NCBI GenBank assembly: GCA_965263035.1 | Contig: OZ253580.1 | Span: 928,001 to 992,000, forward strand | Source of the DNA: Acidobacteriota bacterium | Lineage (GTDB): Bacteria; Acidobacteriota; UBA6911; RPQK01; JAJDTT01 | Reading direction: 5' to 3' | DNA length: 64,000 nucleotides | Part shown: positions 1-64,000 of the stretch, in pieces | Numbering within the stretch: the stretch's first letter is position 1 | Layout: each line of letters begins with the position of its first letter | Made by a program: the position numbers and the translations under genes | Notes under the pieces: model-generated | What the model saw: only the letters and a program-made list of their open reading frames with translations | What the model was told of the DNA's origin: nothing | The model's database searches: none

Positions 1-81
1 ATCTTGGCGGCAGGAGGAGTAGTATCCTACTAACGGTACGGTCTTGGCCTCCTGAAGCACATTCACGAAGGAGGGTCTTCG

Positions 82-1296
82 ATGCTCAAACGCTCCTTTA
101 TTGCCGTTTGTCTGGTCTCTTTCCTGGTGGCGTCTGCAACGGCCCAACAACAGGGAGATCCGGGAAAAAAGAAACCGCCCGAGTTTCACAGGGAGGAACA
201 GCCTGTTCATCAGGGCCGCCGCCAAAGGCCGGTCTTTATTCAGGGAAAAGTTGTGACGGACGATGGAATGGCGCCGACCGAGCAAGTTCTCGTCGACCTG
301 GTTTGCAACGGTTCGGTGTACCGGCAAAGCTACACCTCGGCCGGGGGCTCTTTCAGTTTCGAAGTAGGAACTTCAAGGCAGGTTGTTCCAACAGCCTCGA
401 TGGACGCCAGTGTTTCGACGCCTCCGTCCAATCTCTTCGGCTCCAATGCCAGAAAGATCAGCGCCAAGGAACAGAACTTCGGCGGTGGTCATCCGTTGAG
501 CTTTGATTCGCTGAACTTGGCGACCTGCGAGTTGCAAGCCAATTTGCCGGGATTCCGATCCGAAGTCGTTTCCCTGGGAGTCCGCAAGTCGTTGGACAAT
601 CCGGACGTGGGGCTGATCGTTCTGTATCGTCTCGGGAGCGGTCACGGGACAGTCGTCAGCAGGAGCACTCTGCAAGCGCCGAAAAAGGCCAGACGAGCAT
701 TTGACAAGGCGGTGAAAGAGCTCACGAAAAAAAAGACCGACTATTCGAAGGCGGCACGGAATCTGGAACGAGCCGTGCAACTGTATCCCCAGTTTGCAGA
801 GGCCTGGAATCTTCTGGGTGAAGTCCGATTGGCACTTCGGGATTGGTCCGGAGCCCGTGAGGCATTCCGGCGTTCAGTGGCCGAGGAGCCGAACTACATT
901 ACTCCCTATCTCATCCTTGCCAAGATTCAGGTGAGAAGACAGGAGTGGGAGGATGTGGCCCAGCTCACGAGTCGAGTCATCGAACTCAGCCCCGATATGA
1001 CACAAGCTTATTACTTTAACGCCGTGGCGGGTGTTTCATTGGGACAGTTCGATTTGGCAGAAGAGAGAATCCGTCATGTAAAGGAGAGTAGTGAGGCCGC
1101 AAACTACCCCGTCGCTCATTACCTTTTGGGAATGATCATGGTCAAGAAAGGGGATGTTGCCGCGGCCGCCAGTGAGTTCCGTCAGTTCTTGAAGGTGAAT
1201 CGCAATCCGCAAATGGTGGAACCCGTAAGAAAGCAGCTGCAGGAATGGGAGGCACTGGGTCTGATCGGGAACACTACGAGTGGAGAACTCAACTGA
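82..1296 (+). CDS. Secreted TPR-repeat protein with N-terminal carboxypeptidase-regulatory-like (Ig) domain
   Basis: Signal peptide, IQGKVVTDDG motif, C-terminal TPR helices (AEAWNLLGEV, AHYLLGMI); RBS GAAGGAGG. Confidence 0.8.
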   Translation: MLKRSFIAVCLVSFLVASATAQQQGDPGKKKPPEFHREEQPVHQGRRQRPVFIQGKVVTDDGMAPTEQVLVDLVCNGSVYRQSYTSAGGSFSFEVGTSRQVVPTASMDASVSTPPSNLFGSNARKISAKEQNFGGGHPLSFDSLNLATCELQANLPGFRSEVVSLGVRKSLDNPDVGLIVLYRLGSGHGTVVSRSTLQAPKKARRAFDKAVKELTKKKTDYSKAARNLERAVQLYPQFAEAWNLLGEVRLALRDWSGAREAFRRSVAEEPNYITPYLILAKIQVRRQEWEDVAQLTSRVIELSPDMTQAYYFNAVAGVSLGQFDLAEERIRHVKESSEAANYPVAHYLLGMIMVKKGDVAAAASEFRQFLKVNRNPQMVEPVRKQLQEWEALGLIGNTTSGELN

Positions 1297-1305
1297 GTCT
1301 ATTGA

Positions 1306-1465
1306 CAGTCCGTGGTGAAAGTCCCGCGAGCACCGAGACCGTTCCTGTGCCCGCCGGACCAGGCGCAACGGAGGGAGCATACCGGGAGTATGTGAGCCGA
1401 TAGCAACGCAGTCCGCGCACGATGCTGGGACGGTCGAATGCCGTGACGACTTTTGCCGCGGGCTG
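1306..1465 (+). mobile_element. ~160-bp MITE, copy 1
   Basis: Imperfect TIR CAGTCCGTGGTGAAAGTC...GACTTTTGCCGCGGGCTG flanked by direct TTGA (1302-1305, 1466-1469); homologous to 16267-16426 and 24289-24446. Confidence 0.85.
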
Positions 1466-1552
1466 TTGAGGTGGTCCCAATTTTTGATCGGCTGTTTCGG
1501 TGTATTCCAAGGTCAGAGCAGGGCACTGGGACGGCCGGGATACGGCGTCGAT

Positions 1553-2641
1553 TTACGGTCCGTCGATTCCGAACAGCTTCATCGCATTTCCCCCCAGGAT
1601 CTTTCCCATGTCGCCCGGGGCGATGAAGTCGCAGTGGCAGCGCAGATAGTCTAAAGACTGGCGGTAAGTGCAAACGCGCTCGACTGCCGGCATATCCGAT
1701 CCCCACATGATCTTGTCGGCGCCGATTTCAGCATAGAGTTGCTTGATGATTTCCTGCGCCTGGGGATACGGATACTCCCAGCGCCCGCCGTTCATGATCG
1801 GGAACAGAAGCTCCAAATGGATATTGGGAAGGCGGCAGATCTCCAGCGCGAGGCTGCTGAGCCTGTCGTTCTCGAAGTGGTTCATCTCGAAACAGTGAGT
1901 GACGACGAAGTTGATGTCCGGCCATTCTTCGACAAATGCTCTGAATATCTGCAACTCATTGGCAAAATCAGGCGGACTGAGTTCGATTCGACACCGCAGG
2001 TGCCATAGGACCGGAATCTCCAGCCTGGCGACTTGTTGCCAAAACGTCCTGAATTCGGGTTGGTCGTAATACGTCTTGTAATCGACCATGAAGAAAGACT
2101 CGGTGCCGTCGAAATACAGCGCCCGCATACCGAGGCTTTCCACGCATCGGCTCAATTCCGCTATCTGGCTGTCTTCATAGGCCCGCCATTCATCGATCTC
2201 GGCTGCACCCACGAAGCGGCCGGGAAATCGATTGATCGCGTCCGCCACCAGGTCATTGAGGCGACCGTAGATGTGGGCCCGCGAAATGACGCCGACGTCG
2301 ACACCGAGTCCGTCCATCTGAGCGATCATCAGCTCGGCCGGCGCCTCGAATGCCTGTAAGGCGGCGGGCATCCATTGCACGAAGTAGTCCTCGCCCTCAT
2401 AGGTCCAGACCAGACGGCCATGCTCTCCCGGCCGGAAGTTCACATCCGACATGTTGGTCAGGCCGGATCCCAGACCGTCATGCAAGGTTCGTCTGTTCAC
2501 CAGATATTGGTCGGAAAGACGGCGAATTCCCTGCATATGCCAGAGCATATGCCGCTGTTGGAATCGCATCCGCTCCTTGACCGTTCCATGTTCATCACGA
2601 CCAGGATGCGGCCACACATGAGCGTGAGTGTCGATAATCAT
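1553..2641 (-). CDS. Amidohydrolase family protein (Amidohydro_2)
   Basis: Start reassigned to MIIDTHAH (DxHxH metal motif); C-terminal IMWGSDMP and ILGGNAMKLF. Confidence 0.85.
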   Translation of the reverse strand: MIIDTHAHVWPHPGRDEHGTVKERMRFQQRHMLWHMQGIRRLSDQYLVNRRTLHDGLGSGLTNMSDVNFRPGEHGRLVWTYEGEDYFVQWMPAALQAFEAPAELMIAQMDGLGVDVGVISRAHIYGRLNDLVADAINRFPGRFVGAAEIDEWRAYEDSQIAELSRCVESLGMRALYFDGTESFFMVDYKTYYDQPEFRTFWQQVARLEIPVLWHLRCRIELSPPDFANELQIFRAFVEEWPDINFVVTHCFEMNHFENDRLSSLALEICRLPNIHLELLFPIMNGGRWEYPYPQAQEIIKQLYAEIGADKIMWGSDMPAVERVCTYRQSLDYLRCHCDFIAPGDMGKILGGNAMKLFGIDGP

Positions 2642-2661
2642 CGTGTTGACCGAATGCGTCG

Positions 2662-3993
2662 CTACCGAGGCATCCCCTGAAGATAGGTGCTCACGCCCTG
2701 GGTAAAATCGTCCTCGACCTGCTCGGTGAAGGGAGAGACGCGTCCCGGTTCGTAGCCTCCTTCCGCGAATGCCTGCCGAGTGGGCAGATACCCCAGAAAA
2801 CCATTCGTGTAGCCGGCAAAGAAGGTGTTGGGAAAGGGAGAATGGTTGCGCACGTTGATGGCGACCTCGCAGAAGAGCTCGACCGGCGCCGTCCACAGGA
2901 CAAGATCCTGGTTGATCTTCAGGAAGCGTACCGGTATGCGAACCAGGCTCGCTCCGCTTTCCGTCACTCGAAGGTAATGTGCCAGTTCCTCGACCCAGCT
3001 AAAGTCCGCCTTGCGGGGAGTCTCGATGACCGTTTCTCCAGTCCACAAAATGACCTTTGAAGTGCCGCTCTTCAGTGAGCGGTTGGCCTGCAGGATTCGA
3101 TCCCCCAACAACACGTTGAACTGGGTAATGTGACCTTTTTTGAAATCCGGATAGGTGCTGTAGAGAGGTGAGATATTCCCGGCCGCACCGTTGACGTACA
3201 GCATCGGCGCACCCAGTTTTTCCTCCACGTACTCCGCCACAATCCCCTGAGCATCTCCACTGATCAAAAGATTTTCGGGCCCGAGAACGGTCCCGTGCAT
3301 GGCATAGTTGGCGATCAGACCCAGCGGCGACCCGTCCAACCGGTCCAGCCGTATCAGCCCGATCTGACGGTCCACCGCTCCCTCCGGGTTCATTCCATAG
3401 GAGGCCCGTCCGTCAACGTCGATGGCGCGCCGGTTTATATTGGCCATCGAATGACCGGTCGTCACTGCCAGACGCGCCGGTTCCAGTTTCGATCGAGCCT
3501 CCCGAATGCCCTCGATCAATCTGGTTTTCACCCACTCGGAATACTCCGGGTTGGACTTATGAAGGAACCTCTCAGGCTGCATGCTTCGGATGAGGCCCGG
3601 CGAGCCCACCTCGGGAGCCGAGTGGGTGTGAGTCAGAGTCCACCACACCTGCTCGGACTGGATACCGGTCTCCTTCTCCAGTTCTCTGGAAAACTCCTCG
3701 TAGAAGGCAGGAGATATGGCGGCCAGATCCGAGGAGACGAGAAAGAACTGCATCTTTCCATCATCCATTGCGGCGATTCGATGATAGATGCGGTCGTGTA
3801 CGCCCTCAGACTGTCTTGGGCCATAACCCAATAGCCACAGAGATTCTTCCGGAGTGATATCCACTTTCACACAGGAGGCCCGAAAATCCCCGGAGGCCGC
3901 TCCATGGAGCGTTCCTGCGACAGCCACGACCAGGAAAAGAACGAAGGTTTTAAAGCCATGAAAAAGTTTCACTATCGGATCCTGTCCCGGCAT
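2662..3993 (-). CDS. Neutral/alkaline ceramidase N-terminal-domain-like protein, secreted
   Basis: VDITP, THTHSAP, NYAMHGT, GYTNGFLGYLPT motifs; signal peptide; start uncertain. Confidence 0.8.
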   Translation of the reverse strand: MPGQDPIVKLFHGFKTFVLFLVVAVAGTLHGAASGDFRASCVKVDITPEESLWLLGYGPRQSEGVHDRIYHRIAAMDDGKMQFFLVSSDLAAISPAFYEEFSRELEKETGIQSEQVWWTLTHTHSAPEVGSPGLIRSMQPERFLHKSNPEYSEWVKTRLIEGIREARSKLEPARLAVTTGHSMANINRRAIDVDGRASYGMNPEGAVDRQIGLIRLDRLDGSPLGLIANYAMHGTVLGPENLLISGDAQGIVAEYVEEKLGAPMLYVNGAAGNISPLYSTYPDFKKGHITQFNVLLGDRILQANRSLKSGTSKVILWTGETVIETPRKADFSWVEELAHYLRVTESGASLVRIPVRFLKINQDLVLWTAPVELFCEVAINVRNHSPFPNTFFAGYTNGFLGYLPTRQAFAEGGYEPGRVSPFTEQVEDDFTQGVSTYLQGMPR

Positions 3994-4340
3994 TTTACAC
4001 CCCCGTGTCAGAGATCTCTTGAACGAGTTTATATCACGATGAGAACGGAACTGCAGCGTAACCATCCTCGAATGAACGGCAGGACGAGGCGCGAGGGCAA
4101 TGCTCTACCGGCCTCATAGTTGGGAGCTATACTTGGGCGCATTGCTCAAGACGAAACCCGCAAACCGGAACTGGGAAAGCGGGAGAGTGGGAGGAGCGTC
4201 GGGCCGTAACCGGCGGTCTTGTAGGTTCAAGCGCGCAGAGGCGCCGCCAGAGACCCTTTCCAGGTTTGAATTCTGACCTCATACTGACTTCGAAATCGTA
4301 GTGCCCTCGCCGCAGTCGGCGAGTTCGAGACGGATGGCTC

Positions 4341-5978
4341 ATGGCGGGAATCGACTGGTTCATAGTGATCGCTCTCAATCTCCTGATCTTCGGCTACGCG
4401 TCCATCCGTTCGCTCAAGACGCACTCCGATGTGGACTGGTTCCTGGGCGGTCGCAGCCTGCCCTTCTGGCTGATTGGCCTCTCGATGTTCGCTACCTCGG
4501 TTGATGGTGGCGAGTACGTCGCCATCAATGGTGCGACCTACCAGGATGGCTTGGTGATGTTCACCGGCGTTGTGTTCGGAGTCGGCGTCGGGGGCATGAT
4601 CGCCGCCTTTGTCGTCGTGCCGAGCATGTACCGGGCGGGGCTGTTCACCAACGCGGAATACCTCGAACACCGCTTCGGCATCTCGGCGAGGATCATCAGT
4701 GTTCTGGTTCAAGTCCAGTACCGGACGGCCACCCTGGCAACGATTGCGGTGGCCTTGCATCTCATGCTGACCGAAGTGGTTCCTCTCCCTTCCCACAGCG
4801 CTTGGATTCTGATTGTCGGGTTGATCGCGGCAACGACTTTCTACGCTGCCTGGGGCGGATTGAAAACGATTGCCGCCGCAGATGTTCTGCTCGGCGCACT
4901 CATGCTTTTCTCGACCCTGGTGCTCTGGTCCGTCATTTGGCAGGAAGCAGGAGGTTGGGCCGGCACCCAGGCCGCACTGGTCGGGCAGCTCGGTGAGCGA
5001 GAAGCACAGACGTTACTGCACATTGGGAGTGGGCGTGATGCGAGCAGTCATCCAGTTGTGGTCGTGATCGGATGGTGCCTGATCGCGACCGGTTATTTTG
5101 TCGTGAATCACACTCAGACCATGAAGATGTTCGGCGCCCGATCCATGTGGGATCTGAAGATGTCCGTCGTAGCGGGCACCGGGCTGATCATACTTTCGGG
5201 TTACTTCAGCAGCTCACTGGGACTGCTTGGGCGTGCACTGGTTCCCGACCTGGCCAACCCGGACCTGATCTATCCACGGCTGGTCGATCAATACCTCGTC
5301 TCCGGACTGAAAGGTATCGTCATCGCCGGAATGATCGCATCCGCCATCAGTACCTTCGAAGGCATTGGAGTCGCCCTGTCTGCAGTTTTCACCCGTGACA
5401 TCTACGCTCGTCTGCTGGTGCCGGACAGAAACGATTCTCACTATGTGATTGTGAGCCGGATTGCCACCGTTGTCATCGTGGGTATCACGTTTCTCTACAT
5501 CCCATTTATCCTGCGTGCTCAGAACATCGTGGAGTTCTTCGTCGGTATCACCAGCGTCTTTGTGACGCCTTTGATGACCGTATATCTGGTGGGCTCGATG
5601 ACAAAAGTGGACAGACGCACCGGCCTTGCCGGTCTGATCGCCGGACCCGCATTCCGACTGTCGGTAGTCGCTCTGGAAGCGGACCTTCCGTTGTGGTTGA
5701 CGGACCGATTCGCGGCTTACCTTTGGACTACCGGAGTAACTGCCGCCTCGATGTTTTGCGTATCGATGATCCTGGGCGTCATTTCTCCGTCGGCTACTCA
5801 GCAAACCATCCGAATGACAACTCAGCCCTCTGGTTGGCTGGCACGCTCCCAAGGAACGGTCAAGCAGGTTGTCCTGTCGCCGTTTCCGAACGGCGTTCCC
5901 TGGTGGGCATCCCCTGCCCTGTGGGCGGTCGCAGTTCTGAGCACGTCGGGCTATTTGGTATTCGTGGTCCTCTGGTAG
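4341..5978 (+). CDS. Sodium:solute symporter (SSF) family transporter
   Basis: Many hydrophobic segments; DWFLGGRSLP, EYLEHRFG, WGGLKT motifs. Confidence 0.9.
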   Translation: MAGIDWFIVIALNLLIFGYASIRSLKTHSDVDWFLGGRSLPFWLIGLSMFATSVDGGEYVAINGATYQDGLVMFTGVVFGVGVGGMIAAFVVVPSMYRAGLFTNAEYLEHRFGISARIISVLVQVQYRTATLATIAVALHLMLTEVVPLPSHSAWILIVGLIAATTFYAAWGGLKTIAAADVLLGALMLFSTLVLWSVIWQEAGGWAGTQAALVGQLGEREAQTLLHIGSGRDASSHPVVVVIGWCLIATGYFVVNHTQTMKMFGARSMWDLKMSVVAGTGLIILSGYFSSSLGLLGRALVPDLANPDLIYPRLVDQYLVSGLKGIVIAGMIASAISTFEGIGVALSAVFTRDIYARLLVPDRNDSHYVIVSRIATVVIVGITFLYIPFILRAQNIVEFFVGITSVFVTPLMTVYLVGSMTKVDRRTGLAGLIAGPAFRLSVVALEADLPLWLTDRFAAYLWTTGVTAASMFCVSMILGVISPSATQQTIRMTTQPSGWLARSQGTVKQVVLSPFPNGVPWWASPALWAVAVLSTSGYLVFVVLW

Positions 5979-6133
5979 CGATCGGCGGTCGCGACCGGAG
6001 ACTTCTCCCCTCTTCAAATTAAGATTACTGAAGATCCCGCAGATAATTGCGGAAGGACCACCTTGATCCGGATTCGGCCAAAGACCCCTCAGGGTACAAT
6101 TTCGCCGCGAGGAACAATCTTCCCTCAACAAGT

Positions 6134-6157
6134 AAGGGGGCGGAAAACCGCCCCCTT
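6134..6157. terminator. GC-rich hairpin between convergent genes, probable intrinsic terminator
   Basis: AAGGGGGCGG-AAAA-CCGCCCCCTT, perfect 10-bp stem, ~25 bp past the TonB receptor stop. Confidence 0.65.
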
Positions 6158-6181
6158 CTTGTTTCCAATATTCTCCCGGGA

Positions 6182-9100
6182 CTAGAACTCCAAGCGAAGT
6201 CCCAACTGGATGTTCCTTGGTGGACGGGATGCGGAGATTACTCCGAAGTTGCTCGATCCTACAGAATTGCCAAAGCCAAAGAACTGCGTGTGGTTGAAGG
6301 CGTTGTAGAATTCGGCACGGAATTGTACTCGGGCCCTTTCTCCGAAATAAAAACTCTTGGACACATTGAGATCCCAGTTGTTGATTCCAGGCTCCAAGAC
6401 CTCACCGCGGCCCGTATTGCCGAACGTTCCCAACTCTGGATTCGCAAAGTAGTTCGTGTCAAACCAGCGCAGGTTGTTGGCACGAGGATTGAGGGTCTTC
6501 ACCTTACCTGTCCGGACTTTATTCGGTCTGGTTGCCCACCAGAACTGACCCGTGTTACTGAAGTCCCGAGGAAACGGTCGAATAATCCTGGGGCTCCCGG
6601 ACTGGAATGTGGTGATTCCGCTGACCTGCCAGCCGCCGAAAATTCCATCAATCACCGGGTGCATACCGGATGCGAAGCGTTTGCCGCGACCAACCGGAAG
6701 CTCCCAGATGTACCCGACGCTGAGCCGGTGTTTGGCGTGGAACTGGGATAAGCCCTTCTCGGCCTTCTTGTCATACGAATTTTGGGCCCAGAATCCGGTG
6801 GCATCGTTGAGGTTGCCGTAATCATCAAGCGTCCTGGCAAAGGTGTAAGAGGAGATGAACGAGAGGCCCTGGTTAAACCTCCGCTCCAGGCGCACCAGAC
6901 CCGCATTGTAATTGTTCTGAGCGCTGTGCTCCATGATGAAGGTGAAATTCGACAGGTCCGGATAAGGCTGTCGAGTCGAAAAGGGTGTCGTGACTCCCGG
7001 GGGATCCAGGTGAGACTGATTGTAATTGATGCGGCGCTGGCCATGGTATCCATGTGAACCCACGTAACCCACTTCCACCAGCAAGTTTCTGACGACTTCC
7101 CGCTGCACGGTCAACTGCCAGTGTTGGATGATGGCATCGTCGAACTTCCGGGTTACCGAATGCAGGGTGGCGCCGGCCAGGGAGGGATGCCAGGTGGGTC
7201 CGGTGACCTGGGGGAAATCTGCACGAGTGATATCGGCAACCGGGAACAATTTGGACAAGTCATTGGTCTCCAGATCGGTATACAAGGTCTTGGGGTTGAT
7301 GAACCGCAGGACGTTGGACGGCGGATTCAGGGCCCCATTGACCTGGTCGGTGGCATCCGGTGGAGAGTAGAAGATGCCATATGCGGCGCGAATTACCGTC
7401 CTGTTGTCTCCGAAGGGGGAGTAAGCAAGACCGATTCGTGGGCCCCAGTTGTTTCGGTCGGCATTGTAGTAACTCTCGCCCGGCTCGGCGGCGTCCAAGG
7501 GAGTGGGTGGGCAGGGAGTCGTATCCCGAAAACAGCTTCCCGGAGGAGCTACAAAATCGAAAACCGAGTAATCTCCGCGTATCGCATTCCAAGGCTCATA
7601 GTACTCATAGCGCAGCCCCAGGTTCACGGTTAGCTCAGAAGAGACTCTCCAGTCATCCTGCAGGTAGAGCCCCCACAGCTTCTGATTGAAGTAACCGGTG
7701 CCATTGCCGGCCAATCCCCAGGTTTCTTGTGCCTGTCCCACCATGAAATCCGCGAATGGACTTCCCGTCGCAGTATCTCCCGGGAATTGCGTGAAAATCC
7801 CGTTGAAGGTGAAGTTCCCTCGGATGCCGGCCTGAGCCAGCCAGCGCATGCGAATCTCCCGTATATCGAAGCCCACCTTCACCGAATGGTTTCCAGACTT
7901 CACCATCAGGTTATCGGAGATCTGGTAGGTGTTGTTCAAAGCACCAAAAGGTGCGTCAGGGGTTGGCCCGAGGCCCGTGTAGTTGCTCCAGCCGAAGCGG
8001 GGTAGGCCAAAACCGAGGGGCGAGCCGCCGATGTTCTTGAATCCAAAAACTTCTGACGAATAGTCCATATCCCCTGATCCGTCCTGTCCTCCGAACCAGT
8101 TGCCCCGGTTGAAGCCGACGCGCAGCTCATTGACGGTCGTGGGCGAAAACGTATGGATCTCCGACATCATCGCATTGTGCATATTGTTGTCGTTGTTGGT
8201 GCCGGAGAGAGGCACCAGGCTGCCTCTTCTCTTGCGGTCGATCGACTCCATGTAGCGCCCGTAGATCTGATCGCTATCGGAGATAACGTGATCGATGCGT
8301 ACGGTCCAGAAGTTGATATCCTCCGGGCTCGACGTGGTTCCGAGGAAATTGCTGTTTCCAGGCAGCGTCGTCCCCTCCTCGTGGTTGGGGCTCGGAAGCA
8401 GCCCTAAACCGATCAGGGTCTTGGCCTGAGGATTGAAGCGGCTGCTGGGGATCTGGTTTCCCGGGAAGGGTTGCCGGGTGTATCCCCCAGGTGCACTTGC
8501 ATCCTCGACTGTCGTCCAGGGATCGTAAATGGTAGACCCCAGAGTGGAGAAATCCCCTTGGAGCCACCGGGGATCAGGAAATCGCCCAAAGCTGGTTGCA
8601 CTCTGCCGAAAACGGGTTCCTTCGTAGGCGAAAAAGAAGAAGGTCTGGTCTCGGCCATCATAGCCCGGTACGCGAATGGGTCCCCCGACGTTGGCACCAA
8701 ACTGATTGTAGTTAAATGCGTTTTTGTCCGCCCCGGCGCGATTGCTGAAAAAGCTGTTGGCGTTGAAGACGTCGTTTCGATTGTAGTCGTAAATCGCGCC
8801 ATGAAATTCGTTGGTGCCGCTTTTGGTGGTGGTTATAAACTGGACGGATCCCCGACCCTGTTCAGCTGAAAAATTATGACTCTTGACTTTGAATTCCTGA
8901 AGCGCATCCAAGGATGGAGTGGCTGACTGAGTTTGAATCCAAACCGTATTCGAGTCAATTCCGTCGATGGTGTAGGAGGTATACGCCCCCCGCTGGCCGG
9001 CAAGCTGGTAGTAATTACCCCGGTTCTGGTTGGGTATGTAACCGGTGGCGCTGGGAACGGGAGTGACGGCGGTGGGCAATAAAGTCGCCAATGCCTGGTA

Positions 9101-9565
9101 GTTGCGGGTCAGCAGCGGCAACTCGCGCATCTGCTCTTCTTTGATAGTCCCCCCGACTTCCGAGGTCTCAATCTCGACCAGCGGCACCGCTGCCCGGACT
9201 TCCACCTCCTCCCGGGTCTCCCCCACCTGCAGTGTCAAATCAACGCGAAGCTTGGTGGCAAGGTCCAGTTCGGCACCCGGTTCGACAGCCGTCTTGAAAC
9301 CCGCCATCTCAGCCGTGACTCGATAAGTTCCAGGATCCAAAAAAGGAATTTCGAAGCTACCCGTATCGCCGGTAACAACCGAACGGGTGATATTGGTCCC
9401 CAGATTGGTGGCCGTTACACCGACGCCGGGCACCACCCCACCGGTGTCATCCCTTATCGTCCCTGAGATGGTGCTCTTGACTTGGCCTTGGGCACCGGCG
9501 GTGGCAAGCGCCAGCAAACCAAACAGCAGAAGGGTGTTCTTGGCAGAAAAAAGAGAAGTCTGCAT
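6182..9565 (-). CDS. TonB-dependent receptor, Oar-like, with carboxypeptidase-regulatory-like N-domain
   Basis: ISGTIRDDTGGVVPG, TKSGTNEFHG, NLGLRYEY, QFRAEFYNAFNH, C-terminal IQLGLRLEF; RBS GGGAGG before ATG 9565. Confidence 0.9.
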   Translation of the reverse strand: MQTSLFSAKNTLLLFGLLALATAGAQGQVKSTISGTIRDDTGGVVPGVGVTATNLGTNITRSVVTGDTGSFEIPFLDPGTYRVTAEMAGFKTAVEPGAELDLATKLRVDLTLQVGETREEVEVRAAVPLVEIETSEVGGTIKEEQMRELPLLTRNYQALATLLPTAVTPVPSATGYIPNQNRGNYYQLAGQRGAYTSYTIDGIDSNTVWIQTQSATPSLDALQEFKVKSHNFSAEQGRGSVQFITTTKSGTNEFHGAIYDYNRNDVFNANSFFSNRAGADKNAFNYNQFGANVGGPIRVPGYDGRDQTFFFFAYEGTRFRQSATSFGRFPDPRWLQGDFSTLGSTIYDPWTTVEDASAPGGYTRQPFPGNQIPSSRFNPQAKTLIGLGLLPSPNHEEGTTLPGNSNFLGTTSSPEDINFWTVRIDHVISDSDQIYGRYMESIDRKRRGSLVPLSGTNNDNNMHNAMMSEIHTFSPTTVNELRVGFNRGNWFGGQDGSGDMDYSSEVFGFKNIGGSPLGFGLPRFGWSNYTGLGPTPDAPFGALNNTYQISDNLMVKSGNHSVKVGFDIREIRMRWLAQAGIRGNFTFNGIFTQFPGDTATGSPFADFMVGQAQETWGLAGNGTGYFNQKLWGLYLQDDWRVSSELTVNLGLRYEYYEPWNAIRGDYSVFDFVAPPGSCFRDTTPCPPTPLDAAEPGESYYNADRNNWGPRIGLAYSPFGDNRTVIRAAYGIFYSPPDATDQVNGALNPPSNVLRFINPKTLYTDLETNDLSKLFPVADITRADFPQVTGPTWHPSLAGATLHSVTRKFDDAIIQHWQLTVQREVVRNLLVEVGYVGSHGYHGQRRINYNQSHLDPPGVTTPFSTRQPYPDLSNFTFIMEHSAQNNYNAGLVRLERRFNQGLSFISSYTFARTLDDYGNLNDATGFWAQNSYDKKAEKGLSQFHAKHRLSVGYIWELPVGRGKRFASGMHPVIDGIFGGWQVSGITTFQSGSPRIIRPFPRDFSNTGQFWWATRPNKVRTGKVKTLNPRANNLRWFDTNYFANPELGTFGNTGRGEVLEPGINNWDLNVSKSFYFGERARVQFRAEFYNAFNHTQFFGFGNSVGSSNFGVISASRPPRNIQLGLRLEF

Positions 9566-9871
9566 CGTCGCGTCCTCCCTGGCGGGCATTTTGGAGCGTG
9601 TGGAAGAAATCTCCCACTAGCTGTAACGGACCCTATACGAATTTGTCAGCAGGGGTCAAGAACAAATTCAGGCTGATCAATCGTGGGGTGCCCTCCACGA
9701 CGTGAGGGGACGGGTGACAGGTTCTCCGGGGTCCGCGGCGTAGCGCCCCAATGCCCACCTCCGCCTCCGGAGCTCACCTTGACGACCAGTCCACTAAGTG
9801 GGACCAACTCATGTGCTGTGCTACGCTTACATGTACTTTGGAATTTCAAGCAATTGGATCAGCTCACCCAC

Positions 9872-11587
9872 ATGAGCTTTGAGAAGACGATCCTGATTCC
9901 GACAGTAATCTGCCTTCTCTGGGTGTCCGCCTGGGCGCAAAATGAGTCCAGCTCAAGCCAACTCGGGGTTCGTTTTGTGGATATTGCAGCAGGAGCTGGA
10001 CTGGATGAATTCTTCTGCTATTCGGGAGGAACTGAGCGAAAAGAATACATACTGGAAACGACTGGAGCTGGCTGTGCTTTTCTAGACTACGACAACGACC
10101 GCGACCTTGACATTTTCCTGATGACGGCCAGCCGGAGTGAGGGGTTCGAGGAGGGCGCCGAGCCTTCCAACCGCTTGTATCGGAATGAGGGGAACGGCCG
10201 GTTCAGTGACGTAACCCGCCAGGCAGGACTGGTGCGATCCGGCTGGGGCCAGGGGCTGTGTGCCGGAGATTACGACAATGACGGCTGGATTGATCTCTAC
10301 CTGACTTACTACGGACACAACGTTCTTTACCGAAACACCGGAGATGGCTCCTTTGTGGATGTCACCCGAAAGGCAGGACTCTACACGAATCACCGATTGT
10401 GGGGCGTGGGCTGCTCGTTCCTGGACTACGACCGGGATTCGGACCTCGACCTGTTTGTCTCCAACTACATCGATTTCGATCTGGAGTCCGCTCCCCGTCC
10501 GGGAGAGAATTCCAACTGCCTGTGGAAAGGGATTCCCGTCATGTGCGGTCCTCGAGGTCTGAAAGGTCTGCCCGCTAATCTCTATCGGAACGATGGCGCT
10601 GGGACATTTACCGATGTGAGTGAGCAGGCTGGGATCAGTGCCCCAGGAGAAAGATACGGATTAGGGGTTTTAGTGGCGGATTTTGACAACGACGGCTGGC
10701 CCGACATCTACGTCGCTTGTGACTCAACACCCAGTCTTCTGTTTCACAACAACCGCGACGGATCCTTCTCCGAGATGGGCCTGCTGGCGGGAGTGGCATA
10801 CAGCGGTGATGGAAAGGAGCAGGCCGGCATGGGCGTCGATGCCGGAGATTACGACAACGATGGTGATCTGGATATCGTGAAGACGAATTTTTCGGACGAC
10901 AAATCGAGTCTCTACAAGAACCATGGCGACGGCACATTCAGTGACGCAACATCTGAGGCCGGGTTAGGCGTAAACCTGGCATATCTTGGCTGGGGCGTCG
11001 GCTTTCTTGACTATGATCACGATGGTTTTGACGACATCTTCATTGCCAACGGTCATGTCTACCCGGAAATCGACGGCCACGGTTTCCGGTCCCGATACAG
11101 GCAGCGGAAAGTCCTTTACCGGAACACGGGCAGAAGCACTTTTGTCGACGTCACTGCGTCATCCGGAGCGGATCTGCTGCAGCCACAAACCAGTCGCGGT
11201 ATTGCTCTCGGAGACTTCGATAACGATGGGACGCTCGAAATCTTGGTGAATAACGAAAACGGAAGACCCAGCCTTTACAAGAACCTTGGGCCACATGGGA
11301 ATTGGATCGTATTTCTGGCCATTGGCAGCCGCTCGAACCGGAGTGCGATTGGCACGCGTGTCTCGGTGGTCGTGGACGGAGGGAGACGACAGATCAAGGA
11401 AGTGCACAGTGGCGGGACTTACGCTTCACAGAGCGACCTGCGACTGCATTTCGGCCTGGGAAGCGCAAGCAAGACGGATGTAGAAGTCCGATGGCCCGAT
11501 GGCTCAGTGGAAAAGTTCGCCGGGGTGGCAGCCAATCAGTTCCTCACCATCACGGAGGGCGTTGGGATTGAGGGCGCGAAGAACTGA
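9872..11587 (+). CDS. CRTAC1-like FG-GAP/VCBS repeat protein with C-terminal ASPIC/UnbV domain
   Basis: Repeated DYDNDGxxD and LYRNxGxGxFxDV motifs; SNRSAIGTRV...SQSDLRLHFGLG. Confidence 0.9.
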   Translation: MSFEKTILIPTVICLLWVSAWAQNESSSSQLGVRFVDIAAGAGLDEFFCYSGGTERKEYILETTGAGCAFLDYDNDRDLDIFLMTASRSEGFEEGAEPSNRLYRNEGNGRFSDVTRQAGLVRSGWGQGLCAGDYDNDGWIDLYLTYYGHNVLYRNTGDGSFVDVTRKAGLYTNHRLWGVGCSFLDYDRDSDLDLFVSNYIDFDLESAPRPGENSNCLWKGIPVMCGPRGLKGLPANLYRNDGAGTFTDVSEQAGISAPGERYGLGVLVADFDNDGWPDIYVACDSTPSLLFHNNRDGSFSEMGLLAGVAYSGDGKEQAGMGVDAGDYDNDGDLDIVKTNFSDDKSSLYKNHGDGTFSDATSEAGLGVNLAYLGWGVGFLDYDHDGFDDIFIANGHVYPEIDGHGFRSRYRQRKVLYRNTGRSTFVDVTASSGADLLQPQTSRGIALGDFDNDGTLEILVNNENGRPSLYKNLGPHGNWIVFLAIGSRSNRSAIGTRVSVVVDGGRRQIKEVHSGGTYASQSDLRLHFGLGSASKTDVEVRWPDGSVEKFAGVAANQFLTITEGVGIEGAKN

Positions 11588-13145
11588 GGCCGGCACTCTG
11601 CGCCTGAAGAAGAAGGGCACTTTCCGCCAGGCACACTGCATCCCGGGTCCTCGTCTACTGACAATTTTTCTGGTGGCTCTTTTCCTGCAGGGCGAGGCTG
11701 CCGGGCAGAGTCCGCAGCAAGCATATCGCCTGCTCCAGGAAGGCAAACTCGCAGCGGCCGAAAAAGCTTTCCGGGCTCTGCTCGACACGTACCCCAATGA
11801 ACCCTCCCTGCACGGCGGCTTGGGCATGGTCTATTCGAGAATGAAGCGCTATGCCGAAGCCGTCCACGAATTCGAGCGTGTTCTCGAGTTGAAGCCCGGA
11901 GATTTGAGAGCCCACAACAACCTGGGCGTCACCTACCTGCGTCTCGACAACCAGGAGAAGGCGATCGAGCAGTTTGAGCAAGTGACCAAGCTGGACTCCG
12001 ACAGCGCCTCCGCCTTCTACAACCTGGGCCTGCTTTACCTCAGGAAGGCAAACTTGCCCCGTGCCCTGGCGACTCTGGAGCGGGCTCATCGTCTGCGACC
12101 GCATGACCCTGCGATTCTCGTTTACCTGGTCGAAATCTACCTCGACCTGGGGCGGACACGTGAGGCTGTCCCCCTGGCTTCTCGACTCAGACAGATCCTG
12201 CCTGCCGATACCGCTATCCACAAGCGCGTGGGGGCATGGATGCTGGAACGGGGTCTGGCTTCCGAAGCCATCGCCCAGTTCGAACTGGTTCGGCGCCGGG
12301 AGTCTTCGTTCCCGGTGAACTATTGGCTGGCCTATGCCTGCTATCTGGAGGCGAACTATGCACGAGTCGTTCAGCTTCTGGAACCGTACATCCCCAGCGC
12401 AGCGAAAACGCCCGTCAAGCTCCATGGACTCCTGAGCGTCGCCTACCTGAAGCAGGGGCTAGAGGAGGAGGCTTCCAATACCCTCAAGCGGGGAATGCCT
12501 GCGGCGGGCCGCGAACCAAAGTTTCTCTACGATATTTCGATGGAGTTGCTGAAGGAGAACCTTTTACCGCTGGCCAGGGATCTTCTCAGCTATGCCGCCG
12601 CCCGATTCCCGGATGACCCGGATCTGCTCCTGGCCCAGGCCCGGAATCATCATGCCGCAAATCGTTACGAGGAGGCGCGAGACGCCTCGGCGTCGGCAGT
12701 GAAGATCAGACCCGATTTTTATGCCGGCTATCTAGCCCTGGGAAACAGCCTATTGGAGCTGGGCGCCTACGACGAGGCATTGCAGGCCTATGATCAGGCG
12801 CTGAGTCTCAATTCCCGAGATCCTTTCCTCTATTACGTCTATGCTACCGCGCTGGAACGCCACAACCAGCTCGAGCCGGCGCTCCTGATGGCTCAGCGAG
12901 GCATCGCAGTCGATGCCAACGATGCCGCCTGCCGCTTCATCCTGGGAAAGGTTCTGGAAAGAAGCGGAAGACTGGAGGATGCAAGCCGGGAATACGAGCT
13001 AAGTTCCAAACTCCAACCGCTCGAGGAGGAAGTCCACTATCGTCTCGGGCTCCTCTATAAGAGGCTCCAGCAGCACCAGAAGGCAGAAGAACATCTGAGT
13101 AGGTTCGAAGAACTGAAGGCAAAAGCCAAGTACTCCCGTCACTAA
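11499..13145 (+). CDS. Tetratricopeptide repeat protein (true start probably nearer 11600)
   Basis: Multiple TPR units (AHNNLGVTY, AFYNLGLLY, VHYRLGLLY). Confidence 0.85.
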   Translation: MAQWKSSPGWQPISSSPSRRALGLRARRTEAGTLRLKKKGTFRQAHCIPGPRLLTIFLVALFLQGEAAGQSPQQAYRLLQEGKLAAAEKAFRALLDTYPNEPSLHGGLGMVYSRMKRYAEAVHEFERVLELKPGDLRAHNNLGVTYLRLDNQEKAIEQFEQVTKLDSDSASAFYNLGLLYLRKANLPRALATLERAHRLRPHDPAILVYLVEIYLDLGRTREAVPLASRLRQILPADTAIHKRVGAWMLERGLASEAIAQFELVRRRESSFPVNYWLAYACYLEANYARVVQLLEPYIPSAAKTPVKLHGLLSVAYLKQGLEEEASNTLKRGMPAAGREPKFLYDISMELLKENLLPLARDLLSYAAARFPDDPDLLLAQARNHHAANRYEEARDASASAVKIRPDFYAGYLALGNSLLELGAYDEALQAYDQALSLNSRDPFLYYVYATALERHNQLEPALLMAQRGIAVDANDAACRFILGKVLERSGRLEDASREYELSSKLQPLEEEVHYRLGLLYKRLQQHQKAEEHLSRFEELKAKAKYSRH

Positions 13146-13194
13146 GGCGTTGGATCAGGAGAAAAATCCTCGGGTCGATAAGGGGGGCCATTGG

Positions 13195-14115
13195 ATGTCG
13201 TATTTGCGATTACTTTGCTCGGCCGCGATCACACCGGGATTGGTCGCCTTGCAGGTGCTGAGCCTGGAAACAGCTGCTCAAGACCAGGAGGAAGAGCTGA
13301 CCATAACCAGGCTTTCGATCCCGCTCGAAAAAGACGCCAAACCCTTTTGTGCCAGTGGCACTGAAGATGGGAGGCTATTGGCCTTTCAAGTGGACCATCC
13401 GGAGGGTCTGGGAAAGCTCGATATCTGGTTCTCCCGCCTGGAGAATGGGCGTTGGTCCGTACCCTTCAACGCGGGCCCGCAGATCAACACCGGGTCCCAC
13501 GAAGCCGATGCCAAACTGTCGGCTGACGGGACCGTTGTGGTTTTCCTGCGCAGCGACGATTTCAGCAAATCCTCCGGCGTCTATGTCTCCCATTTTCGCG
13601 ACGGCTCCTGGTCCACGGGCCAGTTGCTGGGTCCGCCCGTCAGTCTTCCCGACACGGTCCAATTCGGAGCCATGCTCTCCAAGGACCTGAGAAGACTGTA
13701 CTTTTCCAGCAATCGGTCGGGTGGACAGGGTGGGTTCGATGTTTACTACAGTGATCGTATCGGATCAGGCTGGGACCAGTGGGGAGAGCCCGTCAACCTG
13801 GGCCCCGTCGTCAACAGCGCCGGCGACGAAAACGACGTGGCTGTCAGTTCCGACGAAACCACGATCATCCTTCCACTGCGGAGGAATGATTCTCCAAGCG
13901 AAAGTGTGGATCTCTACATCAGCAGAAGAATCGACGCCCAATGGACTCCCCTCCAGAACCTGGGCCCGCGGATCAACACTCCTGGAACCGACACCTGCCC
14001 CTGGCTCGGCTACGATGGTCGGACTCTGTATCTGAACTCCACCTGGGATGGACTGGTCGGAGGAAAAGAGGCCGCCACCTGGATCTGGGCCATTCGCCAT
14101 TCCAAGGGCTTTTGA
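13195..14115 (+). CDS. PD40 (WD40-like, TolB-type) beta-propeller protein
   Basis: LYFSSNRSGGQGGFDVY, PVNLGPVVNS, QNLGPRINT repeats. Confidence 0.85.
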   Translation: MSYLRLLCSAAITPGLVALQVLSLETAAQDQEEELTITRLSIPLEKDAKPFCASGTEDGRLLAFQVDHPEGLGKLDIWFSRLENGRWSVPFNAGPQINTGSHEADAKLSADGTVVVFLRSDDFSKSSGVYVSHFRDGSWSTGQLLGPPVSLPDTVQFGAMLSKDLRRLYFSSNRSGGQGGFDVYYSDRIGSGWDQWGEPVNLGPVVNSAGDENDVAVSSDETTIILPLRRNDSPSESVDLYISRRIDAQWTPLQNLGPRINTPGTDTCPWLGYDGRTLYLNSTWDGLVGGKEAATWIWAIRHSKGF

Positions 14116-14147
14116 AAAAGGGGACAAACCAAACTGTCCCCTTTTTC
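14114..14147. terminator. Bidirectional intrinsic terminator
   Basis: GAAAAAGGGGACA-N8-TGTCCCCTTTTTC between convergent genes, with an A/T tract on each side. Confidence 0.8.
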
Positions 14148-14183
14148 CGTCCTTCCATTCGAGTCGGACCTGACCGGGCACAA

Positions 14184-16232
14184 TCAGTTCAAGAGTCGGG
14201 GCACGGTACGAGACCAGCTCTTGTTGAAGTGAAGCTTCCCATTGACCGTTACCGTCAGTTGCACCAGGTGGCGAAAAGCCGATGCATTACTGGTGGTCAG
14301 TTCACTGGACTCTATGCGTATGTCCGAACCCGCCTGCTTGAGCGTGTAGGCGCAATAGGCCTTCAGCACTGCCTCCGCAGGATTGACCGAGGAAACCGTC
14401 AGGCTCGAATGCTGTTGCAGGTCAAAATCAGCCGATTCGGGCACGTGCACCGGTGCGATGCGAAAAATCGTCTCCTGATTCACAAGGTCGTGGGTGATCG
14501 AGTACTCCTCCGGTGTGGACAGGTCTTGCGGGTCGGCATTGGACAATTGCACCAGATCGGGCTGGGGCAGCTCTGCATTCTGCTCGGGGATCACCGGTAA
14601 AACGATACGTGACGGATAGCGGCTGCCTCGATGGATCGTATTGACGGCAGGTTCGGCTGTGGGCCAGGCATTCTGGATGTCGGCGCTGGCAATGGCCACA
14701 CGGATCCGGTGACCTGTCCCGAAAACATAGGACATCGTTTCCAGGTCAATCTTGAGTTCATACACCTGCCCGGGTGAAAGGGGCTCGGGTTCGATGTGGG
14801 AGTCGCGGTGGGTGGCATTCAGACCTCCATAGCGAACCAGTTTGGAAGTGCCGTCCGAAGCCACATCGATAAGCTTGACCCGAAAGTAGGCCACCTTGGC
14901 CGTGGAGGAGACGTAGATGACAGCCGTGGGGGTCCCCGTCACCTCCAGATCTCCTTTCAGTGGAGGCGTTGTATAGGTCACCGAATAGGCCTCGTCCCAG
15001 CGCTGGTCGATGGGCATTCCCCAAGGGAGGATGCCTCCCCCCCAGTGCATCCCGGAAGTGATTCCCACAGCAGGGTTGTAAGGGTACTCGTCTCGCTCCT
15101 CAACGGCCGCCTCGCAAGGCTCTCGGCTCAGCTTCCCGTGGGAGCGAAAGTAGAGGGGCGTGCGCCGGGTCCGGGCGATCGGCCACTCTCGCTCCGATCG
15201 CCAGAAGCCTTTCTCTTCGAGGGGCATGCGCGCAGAAGGCGGGCCATACCGCTTGACGAAAAAAGTGACCGGAGGCTCGTCCATCACCCCGTTGTCAATC
15301 CCTTTGAGCCAGCGGTCGAACCACTTCCGGTACAGGGGGCGGGTATCAATCCTGGGGCCGGGTACGGCGCATTTTTCTTCGCCATACCAGTGCCCCCAGG
15401 GTCCCACCAGCGCTCGCTTGTGGGGAACCTCCAGCTTTGAGAAAGCACGCAGCAGCGCCGTGGGATAGCAGTCAGACCAGCCGGCAATTACGAAAACGGC
15501 ACACTGGACCGCGCCGTAATTCGTCGATAGCGACCGGTCCTGCCAATAGGGCCCGTCCAGAGGGTTCGAAATGTAACCGATGCCCCAGGGTTCGCTGTTT
15601 TCCAGACGCTGTTGCCAGATCTCGCTCCATTTCTCTCCTACGAGATCCGGGTCAGGAGGCGAGAAATTGTAGGCGTTCATCAAGGCGGAGTAGCTATCGA
15701 ACATGTAGGGGCGAAGGACACCTCCCGGATAGGTCCACTCCGTATAGACATTGTCATTGGCCGACCGCACTATGATCGCTTTCAGATGGGGGGGAGCCTG
15801 CACCGCTACTTGCCACTGTACGACTGCACTGTAAGATTTCCCGAGCATCCCCACATTGCCGTTGCACCAGGGCTGGGCAGCGGTCCACTCCACCATGTCG
15901 TACCCGTCCTGCCTCTCTTCTGCGGAGTAAATGTCCTTGGTCCATCCGCTGGAATTGCCCGTACCACGCACGTCGAATTGGACGATGACATATCCGCGCT
16001 CGGCCAGGTATGGGACGACGGGGGGGTACTCCTCTCGATAATCGGCCAAGGGCTTTTTTATGCGACGGTAAGGATTGTATTCCAGGATCGCCGGGAATCG
16101 ACCTTCCGCGTCCGGCCGCGTAATTTTCAACGCCAACTCCACTCCGTCGCGCATCGGCACGCGCGTGTAAAGGATTTTCACCTGGTATTGAGAGTGGGAG
16201 CGGTCTCTATGGCTTGAATCCATTCGGTCCAC
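14184..16232 (-). CDS. CocE/NonD family hydrolase (peptidase S15 with PepX C-terminal domain)
   Basis: VPMRDGVEL, DVRGTGNSSG, GKSYS nucleophile, GPWGH; GTG start with GAAGGAGG RBS. Confidence 0.9.
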   Translation of the reverse strand: MDRMDSSHRDRSHSQYQVKILYTRVPMRDGVELALKITRPDAEGRFPAILEYNPYRRIKKPLADYREEYPPVVPYLAERGYVIVQFDVRGTGNSSGWTKDIYSAEERQDGYDMVEWTAAQPWCNGNVGMLGKSYSAVVQWQVAVQAPPHLKAIIVRSANDNVYTEWTYPGGVLRPYMFDSYSALMNAYNFSPPDPDLVGEKWSEIWQQRLENSEPWGIGYISNPLDGPYWQDRSLSTNYGAVQCAVFVIAGWSDCYPTALLRAFSKLEVPHKRALVGPWGHWYGEEKCAVPGPRIDTRPLYRKWFDRWLKGIDNGVMDEPPVTFFVKRYGPPSARMPLEEKGFWRSEREWPIARTRRTPLYFRSHGKLSREPCEAAVEERDEYPYNPAVGITSGMHWGGGILPWGMPIDQRWDEAYSVTYTTPPLKGDLEVTGTPTAVIYVSSTAKVAYFRVKLIDVASDGTSKLVRYGGLNATHRDSHIEPEPLSPGQVYELKIDLETMSYVFGTGHRIRVAIASADIQNAWPTAEPAVNTIHRGSRYPSRIVLPVIPEQNAELPQPDLVQLSNADPQDLSTPEEYSITHDLVNQETIFRIAPVHVPESADFDLQQHSSLTVSSVNPAEAVLKAYCAYTLKQAGSDIRIESSELTTSNASAFRHLVQLTVTVNGKLHFNKSWSRTVPRLLN

Positions 16233-16266
16233 GGAGGGTCCTCCTTCAACTGTGACTTGCTCTTAA

Positions 16267-16426
16267 CAGTCCGTGGTGAAAGTCCCACGCAGCACCGAGA
16301 CCGGGGCTGCGCCCGCCGGACAAGGCGCTCTGAGGAAGCATACCGGGAGTATGTGACCGAGGAGCAACGCAGTCCGCGCACGATGCAGACCCGGTCAAAT
16401 GCCGTGACGACTTTTGCCACGGGCTG
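16267..16426 (+). mobile_element. ~160-bp MITE, copy 2
   Basis: Same TIRs as copy 1; flanked by TTAA at 16263-16266 and 16427-16430. Confidence 0.85.
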
Positions 16427-16566
16427 TTAACCCAAGCTGGCCTGCCGAGCTCCCGCCGTAATTCCTATAACCGATGACTAACAAAGGAGATAAGATCTTC
16501 CGGTGGTCAGCACGGGAGTCGGCCTGATTGACTGCCAGTTGGCTGCCTTGGTAGATTCTTGCTGCA

Positions 16567-17709
16567 ATGCTGGTCGGCCTCTTGCTCTCGGGGCTCTTGT
16601 TTTCAGGTCTTCAGGTTCAAGCCCAGCAGCAGCGACTTGAGCAATACTACCAACAGGCTTCCGAGGCAACAAGACGCCAGGATTGGGTTTCAGCCGAGCA
16701 GGCCTACCTGGGCATATTGAGGCTCTCACCCGAGAGAGCCGATGCCACTTATGGTTTGGGTCTTGCCCATCACTTTCAGGGGAAATATGAAAAGGCCACA
16801 AGAGCCTTCGAAAAAACCTTGCAGCTCGATCCTGAAATGATCGAGGCGAACCTTTTTCTGGGCCTCGACTACTATCTTCTTTACGAATACGAGAAAGCAC
16901 TCGGTCCTCTCGGGCGGGCCATCGCCGTTCGTCCCGGGGACATCAGCCTTCAGCTGTGCCTGGCAGGATCTTATCTGGCTTTGAAGCGTTTCGATGAAGC
17001 GATCGGCATGCTCGCTGAGGTGGCCCGAAAGAATCCCAAGCATGTCCAGGTCCTTCACCTGCAGGCACAGGCCTACCTCAACTCCGGAAAGTTTGCCGAG
17101 TTCGAGAAGACTTACGAACGGCTCCGTGAACTCGACTCCGGATCCTACCGAACCTATCAGATGCGGGCTGAAGCCTACGTTTTCCAGGGCCGGGCGGAGG
17201 AGGCACTGAGCGAGTACCGGAAAGCACTTTCCCTCGATCCGAATGTAGCTGGACTCAACCAGGCTGTGGGAATTCTCTATGTGGAGAAGGGGCTGTACGA
17301 AGCAGGCCGACCCTATCTGAAGAAGGCGCTCGAATTGGAATCGGACCTTCCAATCGCTCATCTGAACCTGGCTGTCATCAAAAACATGGAGCAGGAGTTT
17401 GACGAGGCGATCCGGCATCTCAATGAAGTTCTGCGTGCCAATGACCAGATGCCGCAGGCATTTATGGAACTGTCGAAAGCTTATTCCGGAAAGGGGCGTT
17501 GGGAGGAGGCGGCAGCAGCTGTCGGACGTGCCATCGCCCTGGACCCCGACGAACCTGCTCCTCACTATCAGTTGGCCCAGATCTACAAGAAATTGGGAAA
17601 CACGGGAAAAGCGCTGGAGGAACTTCGGCGCTTTGAGGCGATTCAACAAAAACTGCGGCGAGAAAAACATCTCGCCATCGAGAGTGGTATTCAAAAAGAA
17701 CCTCAATAG
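16567..17709 (+). CDS. Secreted TPR protein
   Basis: Signal peptide followed by TPR repeats (APHYQLAQIY). Confidence 0.85.
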   Translation: MLVGLLLSGLLFSGLQVQAQQQRLEQYYQQASEATRRQDWVSAEQAYLGILRLSPERADATYGLGLAHHFQGKYEKATRAFEKTLQLDPEMIEANLFLGLDYYLLYEYEKALGPLGRAIAVRPGDISLQLCLAGSYLALKRFDEAIGMLAEVARKNPKHVQVLHLQAQAYLNSGKFAEFEKTYERLRELDSGSYRTYQMRAEAYVFQGRAEEALSEYRKALSLDPNVAGLNQAVGILYVEKGLYEAGRPYLKKALELESDLPIAHLNLAVIKNMEQEFDEAIRHLNEVLRANDQMPQAFMELSKAYSGKGRWEEAAAAVGRAIALDPDEPAPHYQLAQIYKKLGNTGKALEELRRFEAIQQKLRREKHLAIESGIQKEPQ

Positions 17710-17839
17710 ACGTCAGCTCACCATTGGGGAAACAGGCAGACTCAGGTCTTGCCGTTCTGCTATTTCAGGACTTGAATACACTGTTAATGGGGCTGAGACG
17801 AAGTCTCTTTTGTAACTGCTTACGCTCGAGGAGAATCCA

Positions 17840-19222
17840 ATGGCGAGTCTGACCAAGCTTGGCATTTGTATATGTCTATTGGGCCTGACGGTGATCCCGT
17901 GGGTCCGGGGCTCCAACCTCAAAGCCGGAGTGGCCAAGGTTGACATTACTCCGGCTCCGGGAAAATACATGCTCGGTTCCGGGACCACGCTGGCAACCGG
18001 AGCCAATGATCCACTGTACGCACGCGTCCTGGTGCTGGAAGTTGATCAAACACGGCTGGCGCTGATCACAGTCGATCTCTGCCGGGTCTTTCAGGCACCC
18101 TTGATGGAGCGTCTACGCCAACAAGTAAAGGAATCAAGCGGTATCTCCTTTGTGCTCATGGTCGCGACCCACACTCACTCCGCTCCCATTATTCCCATCA
18201 ATGAGAATCATCCCTTAACCGGCATGGTGGCTTGGCAGGAGGACGCCGTCACTAAAATCGCAAGAGCCGTTGAAAAAGCTCACCGGCAGGCGGCAGAGGC
18301 ATGGGTAGGTACAGGTTACGGAGTGGCCTACATCGGCCACAACCGGAGAAAACTGAACCCGGACGGCACCGTGACTATGATGTTCAGGAACCCGACCAAG
18401 ATTCCTACGGCCCCCTTCGATCCCACGGTGGCAGTCCTGCGCATAGACACCGAAAACCGAAAGCCATTGGCCATTCTCGTGAACTACGCCTGCCACCCTG
18501 TGGTGGTGATGGCAAACCTCAAGCAGTATTCGGCTGATTTTCCTGGAGTCATGTGCAATACCGTGGAAGAGGCTTTCGGCCCTCAGACCATGGCCTTCTT
18601 CCTGAACGGCGGCGCCGGCGACATCGACACCTATTACACGGGTGTGCCTCTTGAAGAAGACCCGGTCGCAAGAATGGAGTGGAGTGGAGAGACTCTAGGC
18701 AAGGAAGCCGTTCGCGTGGCCAAGAAGATCGAAACCGAACCGTCCCCTGAGGCGAGTCTCGATTTCTCGGAGGATTGGCTGACCTTCGGTTTTCGCTGGG
18801 ACCTGGAGAAGTACATGAAAGCCTTTGATAAGAGTGTGGAACCCGAACTCCGCGAGTACTATCTGCCCGAGATCAAGCCGGAAAAGCAAGTTCCCGTCAC
18901 GACCGTTCTCGTCAACAAGAAAATTGCATTCATGGGGATGCCGGGCGAGCCCTTTATTGAGTTCCAGATGAACTGGCGCGAGCGGTCTCCTGTCTCCGAC
19001 AGTTTCTTCCTGGGGTACGCGAACGGCTTTTTCAGCTACTTTCCCACCATTCGTGCGGCGACCGAAGGCGGCCACGGAGCAAAGAATATCTGGGCTCGGA
19101 TCGAACCGGGCGCCGGTGAACGGATCGTGGATCATTGCATCATTCGAATCTATGAAATGTTGGGGCGTTTGACCGATGACCCGGCGGTGCCGGCGCCTGC
19201 GCAGGACGTTGAGGAGCAATAG
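17840..19222 (+). CDS. Neutral/alkaline ceramidase-like protein (paralog of 2662-3993)
   Basis: VDITP, THTHSAP, NYACHP, MPGEPF, GYANGFFSYFPT. Confidence 0.8.
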   Translation: MASLTKLGICICLLGLTVIPWVRGSNLKAGVAKVDITPAPGKYMLGSGTTLATGANDPLYARVLVLEVDQTRLALITVDLCRVFQAPLMERLRQQVKESSGISFVLMVATHTHSAPIIPINENHPLTGMVAWQEDAVTKIARAVEKAHRQAAEAWVGTGYGVAYIGHNRRKLNPDGTVTMMFRNPTKIPTAPFDPTVAVLRIDTENRKPLAILVNYACHPVVVMANLKQYSADFPGVMCNTVEEAFGPQTMAFFLNGGAGDIDTYYTGVPLEEDPVARMEWSGETLGKEAVRVAKKIETEPSPEASLDFSEDWLTFGFRWDLEKYMKAFDKSVEPELREYYLPEIKPEKQVPVTTVLVNKKIAFMGMPGEPFIEFQMNWRERSPVSDSFFLGYANGFFSYFPTIRAATEGGHGAKNIWARIEPGAGERIVDHCIIRIYEMLGRLTDDPAVPAPAQDVEEQ

Positions 19223-19385
19223 CACCGACCTGCGGGCATGCTCGGCACCGTTTCCGTTGCCAGCAGGCGCTGCTCCCGTAGCAGCTCCAGTACACCGACT
19301 ATTGGATGCCGGATTTCGAAGAGTGCCAGGGGAAGTCCTTCCGAGACCATCGGGGACGGGAGTTGGCCTCCGGATCCAGGGTCCT

Positions 19386-19907
19386 CTACCTGACGGTGGC
19401 GTGACCCGGAACGGTGACGCCTTCCAACTCCAATAGGCACCGCTTCAGATCCAGGCCGCCCGCATAACCCACCAGGCGTCCATTGGAGCCGATGACCCGG
19501 TGGCATGGAACCACCAGGGGTAGGGGGTTGCGGCCCGTTGCCGCACCCACCGCCCGAAAGGAGCCGGGACGCCCGATACCGGCCGCCACCTCGCCATAGC
19601 TTCGCGTCTCGCCGAAGGGGATCGATCGCAGCCGGGTCCAGACCTCAATCTGGAACGGCGTTCCCCTCAGATCCAGCTCCAGATCGAAATCCCGTCTCTC
19701 TCCCGCCAGGAACTGCCCCAACTGCGACGTTGCGCGCCGTAGAGCGGGGTTCCATCCCGGAGACGCGGCCCCCCCGAAATGCCGGTCGAACCATCCGGAA
19801 CAGTCCGCTTCGCCGGGGAGGAGCAACCGGCAGAGCCCCTGATCGGAGGCGGCCAGGAGAAAGGTGCCCAGAGAGGTGTTCAAAGGCTGGCAGCAGAGAG
19901 TTCGCAT
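19386..19907 (-). CDS. ogt: Methylated-DNA--protein-cysteine S-methyltransferase
   Basis: GTPFQ, IPFGETRSYG, PCHRV active site, GYAGG. Confidence 0.92.
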   Translation of the reverse strand: MRTLCCQPLNTSLGTFLLAASDQGLCRLLLPGEADCSGWFDRHFGGAASPGWNPALRRATSQLGQFLAGERRDFDLELDLRGTPFQIEVWTRLRSIPFGETRSYGEVAAGIGRPGSFRAVGAATGRNPLPLVVPCHRVIGSNGRLVGYAGGLDLKRCLLELEGVTVPGHATVR

Positions 19908-19971
19908 GGATCAGATTCCTTTCGCGCCGAAATCCGTGGTCCCGCCATGGTACGTGGTTCGTGAGCCGGAT

Positions 19972-20871
19972 TCAGGCCCGGGGATGGAACTTGTTGTAGA
20001 CCTTCTTCAGGCGCTCCCGGCTGACGTGGGTATAGATCTGGGTGGTGGAGATGTCGGCATGCCCCAGCATCACCTGGACCGCTCTCAAGTCGGCTCCATT
20101 TTCCAGCAGGTGAGTGGCAAAGCTGTGGCGCAGCACGTGAGGACTCAGCTTTCCGTCGATTGCCGCCCTCTTGCCGTAGTTCCGGGTCAATTTCCAGAAA
20201 TTCTGACGGGTCATGGGCCCGCCCCGCCGGGTCAGGAAGAGGAAGGGACTCGAGAAACGCTTGCGGAGAAAATAGGGCCTTGCCTCTCTCTGATAAGCAT
20301 CGACGAAATCCGCGGCCTCGTTCCCCAGGGGAACCAGTCGCTCCTTGCTCCCCTTTCCCATGGTCCGCAAGAAGCCCGCCTCCAGACTCACCTCGCGGAC
20401 CCGGATCTGGACCAGTTCCGTGACCCGCAGACCCGTGGCATAGAGGACCTCCAGCATGGTGCGGTCCCGCAAGCCGTACGGAGTGGAGAGATCCGGACCT
20501 TCCAGAAGGCGTTCGACCTCATCCGGCTCCAGATAGACCGGCAGTCTCCTCCAGAGCTTGGGCGATTCCAGGGTCTCTGTGGGATCCTTATCCACGTAGC
20601 CGTCCAAGAGTAGAAAACGGTAGAAGGACCGAAGGCTGACGATCTTACGCATGATGGAGGAGACCGAGAGCCGCTGGTGCAGGCGGCGCACAAAATCGAA
20701 CAGGTCCTGTCTTTCGGCCTGGTTCAACTCCAGTTCACGTTCTTCCAGGAAAGCGAGGAACCCCAGGAGATCCCGGCGATAGGCTTCGACCGTGTTGGGA
20801 GAGAGTCCCCGCTCCACGACCAGATAGTTGATATAGCTCTCGAAAGCCCGCCGGCGCGTTTCGTCCTTCAT
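19972..20871 (-). CDS. xerD: Site-specific tyrosine recombinase XerD
   Basis: Start MKDETRR overlapping the murJ stop; LYATGLRVTEL, GKGSKERLVP, SPHVLRHSFATH, LGHADISTTQIYTH, HPRA C-terminus. Confidence 0.92.
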   Translation of the reverse strand: MKDETRRRAFESYINYLVVERGLSPNTVEAYRRDLLGFLAFLEERELELNQAERQDLFDFVRRLHQRLSVSSIMRKIVSLRSFYRFLLLDGYVDKDPTETLESPKLWRRLPVYLEPDEVERLLEGPDLSTPYGLRDRTMLEVLYATGLRVTELVQIRVREVSLEAGFLRTMGKGSKERLVPLGNEAADFVDAYQREARPYFLRKRFSSPFLFLTRRGGPMTRQNFWKLTRNYGKRAAIDGKLSPHVLRHSFATHLLENGADLRAVQVMLGHADISTTQIYTHVSRERLKKVYNKFHPRA

Positions 20872-22475
20872 TTTCGCAGTCGGGCAAATAAGTGTCCGAC
20901 CTCCTCGACACCCAGGAGGCGGCAACAGACAAAATAGAAGAGAGCTCCGGCGCCGATGCATCCGAAGAGGGCCGCCGCGTCCCCCAGCCACGTGCTTCGT
21001 GCCATATCCAGTTGGAAATAGCTCCCCAGAAATCCGACCAGGATCCCCATGAGGATCGACGCCCCCAGGTTCTTGGCCACGGTGGAAGCCACTCGATGCG
21101 ACGCCGACGAGCCCACCCTGCGACCGAACGTACGGACCAGGAGAGCCAGATTCACCCAGACCGAAGCGGCCGTCCCCAGAGCCAGACCCAGATACTTGTG
21201 GTCGGGGGGAAGCAGCCAGATCAGGAGCAGGTTCACCGCCAGATTCGTGGCGACTGCGATCAGGCTGCTCCGCACCGGCGTCCGCGTGTCTCCCAGGGCG
21301 TAGAAGGTGGGGGCGTAGACCTTGATGCAGCTGTAGGCGAACAGCCCGAAGGAGTAGCAGATCAAGGCGGCAGCGGTCCTTTGCGTGGCCTCGGCGGTGA
21401 ACTCGCCGGTTTCGAAGAGCAGCCGGACGATGGGTCCGGCCAGGATCAGGAGCCCGACACCGGCGGGCAGAGCAATCAGCGAGACGGTCTTGACCGAATG
21501 GGCCACCATCGCCTTGAGCCCGTCCCACTCCTCGCGGGCGGCCGAAATCGACACCTCGCGAAGATTCACCACGCCCACCGCTACTCCGCAGAGGCCTATG
21601 GGCAGGTACATGATCCGAAAAGCGAAGTTGAGCCAGGAGATGGGTCCGTCGCCGCCCAGCCACGAGGCCAACTGCGTGTTGATCAGAACGTTGATCTGAA
21701 GCGCGCTGACTCCGAGCAGAGCCGGCGCTACCAGCCGCCCGATCCGGCGCAGCGCCGGGTGGCGGAAGTCGAGACCCAATCGGAATCGGTATCCCCGCCG
21801 GTAGAGGAGGGGGAACTGGACGGCACACTGGAGACCCCCACCCACCAGGGCCCCCAGAGCTACGGCATAGATGGCCAGGATCCCTTCGTACTCAAACCAG
21901 GGAACGACGAATATACAGAAAAAAATCAGAGCCAGATTGAACAGCGCCGGTGCCAGCGCGGGGACGAAATACCGATTCAGCGCGTTCAGCATCCCCATCA
22001 GGATTGAGGCCACGGAGACGAAGATCAGGAAGGGGGATAGAATCCGAACCAAGTGGGAGGTGACCTCGAGCTTGCCTGGATCGCTGGCAAATCCCGCCGC
22101 CAGCAGGTAGACCCAATAATCGGACAGGGCGAAGAACACGACCGCCAGCAGCCCCAGAACGAAGAGCAGTGTGCTGACCACCAGATTGGCCAGGCGCCAT
22201 GCTTCTGCTTGGCCCTGCTTGCGAAGGATCTCCGTGAAGGTAGGGACGAACGCCGAGCTCAATGCTCCTTCGGCGACGAGGTCGCGGAAGAGATTGGGTA
22301 TCCGGAACGCCACGTTGTAGGCGTCCATGTAGGCCCCGGCTCCGAAGAGCCGCGCCAAGAACCGGTCCCGGACCAGACCCAGTATCCGGCTGAGTAGAAC
22401 GGCGGCGCTGATGCTCCGGGCGGCTCGAGTCGACCGAATCCTTCGTTGGGACTCCTGATTGTCGGCTTGGACCAT
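20868..22475 (-). CDS. murJ: Lipid II flippase MurJ (MviN)
   Basis: SRILGLVRD, AFRIPNLFRDLVAEGALSSAFVP, FYALGDTRTP. Confidence 0.95.
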   Translation of the reverse strand: MVQADNQESQRRIRSTRAARSISAAVLLSRILGLVRDRFLARLFGAGAYMDAYNVAFRIPNLFRDLVAEGALSSAFVPTFTEILRKQGQAEAWRLANLVVSTLLFVLGLLAVVFFALSDYWVYLLAAGFASDPGKLEVTSHLVRILSPFLIFVSVASILMGMLNALNRYFVPALAPALFNLALIFFCIFVVPWFEYEGILAIYAVALGALVGGGLQCAVQFPLLYRRGYRFRLGLDFRHPALRRIGRLVAPALLGVSALQINVLINTQLASWLGGDGPISWLNFAFRIMYLPIGLCGVAVGVVNLREVSISAAREEWDGLKAMVAHSVKTVSLIALPAGVGLLILAGPIVRLLFETGEFTAEATQRTAAALICYSFGLFAYSCIKVYAPTFYALGDTRTPVRSSLIAVATNLAVNLLLIWLLPPDHKYLGLALGTAASVWVNLALLVRTFGRRVGSSASHRVASTVAKNLGASILMGILVGFLGSYFQLDMARSTWLGDAAALFGCIGAGALFYFVCCRLLGVEEVGHLFARLRK

Positions 22476-22586
22476 CCCGCGGTCACTTGATTGAGGGAAT
22501 CGAAACCGGCGCTACAAAACGCGCCATCCCGCGGTTACGCTATCATTCTCATCTGACCCGCAAGTTCGGATATCACGGAGTCCGGA

Positions 22587-23618
22587 ATGAAGCTTGGAGA
22601 TCTCGCCCGGGAACTGAACTGCGAGCTCCGGGGATCGCCTGAAACCGAGATCGACGGGGTAGCCGGAATCGAGGAGGCGACGCCGACCCAACTCACGTTC
22701 GTCTCCAATCCCAAGTACTACTCCAAGATCCCGTCGACTCGAGCCGGAGCCATCATCGTGTCGCGGGACGCGCCCGATACCGGGCATCCGACCCTTCTCA
22801 GCGACAATCCTTACCTGGCATTCGCTCGTGCCATCCCCCTCTTCTACCGGCCCCCTTCCGTCACTCCGGGAATCCACCCCACGGCCATCATCGCCGAGAC
22901 CGCCAAACTGGGAGAGGACCACTCCATTGGAGCCCACACGGTCATCGGCGACGGAGTCCGAGTGGGCCGCAACGCCGTAATCTACCCCAACGTGGTCATC
23001 TATCCCCACACCCGAATCGGCGACGACTTCGTGGCCCATTCCAACGCCGTGGTCCGCGAGCATTGCCGGCTGGGGGACCGGGTGATCCTCCAGAACGGGG
23101 CCGTCATCGGAGGCGATGGATTCGGGTTCGCTCCCCGGGCCGACGGCAGCTATTTCAAGATGGTCCAGTCGGGGGTGGTGATTCTGGAAAACGACGTGGA
23201 GGTGGGCGCCAACGCCTGCATCGACCGGGGAACCGTGGGTGAGACCCGAATCGGGAAAGGGACGAAAATCGACAATCTGGTCCAGATCGGACACGGTTCG
23301 ACCCTCGGGTCCCACAATATCCTAGCGTCCCAGACCGGACTCGCCGGGACCACCACCATCGGGAACCACGTGACCCTGGCGGGGCAGGTGGGCGTGGCCG
23401 GCCATCTGAAGATCGGAGACCGGGTCGTGGCGACGGCGCAGACCGGAATCGGGCGGGACGTTGCCCCGGGGAGCGTCGTCTCCGGATCACCGGAGATGGA
23501 GACCACACTCTGGAAACGGAACTACATCCTGATGCACCGTTTCCCCGAGCTGGTGAAGACGGTCAGACGGATTCAGAAGGAACTGGCGGAACTCCGCAAG
23601 TCCCTGATCGGCCGGTAG
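22587..23618 (+). CDS. lpxD: UDP-3-O-(3-hydroxyacyl)glucosamine N-acyltransferase
   Basis: Hexapeptide repeats, IGGDGFGF, IDRG, KIDNLVQIGH, GQVGVAGH. Confidence 0.95.
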   Translation: MKLGDLARELNCELRGSPETEIDGVAGIEEATPTQLTFVSNPKYYSKIPSTRAGAIIVSRDAPDTGHPTLLSDNPYLAFARAIPLFYRPPSVTPGIHPTAIIAETAKLGEDHSIGAHTVIGDGVRVGRNAVIYPNVVIYPHTRIGDDFVAHSNAVVREHCRLGDRVILQNGAVIGGDGFGFAPRADGSYFKMVQSGVVILENDVEVGANACIDRGTVGETRIGKGTKIDNLVQIGHGSTLGSHNILASQTGLAGTTTIGNHVTLAGQVGVAGHLKIGDRVVATAQTGIGRDVAPGSVVSGSPEMETTLWKRNYILMHRFPELVKTVRRIQKELAELRKSLIGR

Positions 23619-23657
23619 TGTGGACCCTCTCAGGCAGTCAATTGCCGAAACCGCGGG

Positions 23658-23921
23658 TCAGTAATGATAGCGTGCCTGGAGGAACCGGACCTCGTTCTCC
23701 GAGACTTCGTAGACGACCCGGTGTTCTTGGGTCAAGCGGTGTGCCCACAATCCGGCCAGTTCACGCTTGAGTGGTTCCGGTTTGCCGCTGCCCCCAAAGG
23801 GGGACCTCAGGACCATGTGGACAAGGCGGAACAAACGGAGGGCGGTTCTGCGGTCGGTGCGCACCCAATATTCCATGTCCTGTAGGAAATGTGTTGCGAA
23901 GAGGGCTCGCCGGTCAGTCAT
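23658..23921 (-). CDS. yoeB: Txe/YoeB family toxin
   Basis: GKPEPLK, RLTQEHRVVY, C-terminal RYHY. Confidence 0.9.
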   Translation of the reverse strand: MTDRRALFATHFLQDMEYWVRTDRRTALRLFRLVHMVLRSPFGGSGKPEPLKRELAGLWAHRLTQEHRVVYEVSENEVRFLQARYHY

Positions 23922-24195
23922 CTAGAGCGAACTTGCTTCGGAGCTCCGCAACAGTCATCACGACACCATTCCCGGACCGAACTTCTTCAATCGAATCGAG
24001 TCGTCGTCGAGCATTCTCGGGGGACCGTAACAGATGAGCTGTTTCTTCCAGCCCGGCCAACTCTTCCAGACTGACCAGGGCCACATCGGCGCCCCTACGG
24101 CGCTTGATGATCAGCGGTTCTCCGGTTTCGGCGACCCGGTCACAGTGGTTCTTGAGGCGGGCACGGAGGTCGGAATAGGTGGTTACTCGAGGCAT
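23914..24195 (-). CDS. yefM: Phd/YefM family antitoxin
   Basis: TYSDLRARLK, LEETAHLLRSPENARR; overlaps the toxin start. Confidence 0.9.
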   Translation of the reverse strand: MPRVTTYSDLRARLKNHCDRVAETGEPLIIKRRRGADVALVSLEELAGLEETAHLLRSPENARRRLDSIEEVRSGNGVVMTVAELRSKFALDD

Positions 24196-24201
24196 TTTAG
24201 G

Positions 24202-24231
24202 ATTGCACAAGACTCCGTACAGATATGTGAA
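24202..24231 (-). promoter_or_regulatory. Putative yefM-yoeB promoter/operator
   Basis: TTCACA-N18-TGCAAT lying 6 nt before the ATG; two degenerate TGTACA hexamers (24204-24209, 24216-24221) 12 bp apart, as in the E. coli yefM-yoeB operator. Confidence 0.5.
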
Positions 24232-24288
24232 CGAATCCGGAATCGTCGACCCCGGCGGGTGCGCCCGCGAGCCGATCTTGTGGCTTAA

Positions 24289-24446
24289 CAGCCCGTGGCA
24301 AAAGTCCTCACGGCATTCGACCGTCCCTGCATCCCGGCAGACTGCGTTGCGACTCGGTCACATACTCCCGGTATGCTCCCTCATCGCGTCTGGTCCGGCG
24401 GGCGCAGGAACGGTCTCGGTGCTCGCGGGACTTTCACCACGGACTG
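24289..24446 (-). mobile_element. ~160-bp MITE, copy 3 (inverted)
   Basis: Reverse complement of copies 1 and 2; TTAA at 24285-24288 and 24447-24450. Confidence 0.85.
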
Positions 24447-24628
24447 TTAACTTTGGAGATCCGAACTCAGAGCGAACCCGATCCTCTCGTGGAAGGACTC
24501 TATCTGCGGCGGGCATCGAGAAGATCCGTTCCTGTAACCCTTCGGCCAGACTTCGGATATGGGGTTCGCACTCGCCTTGGGCTGCGGGTTGCCGACCTCC
24601 AAAAATCCGGGTTAGACTGTGAAAAGTC

Positions 24629-25870
24629 ATGACTTATGCAGAATCGTTCCAGCGAAGAGAGTTTCTGAAACGAGGTGGCGCCGTGGCAGCGGTCCTCTCG
24701 GCGGCTCCGCTTGGAGCGCAGTACAACGGCGACCCCGGCGAGCCCAATTCCCACACCCAGCCGGCGCCGAATCGCCGGGACATCGTTATCTACCGCGACC
24801 CCTTCGCTTATTGCTCCCATGCCTCCATCGTGTGCCTGGCCAACGGGGAGTGGATCACTGCGTTCAACGAGTGCCAGAGAGTCACTCCGTACACCCACCC
24901 GCCCGGTGATCCCCATTTCCACAATCTGATCTCCCGTTCCGACGACGAGGGCCGCACCTGGAGCCCTCCGGAGGCGGCGCCCAACTGGGACTGGTACGGG
25001 GTCGAGTGCCCGGGCCTGGCCCAACTTCGGGACGGGACGGTGGTCCTGAACCAGTGGCAGTTCCTCTGGTATCCCCTGGCCCAGGGGAGGAAACTCGCAT
25101 CCCGGGGAGAGGAGATCTGGCTCAGAACCAGTCGGGAACGGGGTTGGCTACCGGCAGCTTCCGACTCCGATTTCAGCCGCAGCCTCTATCCCTGGGCCCG
25201 GGCCAACGGCGGCTGCTACGTCCACTTGAGCTCCGACGGAGGCCGGACCTGGGACCGAACGGTCCGGATCCCCACCGAACCCTACATGGGAGGCTACACG
25301 CCCCGGGGCGCGGCTCAACTGGAGGACGGAAGTGTCCTCATGGTCACTGCGGACCACCCGCGGAATCGTACGGCCTATGCGGTGCGATCCCGGGACGGCG
25401 GTTTGACCTGGAGCCGTCCGGTGGTCGTCGGAACGGTGGTCGAAGGTGATTTTTCCGAACCCACAGCGGCAGTCCTTCCCAGCGGGAAGGTGGTGGCCAT
25501 GATTCGCACCAGCACCCGCTACCTGCACCAGAGCGAGTCCTCGGACAATGGATCCACCTGGACCCCCGTCCGCAAGACCCGCGTCTGGGGCTATCCGGGG
25601 CATCTTCTGCACCTTTCCGACGGCCGGCTGTTGGTCACTTACGGCCATCGCCGCTCGCCCTTCGGGATCCGAGCCTGCCAGAGCCGAGACGGCGGTCAGA
25701 CCTGGGACTACGAGCAGGAGTTCCTGATCCGGGGCGATTTCCCGAACCGGAATCTGGGCTACCCGGTGACCATCGAATACCGGCCGGGGCATCTGTTCAC
25801 CATCTACTACGGTGAAGAACCAGACGGGGTCACCAGCATTCAGGGCTCCTACTGGGAGATTCCCGCTTAG
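24629..25870 (+). CDS. Tat-exported BNR/Asp-box (sialidase-like) protein
   Basis: QRREFLK Tat motif; SxDxGxTW repeated five times; NLGYP. Confidence 0.85.
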   Translation: MTYAESFQRREFLKRGGAVAAVLSAAPLGAQYNGDPGEPNSHTQPAPNRRDIVIYRDPFAYCSHASIVCLANGEWITAFNECQRVTPYTHPPGDPHFHNLISRSDDEGRTWSPPEAAPNWDWYGVECPGLAQLRDGTVVLNQWQFLWYPLAQGRKLASRGEEIWLRTSRERGWLPAASDSDFSRSLYPWARANGGCYVHLSSDGGRTWDRTVRIPTEPYMGGYTPRGAAQLEDGSVLMVTADHPRNRTAYAVRSRDGGLTWSRPVVVGTVVEGDFSEPTAAVLPSGKVVAMIRTSTRYLHQSESSDNGSTWTPVRKTRVWGYPGHLLHLSDGRLLVTYGHRRSPFGIRACQSRDGGQTWDYEQEFLIRGDFPNRNLGYPVTIEYRPGHLFTIYYGEEPDGVTSIQGSYWEIPA

Positions 25871-25874
25871 CCTC

Positions 25875-28241
25875 ATGTCTGAAGTCCGCCCATTTCGGTT
25901 GCTGGCGGCGAGGCGTGTCACCGCCAGTTCCGTTGGCGCGGCGATGCGGACCGCTCTGGTGGCAGCTTTCATTCTGGGACACTCCCAACTTCTTCTGCCG
26001 GTCCAGACTTCGGATCCCAAGAAACCACACCATCACCATCCGAAACCGGCAATACAGGACAAGGGGGTCCACCCAGCGGTCGATCGGGATCTCTCCCCGG
26101 GACACCGGCGCATGCTCCAGGTTCTTCGGAAGATAGCCGTCGAGACGGCTAGCAAGAATCCCTACCAGGGAGACAGCGTCGTGCGCGACTACCGGCGCCA
26201 ACTGGAGGAGTTGGAACAGAGCGCCTCCGACCCGGACACTCCCTCCTATTGGAAGAACCTGAACCGCTGGGACATCCTGCTGGACCTGGGAGTCGCCGAG
26301 GTGCGGCTCGGCGAGGAGGAGGCAGGCGTTGAGCACCTGAAAGCCGCCTACGAACTCCTGCCCGAAGTCCGCACCCATCTCCAGCGGACCAAGGTGGACC
26401 AGACCATCTTCGAGTTGGGCGTGGCCTACATGCGAATGGGGGAGACCCAGAACTGCACCGTCCAGCACGGTCCCGAGCGCTGCATACTCCCTCTACGGGG
26501 AGAAGGAATCCACTCCCTCCCGCAGGGATCCACCCGGGCCATTCGGTATTTTACCGAGATGCTGGACAACTCTTCTCCGGAAGAGGGCTACGGCTACTAT
26601 TACCCGTCCCTTTGGCTCCTCAACATCGCCTACATGACGCTGGACCAGTACCCGGACGGCGTTCCGGCCCGCTATCGGATCCCCGAATCGACCTTCCAGT
26701 CCAAAGTCCCGTTCCGGCGCTTCCGCAACATCGCCCTGAAACTGGGAACCAGCAGCTTCAATCTGGCCGGTGGGGCCATCGTGGACGATTTCGACGGGGA
26801 CGGTTACCTGGACATCCTCACCTCTACTTGGGACGCCTCCGGCCCGATGCGCTACTTTCGCAACAGCGGAGACGGGACCTTTCGGGAGAGGTCTCGGGAG
26901 GCGGATCTGGAGGGACTCTGGGGAGGCCTCAATATGCTCCAGGCCGACTACGACAATGACGGGCACCTGGACGTCCTGGTCCTGCGCGGGGCCTGGTGCG
27001 GCGTGGAGGGGCAGCACCCCAACTCCCTCTTGAGGAACCGGGGGGACGGCAGTTTCCAGGACGTGACCTTCGATGCCGGCCTGGCGGAGGTCTCTTATCC
27101 AACCCAAGTGGCCGGCTGGGCCGACTACGACAACGACGGCGATCTGGACCTGTTCATCGGAAACGAATCTCTGAGGGATTACCAGGCCCCCTGGCAGTTG
27201 TTCCAAAACCAGGGGAACGGCACGTTTCAGGACGTGGCGGAGCAGGCCGGCGTCAAGGGCTACGCCTTTACCAAGGGAGTCTCCTGGGGAGATTACGATG
27301 GAGACCGCTATCCGGATCTGTACGTCTCCAACTACCGGGACCCGAACCGGCTTTACCGGAACCGGGGAGACGGAACCTTCGAAGACGTCACCAGGACGCT
27401 GGATGTCGGGCGTCCCAGCGAGAGCTTTCCGGCCTGGTTCTGGGACTACAACAACGACGGGCATCTGGACCTGTTCGTCTCCAGCTACGCGGGTCACATC
27501 GGTCACCAGGCCTCCTACCGTCTGGGACTCTCCCCGGATTTCGAAAAAGCCTGTCTCTACGAGGGAGACGGACGAGGCGGCTTTCGGGACGTGGTCCGAG
27601 AGCGGAACCTGACCGTACCCATGCAGCCCATGGGATCCAACTTCGGAGATCTCGACAACGACGGCTACCTGGACTTTTACCTGGGAACCGGGGATCCCAG
27701 TCTCGCCAGCATCGTCCCCAACCTCATGTTCCTGAACCAGGCGGGCCAGGGGTTCGAGGACGTGACCATAGCGGGGGGATTCGGTCATCTTCAGAAGGGT
27801 CACGGCGTCGCCTTCGCCGATCTGGACAACGACGGTGACCTGGACGTCTTCGAGCAGATGGGAGGCGCCTTCCCGGTGGACGCCTTCAGCGACGCCCTCT
27901 ACGAGAACCCCGGCAACGACAATCACTGGCTGGCCATCCAGCTGGTGGGCCGGGAGTCCAACGCTTCGGCCATCGGCGCTCGGATCCGGGTGCGGATCGA
28001 GGAATCGGGCGCCACCCGATTCATTTACCGTCACGTCAACAGCGGGGGAAGCTTCGGGGCCAACCCCTTGCGCCAGACCATCGGCCTGGGCCAGGCCAAC
28101 TCAGCCGCCGAGGTCGAGATCTTCTGGCCCCGGACCGGAAAGACCCAGCGTCTCGGCAAATTGAATTCGGGCCAACTGATCCGTGTCGTCGAGGGCAAGG
28201 AAGGATACGAGCAGCTACAGTTGAAGCGGCTGCGCTTCTGA
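25875..28241 (+). CDS. CRTAC1-like FG-GAP protein with ASPIC/UnbV domain and N-terminal helical domain
   Basis: DYDNDG repeats, GFGHLQKGHG, SGGSFGANPL; start uncertain. Confidence 0.88.
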   Translation: MSEVRPFRLLAARRVTASSVGAAMRTALVAAFILGHSQLLLPVQTSDPKKPHHHHPKPAIQDKGVHPAVDRDLSPGHRRMLQVLRKIAVETASKNPYQGDSVVRDYRRQLEELEQSASDPDTPSYWKNLNRWDILLDLGVAEVRLGEEEAGVEHLKAAYELLPEVRTHLQRTKVDQTIFELGVAYMRMGETQNCTVQHGPERCILPLRGEGIHSLPQGSTRAIRYFTEMLDNSSPEEGYGYYYPSLWLLNIAYMTLDQYPDGVPARYRIPESTFQSKVPFRRFRNIALKLGTSSFNLAGGAIVDDFDGDGYLDILTSTWDASGPMRYFRNSGDGTFRERSREADLEGLWGGLNMLQADYDNDGHLDVLVLRGAWCGVEGQHPNSLLRNRGDGSFQDVTFDAGLAEVSYPTQVAGWADYDNDGDLDLFIGNESLRDYQAPWQLFQNQGNGTFQDVAEQAGVKGYAFTKGVSWGDYDGDRYPDLYVSNYRDPNRLYRNRGDGTFEDVTRTLDVGRPSESFPAWFWDYNNDGHLDLFVSSYAGHIGHQASYRLGLSPDFEKACLYEGDGRGGFRDVVRERNLTVPMQPMGSNFGDLDNDGYLDFYLGTGDPSLASIVPNLMFLNQAGQGFEDVTIAGGFGHLQKGHGVAFADLDNDGDLDVFEQMGGAFPVDAFSDALYENPGNDNHWLAIQLVGRESNASAIGARIRVRIEESGATRFIYRHVNSGGSFGANPLRQTIGLGQANSAAEVEIFWPRTGKTQRLGKLNSGQLIRVVEGKEGYEQLQLKRLRF

Positions 28242-28310
28242 CGAGGGGCGGCCTGAAGCGGCGTCGCCCATTCTCCATCGGCCCGGCCACGGCCGTCGCA
28301 GACCCCAGGT

Positions 28311-30395
28311 TCAGAGCTGAATCACCACCAGGGTGTAGGTTTCCAGCCGGGGCAGCGTGAACCGGATCCGATTCCCCTCGGCTCGGAACTTGAGGTCGAG
28401 GATCTCTCCCCCGTCGGGGGACAGGGTGTAGACTTTCCGGACCTCCCCCTCCCCTGACTTGAGGTTGATCTGCAGGTCCCGGACCAGCGGATTCTCTTCC
28501 ATTCCGTAGTTGACCAGATGCAGGAGCAGGCGGTTCTCCCGCTCCTGGCTCAGCAACTCGGCGGTGACGGTCATCGGCCCCTCGATCTCCAAGAGCGGGT
28601 CGCCGCTGCCGGCCCATCGGACCGACTCCACCAGTTCCTTCCAGTTGACGGGAAGGTGCCAATACCGGCTGGTCATGGGCTCCGCGGCCGGTTTCTCGAC
28701 GACCGGTTTCACCTCGGGCAGGTAGACCACACGGCCTTCGCCTTCGCGGCGCCGCACCGGGTCGATCCGCAGAATCGACTCGGGCTGCCGGGGCCAGGGC
28801 ACGAACTCCGGAGCGTGGACCGCGAAGAGATCCGCCAACCCGAAGTCACGGCGGCGGCTTCTCCGGGGTGTCAACAGGGAGGTGTGCTCGGTGGCCACCA
28901 ATCCCCCTCCCCTCTTTACAAAAGCGCGGATCCGTTCCATCTGTTCATCGCCCAAGCACTCCTGATCCGCCAGGACCAGAACCCGGTAGCGGGAGAGATC
29001 GGAAAGATGGCGGTCGAAGATGATGTCGAAAGGGACCTTGGCCTGGATCAGGGCCTGTTCGAAGAGAAAAGTGCTCTGATAGGGCCGATCGTTGTTGAAG
29101 GCCATGGTGGCGTAGGAGTGGAGCACGGCCACGTCGGCGGCGCTCTCGGGCTTCCGGTAATAGTCGAACCGGTCGCGGTAGAAGCGAATATAGCGCCTCT
29201 GTGCCGGGGGTGGATCGGGGTACTCCTGGATGCCTCCCACCATCCCCAGGCAACCCCGGTTGTAGGCCATGGCTTCGGCCACCGTCAGTGGAGTCCGGAA
29301 GGTGTAGCTGAAGATCTTGTTCCCCAGGCCGGTGGCCGTCTTGTAGCTCCGGATCTTTGAGAGCAATACCCCTTCGGGGCTGATCCCGGCCTCGTTGCCC
29401 TCTTCCGTCCAGACGATGTCCGTATGCTCCAGGAGACGAGGGAAGTCCACCCCCTGCTCCCAGATGGTGTTCACGCCCGACATGCCGGAGTGAGGGTTGT
29501 TCTCCACCGCCACCAGAGGATTGAGACTGTGGACGTACTCCTTCATCTCCCGGTAGTAGTCGGTCAACTGATGGCAGCGGAAGTCGGCCCACTCCTGGAA
29601 CAGGGGATCGGTGATGGTGGAGAGAGGGGCCTCGTGCGCCGGCGGGGTGACGTAACGGAGATCGTTGAAACCCAGCCGCCGTTTCAGGTTCTCCGGGGAG
29701 TATTTGCTCTTGAGAAACTCCCGGAAGTCCTGGATGGCCATGGGATGGAAGAATATGGGCCTGCGGGCCTGGGTGCTGGTGTTGTCGAAGTGGATCAGGT
29801 CCACTTCGAAGTCCTCCACCGCCATGCGGACCACGTTGCGGATGTATTCCTTGTAGCCGGGATGGGCGAAGTAGACCCGTTTCCGGAAGGTCTGGGTGCG
29901 CCCGTAATGGACCGGTTGTCCCAGGTAGTCGGGCACGAACCAGGCTTCGGCCTCCGGCTTCTCCAGCAGGAAGGTCTCGTAGGCCACGGTGCTCCCCACG
30001 TACACGCCCACCCGGATGCCGCGCTTGCGGCACAGTTCGGCCAACTTGCGGGCGTAGGCCAGATGCTCAGCCTCGGCCTCGAGCCCGAAACCCTTGTAGA
30101 AGTGGATCACGGCCATGGTGACGCCCAGTTCCTTCAACTGGAGAACCCGCTCCTCGGTGTGGGCCTGCTCGTACGCCTCATCGTGCCAGGTCTTCAGGCT
30201 GCCCACCCGCCGCCGAAAGAGAGGCATGTCGTCCCAGCCCCCCACGATGATGATGGGCTCCTCGTCGAGCCAAGCGGGTCTTTCCGAACCTGCCGCCGAT
30301 GGCGGAGCCTCATCCGGCCCGTCTCCCGGTCCGCACGAACCGGCAAACAACAGAGCCAGAACCGCCATCAGCCCCGTCATCGCGCCAACTTCCAT
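28311..30395 (-). CDS. Putative lipoprotein glycoside hydrolase-like TIM barrel with beta-galactosidase trimerisation (GATase-like) domain
   Basis: RBS AGGAAGG before ATG 30395; possible lipobox LFAGSC; DLIHFDN; YRVLVLADQECL...FVKRGGGLVAT. Confidence 0.7.
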   Translation of the reverse strand: MEVGAMTGLMAVLALLFAGSCGPGDGPDEAPPSAAGSERPAWLDEEPIIIVGGWDDMPLFRRRVGSLKTWHDEAYEQAHTEERVLQLKELGVTMAVIHFYKGFGLEAEAEHLAYARKLAELCRKRGIRVGVYVGSTVAYETFLLEKPEAEAWFVPDYLGQPVHYGRTQTFRKRVYFAHPGYKEYIRNVVRMAVEDFEVDLIHFDNTSTQARRPIFFHPMAIQDFREFLKSKYSPENLKRRLGFNDLRYVTPPAHEAPLSTITDPLFQEWADFRCHQLTDYYREMKEYVHSLNPLVAVENNPHSGMSGVNTIWEQGVDFPRLLEHTDIVWTEEGNEAGISPEGVLLSKIRSYKTATGLGNKIFSYTFRTPLTVAEAMAYNRGCLGMVGGIQEYPDPPPAQRRYIRFYRDRFDYYRKPESAADVAVLHSYATMAFNNDRPYQSTFLFEQALIQAKVPFDIIFDRHLSDLSRYRVLVLADQECLGDEQMERIRAFVKRGGGLVATEHTSLLTPRRSRRRDFGLADLFAVHAPEFVPWPRQPESILRIDPVRRREGEGRVVYLPEVKPVVEKPAAEPMTSRYWHLPVNWKELVESVRWAGSGDPLLEIEGPMTVTAELLSQERENRLLLHLVNYGMEENPLVRDLQINLKSGEGEVRKVYTLSPDGGEILDLKFRAEGNRIRFTLPRLETYTLVVIQL

Positions 30396-30469
30396 CACCT
30401 TCCTCACTTTCCAACGCGGATTGAACAAGAACAGCTTCGAATTCCTCTCGGACTGCCGCAATTCGATCG

Positions 30470-30680
30470 TCCGCAGGATCCGATAGCTTCCCGCCTCCGG
30501 GTCGTAAGACAGGATTCGGGCCATCTCGTCGCCGGCGCCACTAGTCCCGGAGGTCTTTCCATCCCTCGTTCGTACCAAGCCGCGGACCCGATACTGGAGT
30601 AGGGATTTGCTCAGTTTCCGGATGGTGAGACTCTTCGTGTTCAGCCGAAACAGATAGCCGTCGGACGTCCCGCCGTAGCG
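30470..30680 (-). pseudogene. Remnant of a beta-propeller gene, in frame with the downstream CDS
   Basis: Reads YGGTSDGYLFRLNTKSLTIRKLSKSLLQYRVRGLVRTRDGK...DEMARILSYDP with no start codon; lies next to the IS1182 remnant. Confidence 0.5.
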
Positions 30681-30739
30681 GATTTCCGCCGCTTCCGACC
30701 ATTACATCCCGCGTCGCCTCGTTCCGGAGCGGCTGCTAG

Positions 30740-31463
30740 GAGCCTGTGCCGTGGAAGATCTGTAGAACGACGCGGGCTGTTGGCCCTCGCTTCGACGAAT
30801 TGTGCCGGAGAAGTATCTTCTGGTCAGTACGAGGGAGGAACGCCCGAGGCTCCACAAAATCGACGGGAAGACCCGTTCCGACCGACGCTGACCGGGGTGA
30901 AGGGCTCTCCTTCGGTCCGTTTGTGGCCCATTTCCCGTGAAAAGCTTCCTCGTTACGCCGCCATCAGGGATTGGACGCGTTTCACTTTCGGCGCCAGACA
31001 CACCAGATCCCACTCCCCTTGCACCTTCCCCAGTCCCCGAACGCTGAAGCGCCGAAATCCCAGCCCCTCTTTGATCCAGCCGTGCCGCGCTTCCGAGATC
31101 CATTTGCGCCTGCCGTAGATGGCCCGACCCGTCTCCGTCGCCAGCTTCTTCGCCATTCGCCAAGTCGCCGGAGTCGTCTCCGGACCGCCCCGCTTGGTTG
31201 GCGTCTTCCCCTCTCGTCCGAGTGCGACACACCCCTCGATCCGCCGGTCTTCCAGTTCGGCCAAGTCCCGCTCGTTGCTGTAGTCCGAGTCTGCCAGATC
31301 GCTCACGTGGTGCGCTAGATGGCCCTCCGGTAACCAGTCCCGCAGGTCCGGCGGCAACAGCAGCTTCTGCTTCGGGCGGTAGGGGCGAAACGTCGTTGGC
31401 ATCCAGCACCTCCGTCGTCTATTCTCCCATCATCGTAAGACGCTGTTTCTCCGGCGCAGGCTT
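30740..31463 (-). mobile_element. Internally deleted IS1182-family element
   Basis: Imperfect TIRs GAGCCTGTGCCG / AAGCCTGCGCCG flanked by CTAG / CTAA; contains a collapsed transposase. Confidence 0.75.
30953..31402 (-). pseudogene. IS1182-family transposase, N- and C-termini fused after internal deletion
   Basis: LLPPDLRDWLPEGHLAH (N-terminus) joined directly to ADSDY...GWIKEGLGFRRFSVRGLGKVQGEWDLVC (C-terminus). Confidence 0.85.
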
Positions 31464-31551
31464 CTAATCCGAGTCTTTCCTGCTCTGGGGCAAGGTCCGT
31501 TTCGATCCAGGGCAATGAATTGCGGAGTCCTGTCCCCCCCCATATCCTGGA

Positions 31552-32436
31552 TCAGCTCCAACGGCCGGGCGAAATGCCCGCGGCATGCCTCGCCATGTTG
31601 TCCGGGCGGTTCGGCAGATCGAAATCGATGTTCCTCGTGTTGAGGCTCCTGAAATATTTTTGGACGGCCTGAGGGAGACCGGCCACGTTCTCCGGATCGC
31701 GCTCCGGAACGTCTTCTATGGGACCCGCCCAAGTGGGCCGGTAGGCGATGGCCAACATGCGGCGAGTCCGGTCACTGTAGTTGGGAAAGTTGGCGTGAAA
31801 CACCTTCTGGTTGATGATCGCCGCCGAACCGGCCCGGCAGGTCACCATCAACTCATCGTCGTGGGAAAGATAGCGGTTGTAGGGGTTGGCATCGCGGTGG
31901 AGCGAAAGGTGGGAGCGCGGGATCACCTTGAACGGGGAGCACTCCGGAGTGAGATCGTCCAGGTAATAGAGGACGCGGACCAGACAGGGCGAGCTGGCCT
32001 GGACTCCGAATATCTTGGAGCCGTAGGGCTGGGAATCGGTGTGAATGGCGATTCCCGGGTGGCCCGGCCTGGATTCGGTGTACGTGCAGGAGGTGCAGAT
32101 CAACTCGTCGCCCAAGAGTTCCTCCAAGAACTCTACCGTGGCAGGAAGGGCGATCACCGACGTAGCTCGAGGCGAGTCGGTCCACTGCAGATTGGGACGG
32201 CTTCGCTGATGGTCGCTGTAATCGGTCGGCCTGGTCGTGACTCTGGAGGTCTCCCGGCGGATTTCCTCCATCAGTTCCTCGCTCAGCAGATCCGGAATGA
32301 CGACGAAACCCTCCAACTCGATGGAACGAATCTTCTGGGCGCGGGTCAGACCGTACCAATGGCTATCCGGGACCCGGTTCGCCCGCTCCAGACTTTCTCG
32401 AGTGTTGGTGAAAGATGCGTCCATTTCTCTATCCAT
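31552..32436 (-). CDS. Phytanoyl-CoA dioxygenase (PhyH) family Fe(II)/2OG oxygenase
   Basis: EGFVVIPDLL, HTD, YYLDD, IPRSH, FHAN...R; RBS GGAGGGAGG. Confidence 0.85.
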   Translation of the reverse strand: MDREMDASFTNTRESLERANRVPDSHWYGLTRAQKIRSIELEGFVVIPDLLSEELMEEIRRETSRVTTRPTDYSDHQRSRPNLQWTDSPRATSVIALPATVEFLEELLGDELICTSCTYTESRPGHPGIAIHTDSQPYGSKIFGVQASSPCLVRVLYYLDDLTPECSPFKVIPRSHLSLHRDANPYNRYLSHDDELMVTCRAGSAAIINQKVFHANFPNYSDRTRRMLAIAYRPTWAGPIEDVPERDPENVAGLPQAVQKYFRSLNTRNIDFDLPNRPDNMARHAAGISPGRWS

Positions 32437-32456
32437 CCTCCCTCCGTTCTTCCTAG

Positions 32457-32625
32457 GAGCCTGCGCCATCGGACGTTCTCAAGGCGAGACGATGAGAACC
32501 CATCCCTAACAACAACGTAAATACAGCCAAAATAATCGTCTCTCCCCTAATTTAGAACAAACTGTGACCCATTTTTGCCTCGGATAGGTCAATTTCCCCT
32601 ACTATTTTTTCTGCGGCGCAGACTC
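32457..32625. mobile_element. 169-bp MITE with IS1182-like ends
   Basis: TIR GAGCCTGCGCC / GGCGCAGACTC; CTAG direct repeats at 32453-32456 and 32626-32629; AT-rich interior. Confidence 0.75.
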
Positions 32626-32671
32626 CTAGCCACCTGAAACAGTCTCCTGTCTGTCACGTAGAGACTCGAGT

Positions 32672-33559
32672 TTAGAGTGGTGCTTCTGCGAGACCAATCG
32701 ATTCGGGGGAGACGACAGTCAGATCTTCTCCAAAAATGACCGTGCCCTGAAAGATCTCACGAACTTCCGAGATGACCTGTTCTCGCACTCCCGGCCTGTC
32801 GATCTGTCCCGTAATATGAGTCAGAACGACCGTTTTGACACCTGCGTTACGGGCCAGAGTGCCAATCATTCCAGGGCTCCCACAACCCCTCGCCATGGCC
32901 TCGTTGAACTCCGTCCCCGTGAGGTAGTGGCACATGTGAATGAGAACGTCAGCACCTTCCGAAAAGGAGACCATGCGATCGGTCGGACCTGAGTCTCCAC
33001 TGTAAACCAGAACGTACTCCTCCGTTTCCAATCGATAGGCCAAGCACCGCAGATACGGCTGAGCATGGGGGACTTCAATGACCCGAACCGTCCAATTGTC
33101 TCCCCGAAATTCGGATCCAGGCTCCGCCTCGGTAATGACGGGCCGCAGCCGTTCTCTCGTCCCCGTGCCGCCGCGGGCATGGTAGAGCGCCACACTGGCT
33201 TCGTTCTTGGTCCGGGCCTCCAAATCGGAATCGAAAACCCCGTCCTTATCAAACAGGGCTTCCAGGATTCGTTGGATCGGCCGAGGACCATAAACCTTCA
33301 ACTCCGGAATCTTCCCCGCCCCCTGATCCCAGCGCTGAAGAACATAGTGCGGAAGATCAGTGCAGTGATCGTAATGCCAGTGGGTCACAAAGAGTTGAGT
33401 GACCTCGGTCGGCTGTCTCCCCGTCTCGAGAAAACGCCGGTAGGAACCGGGCCCGCAGTCGAACACAAAAACTTCTGACGGCGTTTCCACCATGTAGCCA
33501 GAACCGGCACGCTTTACCGAGGGTGTCGGCGACCCGGTACCCAGTAAAGTGATTCTCAT
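32672..33559 (-). CDS. MBL-fold metallo-hydrolase (RNase Z/AtsA-like)
   Basis: LLGTGSP, THWHYDH, YSGDS, VLTH. Confidence 0.88.
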   Translation of the reverse strand: MRITLLGTGSPTPSVKRAGSGYMVETPSEVFVFDCGPGSYRRFLETGRQPTEVTQLFVTHWHYDHCTDLPHYVLQRWDQGAGKIPELKVYGPRPIQRILEALFDKDGVFDSDLEARTKNEASVALYHARGGTGTRERLRPVITEAEPGSEFRGDNWTVRVIEVPHAQPYLRCLAYRLETEEYVLVYSGDSGPTDRMVSFSEGADVLIHMCHYLTGTEFNEAMARGCGSPGMIGTLARNAGVKTVVLTHITGQIDRPGVREQVISEVREIFQGTVIFGEDLTVVSPESIGLAEAPL

Positions 33560-33865
33560 GCGGCTGCTCCCCTGCTGCTACGGACCAAGACCGGCCCTGA
33601 AAATTAGTTAGTGACGGATTTTCCCCTGGAAGATTAGCTCCTTCATGTCATAATGCAAAGATGGTACTGTATTTAATGAGAAATAAGGAACCCGCAATCA
33701 CACTGCCGTTTTCTTCCTCCCAGTTTTCCTATAAATTATCAGAGAAGTGAACCTTCTGGCCGAAGTCTTCTGGAGTGAGTCGGGGCGGGTTCCTTCCGGT
33801 ATTCTCGAACCAGACCCAAGACACTCCCGGGTTCAGTGACAGGAGTTTCCCCGAAGAGATCTGTA

Positions 33866-35026
33866 ATGTTGTTTTCTGCTGAGGAATATCAACATCGTCA
33901 GAACAGGATCCGAGGAGAATTAGAGGCTGTCCGTCTGGACGCCCTTCTGGTTAGCGGGGACGACAACATCACCTACTTTGCCGGCATCCGTTCCCTTCTG
34001 CCCCGCTTGATCCAGACCCGCCCTCTATTCGTTCTGATCCCCGTCAGCCAAGATCCGGTCGTACTGATTCACAATTCGCGAGTCGTCGACACCCGGGTCA
34101 ACTCGCCCATCTCAGAGCATAGGATTTATTCGACTTCCGAGGAAGTTCCCTACGGTTGTGCGCCCGTTGCCGAACTGACAGATCTGCTTCGAGCACGCGG
34201 TCTGGAGCGTGGCAGAATCGGCGTAGAGTTGGGTCATGACACCAGAATGGGGATGCCCGTTGGAGACTTCGAGCGGCTACGCGCGAGACTCCCGAACGCA
34301 CAATTTCGCGATGCCTCAGATCCAATTTGGAACGTGCGCATGCGAAAGTCACCCGCCGAATTGGAGTTATTGAAACGGTCTGCTGAGATCACGGGTGAAG
34401 CGCGGCAGCGGACATTCGCCCAGTTGAAGCCCGGCATGACGGATGGGCAGGTTCTGAATCTCTTCTTCCGGGAAATCCTCGAAGTGGGGGGTGACCGCCC
34501 GTCGTTCGGGTTTGTGGCGGCGGGTCCGCTGCAACCGGAAATTCCACTATTTGGAGTGCCCGCGGGCCGGCCGCTCGAAATGGGGGACCTCGTCTGTCTG
34601 GACGGAGGGTGCTGGGTGCAGGATTATAGTTGCGATTATGATCGCCTGGCCGTTCTAGGCCGCCCGAGTCACCGGCAGAAGGACCTGTACCAAAGGCTGC
34701 GTGATTTGAACGACAAAATGCTGGAATTATTTCGTCCCGGAGTGAGTACCGCCGAGGTCTACGCAGTTTATGTTGCAGAGTGTCGGCGACACAAAATTCC
34801 GAATCCAGGAGTCATTGTGGGGCATGGAATGGGTATGCTTCTCGGTGAGCCTCCCAGGGTCGCCCCCTGGGATGAAACGGTCTTTGAACCAGGAATCGTC
34901 TGTAGCAGCGAGCCCTATTTCCTGCCGGCGGATGGTCCTCTGGTCTGGGAGGACCTTTTGGTCATCACCGAATCCGGTCACGAGCTCCTGACGACGGAGA
35001 GTCCGGATCTGTTTGTGATCAATTAG
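33866..35026 (+). CDS. M24 family Xaa-Pro peptidase/creatinase-like protein
   Basis: RMRKSPAE, LDGG...YSCDYDR, GHGMG, EP, WED. Confidence 0.85.
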   Translation: MLFSAEEYQHRQNRIRGELEAVRLDALLVSGDDNITYFAGIRSLLPRLIQTRPLFVLIPVSQDPVVLIHNSRVVDTRVNSPISEHRIYSTSEEVPYGCAPVAELTDLLRARGLERGRIGVELGHDTRMGMPVGDFERLRARLPNAQFRDASDPIWNVRMRKSPAELELLKRSAEITGEARQRTFAQLKPGMTDGQVLNLFFREILEVGGDRPSFGFVAAGPLQPEIPLFGVPAGRPLEMGDLVCLDGGCWVQDYSCDYDRLAVLGRPSHRQKDLYQRLRDLNDKMLELFRPGVSTAEVYAVYVAECRRHKIPNPGVIVGHGMGMLLGEPPRVAPWDETVFEPGIVCSSEPYFLPADGPLVWEDLLVITESGHELLTTESPDLFVIN

Positions 35027-35267
35027 CCCCTCGCCGAAGGTGAAGAGATAGAGACTTGTTTCGAGATTACCATGGGCGCGATTGAGGACAGAATGATCCG
35101 AAGAGGGTTCTTGAGTGGCTGCCTCGTCAGTTTTGCATCCGGATGGGCCAACCGTCGAATCGCTGACGAGCCAACCCACCGACCCATAGTCGCCGAAGCC
35201 GGCAAGCTCCTGAGAATGAATAGATGATTCGGGAGAGAGTCTCTGTTTCCCGGGAGGCAGTGCGCTT

Positions 35268-35591
35268 GTGAAAGCGAAGACGGTCCGGATTACCGTGTTG
35301 CGCAAAACCTTCAATCAGGATTTCGTCGATGCCTACACGGAGGGCTTTGAGTGGAAGCCACGTGGTTGTTGCCATGACTTCGTAGTGGGCCAGGAGTTCT
35401 TTTCGGATGGACACATGCCTGACGGCTTCAGCGATTGGGCGTGGACGGACATCCAGAAGTATGTCGTGGTTCTGGCCCGGGGAGGCAACATGGTCGGTGT
35501 CAAACCTGGGGTCTTCGTGACTTGCTGCACGGACGGTTTCAGACCCGTGTTCTTCAAATTGGAGCGGGTTGAGGAGGACGAATCGTCTTGA
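35268..35591 (+). CDS. TIGR04076 family protein
   Basis: VRITVLRK, F.VGQEF, WAWTDI, CCTDGFRPVFFKLER. Confidence 0.8.
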   Translation: MKAKTVRITVLRKTFNQDFVDAYTEGFEWKPRGCCHDFVVGQEFFSDGHMPDGFSDWAWTDIQKYVVVLARGGNMVGVKPGVFVTCCTDGFRPVFFKLERVEEDESS

Positions 35592-35649
35592 ATGGATAGT
35601 TACGGATAATGGAATGTCTGGCATCGATATCTGAGGGAGGGACGAATCG

Positions 35650-36681
35650 ATGAGTAAAGAACCAACAGCTGCGGACCACTTCGATGTCTCCAGGCCGGCG
35701 TGCGATTCAGCTGCCCAGAAGGGAGCTTTGTGGCTGAAGGCTCAAATGCGGGGTGACGGCTCGCTGCGTCACGCTTCAAGCCTGAGTGACTACTACAAAG
35801 TCTGCTACGGTCTGGCGGTGACCGGTCACAGTGCTGCCACGGAACGAATGCTCGACTACTTCGCCGGTAGATTTCTAAAAGAAAATGGAGATCTGGACGG
35901 AACAGGCTGCCCATGGTTCGAAGATTTTCGCATCTACGCCCATGGTTGGATCATCGCAGCGGCTATGTCAAGAGGCCGGTTCGATATCGCCTATCCAATC
36001 CTGAGATTCCTCTCGACTTTCCACGATAGCCGCAGTGGCGGGTTCTTTACGACCGCTGAAGGACGAGAGCAAGGGGACGGTTCTCAAGAGATCATGACGA
36101 CGGCTATGGCTGGGATTGCGTGCGTATGGGGAGGCCGATTGGACATGGCACGGGCTACGGGGCGCTGGATGAGAAACCTCTACGACGAGCAACCTGACCT
36201 GTCGAGTCGACTCTGTTTCGTCTGGCACCCTCGTGACGGACTCGTCGTAGACTTTCCTGACGATCAGGCTCGAGAATATTGCGTATCCACGTCGGAGGTA
36301 AGTCAACGTTATTACCAGTACGGTATTGCCGTTGCGTTTCTGACCTCCTTGCATGCTGCCACCGGTGAGCAGGAATGGTTGAAACTGTCTCAACGATTCT
36401 TGGAGGCAACCCGGTATTGCGCCGAGGATGTGTACCGCCAGCCCCAGAGCGGGAAGATTGGGTGGGGGGCGGCCTGGACGTATCGGTTGACGAGAGATCC
36501 CAGGGATCGTGGTATTGCGGAGGCTGTACAGGAAGGATTACTGACTCTTCAAAGCGAGAGGGGCTGGTGGAGCGTTCTCAATGTCTACGACTACGAAATG
36601 ACGAAGAGTCCTGAACCTTCTGCCGACATCACAGGGGAGTTTGTGGCTCATCTGGGAAATATAGAACTATCCTTGCAATAA
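35650..36681 (+). CDS. Hypothetical (alpha/alpha)-toroid protein (six-hairpin/prenyltransferase-like)
   Basis: WLKAQMRGDGS, SGGFF, LQSERGWW repeats; RBS GGAGG. Confidence 0.55.
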   Translation: MSKEPTAADHFDVSRPACDSAAQKGALWLKAQMRGDGSLRHASSLSDYYKVCYGLAVTGHSAATERMLDYFAGRFLKENGDLDGTGCPWFEDFRIYAHGWIIAAAMSRGRFDIAYPILRFLSTFHDSRSGGFFTTAEGREQGDGSQEIMTTAMAGIACVWGGRLDMARATGRWMRNLYDEQPDLSSRLCFVWHPRDGLVVDFPDDQAREYCVSTSEVSQRYYQYGIAVAFLTSLHAATGEQEWLKLSQRFLEATRYCAEDVYRQPQSGKIGWGAAWTYRLTRDPRDRGIAEAVQEGLLTLQSERGWWSVLNVYDYEMTKSPEPSADITGEFVAHLGNIELSLQ

Positions 36682-36762
36682 TAGTGGCGAGTCACGCTGC
36701 CGACCACCGAAGTATCTTCTCATCTTCCCCACCTGTGATATTCGTCTGAGCCAAATTTCGGC

Positions 36763-38031
36763 TCACCGCAGGGGATTGCCACTGCGTGTCTTGACCTCGC
36801 TCGCAGAGACCGGAGAAGTTTCTTGCGGCGAGCGGGAACGGTCATTTTCAGGAGTCAGCTGTTGGAGGATCTCAAACCGCCGGAACGACAATTCCGGCCT
36901 CCCGGCATCCCGATAGGCCAAGGCCAACTGGTAGTGGGCGGATTGGGACAATGGGTCAAGTTCGAGCGCGCGGTTTAAGGCTTGGATTGCCTCTTCATAG
37001 CGTTCTTGAGCCCGATAAACTCGTCCGCGCAACAAATAGATATCCGGATCGCTCGCCCGAATCTGCTCCGCTTCTTCCAGCTCTGCCAGCACCTGTTCGA
37101 AGTAAGGCTCCCCCTTACGGAAGAGGAATCCGGCCATTGCCGTAGAGACCATCACACCAGGGGGTAGAAACTCATTCCTGGCTTGGAGGACTTGAATGGC
37201 CTTATCCACCTGTCCCAGAGATTCGTAGGCCTGAGCCAGAGGCATATAGGCCTCCGCCTGAGAAGGGTTGCGGGCGATCAATTGGCGGAGAACAGTCGTA
37301 GCCCGTTCATAGTCACCCGCAGCACTATAAGTGCGTCCAAGGTGCGACACGAGATCCGTCGAATCGGGAATCGCCTTGCATCCTCGTTCCAGAATCTCAA
37401 TGGCCTCTCGCAACTCCTGTTCATCCCGAAATAATTCAGCCAGAACCAGATAGTTTCTTTCGACCTCAGGAGCCAGTCTCACCCCCAACTGGAGATGTTC
37501 GATTGCCTTTTGCCTCTGCTTGGTGTTGAGATAACTGATCCCAGCCACAGTGGCTGCGGCCCCCTTCAGATCAGGCCTTACCGCTTCATTCATTAGGATC
37601 TCAAGAGCATGGCGAAGGGCGCCCGAGTAAGCTCCGCCCTGGCTTTGCAAAATCGCCAATTCAAGCTTGGCTTCTGGAGCGGAATGAATCTCGGCCTCGC
37701 TCCTTAAGAACTGGCCCAGCTCCAGGTGGATCGCCTTTCGAGGGAGGTTCAGCCGGGAAAGGCGACGAAGGTAGTGGCGGGCTTTTCCCTTATCGCCCCC
37801 CAGGATACTCAGCTTGACCAAGTCCGAAAGAAACAGCGGGTGGTCGGGGCTCAGGGCTAACAGCCGGCTCATAAACTGCTGAGCTGTCGAGGACTCGGCC
37901 CCTTCCATCAGAGCCGACACCACCCGATCATGGACTTCGGGCGAGTCAGCGCCGGCCATCAATACCTCCTTTAGTACGGCCAGCCCTTCCCGAGTGCGGC
38001 CCTGCGGGGAAGCCCCGCCGATTCGTCTCAA
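36763..38031 (-). CDS. TPR protein, possibly 5'-truncated
   Basis: TPR units (IYLLRGRVY, AHYQLALAY); no clear signal peptide or RBS. Confidence 0.7.
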   Translation of the reverse strand: MRRIGGASPQGRTREGLAVLKEVLMAGADSPEVHDRVVSALMEGAESSTAQQFMSRLLALSPDHPLFLSDLVKLSILGGDKGKARHYLRRLSRLNLPRKAIHLELGQFLRSEAEIHSAPEAKLELAILQSQGGAYSGALRHALEILMNEAVRPDLKGAAATVAGISYLNTKQRQKAIEHLQLGVRLAPEVERNYLVLAELFRDEQELREAIEILERGCKAIPDSTDLVSHLGRTYSAAGDYERATTVLRQLIARNPSQAEAYMPLAQAYESLGQVDKAIQVLQARNEFLPPGVMVSTAMAGFLFRKGEPYFEQVLAELEEAEQIRASDPDIYLLRGRVYRAQERYEEAIQALNRALELDPLSQSAHYQLALAYRDAGRPELSFRRFEILQQLTPENDRSRSPQETSPVSASEVKTRSGNPLR

Positions 38032-38160
38032 TTCCAGCCCTAAAACGGGACCTCCGGATGGGACGTAGCTTGTCTGGGGAGGTCGCCAACGGGTTGCGCC
38101 CTAGAGGGTAGTTTCAGTATCGTGGCCATCATATAATTTATACATCGGAGGCGACGCGTC

Positions 38161-39342
38161 ATGAGGGCGAATAGAACAGCCGATATCATCATCATTGGTG
38201 CTGGGGTCTATGGTTGCGGTATCGCTTACAATCTGGCCAAGAACGGCGCCAAAAATGTGGTGCTTCTTGAACGTAAGGCGATATGCTCTGGCGGCACGGG
38301 GAAATCTTGCGCGGCTTCGCGCACCCACTATTCGATCCAGGCGAATCTCATCCATGCCGTCGAAAGCTTGAAGATATTCGAGAATTTCGCCGAGATTGTC
38401 GGCGGCGATGCCGGCTTTCGCCGCACAGGCTACTTGATCCTTGGCCCGGAGGAATATGGTGAACCGATGCAAGCCGTATTTCGCAGGCAAAACGAATATG
38501 GTATCGACACGACGACTGTCTCGCGTGAAGAAGCCGCGCAGATCCACCCTCTGCTCTATCTCGACGATGTTGAGGTCATCGGCTACGACACTCGCGGCGG
38601 CTACTGCGACCCCTACTTGACCACTACGTCTTACGCCTGGCGCGCTCAAGAGCTCGGGGTGACCATTGAGACCAATACTCGGGTGACCGGTATCCGCCTC
38701 AATGGGCAGGTAAAGACCGTCCAGACTCCCAGCGGCGACTTCGAAAGCTCAACTGTAGTGCTTGCCGCTGGTCCCTGGACTCACGCGGTTGGGAAAATGA
38801 TCGGCGTCGAGTTTCCTTTTGTCGTTAGCCGACACAAAGTCATCACGCTCAAGGGCGATCAACCCTACCAAATCGATTGGCCCATTGTGAAAGACTTGAC
38901 GACGCCTGACAAAATATATCTTCGATCGGACAGCGGAGGGACAGTGCTCATCGGCACGGGTGACCACGGTGACCCGATTGAGGATCCGGATTCGCTCACC
39001 GACCATGTCGATCAAGCTCACATCGCTCGTATCGGTGCCTTGATTTCCAGACGGATGCCTGAGTTTTTCGCCAAGGCAAAATGCACGGCAAGCTGGACCG
39101 GCCCTTACGATATCACCCCCGATTGGAACCCGCTTGTGGGCCCTGTACCAGGCCTGGAGGATATCTACGTTGCGGTTGGGTTCAGTGGGCACGGCTTCAA
39201 GCTGGCCCCGACAATTAGCGAAGCATTGGCTCAGAGCGTGCTTGGCCTGGAACCGCGACTGCCCATCAGCGAGTACTCCATGACACGCTTCTGCCAGGGA
39301 GAAGCGCTACACGGCGCATATGGGATTGGTTCGATTTCGTAG
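38161..39342 (+). CDS. FAD-dependent oxidoreductase (DAO / sarcosine oxidase beta-like)
   Basis: IIGAGVYG, LAAGPW, YDITPDWNP, GFSGHGFKLAP. Confidence 0.9.
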   Translation: MRANRTADIIIIGAGVYGCGIAYNLAKNGAKNVVLLERKAICSGGTGKSCAASRTHYSIQANLIHAVESLKIFENFAEIVGGDAGFRRTGYLILGPEEYGEPMQAVFRRQNEYGIDTTTVSREEAAQIHPLLYLDDVEVIGYDTRGGYCDPYLTTTSYAWRAQELGVTIETNTRVTGIRLNGQVKTVQTPSGDFESSTVVLAAGPWTHAVGKMIGVEFPFVVSRHKVITLKGDQPYQIDWPIVKDLTTPDKIYLRSDSGGTVLIGTGDHGDPIEDPDSLTDHVDQAHIARIGALISRRMPEFFAKAKCTASWTGPYDITPDWNPLVGPVPGLEDIYVAVGFSGHGFKLAPTISEALAQSVLGLEPRLPISEYSMTRFCQGEALHGAYGIGSIS

Positions 39343-39359
39343 TGACGTGGAATCGTCTA

Positions 39360-39915
39360 CTAGCGGTGAGTTCTCGACTCGGTCACGGAGCTTCCTTCTT
39401 CCAGAACAATCAGTTGCCGGGGTTGGATGTTCTGAAGAGAATCGCGGACTCCGCTGGGCCAGGAAACAGTTACTTCCAGAGGGCCCTTGTACTCGCCCAA
39501 GCCAAAATGTGCCCGATAGTCACTGGCCGCAAGATAGCTTCCGGCGGACGTGACCTGGGCTAACAGGCGTTTCGGCCCGGCTTGGAGCTCCACAAGAGCT
39601 CCGAATCCGTTTCGGTTGGATTGCTTGCCGACCAGTCTTAATTGCAACCAGGGATTTCGGTTGGCCCCTCATTGCGTAGCAGTTGCGGGCTTCCACCACA
39701 TTTGCTGACCAGTACATCGAGGTCTCCATCATAGTCGTGATCGGCCCAAACCAGACCCCGGCTGACCTGAGGAACCTCCAACGCATTACCCCGCATGGAA
39801 GACACGTCCTGGAAGCGGGCGGCCACGTTCTCCAGGAGAACTCTCGGCTGCCGGAACGTTGCTCCGGTCCGAACCTTCTCGGCGTTGTCCAGGACGTGCC
39901 CGTTTCGGAAATCAC
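39360..39915 (-). pseudogene. C-terminal fragment of a CRTAC1/ASPIC-UnbV gene, frameshifted
   Basis: NGHVLDN...SRGLVWADHDYDGDLDVLV in one frame; SNRNGFGALVE...SYLAASDYRAHFGLG...VSWPSG in another. Confidence 0.8.
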
Positions 39916-39935
39916 GAGCTCCCTTTCTCCAACCA

Positions 39936-41160
39936 TTATTCGTCAAAGAGGCTGACGAAGATACCACAGGGTTTCAGCCGGCCCTTCATCTTCTCGGTGT
40001 AGTAACCGTAGTAGGCACACAGGATCGTGCCGTCCTCCAGCTGCGTGGCCTGGGGATATCCAAGGTCGAAATTACCAGGCTCCCACACTCGCAGCTCCTT
40101 CATCGTTTTCAGATCCCAGTTCCTGCCTTCATCTCGACTCAAGATCGCCCGGACCGAAAAAGGGGGACGACGATGGCCTTAAACCAGCAGCAACGCTCCG
40201 CTCTGCAAACGTTTCAGGTAGGCAGAATGACCCCAGACGGGCGTCTTCACGGAACGGCTCCAGGTCAAGCCGTTGTCATGTGATTCCGTCTGGTAGAGAT
40301 AGTCCCACCGGGCATTCGGATCGTAGCGCGCCTCCGGCTTGGTGAAAGCGCGAGGCCGGTCGACGCGCAGCAGGGCCAGCACCTTCCCCTCGGGGCTGGC
40401 CAACATACCGGGCTCTTCCACCAGAATGGGTGGGGATTGGGAACTCGGGAAAAGTAGCGATAGGATCGGCCCTCGTCTTCACTGCGCAGGAAGACGGAGG
40501 CCCCGCGTGTTCCGGGTCCGCCGATGGACTAGCTGTAAGCGGATCCAGCAGCCAGCAGCGCACCGTCGGGTCCGGTCCATGGTGTGGAACTTGAAGGACG
40601 GATAGGGACCTCCGTCCGTCAAGGATACAGCATGCACCGAGGACAAATGGTTCGAGTACGGCATCGAGCCCACCTGTCCCTTCTGGATCAAGGCATAGCA
40701 GAGCACGTGGGATCTCATGAAGGTCATGGTGACCATGTTCCCGTCCTGAAGAGGCTGGCCATAGGACGCATCGATTATTCTGCCTACCGAGGGAGGGCCG
40801 TCGGTAGGCACCCAGTTATAGCCTCCGTCGTCGGAGATCGACCAGTGATGAACGGACACGGAATGATAATGGTGGTGAGTCTGTAAATTCTGGAGCTTGT
40901 CTATCTCCGCCATGCCAAAGGACAACACGATCTGTTCCGGCGTCAGGATCACCTGGGGATTGCTGGCGAAATATCCCAGGCTCCGCAGCGATGAACCGAA
41001 CGGCGGTGTGCAGTCGGCCACATCCACATTGGTGCCTGGGAGACGCCCAGAGAGTTCCTGTACCCCCGGCGGTAGCGGGACCAGGGGAGAATGCTCTGCG
41101 GCCGGCCAGCGTGGCGCCAGTGGCGGCACCCACAAAGCCTCGACGTGTGATTCGACTCAT
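39936..41160 (-). pseudogene. Tat-exported BNR/sialidase-like gene with multiple frameshifts
   Basis: MSRITRRGFVG start; pieces SDDGGYNW, SHDNGLTW, SRDEGRNW, DLGYPQATQLEDG in different frames. Confidence 0.8.
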
Positions 41161-41194
41161 GGCAACATCACCGTTCCGGACGAGATGCGCCAGA

Positions 41195-42523
41195 TCATCG
41201 CCTCCGTACCTCGATCGGCAGAACGAAGATGCGGGTGAGATCGCCCTCGTGGGCCGGTCTTGGTTTCGCCCCGCGATCATAAACGAGAAGCAGCCGATTT
41301 GGGGAGATTTCCACCATCTCGGTATAGGCCGAGGTCTGAGTGCGTCCCTCACGGCCAGGAGTGGAGGTGTCGTACGCGTAGGAGCCGATGCGATAGGTGG
41401 CGTCAGGCGCCCATCCGTTGTGATGCTCTCTGATATCGACGCTCTGCCAGTTCTCACCACGGCGGTCGGTGGAAAGCCAGAGCCAAATACCGGGCCTGCC
41501 CGTGGAGATGACGATCGTCCCGTTGGCGATGCGCAGCATGCTGGGTTCCACGCTGTAGGCGGGGATGGGTTCCGCCCGTGTCCAGCTGCGTCCCCCATCA
41601 TTGCTGTAGGCTCGGTGCAGGTACCAGGGGAGGCCGCTGCCCACGCGAAAAACGGCCATCAGATCTCCATCCTCCAGCCGAATGACCGCCGTTTCACTGG
41701 GACCGTTGGCTCCCCTCTTGGATGACTCGGGCATAATGGAAGGGTCTGAGATGGTCGAAAAGTAGCGCCAGGTCCGCCCCCGGTCGTCGGAGACAAAGAG
41801 CAGGTTCCTCATCAATTCCTCCGGGTACGATTTGGTGCTAAGGTATCCGGTGACGAAAAGCCTGCCTTCCAGTTCATAGGCGTTGCCATCCAGTTTGGTC
41901 CGCGCAATCCAGTTGGTTCGAGGAATGGCGCTGGGAAACATATCCACGGCCCAGGGCAAGTCCACCAATTTCGTTCCAGCCGGTTCAAAGATGAGCCTGT
42001 CGCCGCCTCGTTCAAAGCGACCGTAAGGGGCATGGAGGTTGTGTCTGTCCTCGGGGTCTGCCTGATAGAAATGGGAAGGAATGGCCAGCAGGGAGCCGTC
42101 GGCTTGCGGATAGTAGATCCAAGGCTGATGATCGGGAATCATCTCGTAGCGATGTCCCCAAGTCTTGCCCCCATCCTTGGAGATCTGCAAGCCCGTGACG
42201 TAAAGCGCCTCTTCGTTCGTGTCCGCCACCAGTGAGTATGTCACCATGAGTTCCCCCGAAGGGAATTTCGCGATGGCGGGAACGGGGTGGATGAAAGCCC
42301 AGGGCCCATCCGATCCGCTCTGCCAGGCCTTCTGGGCGGTCACCTGGATGGGCCGGCCCAGGCGCACCTGCAGCCCTTCCAACTTTACGTCGGTCATATT
42401 CTCTGCTGCGAATATGTCTGAAGCATGAGTCCGCTGGGCATGGCCGCAACTGGAAACGGCGACTAGTAGCCCTAGCAGCAGCAACCGCTTCGACGATGCG
42501 TTGTAGTCATGCAATTGGTCCAT
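41195..42523 (-). CDS. BNR/Asp-box sialidase-like lipoprotein
   Basis: Lipobox VSSC; SKDGGKTW, SDDRGRTW, SNDGGRSW. Confidence 0.85.
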   Translation of the reverse strand: MDQLHDYNASSKRLLLLGLLVAVSSCGHAQRTHASDIFAAENMTDVKLEGLQVRLGRPIQVTAQKAWQSGSDGPWAFIHPVPAIAKFPSGELMVTYSLVADTNEEALYVTGLQISKDGGKTWGHRYEMIPDHQPWIYYPQADGSLLAIPSHFYQADPEDRHNLHAPYGRFERGGDRLIFEPAGTKLVDLPWAVDMFPSAIPRTNWIARTKLDGNAYELEGRLFVTGYLSTKSYPEELMRNLLFVSDDRGRTWRYFSTISDPSIMPESSKRGANGPSETAVIRLEDGDLMAVFRVGSGLPWYLHRAYSNDGGRSWTRAEPIPAYSVEPSMLRIANGTIVISTGRPGIWLWLSTDRRGENWQSVDIREHHNGWAPDATYRIGSYAYDTSTPGREGRTQTSAYTEMVEISPNRLLLVYDRGAKPRPAHEGDLTRIFVLPIEVRRR

Positions 42524-42527
42524 TCTA

Positions 42528-42560
42528 CTTCCCCTCTTCCCCTCTTCCCCTCTTCCCCTC
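42528..42560. repeat. 8-bp tandem repeat (CTTCCCCT)x4 over the RBS of the 41195-42523 gene
   Basis: On the minus strand (GAGGGGAA)x4-GTAGA-ATG. Confidence 0.85.
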
Positions 42561-42852
42561 GCGACTTGAGTATCTTGGTGATTGTCGAGTGCCTGAGGGT
42601 CACCTCGAAACCTCGAGCCATCCGGGATTCGAGATTGATTATGGCCTTCGTCGGCAGAATTGCATAAATTATAAGGGCAGTCGTCGGCAAGTCAAGGAAC
42701 CCACGGCGAGGCCCTCAAGGGTTTGGCTATCGTTCTCAGCGGCGAAATCAAGAACCGCTATCCTTTCGTCCTAGGCAGTGGAGAGTACAACGGCGTTGCC
42801 CGCAAAGTCATGACGAATTGAGAATTCCGTGCTTTTTTTCCGGAGAAGAACG

Positions 42853-44646
42853 ATGCACAACCGACGAAGATTCTTGAGTAAGGCAGGCGCTCTCGCTGGC
42901 TTGGTCCCCGCCTCACTCAGCCAGAGCCTGCAAGGAACTGGGCAAACCCGGACCAAAGTGAAGCCGATCAAGAGACGACGGCGACGGATTGTCTGGAACA
43001 ACGACGGCAGCGACATGCTGCAGCCGGCATACGGCGGCGGAAAATGGCCGATCCCGATGAATTCCGTACAGGATTTTCTGGAGGGTACGCTCAAATGCGT
43101 GGAAGGCACTCAGGTCGACAGCATCTTCTATTGTGCCCACGTGAACGAGCCGGACTGGGAGATTCCCGCAAGGCACATTGAGGTTCTGGGGGCGAACCCG
43201 GTCAAGCACGTGGTGGATTTTGCCCACCACAACGGAATGGAGTTTTTCTACACCATCCGTATGAATGACGTTCACGCGGGACGCTACCCGCCCAAAGCCT
43301 CTTACTGGCCGCCCTTTCGGCTCAAGCATCCGGAACTGCTAATGGGTTATATCTCCCGCGAACACTGGGAGAAGAAAGTCACGCCCTGGGTCAAGCGTTT
43401 CATGGCCATCGAAAAGGAACGTTGGGAAAAGAAGCTTTACGATCCACAAAAGACAGTGGAATTGCGCCGGCTGGCCGAGGAGGAACATCCGCTCAAGGAC
43501 GTGTTCCAGCGCGACGGGGTGGCCTCGCGTGACCTGTGGTTCTGGGCAGGTTACGACTGGGCGCTCCCTCCCGTGCGAGCTCGTTACCTGGAAGTCGTCG
43601 AAGGCGCTTGCCAACGGTACGACCTCGAGGGCGTCGAACTCGACTGGTTGAGACACACCAGGTTTTTCAAGCTGGGCGAGGAACGCCGAAACATCCCCAT
43701 CATGAACGACTTCGTTCATCAGGTGCGCCAACGTCTGGACCACTACGCCCGAGAAAGAGGCCGTCCCATTTTGCTGGCGGTAAGAACTCCCGACACGATC
43801 GATGCGAGCTTGTCGATCGGATTGGATCCGGAGACGTGGGTCCGTGAAGGCTGGGTCGATCTCGTGATGGCCGGAACAGGCCTGATGCCGTTTTCAGTTC
43901 CCATGGACGAGTGGGTCGACCTCGGGGACCGTTACCACGTCCCGGTCTACGGATGCCTGGACCGCTTGTATGCCACGTTTCGCCCCGGCCGCCCCAAATT
44001 CGACATGCGGGACCCCGACATCGAAGGAGATGACGCATCGCACTACGATTGCGTTCATGCAGCTTGTCATCGCTTTTGGGAGGAGGGTGTAGACGGCATC
44101 TACTTGTACGATTGGCACACGCATCACGGCCCCACCGATCCCCGGGATTACGGTACCGTGCCACGGGTCGGTGAGCCCGGTCCTCTGGCGCGCCGAAACA
44201 AGCTCTATCGAATCGATACGGATTATTACTACTCCAGCGGCTCCATCGGGGACAGCTGCATGCCCCCTCAGCTGCCGAGAGCTTTCACCACTCAGGCGGG
44301 TCCTTCCAGTGATCGCTTCACTTTGCGGATTGCGGACGATCCTGGAGCCGTTGTTCGCGCGACCCTGCAAACCCGGTGGAAGCGGCCCGGGGACGCCAGT
44401 CGAGCCAGTTGGCAACTGAACGGGACACCTTTGTCAGACCCCCGGCCCTTGTCTGTCAAAGGGTATGGAACATCTTACGGGTTCGGGTTTCAGGAGGAGG
44501 CCGGTTGGAGCGCATTTGAAGTCTCCCCCCAAGTCTTGACAAGAGGAGATAACAAGCTGGAGATTGTGGTCCAGCCTCCTGGCGCCGGTGACCCGGCCAA
44601 GCCCGTCGAACTTCTCGAAATCCGCCTCTCGATCGGCTATTCCTGA
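42853..44646 (+). CDS. Tat-exported glycoside hydrolase-like TIM-barrel protein (GHL10/DUF187-like)
   Basis: NRRRFLSK; WNNDGSD, IRMNDVH, YDLEGVELDWLRH, GVDGIYLYDW. Confidence 0.7.
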   Translation: MHNRRRFLSKAGALAGLVPASLSQSLQGTGQTRTKVKPIKRRRRRIVWNNDGSDMLQPAYGGGKWPIPMNSVQDFLEGTLKCVEGTQVDSIFYCAHVNEPDWEIPARHIEVLGANPVKHVVDFAHHNGMEFFYTIRMNDVHAGRYPPKASYWPPFRLKHPELLMGYISREHWEKKVTPWVKRFMAIEKERWEKKLYDPQKTVELRRLAEEEHPLKDVFQRDGVASRDLWFWAGYDWALPPVRARYLEVVEGACQRYDLEGVELDWLRHTRFFKLGEERRNIPIMNDFVHQVRQRLDHYARERGRPILLAVRTPDTIDASLSIGLDPETWVREGWVDLVMAGTGLMPFSVPMDEWVDLGDRYHVPVYGCLDRLYATFRPGRPKFDMRDPDIEGDDASHYDCVHAACHRFWEEGVDGIYLYDWHTHHGPTDPRDYGTVPRVGEPGPLARRNKLYRIDTDYYYSSGSIGDSCMPPQLPRAFTTQAGPSSDRFTLRIADDPGAVVRATLQTRWKRPGDASRASWQLNGTPLSDPRPLSVKGYGTSYGFGFQEEAGWSAFEVSPQVLTRGDNKLEIVVQPPGAGDPAKPVELLEIRLSIGYS

Positions 44647-45000
44647 GCTTCTGTCCCAGATGCGGAACACTGAACTTGGGGAAAGGCAGTTATCGAGCGG
44701 TTGGTGACTCGTGAGAGCATTGACCGCTTGCCGCCGGTAGAGAGAGTTATGCTCAAACCCTCTTCAATTTGTGTGGCAATCCTTGTCGCCGTATCCCTGG
44801 TGTGGGCAGGGTCGCGAGATAAGGCCGTTCTCTTCGTGAATGAAATCATGACCGCCAGTGCCTTTACCAATGGGGCAATGGATGAAGATGGAGATTTTCA
44901 AGGCTGGATCGAACTCTACAACGGCGGAGAGAGTGCGATCGACCTGACTGGCTATTACCTTTCCAATGGGGATTATATCCCAAAGTCACAATTCGACCGG

Positions 45001-45180
45001 TCATTCGGTCTTGAACTTGAAGGGCCGAAGGAATGCCTTGCGGGCCTGTTGGAGAGACGATCCAGGCATATCAACCTCTTCCCTCAGTTCTTTGCGATTC
45101 GGTTGGTAGGACCGCTTGGGAAGGCGTATTGTGGCGGGTTTCTGTATCGTGTGGGCGGATCTTTGTTGACGGCGCTTCAT
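45001..45180 (-). CDS. 59-aa 'SYQP' passenger protein (absent from ORF track)
   Basis: MKRRQQRSAHTIQKPATIRLPKRSYQPNRKELREEVDMPGSSLQQARKAFLRPFKFKTE*; homologous to 47926-48141 and 48234-48416. Confidence 0.75.
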   Translation of the reverse strand: MKRRQQRSAHTIQKPATIRLPKRSYQPNRKELREEVDMPGSSLQQARKAFLRPFKFKTE

Positions 45181-45186
45181 GGGAGA

Positions 45187-45411
45187 TCAGTCTCGCTCTT
45201 TTGCAGCCAAGGGCATTCCCCGCGAGAACCTGGGACCCCGTGTGGACACTATTCGATCCTTCCTGGGGAGGACACGTTCCTCCAGGTTTATGGCCGCCTT
45301 GGTATTCACGAAGTGGTGGTCCCGGCTGAACCTGCACGCAAAAATCTCATCACGCATCTCTTGGATCGGTTCAGGGACTCTGTTCTCGGCAGCAAGGGAT
45401 GATCTCGACAG
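45187..45411 (-). CDS. Small hypothetical passenger ORF of element A
   Basis: Strong RBS AAAGGAGG followed by an in-frame CTG; ends 6 nt before the SYQP ORF; no recognisable family. Confidence 0.3.
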   Translation of the reverse strand: MSRSSLAAENRVPEPIQEMRDEIFACRFSRDHHFVNTKAAINLEERVLPRKDRIVSTRGPRFSRGMPLAAKERD

Positions 45412-45519
45412 GGTTCCTCCTTTCAGATCCAATCCAATCTGAGTAGAGGAACCGAGAGACTTTGGCGGGTGGCTCGGTTCCTAACCTGATCTCAGTCTTA
45501 CCGATCCGGCTTTTTCAAG

Positions 45520-46497
45520 TCAACCCACTGCTGGTCTGGCTCCACTGTCCAGTCCGTTGTCTGCAATAAGTTCCGGGTACTTGATGCGCTTGCCGATCAT
45601 CCCGACAGCGACCATTCCCATCTGGTCTTCCGTGTCCGCTTCGCGGATGTTGTGACGGCCCGAGAATTCATTGACGTATTGGTGTAGGTGCTTGGGGCTC
45701 AGCTTGTGGAAGGTGCCCATGTGCGCCCTTTTCAGCATGGACCAAAAGCTCTCCACGCCATTGGTGTGAGCCTTGCCCCGGACGTATTCGCCAACTGAAT
45801 GCCGCACGGTTTCGTGGTTCGGGAGAGCGTGGTAAGTCAGGGCATCGTCCGTGTAGATCTTGGCGCCGGGTTCCATCTGCTCCATGATGAAGCGGCTCAT
45901 GGTTTCGCTCTTGACATTGGGGACAACTCTGGCAGAAACCTGCTTCGTGGGTCGGTCTTTGATGCCCGCCACAGCCGTCTTTCCCACAGATCCTCGACCT
46001 GTCAATTGCTTCCTCTTGGCCTTTGGCATGTTCTTCCGCTTACCGCCCCTATAGGTCTCATCAGCCTCTACCGGACCTTGAAACGTCCCGGTGCCGATCT
46101 CCGCGGCCTTGCGGAGCCGAGCCAGCATGAACCAAGCGGCTTTCTGGCCGATGCCCAGCTCTCGGTGCAGCTTCATGGAAGAAATGCCCTTGATGTTGGT
46201 GGTGAAGAGATAGCTGCCTACGGCCCAGACGCGATAAGGGAGCTTGGTGCTTTCCATGACCGTTCCCTTGCGGATGGAGAACATAGGCCGCTTTGGACAG
46301 TCCCGGCAACGGTGGGTCATGGTCTTGTGCTTGATGCCACTTTGGACGTTGAATGATCCGCAGTTGGGGCAGAACGGACCATCCGGCCAAACCTGCTCTT
46401 CCAGCCACTTTAAGGCCGCTTCGTCGTCCCGGAACTTGTCCGCAACTTGCAGCAGAGTGAGTCCTTTTCGGTGGGCTTTCCCAGGCGCTTTCTTCAT
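45520..46497 (-). CDS. IS1595-family transposase
   Basis: Zn ribbon CPNCG...CRDC; VEADETY, IYTDD, HTNGVESFWSMLKR. Confidence 0.95.
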   Translation of the reverse strand: MKKAPGKAHRKGLTLLQVADKFRDDEAALKWLEEQVWPDGPFCPNCGSFNVQSGIKHKTMTHRCRDCPKRPMFSIRKGTVMESTKLPYRVWAVGSYLFTTNIKGISSMKLHRELGIGQKAAWFMLARLRKAAEIGTGTFQGPVEADETYRGGKRKNMPKAKRKQLTGRGSVGKTAVAGIKDRPTKQVSARVVPNVKSETMSRFIMEQMEPGAKIYTDDALTYHALPNHETVRHSVGEYVRGKAHTNGVESFWSMLKRAHMGTFHKLSPKHLHQYVNEFSGRHNIREADTEDQMGMVAVGMIGKRIKYPELIADNGLDSGARPAVG

Positions 46498-46852
46498 CCC
46501 GTTTCCCTCTCTCATTGTGACTAAATAGTAACACGGAGGGGTGACAGAATCAAGCGTTTACGGAAGGAAATTGTGACTTTGGGATATAATCCCCTTTCCA
46601 ATGATCCTCAACAGCCCAGGAGGTGGAGATTCCCGGACGGCCGCGTTTCTCCTCAGGAGTTTCTGATGGTCTGGACGTCCGCCAAGAACAAGGTCGGAGC
46701 AAACGGAGAGCTGCACACCAATTTTCAACTGTCGGGTGCGGAGCCGGTTCTTCTCACCGCCCCTGACGGAAACACATTGATCGACTCGCTCCAGGCCCCG
46801 TCAGAAATCGACCGGGACGAATCCTACGGAAGACATCCTGACGGGCACGAGG

Positions 46853-47674
46853 ATCTACTGTCCCTACTGCGGGGCCACCAATGTCCAGATTGGATGCAAG
46901 CATAAGACGATGCCGTTTCGTTGCCGTGAGAAGGAATGCGGAAAGCATTTCAGCATCAAGACCGGGACCTTCATGCAGTCAAGCAAGATCGGCTATCAGA
47001 ACTGGCTCTACGCCTTCTACCTGTTCGCCACGAATCTGAAGAGTGTTTCCAGCATGAAGCTCCACCGCGAGCTGGGCATCACGCAGAAGTCAGCCTGGCA
47101 CCTGGCACACCGGATTCGCCAGGCCTGGAACTTGGACCCGGAGGAGAGATTTTGGGGTCCGGTCGAGGTGGATGAGACTTGGTTTGGTGGCAAGCGGAAG
47201 AACATGCCGAAGAAGAAGCGGTCTCAGTTGAAGGGGCGCGGCCCGGTTGGGAATACCGCTGTCGTGGGCGTGAAAGACCGGAAGACCAACCGCGTGTCGG
47301 CTCAGGTTGTCGAGGACACGACCCAGGAGACACTCCAGGGATTCGTCCAGGATCGGATCGACCCGGACGCGGCGGTCTACACGGACGATTCCTCCTCCAA
47401 TGCATCGCTGGACAATCATGAGTCCGTCCGTCATTCCCAGTTGGAATACGTTCGGGGTTCGGTTCACACCAACGGCGTTGAGTCCTTCTGGTCGATGTTG
47501 AAACGGGCGTATATGGGCACCTTCCACCGGCTGTCAGAGCGTCATCTTCACCGCTACGTCGGCGAGTTCGCAGGACGCCACAATATGCGGGAACTGGGAA
47601 CGCTGGCTCAGATGTCTCTGGTCGCTGATCGGGCCATTGGGCAGCGGCTCCGGTACCAGGATTTGGTCAGTTGA
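46853..47674 (+). pseudogene. IS1595-family transposase, 5'-truncated
   Basis: IYCPYCGATNVQIGCKHKTMPFRCREKEC, VEVDETW, VYTDD, HTNGVESFW; N-terminal helix missing. Confidence 0.85.
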
Positions 47675-47684
47675 ACCGGACTGA

Positions 47685-47936
47685 GGTGGCGGATTCCAGT
47701 GCCATCACATTCGTCTCGATAGACGAAATGACTACCTTCTCGGTCTTGGCATCAGGCCGAGTGAAATCCTGTTCAACGTCTGGACCAAGGTCGAGGTCTC
47801 AGAGCAACAAGCCGGGCGTCTTGTGAGGATGGCGGAAGGACGATCCGTTACCTTCAAGCTCACGAAGCGACCTGAGCAAATGCATCCGATCGAAGACCTT
47901 CCCCGCTGGGCAATAGGGCTGGAAAATGAGCAATAG
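47685..47936 (+). pseudogene. Start-less C-terminal remnant of a putative PD-(D/E)XK restriction-endonuclease-like cargo gene
   Basis: Reads GGGFQCHHIRLDRRNDYLLGLGIRPSEILFNVWTKVEV...LVRMAEG...FKLTK; resembles the FQFNHIR..YD.LLCLGI.P segment recalled from type II REase-like proteins. Confidence 0.4.
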
Positions 47937-48141
47937 GAAGTCCACAGTTCGCAAGAATCCGAAATCCAGAACCGTAGAACTGGTCCATTCTTCTTACCAG
48001 CCGACGAAGGCGGAGAAGGAAGAGGAGTTCAATTTGAAGGTGCCGGGAGAGACCCCATTAGATCGAATGGGCAAGCTGGCGCGGGCAGTCCTCCGTCCCG
48101 TCAAACCCCGGTGGATCAGAAAGCCCAGGAACCGTCGTTAA
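47926..48141 (+). CDS. 71-aa 'SYQP' passenger protein
   Basis: TVELVHSSYQPTKAEKEEE...LARAVLRPV...WI.KPRNRR; stops ~10 bp before the TIR. Confidence 0.75.
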   Translation: MSNRKSTVRKNPKSRTVELVHSSYQPTKAEKEEEFNLKVPGETPLDRMGKLARAVLRPVKPRWIRKPRNRR

Positions 48142-48233
48142 TGCTTGCGTTTCGGGACTTTCGTATATAATCCCCAATAGAAGGGCACTACAAGGAAATG
48201 GGGATTATATACGAAAGTGCCGAAACCTGAGCA

Positions 48234-48416
48234 TTAACGCCGGTTCCGTGGCCGGTCTATCCATCTGATATTCACGGGCTGGACCAATGCACGGGCCAGC
48301 TCCTCGAAGTCTGCTTCCACGCGCATATCCTGTTCCAGTTCGGCCTTGGTCGGTTGGTAGGAATCCTTGACCAGTTCGATGGTGGGATGTTGGGGATTGT
48401 GTCTGGGTTTCTTCAT
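48234..48416 (-). CDS. 60-aa 'SYQP' passenger protein
   Basis: TIELVKDSYQPTKAELEQD...LARALVQPV...WIDRPRNRR; ATGA overlap with the reconstructed upstream cargo gene. Confidence 0.75.
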   Translation of the reverse strand: MKKPRHNPQHPTIELVKDSYQPTKAELEQDMRVEADFEELARALVQPVNIRWIDRPRNRR

Positions 48417-48435
48417 GCGGCCCTCGGCATCCTAG

Positions 48436-50200
48436 CCCGGATATCTCATCAGAAAGATTGATAAAGGCCGCGTTTTCTGCTATAAGTGTTGTGTAATCAA
48501 TAACTTACAAAGCAGAAGGGACGCGACCTTATGACCGCAGAGTGTACCAGAATAAAGCTCAGATTTCAGGGCCTGGACGGACGGGATGTCGTGGGCCGGT
48601 TCGACGGCGGCGAGATCACCTCCGACGCCGGTGGCGTGCTCCTGCGCGAAGTGGAGCAGCGGACCCGGATTCTGGGTCGTCTGAGCGAATGCTTCACCGA
48701 CTATCGAGACTCGGATCGAGTCGAACACCCGGTGGAGGCGTTGATCAAACAGCGGGTGCTGGGGCTGTGCCTGGGCTACGAGGACCTCAACGACCACGAC
48801 GAGTTGTGCCGGGACCGGCTCTTGGCGCTGTTGTGTGATCGAGATGATCTGACGGGGGAGTTCCGGCGCGTGGAGTCGGATCGAGGCAAGCCGCTGGCAG
48901 GCAAGAGCACCCTGAACCGACTGGAGCGGACTCCGTTGGAGGGACCGGAGGGCGCGTACAAGAAGATCGTGGCCGACCCGGCGGGGATGGACGAGCTGCT
49001 GCTGGAGGTGTTTGTGGAAGCGCATCCGGAGCCCCCGGAGGAGGTGATCCTGGATGTAGACGCCACGGACGATCCGCTGCATGGGAAGCAGGAGGGACGG
49101 TTCTTCCACGGCTATTACAAACGCTACTGCTACCTGCCGCTGTACGTCTTCTGTGGGGAACACCTGTTGCGTGCGCGGCTGCGCACGGCGGATCGAGGCG
49201 CGGCCCACGGGGTGGTGGCGGAGTTGGAACCAATCGTGAGGCGGCTGCGTGAAGCGTGGCCCCAGGTGCGGATCACGGTTCGAGGGGACAGTGCCTTCTC
49301 CAACGACGAGTTGATGGTCTGGTGCGAGAAGGAAGGGATCGATTACGTCCTGGGGTTGGCGCAGAACGATCGGCTGAAGCGGAGGATCGCGACCCGGATG
49401 GAGACCGTCCGGCAGTTGCAGCGGGCGATCGGGAAGGCCGTGAGGCAGTTCCAGGAACTGCGCTATCAGACGCACAAGAGTTGGTCGTGCGAGCGCCGGG
49501 TGGTGGCGAAGGTGGAGCACCTGCCCCGGGGAAAGAACCCGCGATTCATCGTGACTTCGGTCCCGGTCCAGGAATGCGATGGGCGAAGATTGTACGAGGA
49601 GGTCTACTGCGCGCGGGGAGACATGGAGAATCGGATAAAGGAACAGCAGATGGGTCTGTTTGCGGACCGCACGTCGACCCGGAAGCTGGCGGGGAATCAA
49701 CTGCGGTTGTATTTCTCGGCATTCGCCTACGTGATGATGGAGACGTTGCGACGGGTGGGGCTGGCGGGGACGAAGCTGGCGCGGGCGCAGAGCTGGACCC
49801 TGCGGGTGAGATTGCTGAAGATCGGGGCACAGGTCCGGATCACCAGCCGCAAGGTCTGGTTGTCCTTTTCCGAGAGCTATCCGTATGCGGCGCTGTTGAG
49901 GACGGCTCTGACGCAAGTGCAAGCCCTCCCGCTTCGCTGTTAGCAACGGATGGAAAGAACTCTTTGGACGATGGCGACTTGGGAGTCCCCAGGATGGACT
50001 GCGCCCCGGAGTGGGCACCGGGTCGAGAGTCGTCGCTCAGAAGCGCAGGATGGGCGTCAAAAGGCTCTGGAGAAGCGCTGCATCTGGCCGTTGGTCGGCA
50101 CGTTCGAGCACGAAAACTGCCTCTTGAACTCGTATGGATAAAGAATCACCCAGACGACGGTTCAACTTCCGTTTATTGTTCTACTGATGAGAAATGCAGG
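48436..50200 (+). mobile_element. IS1380-family element, copy 1 (intact)
   Basis: TIR CCCGGATATCTCATCAG / CCTGCATTTCTCATCAG; CTAG TSD at 48432-48435 and 50201-50204. Confidence 0.93.
48531..49943 (+). CDS. IS1380-family transposase
   Basis: FDGGEITSDAGG, LDVDATDDPLHGKQEG, VRGDSAF, YCARGDMENRIKE. Confidence 0.95.
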   Translation: MTAECTRIKLRFQGLDGRDVVGRFDGGEITSDAGGVLLREVEQRTRILGRLSECFTDYRDSDRVEHPVEALIKQRVLGLCLGYEDLNDHDELCRDRLLALLCDRDDLTGEFRRVESDRGKPLAGKSTLNRLERTPLEGPEGAYKKIVADPAGMDELLLEVFVEAHPEPPEEVILDVDATDDPLHGKQEGRFFHGYYKRYCYLPLYVFCGEHLLRARLRTADRGAAHGVVAELEPIVRRLREAWPQVRITVRGDSAFSNDELMVWCEKEGIDYVLGLAQNDRLKRRIATRMETVRQLQRAIGKAVRQFQELRYQTHKSWSCERRVVAKVEHLPRGKNPRFIVTSVPVQECDGRRLYEEVYCARGDMENRIKEQQMGLFADRTSTRKLAGNQLRLYFSAFAYVMMETLRRVGLAGTKLARAQSWTLRVRLLKIGAQVRITSRKVWLSFSESYPYAALLRTALTQVQALPLRC

Positions 50201-50687
50201 CTAGGTTGCTTCCCCTCAAAGTAGTCTTCCGGCGTGTAGATTTGAATCTTGGGCAGGTCCATGAAGCGTCCGGCGTTGACGGCGGCATTTCTCATGCCGT
50301 TGGTCACTCTGTCTCGAAAGCAGGTGAAGATGCCGAGATCAGCTCCGGCCTGTTGACGTGCGCCGTTGAAGGCTTGGACGTGTCCGGGATTGGTAGAGCC
50401 GCCTTTGACCTGAGAAACGATGTCAATGAACCGGCCCTTGCGGATCGGGAGCCGTCCCACGCCGTCAATTCCGCCATCCCGTCTCTGGATTCGGTTCGGC
50501 TCCATACCGTCCACCAGAGCAGCAGCCCACCTCTCAAACCGGAATTTATCGATGCCGGCAAGCTCCTGAGCGTGTGTGATGGTATGGGGAAGGCCAATGT
50601 ATTGGGTGTGTTCCCAACGGATTCATCCGGGACATCCTCCCGCATGACTTCAAGGTGGTCTCCAAAGATCAGTCGATTTTCGTTCAA
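50201..50687 (-). pseudogene. Internally deleted DNA methyltransferase - Mrr-like endonuclease fusion (cargo of element C)
   Basis: MTase N-terminus NRLIFGDHLEVMREDVPDESV, then in another frame DKFRFERWAA...DGGIDG...VSQVKGG...GIF...PKIQIYT; 3' end cut by IS1380. Confidence 0.75.
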
Positions 50688-51634
50688 CCCACCAAATCCT
50701 TGTAACGCAGCCGCTTTCCCACCATCCGGTCAGCGACCAGGGCCATTTGATCCAACGTGTCCATGCGCCTTAGGTTGTGACGTGCGGCAAACTCTCCAAC
50801 GTATCGGTCGGTGTGCTGTTCCGAGAAGTGGTGAAAGGTTCCGTGGTAACTCCGCTTCAACATGGACCAGAATGATTCGGCTCCGTTGGTGTGGCAGTTG
50901 CCTTTGACGTACTCCTGAAGAGAATGTCTGACCGTCTCGTGATGGACAAGCCGGCCGTAAGAGGTTGAATCGTCCGTGTAGATCTTGGCATCTTCTCCCA
51001 CGTGCTCCAAGACGAAACGGGAGAGGGTTTCAGACTTGGTGTCAGGGACGACTCGGGCCGACACTTGGTTGGAGGGGCGATCTTTGACGGCAGCCACGGC
51101 CGTCTTTCCAACGGCTCCACGTCCCTCCAGTTTGGCGCGTTTGGCCTTCGGCATATGCTTCCGCTTTCCGCCGAGATACGCCTCGTCAGCCTCGACCGGG
51201 CCGGAGAACAGGGCCATTCCAGTCAGGTTCAGACCTTTCCGTATCCGGTGAGCAAGGTGCCAAGCCGTCTTCTGTGTTACGTCCAGGTCACGATGCAGCT
51301 TCATGGAGGAAACGCTCTTGAGGCTGGTAGTAAGGAGGTAGGTCGCAAGCAACCAAGTCTGATAGCCGAGTTTGGAGGACTGCATAACCGTCCCGACCCG
51401 GACGCTGAACCGCTTGCCGCAATCGCGGCAACGATACGGCATGGAAGGATGCTTGGCTCCGGTCTGGACGTTGGTGGAGCCGCAATGGACGCAACAGACT
51501 TCCTCCGGCCACCGCTGCTTTATGAACCATTCCTCAGCGGCTTTATCGTCGGGAAATCTCTTGAAGAATCCGCGAAGTGAAAGTCCCTCTCGGAACGCCT
51601 TGCCGGGTGCCTTGTTCCGTGTCTCGTAACTCAT
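50684..51634 (-). CDS. IS1595-family transposase
   Basis: CVHCG...CRDC, VEADEAY, IYTDD, HTNGAESFWSMLKR; RBS AGGAGG. Confidence 0.95.
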   Translation of the reverse strand: MSYETRNKAPGKAFREGLSLRGFFKRFPDDKAAEEWFIKQRWPEEVCCVHCGSTNVQTGAKHPSMPYRCRDCGKRFSVRVGTVMQSSKLGYQTWLLATYLLTTSLKSVSSMKLHRDLDVTQKTAWHLAHRIRKGLNLTGMALFSGPVEADEAYLGGKRKHMPKAKRAKLEGRGAVGKTAVAAVKDRPSNQVSARVVPDTKSETLSRFVLEHVGEDAKIYTDDSTSYGRLVHHETVRHSLQEYVKGNCHTNGAESFWSMLKRSYHGTFHHFSEQHTDRYVGEFAARHNLRRMDTLDQMALVADRMVGKRLRYKDLVG

Positions 51635-52149
51635 TGCATCCTCCTGACTTACAAGACATATTCTATAGGAAAGTACCGGCATTATCAACCCCTACGGGCA
51701 ACTTTTTCGGCACTTTCGTATATAATCCCCAAGGAAATCCTAGCACCATTAGCACGCAGAAAGGACGAGGATAGCTGAGCAAGTTGACGAGATTCGGCGA
51801 TAATTCTTCAGCCAGCCGCAACGGCCCTCGCGAGCCCAGCCTATTGGCGGCGGTTATCCCGGGTCGACAAACCAGAATTCCGAGAGTTCTCACGCTGAAG
51901 CTGACGGCTACTTCAAATATGGAGGGCCAGTGCACCACGCCGCGGTCAGCTCCCAGAAATCTCCTCGCCTCTTCAGCCCGATATTTTGTCCCTGAGTGCC
52001 GCCGTATTTCGCGGTAACTCCCTCGTATCTGGCTCCTATCTGGCTGGTGTCTTTTTCTCTGTCCAAGACATTAACATTCGATGAATCAGCAACCTGAGTG
52101 CAGGCTCTGCGGAACGAATCTTCCAAATTTTGACCCAGCGCAGGCATAT

Positions 52150-52269
52150 TCATGTCTCCCTGCCCTCAACCGTCTCTCGCCGGCTGCCTTTTGCCCGACC
52201 GCGCCGCGCTCCGGAAGCCAGTATGGTCAGCCCGGCTGCCCGTTTCAGAAACGTTCGTCGATTTCGCAT
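52150..52269 (-). pseudogene. Orphan Tat signal peptide (5' remnant of a lost gene)
   Basis: MRNRRTFLKRAAGLTILASG with GGAG RBS; very similar to MKNRRTFLKQ at 59870. Confidence 0.55.
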
Positions 52270-52326
52270 TTCGTCCGCTCCAATCACCAGGGGAGCTTTT
52301 ACACAAGACCACGGCCAGCTCCCCGG

Positions 52327-53655
52327 TCAATCGCGCTGCACCTCGATCGGTAAAACGAAAATGCGGCTCCGTTCACCGGAATCGACGGGCGTCGGATCCC
52401 AGCCGAAGGGAGCGCGGTCGTACACCAGCAGAAGCCGGTTGGCCGAGATCTCCACGATCTCCGTGTAAGAGGTGGTCTGACCCCTTCCGCCCCTTTGGCC
52501 CTGCTGGGAAATGCGGTAGCTGGCGTCCGGAGCCCAGCGGTTGTGATGTTCGAGGATGTCGATGTCCTGCCAGGTCTGCGCACGGGCGTCGATGGAGAAC
52601 CATACACGTATACCGGGGCGGCCGCTGGAGAGCACGATGGTGTCGTTCTGGGTGCGAACCATACTCGGCTCCACGCTGAAGGGGGGGATGGGTTCCACCT
52701 GGGTCCAGGAACGGCCTCCATCGCCGCTGTAGGCCCGGCCCAGGTCCAATAAACTGCCGACTCGAAACACAGCCATGAGGTCTCCATCGGCCAGCCGGAT
52801 CATCGATGTCTCACTGGCTTCCAGGAGTTCCTGAGGCCAGGGTCGACCCTGGTAACGCGAGTCTTCAGGATCCCGCCTCCTGGCGTCAGCAGTCATCACA
52901 AAAGGATCAGCCACGGTTGAGAAGTAGCGCCATGTCCGTCCCTTATCCTCAGAAGCAAAGAGCAGGCTGATCACCTTCTCTTCCTTTCGAGGCTCCAGGT
53001 TCCCCCCGGTCCTCATGTACCCGGTGGCCAGGAGGCGATCGCCCATCTGAAGGGCATCGCCACAAAACTTCAGTCGGGCAATCCAGTTGGTTCGAGGCAT
53101 CTGGCTCGGAAACGTGCCCACCGGCCAGGGCCAGTCCACCACCCGCACGCCGGCCGGTTCTACAACAACGCTGCTCCCACCGCGTTCGAACAGGTTGTAG
53201 CTGGTGTGAAGGTTGTGTCTTTCCTCCCGCTCGGGCTGGTAGAGGTGGGCCAGGATGGCCAGTAGAGATCCCTCCCCCTGAGGTACGTAAATGGCTGGTT
53301 GAAGGTCCGTGATGAGGTCATAGCGGTGGCCCCAGTTGTGGCCGCCATTTCTGGAGATCTGAAAGGCGCGAACCGAATAGGGATTCGCGTTGGAATCCGC
53401 TGACACGGCATAGGTCACGATCAATTCGCCGGACGGAAATTTGGCCAGAGTTGGAAACCAGGCATGACCGATGGTTTGGGTCACCTGGATCGGCTGTCCC
53501 AGACGAACGGTCAGGCGCTGCAACCTCACCTTCGTCGTTTCTCCGGTGGCAAGAAGGTGGGGTTGCGGTGCAAAACCGGAAGCCCACAGCCAGGGCGCGA
53601 GGAGAAACACGATCCTTTTCCCGTACCTTGGCCTGTGATTGCACTGGTCGATCAT
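52327..53655 (-). CDS. BNR/Asp-box sialidase-like protein (paralog of 41195-42523)
   Basis: SRNGGHNW, SEDKGRTW, SGDGGRSW; shared MPRTNWIARLK and C-terminal RIFVLPIEV. Confidence 0.85.
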   Translation of the reverse strand: MIDQCNHRPRYGKRIVFLLAPWLWASGFAPQPHLLATGETTKVRLQRLTVRLGQPIQVTQTIGHAWFPTLAKFPSGELIVTYAVSADSNANPYSVRAFQISRNGGHNWGHRYDLITDLQPAIYVPQGEGSLLAILAHLYQPEREERHNLHTSYNLFERGGSSVVVEPAGVRVVDWPWPVGTFPSQMPRTNWIARLKFCGDALQMGDRLLATGYMRTGGNLEPRKEEKVISLLFASEDKGRTWRYFSTVADPFVMTADARRRDPEDSRYQGRPWPQELLEASETSMIRLADGDLMAVFRVGSLLDLGRAYSGDGGRSWTQVEPIPPFSVEPSMVRTQNDTIVLSSGRPGIRVWFSIDARAQTWQDIDILEHHNRWAPDASYRISQQGQRGGRGQTTSYTEIVEISANRLLLVYDRAPFGWDPTPVDSGERSRIFVLPIEVQRD

Positions 53656-53836
53656 GATTTCCTCCCGTTCGAGAAGTCCAAGGATGAATCTTACAGCAGA
53701 GATCCAACCGGGAACAGGGCTATGGCCAGCGACACGGCTAGCCCGGATATCTCAACAGAAAGATTGATAAAGGCCGCGTATTCTGCTATAAGTGTTGTGG
53801 TATCAATAACTTACAAAGCAGAAGGGACGCGACCTT

Positions 53837-55250
53837 ATGACCGCAGAGTGTACCAGAACAAAGCTCAGATTTCAGGGCCTGGACGGACGGGACGTCGTGG
53901 GCCGGTTCGACGGCGGCGAGATCACCTCCGACGCCGGTGGCGTGCTCTTGCGTGAAGTGGAGCAGCGGACCCGGATTCTGGGTCGGCTGAGCGAATGCTT
54001 CACCGATCATCGGGATCCGGATCGGATCGAACACTCCGTCGTGGCGTTGATCAAACAGCGGGTGCTGGGGCTGTGCCTGGGCTACGAGGATCTCAACGAC
54101 CACGACGAGTTGTGCCGGGACCGGCTCCTGGCGCTACTGTGCGACCGGGACGACCTGACGGGGGAGTTCCGGCGCGTGGAGTCGGATCGAGGCAAACCGC
54201 TGGCAGGCAAGAGCACCCTGAACCGACTGGAGCGGACCCCGTTGGAGGGACCGGAGGGCGCGTACAAGAAGATCGTGGCCGACCCGGCGAGGATGGACGA
54301 GCTGCTGCTGGAGGTGTTTGTGGAAGCGCATCCGGAGCCCCCGGAGGAGGTGATCCTGGATGTAGACGCCACGGACGATCCGCTGCATGGGAAGCAGGAG
54401 GGACGGTTCTTCCACGGCTATTACAAACGCTACTGCTACCTGCCGCTGTACGTCTTCTGTGGGGAACATCTGTTGTGTGCGCGGCTGCGCACGGCGGATC
54501 GAGGCGCGGCCCACGGGGTGGTGGCGGAGTTGGAACCGATCGTGAGGCGGCTGCGTGAAGCGTGGCCCCAGGTCCGGATCACGGTTCGAGGGGACAGTGC
54601 CTTCTCCAACGACGAGTTGATGGTCTGGTGCGAGAAGGAAGGGATCGATTACGTCCTGGGGTTGGCGCAGAACGATCGGCTGAAGCGGAGGATCGCGACC
54701 CGGATGGAGACCGTCCGGAAGTTGCAGCAGGCGATGGGCAAGGCCGTGAGGCAGTTCCAGGAACTGCGCTATCAGACGCACAAGAGTTGGTCCTGCGAGC
54801 GCCGGGTGGTGGCGAAGGTGGAGCACCTGCCCCGGGGAAAGAACCCGCGGTTCATCGTGACTTCGGTGCCGGTCCAGGAATGCGAAGGGCGAAGATTGTA
54901 CGAGGAGGTCTACTGCGCGCGGGGAGAGCATGGAGAATCGGATAAAGGAACAGCAGATGGGTCTGTTTGCGGACCGCACGTCGACCCGGAAGCTGGCGGG
55001 GAATCAACTGCGGTTGTATTTCTCGGCATTCGCCTACGTGATGATGGAGACGTTGCGACGGGTGGGGCTGGCGGGGACGAAGCTGGCGCGGGCGCAGAGC
55101 TGGACCCTGCGGGTGAGATTGCTGAAGATCGGGGCACAGGTCCGGATCACCAGCCGCAAGGTCTGGTTGTCCTTTTCCGAGAGCTATCCGTATGCGGCGC
55201 TGTTGAGGACGGCTCTGACGCAAGTGCAAGCCCTCCCGCTTCGCTGTTAG
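53837..55250 (+). pseudogene. IS1380 transposase with +1 frameshift
   Basis: GGGGAGAGCATGGAG versus GGGGAGACATGGAG in copy 1 (~54928); otherwise near-identical to 48531-49943. Confidence 0.9.
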
Positions 55251-55494
55251 CAACGGATGGAAAGAACTCTTTGGACGATGGCGACTTGGGAGTCCCCAGG
55301 ATGGACTGCGCCCCGGAGTGGGCACCGGGTCGAGAGTCGTCGCTCAGAAGCGCAGGATGGGCGTCAAAAGGCTCTGGAGAAGCGCTGCATCTGGCCGTTG
55401 GTCGGCACGTTCGAGCACGAAAACTGCCTCTTGAACTCGTATGGATAAAGAATCACCCAGACGACGGTTCAACTTCCGTTTATTGTTCTACTGA

Positions 55495-57492
55495 GTAGAG
55501 TCGAGGAGAGGCGCGACGGCCGTAGGTGGTAGGGAGTCGCTGTTGCCGGCGGCTTTCGCCCTCATGCCGGTGCCTCAATCTCCACCGTGACCCCGTTTCC
55601 TCTCCCCGCTCATCGAACCGGACGTGCGCTACTAACGCATCCGGCTCTCGGACGAGATCATACGCGCGCCCACGGAAAGCTGGCCGTTCGCGGACCAAGA
55701 CGAGTGAGCTCCCACTCCTTCCAGAGTCGCTTGTCCGGGAAGCGCACCGTCTTCCCGGCCCTCACCTTGTGCTTGCGGCTCAGCCACTGGCGCAGCCGCC
55801 GGGTCGCGTGCCGATCGATCGTCGCATAAGCGGGACTCACCTGACCCAACGAGAAGTAGTTCGCCCAACCGTTCAGAAGCCGGTTGAGGCGTCCCACGAC
55901 TCGCTCGGGTTCCAGGAGTCCATAGCGTCTCTCGGTCAACGCGCTCACCCTGCGGCAGAGGCTCTGAACGCTCGCCGGGCTCGGGCGCGTCCCAATGTAG
56001 GCTCGCCCCGTATCCCGGCGGTAGTTGCGCCCAATCCGGTAGCCGAGGAACTCCAGCGGTTCCTCCGGCACCCGCACCTCTCGGGTCTTCTCCGCGTTCA
56101 ACGCCAGCTTCAGACGCTTCACCAAATCCTCGACCGCCGTCCGCATGATCGCGGCCGGAGCTTGGCCCAGGACCACAAAGTCGTCTGCGTAGTTGACGAT
56201 TTCCGCCTTGAAGCGCCGAGCGTAGCCCAGTCCCTTCCAGCCCAGAATGAAGCGTCGCATGTACAAGTTGCTCAGCAGCGGTGAGATGGGCGCCCCTTGC
56301 GGGGTCCCTTTCCTCTCTTGCCGCGCCCGGGTCGTTCGGCGTCGTCCGCCGCAGCCGTCCTCTTCCTCCACCGCCATCTCCAACCAAACCTTGATCCAAC
56401 CCACCACCCGCCCATCACTGATGCGGCGGGCCACGGACTTGATCAGTTGGGCATGGGGGATCTGGCCGAAGTAGTCCGTCAGGTCGGCGTCCACCACCTC
56501 GCGGTGGCCCCGGTTCAGCAGTCGGTGCACGTGCTTGACGGCATCGCCCGCGCTCCGGCCCGGCCGATAGGCATATTGTTCCGGGGCCAGATCGGCTTCG
56601 AAGATCGGCGACAACACCAACATTGCCGCCGTCTGCGCCACCCGATCCCGCACACACGGAATGCCCAAAGGCCGGAACTTCCCGCGTTGCTTCTTCGGGA
56701 TCAGAACCTGCCGCACCGCGTTGGGCCGGTAGGTCCCTTCCTTCAGGTCCCGCGCCAGTTCCCCGAGCCACCCGTCCACCCCCGACGACTCGATGTCGGC
56801 GATCGCCTCCCCGTCCACCCCGGCCGACCCGCCGTTGCGGCGGACCTCCTGCCAGGCCACACGGAGCACGTCCAACCGCCACACCTTGTCGCACAGCGAG
56901 TAGAACCGGAAGCCCGGAGCCTCCTTCGATGCTCGCATGGAGCGTCTTCCGGAGTCTCTGAACTTTCTCTGAAGCTACTAGGTTCTCACCAGTCTTCACG
57001 TCCTTTTCCCCGTCCAACGCGGTTCTCGAACCAAGGCCCCTTCCCTCCACCGGCGTTACCCGGCTTCTCCAGTACTACGGGCCTCTCCGCCACCCCGACG
57101 GCCCAGGCTGGCCCTCACGGGTTCCCGGTTGACGCGTGCCACGCCACCGGCGGGGCTTCCCGTGTTGCTGCTGTCTCCCTCTTGTCCACATGCCACCGCC
57201 ATTACCCCGGCGGAACCGGCCGGTGCTTCCGTCGCTCGCTTCCCGGCCGCTGGCAGCCTTCGTGCGTTTCTCAGGCGGGTCGGCTTCCGCATTACCCGTT
57301 TCGAGGCCTGCTCAGCGTTCGCTCAAGCTACGGCCTGCGGACTCGCTGAGTCGCCTAAAGCGACCCTTTGACATCGGAGTGCTTCAGTCCATATCGTTGC
57401 CTCCATGAACCGCTCCGACTGCTACCGGCTGGAGCGACAGTTGCCGGGCGGGTTTCGCACCCGCTGGGAGAAAGCGCCTTTCCACGGCGCAC
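55495..57492 (-). mobile_element. Group II intron (1998 nt)
   Basis: 5' end GTGCGCC at 57492; domain V GAGCCGGATGCG...CGCACGTCCGGTTC at 55615-55647; long domain VI ending CTCGACTCTAC at 55495; RT ORF inside. Confidence 0.93.
55658..56938 (-). CDS. ltrA: Group II intron reverse transcriptase/maturase (no En domain; N-terminal frameshift)
   Basis: RPLGIPCVRDRVAQ, GTPQGAPISPLLSN, YADD, LNGWANYF; upstream NLVASEKVQRLRKTLHA is in a different frame. Confidence 0.9.
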   Translation of the reverse strand: MRASKEAPGFRFYSLCDKVWRLDVLRVAWQEVRRNGGSAGVDGEAIADIESSGVDGWLGELARDLKEGTYRPNAVRQVLIPKKQRGKFRPLGIPCVRDRVAQTAAMLVLSPIFEADLAPEQYAYRPGRSAGDAVKHVHRLLNRGHREVVDADLTDYFGQIPHAQLIKSVARRISDGRVVGWIKVWLEMAVEEEDGCGGRRRTTRARQERKGTPQGAPISPLLSNLYMRRFILGWKGLGYARRFKAEIVNYADDFVVLGQAPAAIMRTAVEDLVKRLKLALNAEKTREVRVPEEPLEFLGYRIGRNYRRDTGRAYIGTRPSPASVQSLCRRVSALTERRYGLLEPERVVGRLNRLLNGWANYFSLGQVSPAYATIDRHATRRLRQWLSRKHKVRAGKTVRFPDKRLWKEWELTRLGPRTASFPWARV

Positions 57493-57505
57493 TGAGATAT
57501 CCGGG

Positions 57506-58010
57506 CTAGGTTCGCCCGCCGTCATCGGAGACAGACAGCAAGCTGCTCATCAGTTCCTGAGGGTAGGCTTTCGTACTGATGTATCCGGTGGCGAAAAGCC
57601 GGCCTTCCCGTTCGAAGGCGCTGCCGTCCAGTTTGACCCGCGCGATCCAGTTTGTCCGCGGTATCGGGCTGGGAAACATATCCACGGCCCAGGGCAGGTC
57701 CATCATTCGAGTTCCAGCCGGTTCCATGACCACCCGATTCCCTTCCCGCTCAAAGCGGGAGTAGGTCGCATGCAGGTTGTGCCGGTCCTCCGGATCCGCC
57801 TGGTAGAAGTGGGAAGGTATGGCCAATAGGGAACCGTCGTCCCGTGGGAGGTAGATCCAGGGTTGATGGTCGGGGATCAGGTCGTTTCGATGCCCCCAGC
57901 TCCTACCCCCGTCCCTGGAGATCTGGAAGGCTGTAAGGTAAGTCGGATTTTCGTTGGTGTCGGCCACCAGCGAGTAGGTCACCATCAGCTCTCCGGTGGG
58001 GAATCTTGCC
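57506..58010 (-). pseudogene. Internal fragment of a BNR/sialidase-like paralog
   Basis: ARFPTGELMVTYSLVADTNE...SDDGGRT, highly similar to 41195-42523; cut at the IS1380 CTAG; no N-terminus. Confidence 0.85.
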
Positions 58011-58061
58011 CGGATTCTCCGATCCACCGGGCCTCGGCGCCTTTTCCCTTGCCCCTCGGCT

Positions 58062-59870
58062 CTAGGCGCCTGAGACAAGCGAGACACGGACCTGCAGCAA
58101 CTCAACGGGCACGGAGGGCTCCCCTCCCCGTCGAGGATCGACCGTCAGCTCCAAGGCGTTGTTCCCTTTTCTCAGAGTAAGCGGATCCACTTTGAAGCTC
58201 AGCCAGCCGGCTTCTTTTTGAAAACCCAGGCCGTACCCAGCTTCCGTGTACTGCCTGCTGGTTTCCGGGGAAATGTACCCTTTCGGTGAAGACGGTTGCG
58301 GATTGGAGATCGGCCGGCCGTTGAGTTTCCAGGTGGCCCGTCCCCCGTCGGTTGCGTCTTTCCATTGGGTCAGCACGGTCGCTGTCGCCACGGAATCAGG
58401 CTCATCAACGATGGTCAAGGCGAACCGCACGCTATTCGACCCCGACTGGGTGGTCAACACCCGGGGCAACTGGCCGGGTATATTCCGCGTCTTGGAAGGC
58501 CGATCCGGGTCGATGGCATAGAGCTTGTTCTTGCCTACGAGGGCCTTTGGGTCCCCTACACGAGGCACCGTACCGTAGTCTTTTGGATCGGTGGGGCCGT
58601 GATGGGTATGCCAATCAAAGAGGTAGATTCCGTCTACTCCCTCTTCCCAAAACCGGTGGGAGGCTGCATCAACCGCGGTGTAGTCAGAGGCGACATCGTC
58701 TTCCAGCTCGGGATCGCGATGGTCAAACTTGGGCCGCCCGGTGCGAAAAGGTTGCACGAGACGGTCGAGACAGCCGTAGACCTGGATACCGTATCGATGT
58801 CCGAGTCGGACCCACTCTTGGATAGGGATGGAATAAGGCATCAGTCCGGAACCGCCTATGATGAGATCCACCCAGTGGTTGCGAGCCCAGGTCTCCGGGT
58901 CCAGTCCGGCCGACAGGCTCAGCTGGATGCTGTCCGGAGGGCGGACGGCGAGTAGAATCGGATGTCCTCGCCTTTCCCCGAAGTGGTCCAGTGTCTGACG
59001 GACCTGATGAACGAAGTCGTTCATGATGGGCGTGTTCCGGCGCTGCTCCCCGAGCTTGAAGAACATGCTGTGCCGGCACCAGTCGAGTTCCACTCCATCC
59101 AGGTCATAGCGGCGGCAGGCTCCTTCCACCACCTCCAGGTATCGGGCCCGGACCTCGGGGAGCGCATAGTTGTAGCCCGCCCAGAAGCGGGCGTCGCGAG
59201 AAGCCATTCCGTTGCGTTTGATGACGTCTGCCAGCGGATGATCTTCCTCGGCCTGACGGCGCAACTCGACGATCTCTTGGGGGTCGTAAAGGTCCTGTTT
59301 CTTCTCGATTTCACTGTAGCGTTGAATCCAGGGCAGGGTTTTCTTTTCCCAGTGTTCCCTCGAAATAAAACCCAACATCAGTTCAGGATGTTTGAGCCTG
59401 AATGGGGGCCAGTAGGAGGCCTTTGGAGGGAACAGGGAGGCGTGGATGTCATTCATTCGAATGGAGTAAAAAAACTCCATTCCATTCTGGCGCGCGAAGT
59501 CGACTGCATGCCTGACGGGATTCGGACCCAGGACTTCGATGTGTTCTTGTGGGAACTCCCAGTCGGGCTCGTTGACATGGGCACAGTAGAAAATGCTGGC
59601 TACTTCCGTCCCCTTCACATAGCTGAGCGTGTTCGCCAGGAACTTGCCGGGTGATTTCAGGGGATTCGGCCACTTACCGCCTGCGTAGGCGGGCTGCAGC
59701 ATGTCACTGCCGTCGTTGTTCCAAAGAACGGGACGCTTTCGCCGCCTGGCCTTCGCTCTCTTAGCAGCCGGACTGGAGCCCAGAACGGCAGGGGCGCCGC
59801 CGTGGGCAGAAACGGAGGAAAGCCAAGTTGCGGCAGTCATTTGTTTCAGAAACGTTCGCCGATTCTTCAT
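58062..59870 (-). CDS. Tat-exported GHL10/DUF187-like protein (paralog of 42853-44646)
   Basis: NRRTFLK; WNNDGSDMLQPAY, IRMNDIH, YDLDGVELDWCRH, DWHTHHGPTDP. Confidence 0.7.
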   Translation of the reverse strand: MKNRRTFLKQMTAATWLSSVSAHGGAPAVLGSSPAAKRAKARRRKRPVLWNNDGSDMLQPAYAGGKWPNPLKSPGKFLANTLSYVKGTEVASIFYCAHVNEPDWEFPQEHIEVLGPNPVRHAVDFARQNGMEFFYSIRMNDIHASLFPPKASYWPPFRLKHPELMLGFISREHWEKKTLPWIQRYSEIEKKQDLYDPQEIVELRRQAEEDHPLADVIKRNGMASRDARFWAGYNYALPEVRARYLEVVEGACRRYDLDGVELDWCRHSMFFKLGEQRRNTPIMNDFVHQVRQTLDHFGERRGHPILLAVRPPDSIQLSLSAGLDPETWARNHWVDLIIGGSGLMPYSIPIQEWVRLGHRYGIQVYGCLDRLVQPFRTGRPKFDHRDPELEDDVASDYTAVDAASHRFWEEGVDGIYLFDWHTHHGPTDPKDYGTVPRVGDPKALVGKNKLYAIDPDRPSKTRNIPGQLPRVLTTQSGSNSVRFALTIVDEPDSVATATVLTQWKDATDGGRATWKLNGRPISNPQPSSPKGYISPETSRQYTEAGYGLGFQKEAGWLSFKVDPLTLRKGNNALELTVDPRRGGEPSVPVELLQVRVSLVSGA

Positions 59871-60232
59871 GGTTCGTTCTCCTGTTTGCTTGACTACTGC
59901 ACCAGGCAAGAGCGTCTCTAAAGAGCATGCTCCGTGATACCGTGACCCGTCAACGCGTTTCTTCCGGCGACGGTCAAGCTCTTACCAGCGCGGAGATCAA
60001 GATGACGAAGAGATTACTTGGCACGGCCGCCTATTTGCTGATGCTGTGCCTGCAGGGTAACTGCCGGAGCTGGCGGACTGGGGCAACGGCTGTGGCGAGC
60101 AATCCATGCAGAGGATGCCCAACGGGGATCTAATCGGAAGTTCCGGGAAGTGTTCCCCCTAAAATCAAGCTAAGTGGTTGATTTCCTTGCGGAAACAGCT
60201 TTGAGTCAGCTCATATATGTTCCCATGTACTA

Positions 60233-61382
60233 GTGTAGTGTCCCGTTAGTTCGTGTATAATAATAGGCGGTTCCTCATTCAGAAAGGAGACTGCCTATGC
60301 CCCGCGGACGCAAACTTCCCCCCTTGGTACTCAGCGACGAGCAGCGACATCAACTCCAGGGAGTCGCCCGTTCCACCAGTCTGCCTCACGGCTTGGTCCT
60401 GCGAGCCCGCATGATCCTGGCCAGTGCCGAGGGCCTCACCAACCGGGCAGTGGCCGAACGGGTCGGGGCTTCGCCCCAAGCCGTCGGCAAGTGGCGTCGA
60501 CGCTTCCTCGAACTCGGCGTTCAGGGCTTGCATGACGAGCTTCGTCCCGGTCGTCCCCGCAGCTACGACGACGAGAAGGTCGCCCAGGTGATCAGCCGCG
60601 CTCTGCAGCAGAAGCCGGCCAACGCCGAGAACTGGAGCGTGCGCTTGATGGGCGCCGCCGAGGGCGTCTCCAAGACCACCGTGCAGCGCTGGTTCTCGCT
60701 TTTTGGCATCAAGCCTCATCTGGCCCAGACCTTCAAGCTCTCCAACGACCCCTTCTTCATCGAGAAGGTCCGAGATATCGTGGGACTTTACCTCCATCCC
60801 CCCGACCACGCCATGGTGCTGTGCGTCGACGAGAAGTCTCAAATCCAGGCCCTGGACCGGACCCAACGGGCCCTGCCCCTGGGTCTCGGGTACGTTCAAG
60901 GATATACGCACGATTACATCCGCCACGGCACCACCACCCTTTTCGCGGCCCTGGATGCCGCCACGGGTCGCGTGATCGCTCAATGCAAGAAGCGCCACCG
61001 CCACCAGGACTTCCTGGCCTTTCTGAGGTTGATCGACCGGGAAGTGCCGCCCGATCTGGACCTCCACTTGGTCGTCGACAACTATGCCACGCACAAGCAT
61101 CCACGGGTCCGGGCCTGGATTGCCAAGCGGCCACGCTACCACTTACACTTCACCCCCACCTACGCCTCCTGGCTCAACCAAGTGGAGCGCTGGTTCGGTT
61201 TGATCACACAGCGAGCGATCAAGCGCACCTCGTTCCGCAACGTGAGACACTTGGTGAAGACGATTGAGGAATTCACCCATCGATACAACCAAGAGGCGAA
61301 ACCCTTCGTGTGGGCCGCCACAGCCCAATCCATCCTGGACAAGCTAGCACGATTATCTACTCGTATTTCCAGGACACCACAC
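60233..61382 (+). mobile_element. IS630-family element
   Basis: TIR GTGTAGTGTCCC / GTGTGGTGTCCT; TA duplication at 60231-60232 and 61383-61384. Confidence 0.9.
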
Positions 61383-61385
61383 TAG
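60297..61385 (+). CDS. IS630-family transposase
   Basis: HTH, CVDEKSQIQAL, DNYATHK, TPTYASWLNQVERWF. Confidence 0.95.
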   Translation: MPRGRKLPPLVLSDEQRHQLQGVARSTSLPHGLVLRARMILASAEGLTNRAVAERVGASPQAVGKWRRRFLELGVQGLHDELRPGRPRSYDDEKVAQVISRALQQKPANAENWSVRLMGAAEGVSKTTVQRWFSLFGIKPHLAQTFKLSNDPFFIEKVRDIVGLYLHPPDHAMVLCVDEKSQIQALDRTQRALPLGLGYVQGYTHDYIRHGTTTLFAALDAATGRVIAQCKKRHRHQDFLAFLRLIDREVPPDLDLHLVVDNYATHKHPRVRAWIAKRPRYHLHFTPTYASWLNQVERWFGLITQRAIKRTSFRNVRHLVKTIEEFTHRYNQEAKPFVWAATAQSILDKLARLSTRISRTPH

Positions 61386-61434
61386 AATGTATATTCTGTT
61401 GTATTGAATAGGTATATGGTCTCTAACTATTGCC

Positions 61435-63165
61435 ATGTACATCGACACCGTCCCCAATCGAAACTCCCGCCCCGCCATCCTCCTGCGCGAAGGCTGGCGC
61501 GAGGGTAAACGCGTCCGCAAAACCACCATCGCCAACCTCACCAACTAGCCTCAGGACAAGATCGAGCGACTCCGTCTCGTCCTCAAGAACGTCCCTCTCG
61601 TTCACCCCGATGAGCTCTTCGTGATCGAACGCTCCCTGCCCCATGGCCATGTCGAGATGGTCCTCAAAGCCATCCGCCGCCTGAAGCTCCCCGCTCTGAT
61701 CGATCCCAAGCCCTCGCGCCAGCGCGACTTGGTGCTGGCCATGATTGTTCAGCGCTTGCTGCATCCCGCCTCCAAGCTCGCCACCACGCGGCTCTGGCAC
61801 ACCACCACCCTGGCGTCGGAACTCTCCGTGGAAGACGCCGATGAGGACGACCTGTACGGGGCCATGGACTGGTTGCTCCAACGTCAGAATCGGATCGAGA
61901 AGAAACTGGCCCGGCGACATCTGGCCGAAGGGGATCACGTCCTTTATGACGTCTCCAGCAGCTTCTACGAAGGGCACACCTGTACCTTGGCGCAGTTCGA
62001 CCATAGCCGGGACGGCAAGCGCGGCCGGCCCATCATCGTCTACGGGGTGATGGCGGATGCGGCGGGACGGCCGGTGGCCGTCCAAGCCTATCCCGGCAAT
62101 ACGGGGGATCCGGGCACCGTGCCGGATCAAGTCGAGAAGGTACGCCAGCGCTTCGGGTTGAAGCGGGTGGTGCTGGTGGGGGACCGCGGCCTGATGACCG
62201 AGACTCAGATCAAGCATTTGAAGCGCCATCCGGGACTGGGTTGGATCTCGGCCCTGCGCCATACGGCGATCCGCGAACTGGTGGAAACCAAAGCGGTTCA
62301 GCTCTCGATCTTTGACGAGCGTCACTTGGCGGAGATCCGGACCGAGGCCTACCCGGGCGAACGGCTCGTCGTCTGCCACAACCCGATGCTGGGGGAGTAT
62401 CGGCGCCGCAAACACGAGGTCCTGTTGGCGGCCACGGAAGAGGAGCTGGCCAAGATCGCCCGGGAGGTGGCCCGGCGCACCAAGACGCCCTTGCTGGCTC
62501 CCCAGATCGCCGAGAAGGTGGGCCGGGTCAAGAACCGGTACAAAGTGGCCAAGCACTTCGAGATGGTGATCGAAGACGGGCGCTTCGAGTACGCCCGGCG
62601 CAACGAGGCCATCGCCCGGGAGGCGCAACTGGACGGGTTCTACATCCTGCGCACCAGCGAACCCGACGAGCGGCTGAAGACGGCCGATGTGGTGCGTAGC
62701 TACAAGAACCTGACGAACGTGGAGCGGGCCTTCCGCTCTCTGAAGACCGTGGACTTGCAGATCCGTCCCATCCGTCATCGGGCGGAGACGCGGGTGCGGT
62801 CGCACCTGTTCCTGTGCCTGTTGTCCTACTACGTTCAGTGGCATCTGCGCCGGGCCCTGGCCCCGTTGTTGTTCGATGACGAGGACCTGGATGCACACCG
62901 CGCTCGACGGGACCCGGTGCTGGCGGCCCAGCCGTCGGCATCGGCCAAACGGAAAAAGACGAAGCGGCAAACCGAGGACGGATTGCAGATCCAGAGCTTC
63001 GCCACACTGATGGCGGAGATGGCGACACGCGCCCGTCACCAATGCCGAACCGCCTCGGACCCGGACGGTCCGAGGCTGCAACGACTGACGGAACCGACGA
63101 CGCCGCAGCGACGGGCGATGGAGCTGATCCAGACGTTCCCAGTGACGACCAAAGCAGCTTCGTGA
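61435..63165 (+). pseudogene. IS1634-family transposase with premature TAG (61546-61548)
   Basis: MYIDTVPNRNSRPAILLRE...IANLTN*PQDKIE continues in frame; LYDVSS, VGDRG, VERAFRSLK, IRPIRHR. Confidence 0.88.
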
Positions 63166-63789
63166 CTTATCCTTTTATAATCAAGGAGTTATCTTGTCTC
63201 TGTGTCTGGAACTTCGGTCTAATGTGCGTCATGCGTACCCGGATGGCGGGCAACACGCTGGGAAGGCGTCCCTTGACGAAGGTGACGCATTCGCTGGCCG
63301 CCGCGCGCTCCTCGGATAACGGCTACACCTGGAGCAGGCCGGAGGCGATAGCGCCCTTCAGCGTCACGCCCCACTTGCGCACCTTGGATAACGGCACCGT
63401 TGCAGTCGTGTACGGGAGGCCAGGCGAGCATGTTCGCGCTTCGGCGGACAGCGGAAAGACCTGGAGCGAAGCCTTTCCGCTGGTGGGCCCCACGGAGGCC
63501 CAGCTGATGACCGAGTCCGGAGAAGAGCGTATGGCCCTGAGCCACACCGGACACGGCTCCGCCCAAACCAGGGTCAGCAGCTGAAGCAATATGGATGTGG
63601 TCGTCACCGGTCCCGACCGGTTTGTCGTTTCTTATTCTGACTTCCAGTACAGGGATAGGGAGGACTGGAAGCGAAAGGCCATCAAGGTATAGCAGAAGTG
63701 ATCGTCGAGACGCCAAAGCAGAGACGCCTGCGACAGATACAGTGTACGCGAGTTCGCCTCAAACCCGACGGTTCCACTCTGCCACGCCT

Positions 63790-64000
63790 TCAGGCATCGA
63801 TTTTGGCGCGCCAGTGCACGGACTTCCGAACGGTCAGCTCGCGCAAAAATTCGATCCCGTGGCCGATGCCCAGGCCGCTGCCTTTGAAGGGTTCGGCGGG
63901 GGCACCGGGGGCCTGGCCGCGCTCGGTGTTGATCTTGATCATGCCGGCCTTCAGTTTCTCGATGGCGGCCATGGCTCGCGACGCGCTTTCGGTGCAGACG
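63790..64000 (-). CDS. Aldehyde dehydrogenase, C-terminal part (runs off window)
   Basis: LKAGMIKIN...PFKGSGLG...K.VH. Confidence 0.7.
   Translation of the reverse strand, partial: VCTESASRAMAAIEKLKAGMIKINTERGQAPGAPAEPFKGSGLGIGHGIEFLRELTVRKSVHWRAKIDA

Follow-up and report, generated by a model that had tools for sequence, protein, structure and literature searches.

A small conserved second gene in a lineage of IS1595 elements encodes a protein predicted to bind the DNA-binding region of the element's own transposase

Introduction

Insertion sequences of the IS1595 family encode a DDE_Tnp_IS1595 transposase with an N-terminal zinc ribbon, have short terminal inverted repeats (TIRs), generate 8-bp target duplications, and can carry passenger genes (PMC11891212, PMC3129680), and the ISNwi1-type members are reportedly "transporter IS" (tIS) with such genes between the transposase and the far end (Siguier, Gagnevin & Chandler 2009). 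Small element-encoded products that act on the DNA-binding function of a transposase include InsA of IS1, which is regarded as a relative of IS1595 (title of the 2009 paper, in the reference lists of PMC3129680 and PMC11891212), and the Tn5 inhibitor protein. In multi-gene families, including IS66 (TnpB), IS21 (IstB) and Tn7 (TniQ/TnsC), a second, element-specific protein is inherited with a DDE transposase and presumed to work with it. DNA methyltransferases also move, as mobile restriction-modification (R-M) or orphan methyltransferase units.

Here, we analyzed a window of 64,000 nucleotides from an Acidobacteriota bacterium (GCA_965263035.1 OZ253580.1:928001-992000), for which the original prediction was that three IS1595 elements (A, B, and C) with divergent transposases and different middle cargo each end with a co-oriented, basic 59-71 aa "SYQP" ORF that stays intact where the cargo has decayed, and that this protein, not recognized as a described family, is a core second component of the IS lineage flanking an exchangeable cargo slot. 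We found that the observed arrangement is real, with corrections to the extents of B and C, and that the proposed interpretation of SYQP as a second component of the element is supported, although its function is predicted only.

Results

Three IS1595 elements in the window each carry a SYQP ORF

All three ORFs are present and align with S, Y, Q, and P invariant (Table 1). The stop codons lie 7-8 bp from the inner edge of the distal inverted repeat, and A and C are flanked by perfect 8-bp target duplications. All three transposases hit DDE_Tnp_IS1595 at E 1e-36 to 1e-37 and, by tblastn against the transposase of C, those of A and B are 58% and 64% identical, respectively. Two extents differ from the original prediction. 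B does not begin right after A but is 5'-truncated, and a full copy lies elsewhere in the genome. C is long only because an unrelated 1.77-kb IS sits inside it, 16-20 bp upstream of the SYQP start and with a CTAG duplication, while seven uninterrupted copies of C of about 1.76 kb each exist in the genome. Moreover, the cargo of C is a decayed methyltransferase-Mrr_cat gene.

Table 1. Coordinates of the features of elements A, B, and C, counted from the first nucleotide of the window. L-numbers denote loci examined outside this genome; A' denotes a copy of A, and D a further element, in the same genome.
Position	Strand	Feature	Basis
44960-44967		Target-site duplication of A (TTTCCAAT), left copy	Read directly; identical to 46595-46602
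44968-46594	-	Element A, complete IS1595-family element (ISNwi1-type ends) of 1627 bp, inserted in a gene	TIR of 29 nt, 44965-44993 / 46569-46597, 97% complementary; 8-bp duplication; interrupted ORF reads on across the element (44701.. and 46573..)
45001-45180	-	SYQP-A, 59 aa, divergent "A-type" member of the family	Profile hit E 1.7e-13; 76%-identical copy at genome 2908887-2909036; stop 7 bp from the TIR
45187-45432	-	81-aa ORF in the slot of A	Pfam gave 0 families; not conserved in the A' copy at DNA level
45520-46515	-	Transposase of A, 331 aa	DDE_Tnp_IS1595 3.6e-37; Zn_ribbon_IS1595 9.6e-09
46595-46602		Target-site duplication of A (TTTCCAAT), right copy	Identical to the left copy
46868-48175	+	Element B (start approximate), lacks the left end and the first ~60 codons of the transposase	96.5% identical over 1309 bp to a full copy at genome 4568192-4569723 with both TIRs; an inverted-repeat pair starts at 46868
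46910-47674	+	Truncated transposase of B, 254-aa ORF	DDE_Tnp_IS1595 1.8e-36; no Zn-ribbon hit
47926-48141	+	SYQP-B, 71 aa, with the "VPGET..R" insertion seen in a subset of the family	Profile E 1.8e-23; alignments; stop 8 bp before the TIR
48150-48175		Distal TIR of B	Repeat search (right end 48150-48177) and sequence
48192-48199		Target-site duplication of C (AAGGAAAT), left copy	Identical to 51731-51738
48200-51730	-	Element C, native length ~1.76 kb, carrying a nested foreign IS	TIR 48199-48225 / 51705-51731, 27 of 27; seven uninterrupted copies at 99.1-99.7% identity
48234-48416	-	SYQP-C, 60 aa, identical in all 8 genome copies	GAGG 5-9 nt upstream of the ATG; in intact copies the ATG overlaps the stop of the upstream Mrr_cat ORF (L002, 1501 vs 1502-1504)
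48436-50200	+	Nested unrelated IS (transposase 48531-49943, DDE_Tnp_1_4), flanked by CTAG at 48432-48435 and 50201-50204	Pfam 2.6e-148; 15 further near-full-length copies plus 2 of ~1.5 kb in the genome; junction arithmetic
50206-50514	-	Cargo remnant, Mrr_cat / NA-iREase1 nuclease-like domain ORF, 3' end cut off by the nested IS in this copy	Pfam NA-iREase1 1.2e-07, Mrr_cat 9.5e-05; intact 110-aa form in L002 1172-1504
50304-50687	-	Cargo remnant, out-of-frame N-terminal stub resembling the start of an N6_N4 DNA methyltransferase	By eye resembles the N-terminus of the intact 563-aa methylase-Mrr_cat cargo of L048; Pfam gave 0 families; D keeps a clearer "DLIYLDPPFNSN" stub
50684-51634	-	Transposase of C, 316 aa from the ATG, 334 aa from an upstream TTG at 51688	DDE_Tnp_IS1595 1.5e-37; Zn ribbon 1.6e-05; AF2 model pLDDT 78.6 with a three-helix bundle at 91-135; integrase-like DDE fold
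51705-51730		Transposase-proximal TIR of C	Repeat search and sequence
51731-51738		Target-site duplication of C (AAGGAAAT), right copy	Identical to the left copy

SYQP is a conserved protein family under purifying selection

To test whether SYQP is a genuine gene, we built a profile of the family, which found 14 ORFs at E<=1.9e-12 among 93,513 six-frame ORFs of the genome with the next best at E 0.077; all 14 lie in IS1595 elements, excluding chance. Of 18 IS1595-like transposase places in the genome, 14 carry SYQP (leaving out one spurious row at E 0.27). A wider profile search found 737 clusters at E<=1e-3 and 122 at E<=1e-10, of which the 150 best listed are 45-155 aa long. A dN/dS ratio near 1 had been named in advance as an outcome that would count against a coding function; instead, mean pS was 0.72 against a mean pN of 0.40 over 666 pairs, and in the 260 of these pairs that were usable, the median dN/dS was 0.37 and all 260 were below 1, with the four closest pairs at 0.17-0.28. 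Indels are whole codons, although frameshifted SYQP copies exist in databases (sequences P0008, P0009, and P0027). AlphaFold2 (AF2) gives a confident beta-alpha-alpha-beta fold with a pLDDT of 87.1. A match to an already characterized family, likewise specified beforehand as a refutation, was not found in Pfam, NCBIfam, PADLOC, PHROGs, PDB sequences, Foldseek, or VIA, and we found no description of the protein in print, although an unnamed "ORF2" annotation in the founding IS1595 paper or in ISfinder, which the search did not cover, is not excluded.

The multi-copy families keep the central SYQP match open with no internal stop, as is the case for all 8 C copies, 10 of 10 copies in two relatives, 20 of 20 in a Bryobacterales genome, and 7 of 7 L087-type copies, while L029 and L091 have an upstream stop that shortens the N-terminal tail. 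SYQP is kept where the cargo is decayed (C, D, and L072) or absent (L087 and L092). There is also a weak hint of expression: contigs from 4 metatranscriptomic runs of 2 studies cover the C element including SYQP, and one 1074-nt contig bridges the transposase 3' half, the cargo remnant, and SYQP; these are contigs only, without strand information, and DNA carry-over is possible.

SYQP is linked to IS1595 transposases across phyla

The original prediction would have failed had homologs been mostly unlinked to IS1595. To examine this, we searched 185,579 species genomes; 235 of 398 pattern matches were confirmed by tblastn, and the best 80 were examined. Of these 80 loci, 67 (27 of 39 distinct protein clusters) have a co-oriented IS1595 transposase within 6 kb upstream, and 68 (28 of 39 clusters) have a TATAATCCCC-like end (<=2 mismatches) 30-64 bp after the stop, whereas by our arithmetic about 3 of 80 would be expected by chance. 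Of the 13 loci without an upstream transposase, five have under 2.9 kb of upstream sequence, and four with a full 6 kb (L027, L042, L064, and L068) have neither a transposase nor a recognizable end. Hosts span Acidobacteriota, Alpha- and Gammaproteobacteria, Dehalococcoidia, Binatia, and Opitutaceae, and the gene is patchy and multi-copy, being present in 11 of 301 genomes sampled in its own phylum.

The gene is not universal in the subgroup; elements E and F of the same genome lack it. E sits inside the SYQP-bearing radiation on the transposase tree (95/98 support with L053, on a long branch) and its ends match the GGGGATTATA/TATAATCCCC motif only with two mismatches each, so the transposase lineage can persist, at least for a while, without SYQP. 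F has a different small basic ORF in the same place, with only a weak profile hit (E 0.8).

The divergence of SYQP tracks that of the transposase: the Mantel correlation of pairwise identities across 21 elements was r 0.46, and 0 of 5000 permutations reached it. This test does not correct for shared ancestry of whole elements; it shows co-inheritance and not co-adaptation. In L026 and L066, A-type SYQP copies sit beside A-type transposases.

The slot between transposase and SYQP mostly holds DNA methyltransferase or R-M genes

The suggested exchangeable cargo slot is borne out and can be sharpened. In 11 of 16 element clusters with a gap of 1 kb or more between transposase and SYQP, a DNA methyltransferase or R-M gene lies directly upstream of SYQP. 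These belong to several unrelated types, i.e. N6_N4_Mtase with Mrr_cat or HNH, N6_Mtase with a specificity domain, and a methylase plus an XcyI-like nuclease, while A', L062, and L077 have non-methylase cargo. SYQP often overlaps or abuts the stop of the cargo. A few read-through fusions with PF01555 methylases exist, but two of the three are frameshift read-throughs.

SYQP is predicted to bind the N-terminal region of the transposase

Co-folding with the transposase, a check proposed at the outset, gave ipSAE scores of 0.86, 0.84, and 0.86 against a best score of 0.01 among three controls, with at least 83% of contacts agreeing between runs and a partner pLDDT of at least 78. In the calibration of the method, 58 of 80 solved complexes and 2 of 110 mismatched pairs reached the pass mark; these counts hold only roughly here because our own alignments were used. 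The complex is the output of one predictor on one cognate pair and was not repeated with a second method or a second pair. Our searches turned up no solved IS1595 transposase complex, so that a pass based on a memorized structure is unlikely. The interface covers SYQP residues 11-50 and transposase residues 18, 37, 40-41, 49-50, 78-86, and 94-138, which in the AF2 model of the transposase are the helix before the zinc ribbon, the strand after it, and helices 91-103, 110-117, and 121-135 of the helix-turn-helix (HTH) region. The transposase interface residues (W94, T103, S110, Q121, W125, R130, R132, and others) are invariant in the SYQP-linked set, but by eye they also look conserved in element E, which has no SYQP, and so they are not SYQP-specific.

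Discussion

We conclude that SYQP is a genuine, conserved small protein encoded at the distal end of one lineage of IS1595-family elements with GGGGATTATA-type ends and 8-bp duplications, and that it is the second core gene of the element. The gene order is inverted repeat, transposase, optional cargo (most often a DNA methyltransferase or R-M module), SYQP, and inverted repeat, with all genes co-oriented and SYQP often translationally coupled to the gene before it. Our working hypothesis, in which we have moderate confidence, is that SYQP, which folds as strand, short helix, helix, strand with basic tails at both ends, works by binding its own transposase: its second helix and last strand would pack against the N-terminal DNA-binding module, comprising the pre-ribbon helix, the post-ribbon strand, and the three-helix HTH bundle at residues 91-135, and thereby modulate recognition of the ends of the element. 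We lean towards a positive role as a small accessory subunit whose Arg/Lys-rich tails would add contacts to the AT-rich ATTATATA core of the repeat. While the ORF, its position, the family size, purifying selection, linkage to the IS, and co-divergence with the transposase are documented here, the fold and the complex are predictions, and the effect on transposition and the role of the tails are inferences on which no experiment bears.

A copy-number-limiting inhibitor that keeps the transposase off the ends by sitting on the same HTH/zinc-ribbon module, as IS1 InsA or the Tn5 inhibitor do by other means, is less likely but not excluded. The same predicted complex fits this possibility, its interface includes the C-terminal half of the third helix of the HTH bundle (residues 121-138), the SYQP core is acidic with 10 Asp/Glu in 60 residues, and SYQP is expressed from the same operon, downstream of the transposase. 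However, the lowest-error contacts are hydrophobic packing on the first helix (94-104) and strand pairing with 78-86 rather than a cover over the presumed DNA-reading face; also, loss of an inhibitor would give hyperactive copies, yet every copy in the most expanded families keeps the central SYQP reading frame open. No data on direction exist either way.

It is doubtful that SYQP belongs to the cargo, for example as a controller, an anti-restriction factor, or a modulator of methylation captured together with the methyltransferase or R-M genes. The frequent methyltransferase or R-M neighbors, the overlapping stops, and the few fusions would fit this idea, but the methyltransferases belong to unrelated families while SYQP stays the same, SYQP is kept in cargo-less elements (the 7 L087-type copies and L092) and with non-methylase cargo, its divergence tracks the transposase, and it is predicted to bind the transposase. 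Similarly improbable is that SYQP acts on the inverted repeat or the flanking target on its own, for example by bending the end or choosing the target, without stable binding to the transposase; the Arg/Lys-rich tails, the position next to the AT-rich repeat, and the small size without a catalytic motif are compatible with this, but the co-fold passes strongly and the fold has no match to any DNA-binding fold, which is weak evidence because small models rarely match. Finally, although the ORF ends where transposase-binding DNA might extend and B and C share 75% identity over 103 nt at this end, an incidental frame through conserved subterminal DNA is very unlikely given that synonymous sites are near saturation while the protein is conserved, the codon-sized indels, the confident fold, and the same protein pattern in 737 clusters.

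In comparison with described systems, the elements agree with the ISNwi1-type IS1595 elements in transposase, duplications, repeats, and extra genes, although assignment to this group rests only on its end consensus (ggnnatTAT) and was not checked against ISfinder. The literature examined treats the extra genes as passengers unrelated to transposition, whereas here one small gene is constant at the far end across phyla while the gene(s) between change. InsA and the Tn5 inhibitor are pieces of the transposase reading frame itself, while SYQP is a separate gene at the opposite end, has no similarity to the transposase, and is predicted to bind it rather than compete for DNA. Compared with IS66 TnpB, IS21 IstB, and Tn7 TniQ/TnsC, to which there is no sequence or fold relation and no Pfam hit, SYQP is far smaller (about 60 aa), has no ATPase motif, and is separated from the transposase by a cargo slot; the parallel with these helper proteins was not tested. 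With regard to mobile R-M or orphan methyltransferase units, we did not find the present arrangement described in our searches; here, the vehicle is a single simple IS with a fixed two-gene frame, and several unrelated methyltransferase types, some with nuclease domains or partners, occupy the same slot.

Elements A, B, and C are IS1595-family insertion sequences

To test whether the three elements belong to the IS1595 family, we compared their transposases, ends, and target sites with the features of that family. The transposases of A, B, and C all matched the ISXO2-like DDE domain (DDE_Tnp_IS1595, PF12762) with E-values of 3.6e-37, 1.8e-36, and 1.5e-37, respectively, and the AlphaFold2 model of the C transposase matches the retroviral-integrase/DDE fold. 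The N-terminal zinc ribbon (PF12760) was found in A (9.6e-09) and C (1.6e-05) but is absent from B because B is 5'-truncated: it ends with the same kind of repeat as the others but has lost its left end, and a full copy, 96.5% identical and with both repeats, lies elsewhere in the genome. The A and B transposases are 58% and 64% identical to that of C. A and C have short terminal inverted repeats and perfect 8-bp target-site duplications, while the duplication could not be examined for B in the absence of its left end. The ends read GGGGATTATA, which fits the ISNwi1 end consensus ggnnatTAT; the ISNwi1-group label rests on this consensus, as the ends were not compared with ISfinder sequences.

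The 3.5-kb length of C is secondary because an unrelated IS with a 470-aa DDE_Tnp_1_4/DDE_Tnp_1 transposase sits inside it, and the genome holds seven uninterrupted C copies of about 1.76 kb. The nested 1.77-kb IS is present in 15 further near-full-length copies at 97–100% identity and 2 of ~1.5 kb at 96%. The copy in C is flanked by CTAG on both sides, which suggests a CTAG target. Element A is inserted in a gene whose reading frame continues on the far side of the element ('...LTGYYLSNGDY' / '...NDPQQPRRWRFPDGRVSPQEF...') and is then cut off by the truncated element B. By eye, this gene, which was not scanned for domains, looks like a lamin-tail-domain protein.

Coordinates of the insertion sequences in the window and of related loci (L numbers designate individual loci)
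Feature	Sequence	Coordinates	Description
Pile-up of insertion sequences	window	44960-51738	
Gene interrupted by element A	window	44701-44967 and 46595-46870	
Element A	window	44968-46594	29-nt inverted repeats, 97% complementary; between two perfect copies of TTTCCAAT
Element B	window	ends at 48175	homology to other copies begins near 46868
Element C	window	48200-51730	27 of 27 matching repeats; AAGGAAAT duplication
Nested unrelated IS in C	window	about 48436-50200	between two CTAG copies
Transposase of the nested IS	window	48531-49943	DDE_Tnp_1_4, Pfam 2.6e-148
Further occurrence of the nested IS type	window	about 53738-55494	
Element E (L097)	genome	48771-50023	IS1595 transposase of 344 aa, imperfect ends, no SYQP
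Element F (L096)	genome	54343-55686	same type of ends, frameshifted transposase, different 52-aa basic ORF
A' copy (L095)	genome	2908884-2912576	A-type SYQP and A-type transposase
Deletion derivative	L074	5326-6162	truncated transposase fused in frame to SYQP
Deletion derivative	L072	5917-6303	methylase stub fused in frame to SYQP
SYQP-like N-terminus in a longer protein	L079	5953-7038	361-aa protein with a P63C domain

The distal ORFs belong to a family under purifying selection without a match in the libraries searched

Each of the three elements ends, exactly where originally predicted, with a co-oriented ORF of 59, 71, or 60 aa that stops 7–8 bp from the inner edge of the distal repeat, and the three products align with S-Y-Q-P invariant (hereafter SYQP). 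The observation underlying the original prediction therefore holds. In intact C copies (locus L002), the ATG of the ORF overlaps the stop of the preceding ORF as ATGA, the usual sign of translational coupling, whereas in the copy in the window the nested IS has split the two.

A match to an already characterized family had been named in advance as an outcome that would speak against a new component, and we therefore searched for SYQP in several libraries. No significant match was obtained in Pfam (best E 0.11), NCBIfam (best E 0.054), PADLOC (none), PHROGs (best E 0.051), or PDB sequences (best E 0.36). Foldseek gave no match at E<=1e-3 and VIA none at Z>=2 against 48,161 chains, although for a 60-residue model the lack of a fold match says little. 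Neighbors in the ESM Atlas are all 'hypothetical protein'. A word-indexed search returned 30 small homologs, none of which carried a source name or a Pfam domain. By contrast, a profile search of 1.84 billion representatives gave 737 clusters at E<=1e-3 and 122 at <=1e-10, and the 150 best listed are all 45–155 aa. A tblastn search of 72,556 plasmids with an alphaproteobacterial SYQP found no match at E<=1e-3, which for a 56-aa query is weak evidence of absence.

A dN/dS ratio near 1 would have indicated that only subterminal DNA is conserved; this was examined using 37 sequences forming 666 pairs. Synonymous sites are near saturation (mean pS 0.72), while non-synonymous change is about half that (pN 0.40). 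Of the 260 pairs with 0.1<dS<2, all have dN/dS below 1, with a median of 0.37 and values of 0.17–0.28 for the four closest pairs, and length changes are whole codons. AlphaFold2 on a 110-row alignment gave a model with a pLDDT of 87 consisting of strand 12–16, helix 24–28, helix 37–45, and strand 49–53, with basic tails at both ends.

A search for longer or fused forms gave 15 proteins, of which six were inspected. Two methylase 'fusions' are frameshift read-throughs, one methylase fusion may be real, one A-type SYQP is fused to an upstream protein of no Pfam family, and two are N-terminal SYQP fused to unrelated tails; thus, no consistent fusion partner emerged. At locus L079, a SYQP-like N-terminus runs on without a stop into a protein with a P63C domain (E 4.9e-21) and no IS end follows, while the protein P0191 shows the reverse, i.e., an A-type SYQP at the C-terminus of a 384-aa protein with no Pfam hit.

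SYQP is linked to IS1595 elements within and outside the genome

Because homologs that were mostly unlinked to IS1595 would have contradicted the original prediction, we next determined the genomic context of SYQP. Among 93,513 six-frame ORFs of the genome, the profile finds 14 (E<=1.9e-12; next best 0.077), all of which are in IS1595 elements, i.e., C eight times, B twice, element D twice, A, and A'. Four other IS1595-like places lack SYQP: elements E and F, a 38%-identical element, and a fragment. Element E lies next to what look like tRNA genes, judged from ORF translations typical of T-arm sequence and not from a tRNA finder. In element F, the stop of the 52-aa basic ORF ('..IIKLDATPEEVARRMF..') is 33 bp from the outer end, the same place as SYQP; because the SYQP profile hits it only at E 0.8, we treat it as a positional analog, and it may be a remote relative or an independent analog. 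In the A' copy, SYQP and the transposase, which is 80% identical, are separated by 2.4 kb holding three opposite-strand ORFs, one a HIRAN-domain protein (E 4.3e-08). No inverted repeats were found for this copy, so that it may be a rearranged, immobile remnant, and we do not claim that the insert is mobile cargo.

Outside this genome, a pattern scan of one genome per species yielded 398 matches, of which 235 were confirmed, and the 80 loci kept were examined. Of these, 67 of 80 (27 of 39 clusters at about 90% identity) have a co-oriented IS1595 transposase within 6 kb upstream, and 68 of 80 (28 of 39 clusters) have a TATAATCCCC-like end 30–64 bp beyond the stop, compared to an estimated 3 of 80 by chance. 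Among the 13 loci without a transposase, five have under 2.9 kb of sequence upstream, and four with a full 6 kb lack both transposase and end and may be orphans. Twenty of the 80 loci (L028–L047) represent one SYQP-bearing element in a single Bryobacterales genome, and 19 of these 20 SYQP reading frames are identical, indicating a recent burst.

The hosts span at least five phyla. Within its own phylum, the gene is patchy and multi-copy (11 of 301 genomes, 7 of 185 genera), as a mobile gene should be. Pairwise identities of SYQP and the adjacent transposase are correlated (Mantel r 0.46; 0 of 5000 permutations; 21 elements), which shows that the two are inherited together, though shared ancestry is not corrected for. 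On the transposase tree, most deep forks are unresolved (10 of 20 inner branches open), and we draw no order of cargo gains or losses from it.

The slot between transposase and SYQP mostly holds methylation or restriction genes

The distance from transposase to SYQP runs from under 100 bp (L092; 194 bp in the L087 type) to 3.3 kb. Sixteen clusters have a gap of 1 kb or more, and eleven of them carry DNA methyltransferase or R-M genes of several unrelated kinds: N6_N4_Mtase fused to Mrr_cat/NA-iREase1 (L048, L053) or to HNH (L054, L083), N6_Mtase with or without a specificity domain (L056, L060, L069, L082), a methylase plus an XcyI-like nuclease (L025), and plain methylases (L051, L084). Two gave no family (L062, L077) and three were not scanned (L055, L058, L066). 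The elements in the window and its genome fit this picture: C keeps a 110-aa Mrr_cat/NA-iREase1 ORF and an out-of-frame N-terminal stub, and D keeps a 'DLIYLDPPFNSN' methylase stub. The deletion derivatives in L074 and L072, the latter with the stub 'TSPPCNLGK', are natural examples of cargo loss that spares SYQP. Thus, the variable cargo proposed originally is real, and most of it is methylation or restriction genes, decayed in A–D.

Contigs from four metatranscriptomic runs of two studies cover the C element end to end or nearly so, and one 1074-nt contig bridges the transposase 3' half, the cargo remnant, and SYQP. Because these contigs lack strand information and DNA carry-over cannot be excluded, they provide only a hint of expression; neither the parts of the element without cover in one run (X18) nor the depth figures are informative, and Rfam and promoter scans were not included. 

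SYQP is predicted to bind the DNA-binding head of its transposase

Co-folding with the transposase had been proposed from the outset as a check. A co-fold of the C transposase (316 aa, 23-row alignment) with SYQP (110 rows) scored 0.86, 0.84, and 0.86, while the controls, two unrelated partners and one unrelated 316-aa chain, scored 0.01, 0.00, and 0.00. The runs share at least 83% of contacts, and partner pLDDT is at least 78. In the calibration of the method, 58 of 80 solved complexes and 2 of 110 mismatched pairs reach its pass mark, but these counts hold only roughly here because our own alignments were used. As an independent check, we considered a natural fusion (L074:5326-6159) in which a deletion joins a truncated transposase in frame to SYQP; however, two MAFFT alignments misplaced the SYQP rows or the transposase C-termini and the fusion was not folded.

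The predicted interface takes in transposase residues 18, 37, 40–41, 49–50, 78–86, and 94–138. In the AlphaFold2 model of the transposase (pLDDT 78.6, above 90 over residues 20–130), these are the helix before the zinc ribbon, the strand after it, and a three-helix bundle at 91–103, 110–117, and 121–135, which we read as the HTH. The best-defined contacts are SYQP F37, L40, and A41 against residues 94–102, and strand 46–48 against residues 81–82. SYQP L44 and V48 and transposase T98, Y99, and T102 are also among the predicted contact residues. The contacted residues also look conserved in element E, which has no SYQP, and are therefore general features of the head and not a SYQP-specific patch.

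Discussion

The interpretation that the small ORF is a second component of this IS lineage flanking an exchangeable slot is supported. What the analysis documents is a new, widespread, selected small-protein family that forms the fixed far end of an IS1595 lineage, whereas the binding of SYQP to the transposase is predicted and its effect on transposition is inferred. Our working hypothesis is that SYQP is a small subunit that completes or covers the DNA-binding head of its transposase. We lean to a positive role, with the Arg/Lys tails reaching the AT-rich core of the repeat, because every copy in the most expanded families keeps the central SYQP frame open. This is an inference, and an inhibitor binding the same module is a live alternative. 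The possibility that only subterminal DNA is conserved can be set aside.

We also considered a further-reaching scenario, which we regard as possible but somewhat less likely than not. In this scenario, the IS1595 lineage would have a two-protein transposition machine in which a 60-residue subunit docks on the zinc-ribbon/HTH head and is needed to recognize the ends, and the space between the two genes would have become a general-purpose slot through which unrelated DNA methyltransferases and R-M modules are picked up and spread between phyla. SYQP would then be the first obligate small subunit in the IS1595/IS1/Merlin superfamily, and the element a dedicated IS vehicle for epigenetic and defense genes.

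A conserved, selected second gene that is predicted to bind the transposase would change how the IS1595 family is annotated, because ORFs of about 60 aa are usually dropped, and how its mechanism is studied. It offers a small, testable handle on end recognition in a transposase superfamily that reaches into eukaryotes (Merlin) and for which we found no solved structure. The predominance of DNA methyltransferase and R-M genes among the large cargos in the fixed slot points to a simple, cross-phylum route for spreading methylation and defense genes in uncultured bacteria, and a SYQP profile would be a sharp marker for finding the distal ends of such elements in metagenomes.

IS1595 elements are treated as one-gene elements that sometimes carry passengers, and it is established that members of the family carry passenger genes ('transporter IS'; PMC3129680 and PMC11891212, both citing Siguier et al. 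2009). The elements described here fit the transporter IS in that genes unrelated to transposition lie inside the inverted repeats, as a methylase/Mrr_cat remnant in C and as intact methyltransferase or R-M genes in relatives. Literature searches, which did not extend to Siguier et al. 2009 itself, to supplements, or to entries in ISfinder and TnPedia that may bear on novelty, found no description of a conserved distal small gene or of a transposase partner in this family. We also compared SYQP with ribbon-helix-helix and other antitoxin-like small DNA binders, in which an N-terminal strand is followed by two helices that form a dimeric RHH. The SYQP model is strand, short helix, helix, strand and had no fold match; because small models often give none and dimerization was not tested, this comparison argues neither for nor against such a relationship. 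The IS1 InsA-type regulators are products of the 5' part of the transposase frame with zinc finger and HTH. SYQP does not fit this type: it has no Cys/His motif and no Pfam hit, and it is a separate ORF at the far end of the element.

Follow-up and report, generated by a model that had tools for sequence, protein, structure and literature searches.

A group II intron lacking an endonuclease domain in the terminal inverted repeats of IS1380-family elements of an Acidobacteriota genome

Introduction

Group II introns in insertion sequences (ISs) raise the question of whether the position that they occupy is a homing site or an accident of descent. The question is posed here by an IS1380-family element in the window (the whole 64,000-nt stretch of an Acidobacteriota genome that was analyzed), whose right terminal inverted repeat (TIR) is split by an intron between nt 13 and 14 of the IS end. 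We present evidence that the intron is a mobile group II intron without an endonuclease domain (En-less) and that its normal homing site is very probably the point where the CTAG duplication meets the outer 13 nt of IS1380-family TIRs. Homing into transposon inverted repeats is already published, and this intron is a well-supported further example rather than a new principle.

The intron and its host element

The features of the locus are as follows.

48436-50200, plus strand: IS1380-family copy 1; target site duplication (TSD) CTAG at 48432-48435 and 50201-50204
53742-57505, plus strand: IS1380-family copy 2, intron included; flanked by CTAG at 53738-53741 and 57506-57509
53837-55250, plus strand: copy-2 transposase gene, disrupted near 54922-54929 by a 1-nt insertion (+1 frameshift)
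55488-55494, plus strand: right TIR, inner part (CTACTGA); read on the minus strand (TCAGTAG), it begins the 3' exon of the intron
55495-57492, minus strand: group II intron, 1998 nt, 5' GTGCGCC...GACTCTAC 3'; boundaries set by comparing four genomic copies with the empty site, with Rfam matches
55495-55649, minus strand: domains V and VI, the latter unusually long; RF00029, 35.1 bits (under the gathering threshold of 40), E = 1.1e-4
55658-56938, minus strand: intron-encoded protein, 426 aa, reverse transcriptase (RT) and maturase; Pfam RVT_1 4.1e-33, GIIM 7.1e-16
57267-57273, minus strand: EBS1, UGAGAAA, intron nt 220-226
57294-57298, minus strand: EBS2, CGGGU, intron nt 195-199
57323-57466, minus strand: domain I, 5' part of the ribozyme; Rfam group-II-D1D4-4 (RF02003), 90.5 bits (gathering threshold 49)
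57493-57505, minus strand: outer 13 nt of the right TIR, severed from the rest of the IS by the intron; holds IBS1 (57493-57499) and most of IBS2 (57502-57506)

Copy 1 is an intact IS about 5 kb upstream of copy 2, with a 470-aa transposase (48531-49943) and an empty intron site at 50187/50188 that reads CTACTGA/TGAGAAATGCAGG-CTAG. Its type is represented by 11 near-identical copies in the genome. Copy 2 is 97% identical to copy 1 across IS nt 1-1754 and reads, in plus-strand order, CTACTGA (to 55494), the intron, TGAGATATCCGGG (57493-57505), and CTAG. Its broken transposase was recovered by tblastn as residues 1-364 and 360-470 in two frames, and Pfam DDE_Tnp_1_4 matches residues 15-365 only of the read-through ORF. 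The host element matches NF033539 with 387.1 bits (cutoff 180) and DDE_Tnp_1_4 at 2.6e-148. An earlier sequence-only reading had named it as IS1380 and had given the same element coordinates, empty site, intron length, and 13-nt distance from the IS end; all of these hold.

Elements of the IS1380 family, as grouped in ISfinder, have TIRs beginning CC and a short target duplication. The TIRs here are CCCGGATATCTCATCAG and CCTGCATTTCTCATCAG, with a 4-bp duplication matching at both ends, non-CTAG cases included. Since the duplications ATAG, TTAG, and CTAA are matched at both ends in 4 of the 16 genomic IS copies, the four bases are the TSD and the IS starts at CC.

All four full-length intron copies begin with GTGCG and end with CTCTAC, in agreement with the group II boundary rule GUGYG...AY. 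The RF00029 match, though below gathering, stops exactly at the last intron base and aligns domain V with high posterior; the same model scores 45 bits and 43.9 bits on two relatives (L082 and L076). The intron-encoded protein matches TIGR04416 with 316.8 bits (cutoff 300) and contains YADD. A Pfam search of the protein returned RVT_1 and GIIM and no endonuclease domain, as the En-less call of the earlier reading had it. No EBS3 was identified in the intron.

Target recognition

The target of the intron comprises the outer 13 nt of the TIR together with the adjoining final base of the CTAG duplication. The intron RNA pairs with it through EBS2 at 5'-exon positions -14 to -10 and EBS1 at -7 to -1, with a 2-nt linker at -9/-8; the last base of IBS2 is the G of the duplication (57506). 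In the consensus fold (RNAalifold on 11 sequences), EBS1 lies in a hairpin loop at the place proposed by the sequence-only reading, which had asked for folding of both elements, and EBS2, newly located as CGGGU, is single stranded. Recomputed complementarity of UGAGAAA agrees with the values first reported: right ends of the copy-1 type (TTTCTCA) give 7/7, and TATCTCA gives 6/7. The window copy has an A-A mismatch at -6. A shared 5'-exon logo had also been predicted, and intron copies of the same genus show CC(C/T)(G/C)NAT(A/T)TCTCA.

EBS1 and the final 7 nt of the 5' exon covary. In a comparison of 7 EBS classes and 21 sites, cognate EBS1/IBS1 combinations form 6.14 of 7 pairs, against 3.4 of 7 for noncognate ones; for EBS2/IBS2 the values are 3.7 of 5 and 2.4 (21 sites). 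EBS2 shifts with the target in relatives, for example to CGACA/GGTCG and GGACG/CGTCC. In further relatives, at least 6 pairs are present in 42 of 60, against 20% of controls. Flanks are unrelated in 47 of 63 relatives, an outcome that the sequence-only reading had counted against its proposal, yet EBS1 has been altered alongside; because the two changed together, the pairing mechanism is supported rather than refuted. These covarying pairs over natural targets provide ready retargeting rules for an En-less intron type that is experimentally unstudied.

Of 42 representative targets, 19 have a TA dinucleotide at -16/-15 or -15/-14; the background mean is 1.5 of 42. This TA, about 15 to 16 nt upstream and supplied by the IS's own CTAG duplication, may be a further recognized feature, probably one contacted by the protein. 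By analogy with what has been shown for other En-less introns, the intron RNA would reverse splice into DNA and then be reverse transcribed from primers at replication forks. The transposon's TSD is part of the target, so that an intron homing site arises wherever the transposon lands.

Intron copies in the genome

The genome contains four full-length intron copies (I1 to I4), three of which, together with one 5' fragment, are at the same TIR position. Chance placement is rejected by this recurrence and by the number of perfect IBS2+N2+IBS1 sites genome-wide, 24 against 2.2 expected from base composition, nearly all of them IS1380-type ends. I1 (in the window) and I4 each occupy the right end of an IS variant, with identities to copy 1 of 97.4% and 98.6%, respectively. 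I3 occupies the right end of a 93.6% variant, of which an empty homologue reads TTAG CCCCCATTTCTCA/ACACCGACACG, and its last bases carry a later insertion of a second IS1380-family element. I2 is ectopic, about 170 nt upstream of a 23S rRNA gene, at a site with IBS2 5/5 and IBS1 7/7 that has in common with the TIR only the paired bases and TTAC. Three diverged IS copies were entered independently, each exactly at right-end nt 13/14, and one unrelated site was entered, whose 12 paired bases are by chance identical.

The outer 13 nt of copy 2, CCCGGATATCTCA, are the left-end sequence and depart at 3 positions from CCTGCATTTCTCA, the sequence of all other right ends of this IS. Recombination of introns between a left and a right end was considered as their source and rejected; the reciprocal product, an intron followed by left-end interior, is absent from this genome.

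Occupancy is 3 of 16 right ends and 0 of 16 left ends. The suggestion that each IS offers two sites is therefore not borne out in this genome; it does apply to relatives, in which introns occupy a MITE at either end and a full IS at its left end. No intron is present at twelve right ends in which IBS1 and IBS2 are perfect, nor at any of the 16 left ends (6/7 IBS1), so homing is inefficient, recent, or restricted.

The intron is present in 3 of 5 diverged IS copies and in 0 of 11 near-identical ones (hypergeometric p = 10/560 = 0.018, by hand), a distribution that hints at the blocking of transposition proposed earlier. An IS whose TIR is split by a 2-kb intron is probably poor at transposing; if so, the intron is a parasite of the transposon and not a rider on it. 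If a split TIR does stop transposition, such introns would limit IS expansion, which bears on how nested mobile elements shape bacterial genomes.

Alternative explanations

The shared TIR position could reflect descent, with a single entry into one IS and spread of the composite by transposition. The arrangement is identical in all three occupied ISs, and the outer 13 nt with terminal CC...GG persist beyond the intron, as such spread would have it. However, the introns are 98.8 to 99.6% identical among themselves (0.4 to 1.2% differences) while their host ISs are 93.2 to 97.1% identical (2.9 to 6.8%), which argues for independent homing. The outer 13 nt are moreover unlike among the three occupied ISs (CCCGGATATCTCA, CCTGCATTTCTCA, and CCCCCATTTCTCA), the ectopic copy is not in an IS, the outer TIRs of MITEs in relative genome G035 vary despite seven identical RT copies, and the intron is missing from all 11 near-identical IS copies, which evidently transposed recently. 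We consider spread from one entry extremely unlikely and find no evidence for the hitchhiking on the IS that the sequence-only reading had envisaged. It is also very improbable that the protein finds the TIR, for example by the CTAG/CC junction, with the EBS matches secondary. Such recognition accords with the upstream TA, which is common to many unrelated targets and lies outside clear pairings, and the accessible portion of one report documents that the RmInt1 and RmInt2 proteins contact the distal 5' exon (PMC4615759). Against it, EBS1 and EBS2 vary with the target in every lineage examined, proteins 76 to 82% identical have quite different targets, and the ectopic site resembles the TIR in little beyond its paired bases.

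The copies might also be dead remnants, in which case their association with TIRs would be uninformative about present function. A recombinase element interrupts one copy, another has an IS in its last bases, and fragments are present. The exon-exon junction is absent from RNA contigs: the joint of 57493 to 55494, which would represent spliced exons or an empty site at the locus, occurs in none of the public-run contigs, a result that cannot show absence. Three copies nevertheless retain intact 426-aa ORFs with YADD, 99.5 to 100% identical, and the near-identity of the introns and a well-conserved domain V likewise point away from decay, so we regard this explanation as unlikely.

Relatives and their targets

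Introns in three genomes of other genera (G035, G028, and G052; about 52% RT identity) lie at position 13/14 of MITEs of roughly 180 bp that have IS1380-type TIRs and are flanked by matching 4-bp duplications. G035 has introns at both ends of one MITE family, and its seven identical RT copies lie in MITEs with different outer TIRs. In G055, the 3' exon of one copy is the left-end interior of a full IS1380 element; another locus of this genome (L091) has a 5' exon resembling the TIR, but because its 3' part has been replaced it was not counted as a left-end insertion. Closer relatives from other phyla (76 to 82% RT identity) have moved to different targets, two other MITE termini among them. 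In the RT tree, the two intron clades that target TIRs do not group as sisters; TIR targeting may have had two origins or been lost in between.

An IS1380-type gene adjoins only 1 of 80 relative loci (tblastn with two transposases of this genome). Plasmid relatives from Planctomyces sp., Bradyrhizobium, Frigoriglobus, and Microvirga (H1 to H4) have 5' exons unlike the TIR and no annotated transposase adjoining the intron. Targets classed as other number 47, and further repeat ends may hide among them.

Tentatively, these introns might form an En-less lineage, distributed over several phyla, that is specialized in transposon termini. The conserved TA(G) about 15 nt upstream would then be the core of CTAG/TNA target duplications, change in EBS1 and EBS2 alone would allow hops among unrelated transposon ends, always 12 to 13 nt inside, and the ends used would comprise IS1380 elements, IS1380-type MITEs, and two other MITE families. 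Were this so, each new transposon insertion would offer fresh intron sites, the intron would split the TIR and disable that copy, and it would act as a hyperparasite that tracks and damps transposon bursts.

Comparison with known systems

The sequence-only reading had called TIR-specific targeting unfamiliar; it is in print for RmInt2 of Sinorhizobium meliloti GR4, whose homing sites are the inverted repeats of ISRm17, as stated in the accessible portions of two reports (PMC4615759, PMC5894124). The first of these portions places all RmInt2 copies within IS inverted repeats, giving two potential sites per element, and reports CTAGTTC as the selected sequence at -16 to -10, with relaxed EBS2 pairing tolerated (PMC4615759). 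Both introns are En-less, with an RT/maturase of 419 to 426 aa (the range over the two), and share a layout, present also in the RmInt2 record, of IBS2 at -14 to -10, a linker at -9/-8, IBS1 at -7 to -1, and CTAG just upstream. They differ in that the RTs are 32% identical, RmInt1 and RmInt2 match Rfam D1D4-2 (RF01999) and the window intron matches D1D4-4 (RF02003), and the host is IS1380 here but ISRm17 there, an element of the ISNCY family, ISDol1 group (PMC10194956). MITEs are also targets among relatives of the window intron, which uses right ends only in this genome, and mobility was shown experimentally for RmInt2, whereas ours is deduced. TIR homing is not, then, peculiar to one rhizobial class D intron; it recurs in another intron type, another IS family, and MITEs.

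Assignment of the window intron to class D was rejected. The class D C-terminal motif LX3AX3PXLF[V/A]HW, as given in the accessible portion of PMC4615759, is absent: RmInt1 and RmInt2 proteins end in GLFVHW and DLFVHW, respectively, and the window protein ends in LGPRTASFPWARV. The match to RF02003 rather than RF01999 and the 32% RT identity also stand against it. The class of the pRmeGR4b class E intron, the one class E example compared, was likewise rejected (RF02005; 38% identity over residues 67-288).

Group IIC introns recognize a stem-loop and a short IBS1/3, without EBS2. The window intron instead uses EBS1 and EBS2 on a linear 14-nt sequence. In the accessible portions of the sources, class C introns are found at terminators and attC sites (PMC3522654, PMC7923331); like the window intron, they are En-less and exploit a recurrent structural DNA feature rather than one gene. 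The accessible portion of PMC3522654 also describes RmInt1 in ISRm2011-2 and the Escherichia coli/Shigella introns E.c.I1, I3, I4, and I9 as homing into specific ISs, where a repeated mobile element similarly serves as a safe, multicopy site recognized by EBS/IBS pairing; by that description alone, their sites are positions within the IS and not a terminal repeat. IStrons, too, join a self-splicing intron physically to a DNA transposon, but they are group I introns fused to an IS as one chimeric element moved by the IS machinery (PMC4227781, accessible portion); the intron described here is an element distinct from its IS and moves on its own. A literature search, with subscription journals mostly outside its coverage, found no report of group II introns in the terminal repeats of IS1380-family elements or MITEs.

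Public-run contigs and insertion orientation

A contig of run X1 passes from 55494 into the intron-free right end of another IS copy and shows only that other IS copies exist. Over the intron's 5' ribozyme part (57027-57461), RNA libraries X15 and X16 give a summed contig depth of 10^3 to 10^4, compared with about 4 for the flank, with organisms mixed such that parts of the intron are not rankable. An 833-nt skip within the ORF (55653 to 56487) was disregarded, its sides being shorter than 30 nt.

With the origin at about 2.86 Mb and the terminus at 5.5 to 5.84 Mb, both placed from GC skew, all three occupied sites are in the lagging-strand-compatible orientation, as are 11 of all 16 sites (p ~0.29, hand count); an insertion bias toward the lagging-strand template is compatible with these counts, which are not significant.

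Two copies of a 1765-bp IS lie in the window. The 470-aa transposase of this IS belongs to the IS1380 family (NF033539, 387 bits against a cutoff of 180; Pfam DDE_Tnp_1_4). Copy 2 is 97% identical to copy 1, has a transposase frame broken by a 1-nt insertion, and contains a 1998-nt insert between nt 13 and 14 counted from its right end. The insert is a group II intron that begins with GTGCGCC, ends with GACTCTAC, and matches Rfam group-II-D1D4-4 (90.5 bits); its domain V/VI match (35.1 bits, slightly below the gathering score) stops at the last intron base. It encodes a 426-aa reverse transcriptase (RT)/maturase without an endonuclease domain.

Features in the window
48436-50200, IS copy 1, intact
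53742-57505, IS copy 2, interrupted by the intron
57492 to 55495, minus strand, group II intron (1998-nt insert in copy 2)
57493-57499, IBS1 (5'-exon partner of EBS1), window copy
57502-57506, IBS2 (5'-exon partner of EBS2), window copy; the last base is the G of the CTAG duplication

The intron thus lies inside the IS1380 terminal inverted repeat (TIR), as a sequence-only reading had observed, and its distance of 13 nt from the IS end was given correctly. In the 16 genomic IS copies, the same four bases flank the CC...GG termini on both sides, including the four copies with flanks other than CTAG (ATAG, TTAG, CTAA); these bases are therefore a 4-bp target-site duplication (TSD). Left ends read CCCGGATATCTCA/TCAG, and right ends, from the outside inward, CCTGCATTTCTCA/TCAG. 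In the occupied right end, the outermost 13 nt (57493-57505, CCCGGATATCTCA) have the left-end sequence, with 3 differences from each of the 13 other right ends; no reciprocal recombination product accounting for this was found. Just beyond the right end, on the minus strand, is a gene (ORF 57506-58105) whose TAG stop codon falls inside the CTAG duplication; a paralogue of this gene (78%) lies 15.7 kb upstream (41767-42066 versus 57505-57804). In metatranscriptome contigs from public runs X15 to X17, summed depth at 57027-57461 (the 5' ribozyme part) exceeds the depth over the ORF and flanks by factors of hundreds to thousands. Such depths cannot rank the parts; the signal could represent stable excised RNA of many related introns.

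The sequence-only reading proposed that the intron homes to IS1380 ends through an EBS1 guide matching the TIR. MAFFT was used to align 22 intron copies (10 genomes) over their first 330 nt. The heptamer at the proposed EBS1 position varies together with the seven 5'-exon bases that adjoin the intron (EBS1/IBS1 pairs UGAGAAA/TTTCTCA, CACAAUU/AGTTGTG, AGUAUUU/AAATACT, UGAAUUA/TAATTCA, and UGUAUUU/AAATGCA). The stretch 21 nt upstream, CGGGU at nt 195-199 of the window intron, is EBS2 and varies together with positions -14 to -10 (e.g., CGACA/GGTCG and GGACG/CGTCC). Pairing was counted mechanically at 21 sites, with the 5'-rearranged L087 dropped and two rows from relative G011 under-counted through a 1-nt register shift. 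Cognate EBS1/IBS1 pairing was 6.14/7 versus 3.4 for noncognate combinations (fixed columns), and EBS2/IBS2 pairing was 3.7/5 versus 2.4. In an RNAalifold consensus of 11 sequences, EBS1 falls within a hairpin loop, and EBS2 is part of an unpaired segment of that arm, on its 5' side. Covariation and the loop together uphold the proposed EBS1 position.

A genome scan for [AG]CC[CT]G-NN-TTTCTCA returned 24 sites versus 2.2 expected, 12 of which are right ends of the window IS and most others further IS1380-like or MITE-like ends; only 2 are occupied. Two pairs of IS1380-like ends (CCCGCATTTCTCACCAG...) in inverted orientation, spaced 110-274 nt (G000:C1:1345141-1345431 and 1762103-1762229), resemble MITEs; their IBS1/IBS2 fit the window intron perfectly, and they are empty. 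A G001 relative occupies an end of this type.

The genome, a single 6.2-Mb contig, contains four full-length intron copies (I1 to I4, I1 being the window copy) and two fragments.

Features elsewhere in the genome
G000:C1:5841476-5843472 (L039), I2, ectopic intron copy
G000:C1:5538888-5540884 (L038:2189-4185), second IS, in I3; TIR CCCAGATTATTCAT, duplication CTCTA
G000:C1:5054088-5056312 (L040:1389-3613), 2225-bp element splitting I4

I4 lies at the right end of another IS variant (5' exon CTAG CCTGCATTTCTCA) and is interrupted at intron nt 1207, within the RT gene (equivalent to window position 56287), by an element whose sole gene encodes a large serine recombinase (Resolvase, Recombinase, and Zn_ribbon_recom domains). 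At the equivalent base, a contig from public run X1 departs from the window intron and continues with sequence similar to the end of that element, which may target this site repeatedly. I3 sits in a 93.6% variant of the first IS, at its right end (empty homologue TTAG CCCCCATTTCTCA/ACACCGACACG) and was in place before a second IS1380-family element (490-aa transposase, NF033539, 234 bits) landed in its last bases and supplied its present final C; a first impression that I3 had entered another IS1380-family element at its left end was overturned by reading the sequence. I2 lies outside any IS. A gap of about 170 nt separates it from the 5' end of a downstream 23S rRNA gene of the same orientation. 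The copy is preceded by GTTACCTGTATTTCTCA, pairs 5/5 and 7/7, and would be cotranscribed with the rRNA if the promoter is upstream. A 322-nt 5' fragment of a 91% relative is preceded by CTAG CCGGGATATCTCA.

Spread of one IS-plus-intron composite by transposition is very unlikely: the introns are 98.8-99.6% identical versus 93.2-97.1% among the three host ISs, whose outer 13 nt vary. Because the introns are more alike than their hosts and the outer 13 nt differ, these comparisons indicate that the three IS insertions are separate homing events. No composite bearing a new duplication was found. Each IS insertion cuts the outer 13 bp off the rest of the TIR (17 bp or longer). Introns occupy 3 of the 5 IS copies at most 98.6% identical to copy 1 and none of the 11 that are at least 99.7% identical (hypergeometric p = 10/560 = 0.018). 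This fits a loss of transposition in intron-bearing copies and fits equally a longer exposure of older copies to the intron.

An RT at E <= 1e-60 was found in 15 of 60 related genomes, in addition to the window's own. Same-genus copies (91% RT identity) are preceded by TTAGCCCGCATTTCTGA, CTAGCCGAAATTTCTCA (the right end of a related IS), and CGTAACCGATGATCTCA. A clade of ~52% RT identity from three other genera is preceded by CTA(G/A)CCCGGATNATTCA; its targets are ends of ~180-bp MITEs with IS1380-type TIRs and matching duplications (CTAG/CTAG, CTAA/CTAA), and either end of one MITE family is occupied, by different intron copies. One copy, in G055, is followed by left-end interior sequence of a complete IS1380 element. 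A pattern search of G035 found only 5 uninterrupted ends of this type, 3 of which belong to MITEs with an intron in the other end. The RT tree, the base of which lacks resolution, does not join the two IS1380-targeting clades as sisters.

A wider scan gave 80 loci (70-91% RT identity) with record titles including Acidobacteriota, Vicinamibacterales, Terriglobia, Alpha- and Gammaproteobacteria, and Spirochaetia. Among the 63 with a recognisable 5' junction, 1 has an IS1380-type end, 9 are preceded by CAGCCCGTGGTG, the end of a ~75-nt MITE (4-bp duplications, matching in the four copies readable on both sides), 6 by GGACAGTGATCGA, the end of a ~100-nt MITE (3-bp TNA duplications), and 47 are other sites, counted as one group. 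Window repeats at 1302-1470, 16291-16434, and 24281-24450 (families D5, I5, and I8-I11), which contain no intron, end in ...GACTTTTGCCGCGGGCTG and are similar to the CAGCCCGTGG-type MITE, the termini of which serve introns as targets in Vicinamibacterales relatives. A sister clade (loci L052, L064, L067, L072 (G011), L104, and L106 (plasmids)) shares EBS2 GGACG and is preceded by (A)CGTC(C/T)GC...N. In its G011 copies, the 5' exon is conserved for at least 35 nt and the 3' exon diverges past TGCGG, which suggests that these introns entered a repeat ~5 nt from its other end.

IS-homing group II introns are described as common (PMC3522654), and RmInt2 is reported to home into the inverted repeats of ISRm17, on the rationale that each IS offers two sites, one always on the lagging-strand template (PMC4615759, PMC5894124). 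The sequence-only reading put forward the same two-site rationale; its interpretation, homing to the TIR by pairing, largely stands, but the principle is not new. The window case is a well-documented independent variant of it. RmInt1 and RmInt2, compared from pRmeGR4c, have RTs 32% identical to the window RT, match D1D4-2 rather than D1D4-4, and carry the class D tail LFVHW, absent from the window protein; a class E example on pRmeGR4b matches D1D4-6. ISRm17 belongs to the ISDol1 group of ISNCY (PMC10194956). The strategy and nearly the same layout (IBS2 at -14 to -10, 2-nt linker, CTAG upstream) are thus shared with RmInt2, whereas intron type and IS family differ and the targets extend to MITEs. 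The window case adds EBS2, a TSD-spanning target, MITE targets, and cross-phylum retargeting.

After similar targets were collapsed to 42 representatives, TA was present at -16/-15 or -15/-14 in 19, versus a mean of 1.5/42 for register pairs between -30 and -18. Several TA-bearing targets are dispersed sites with unrelated flanks (e.g., L162-L164, TAGC then IBS), so the TA is more than a by-product of transposon duplications. T-15 of RmInt1 and C-16 and T-15 of RmInt2 are described as bases read by protein (PMC4615759), and the upstream TA is probably a protein contact as well. Each insertion of an IS that duplicates CTAG would then assemble a full target from TAG and the IS terminus.
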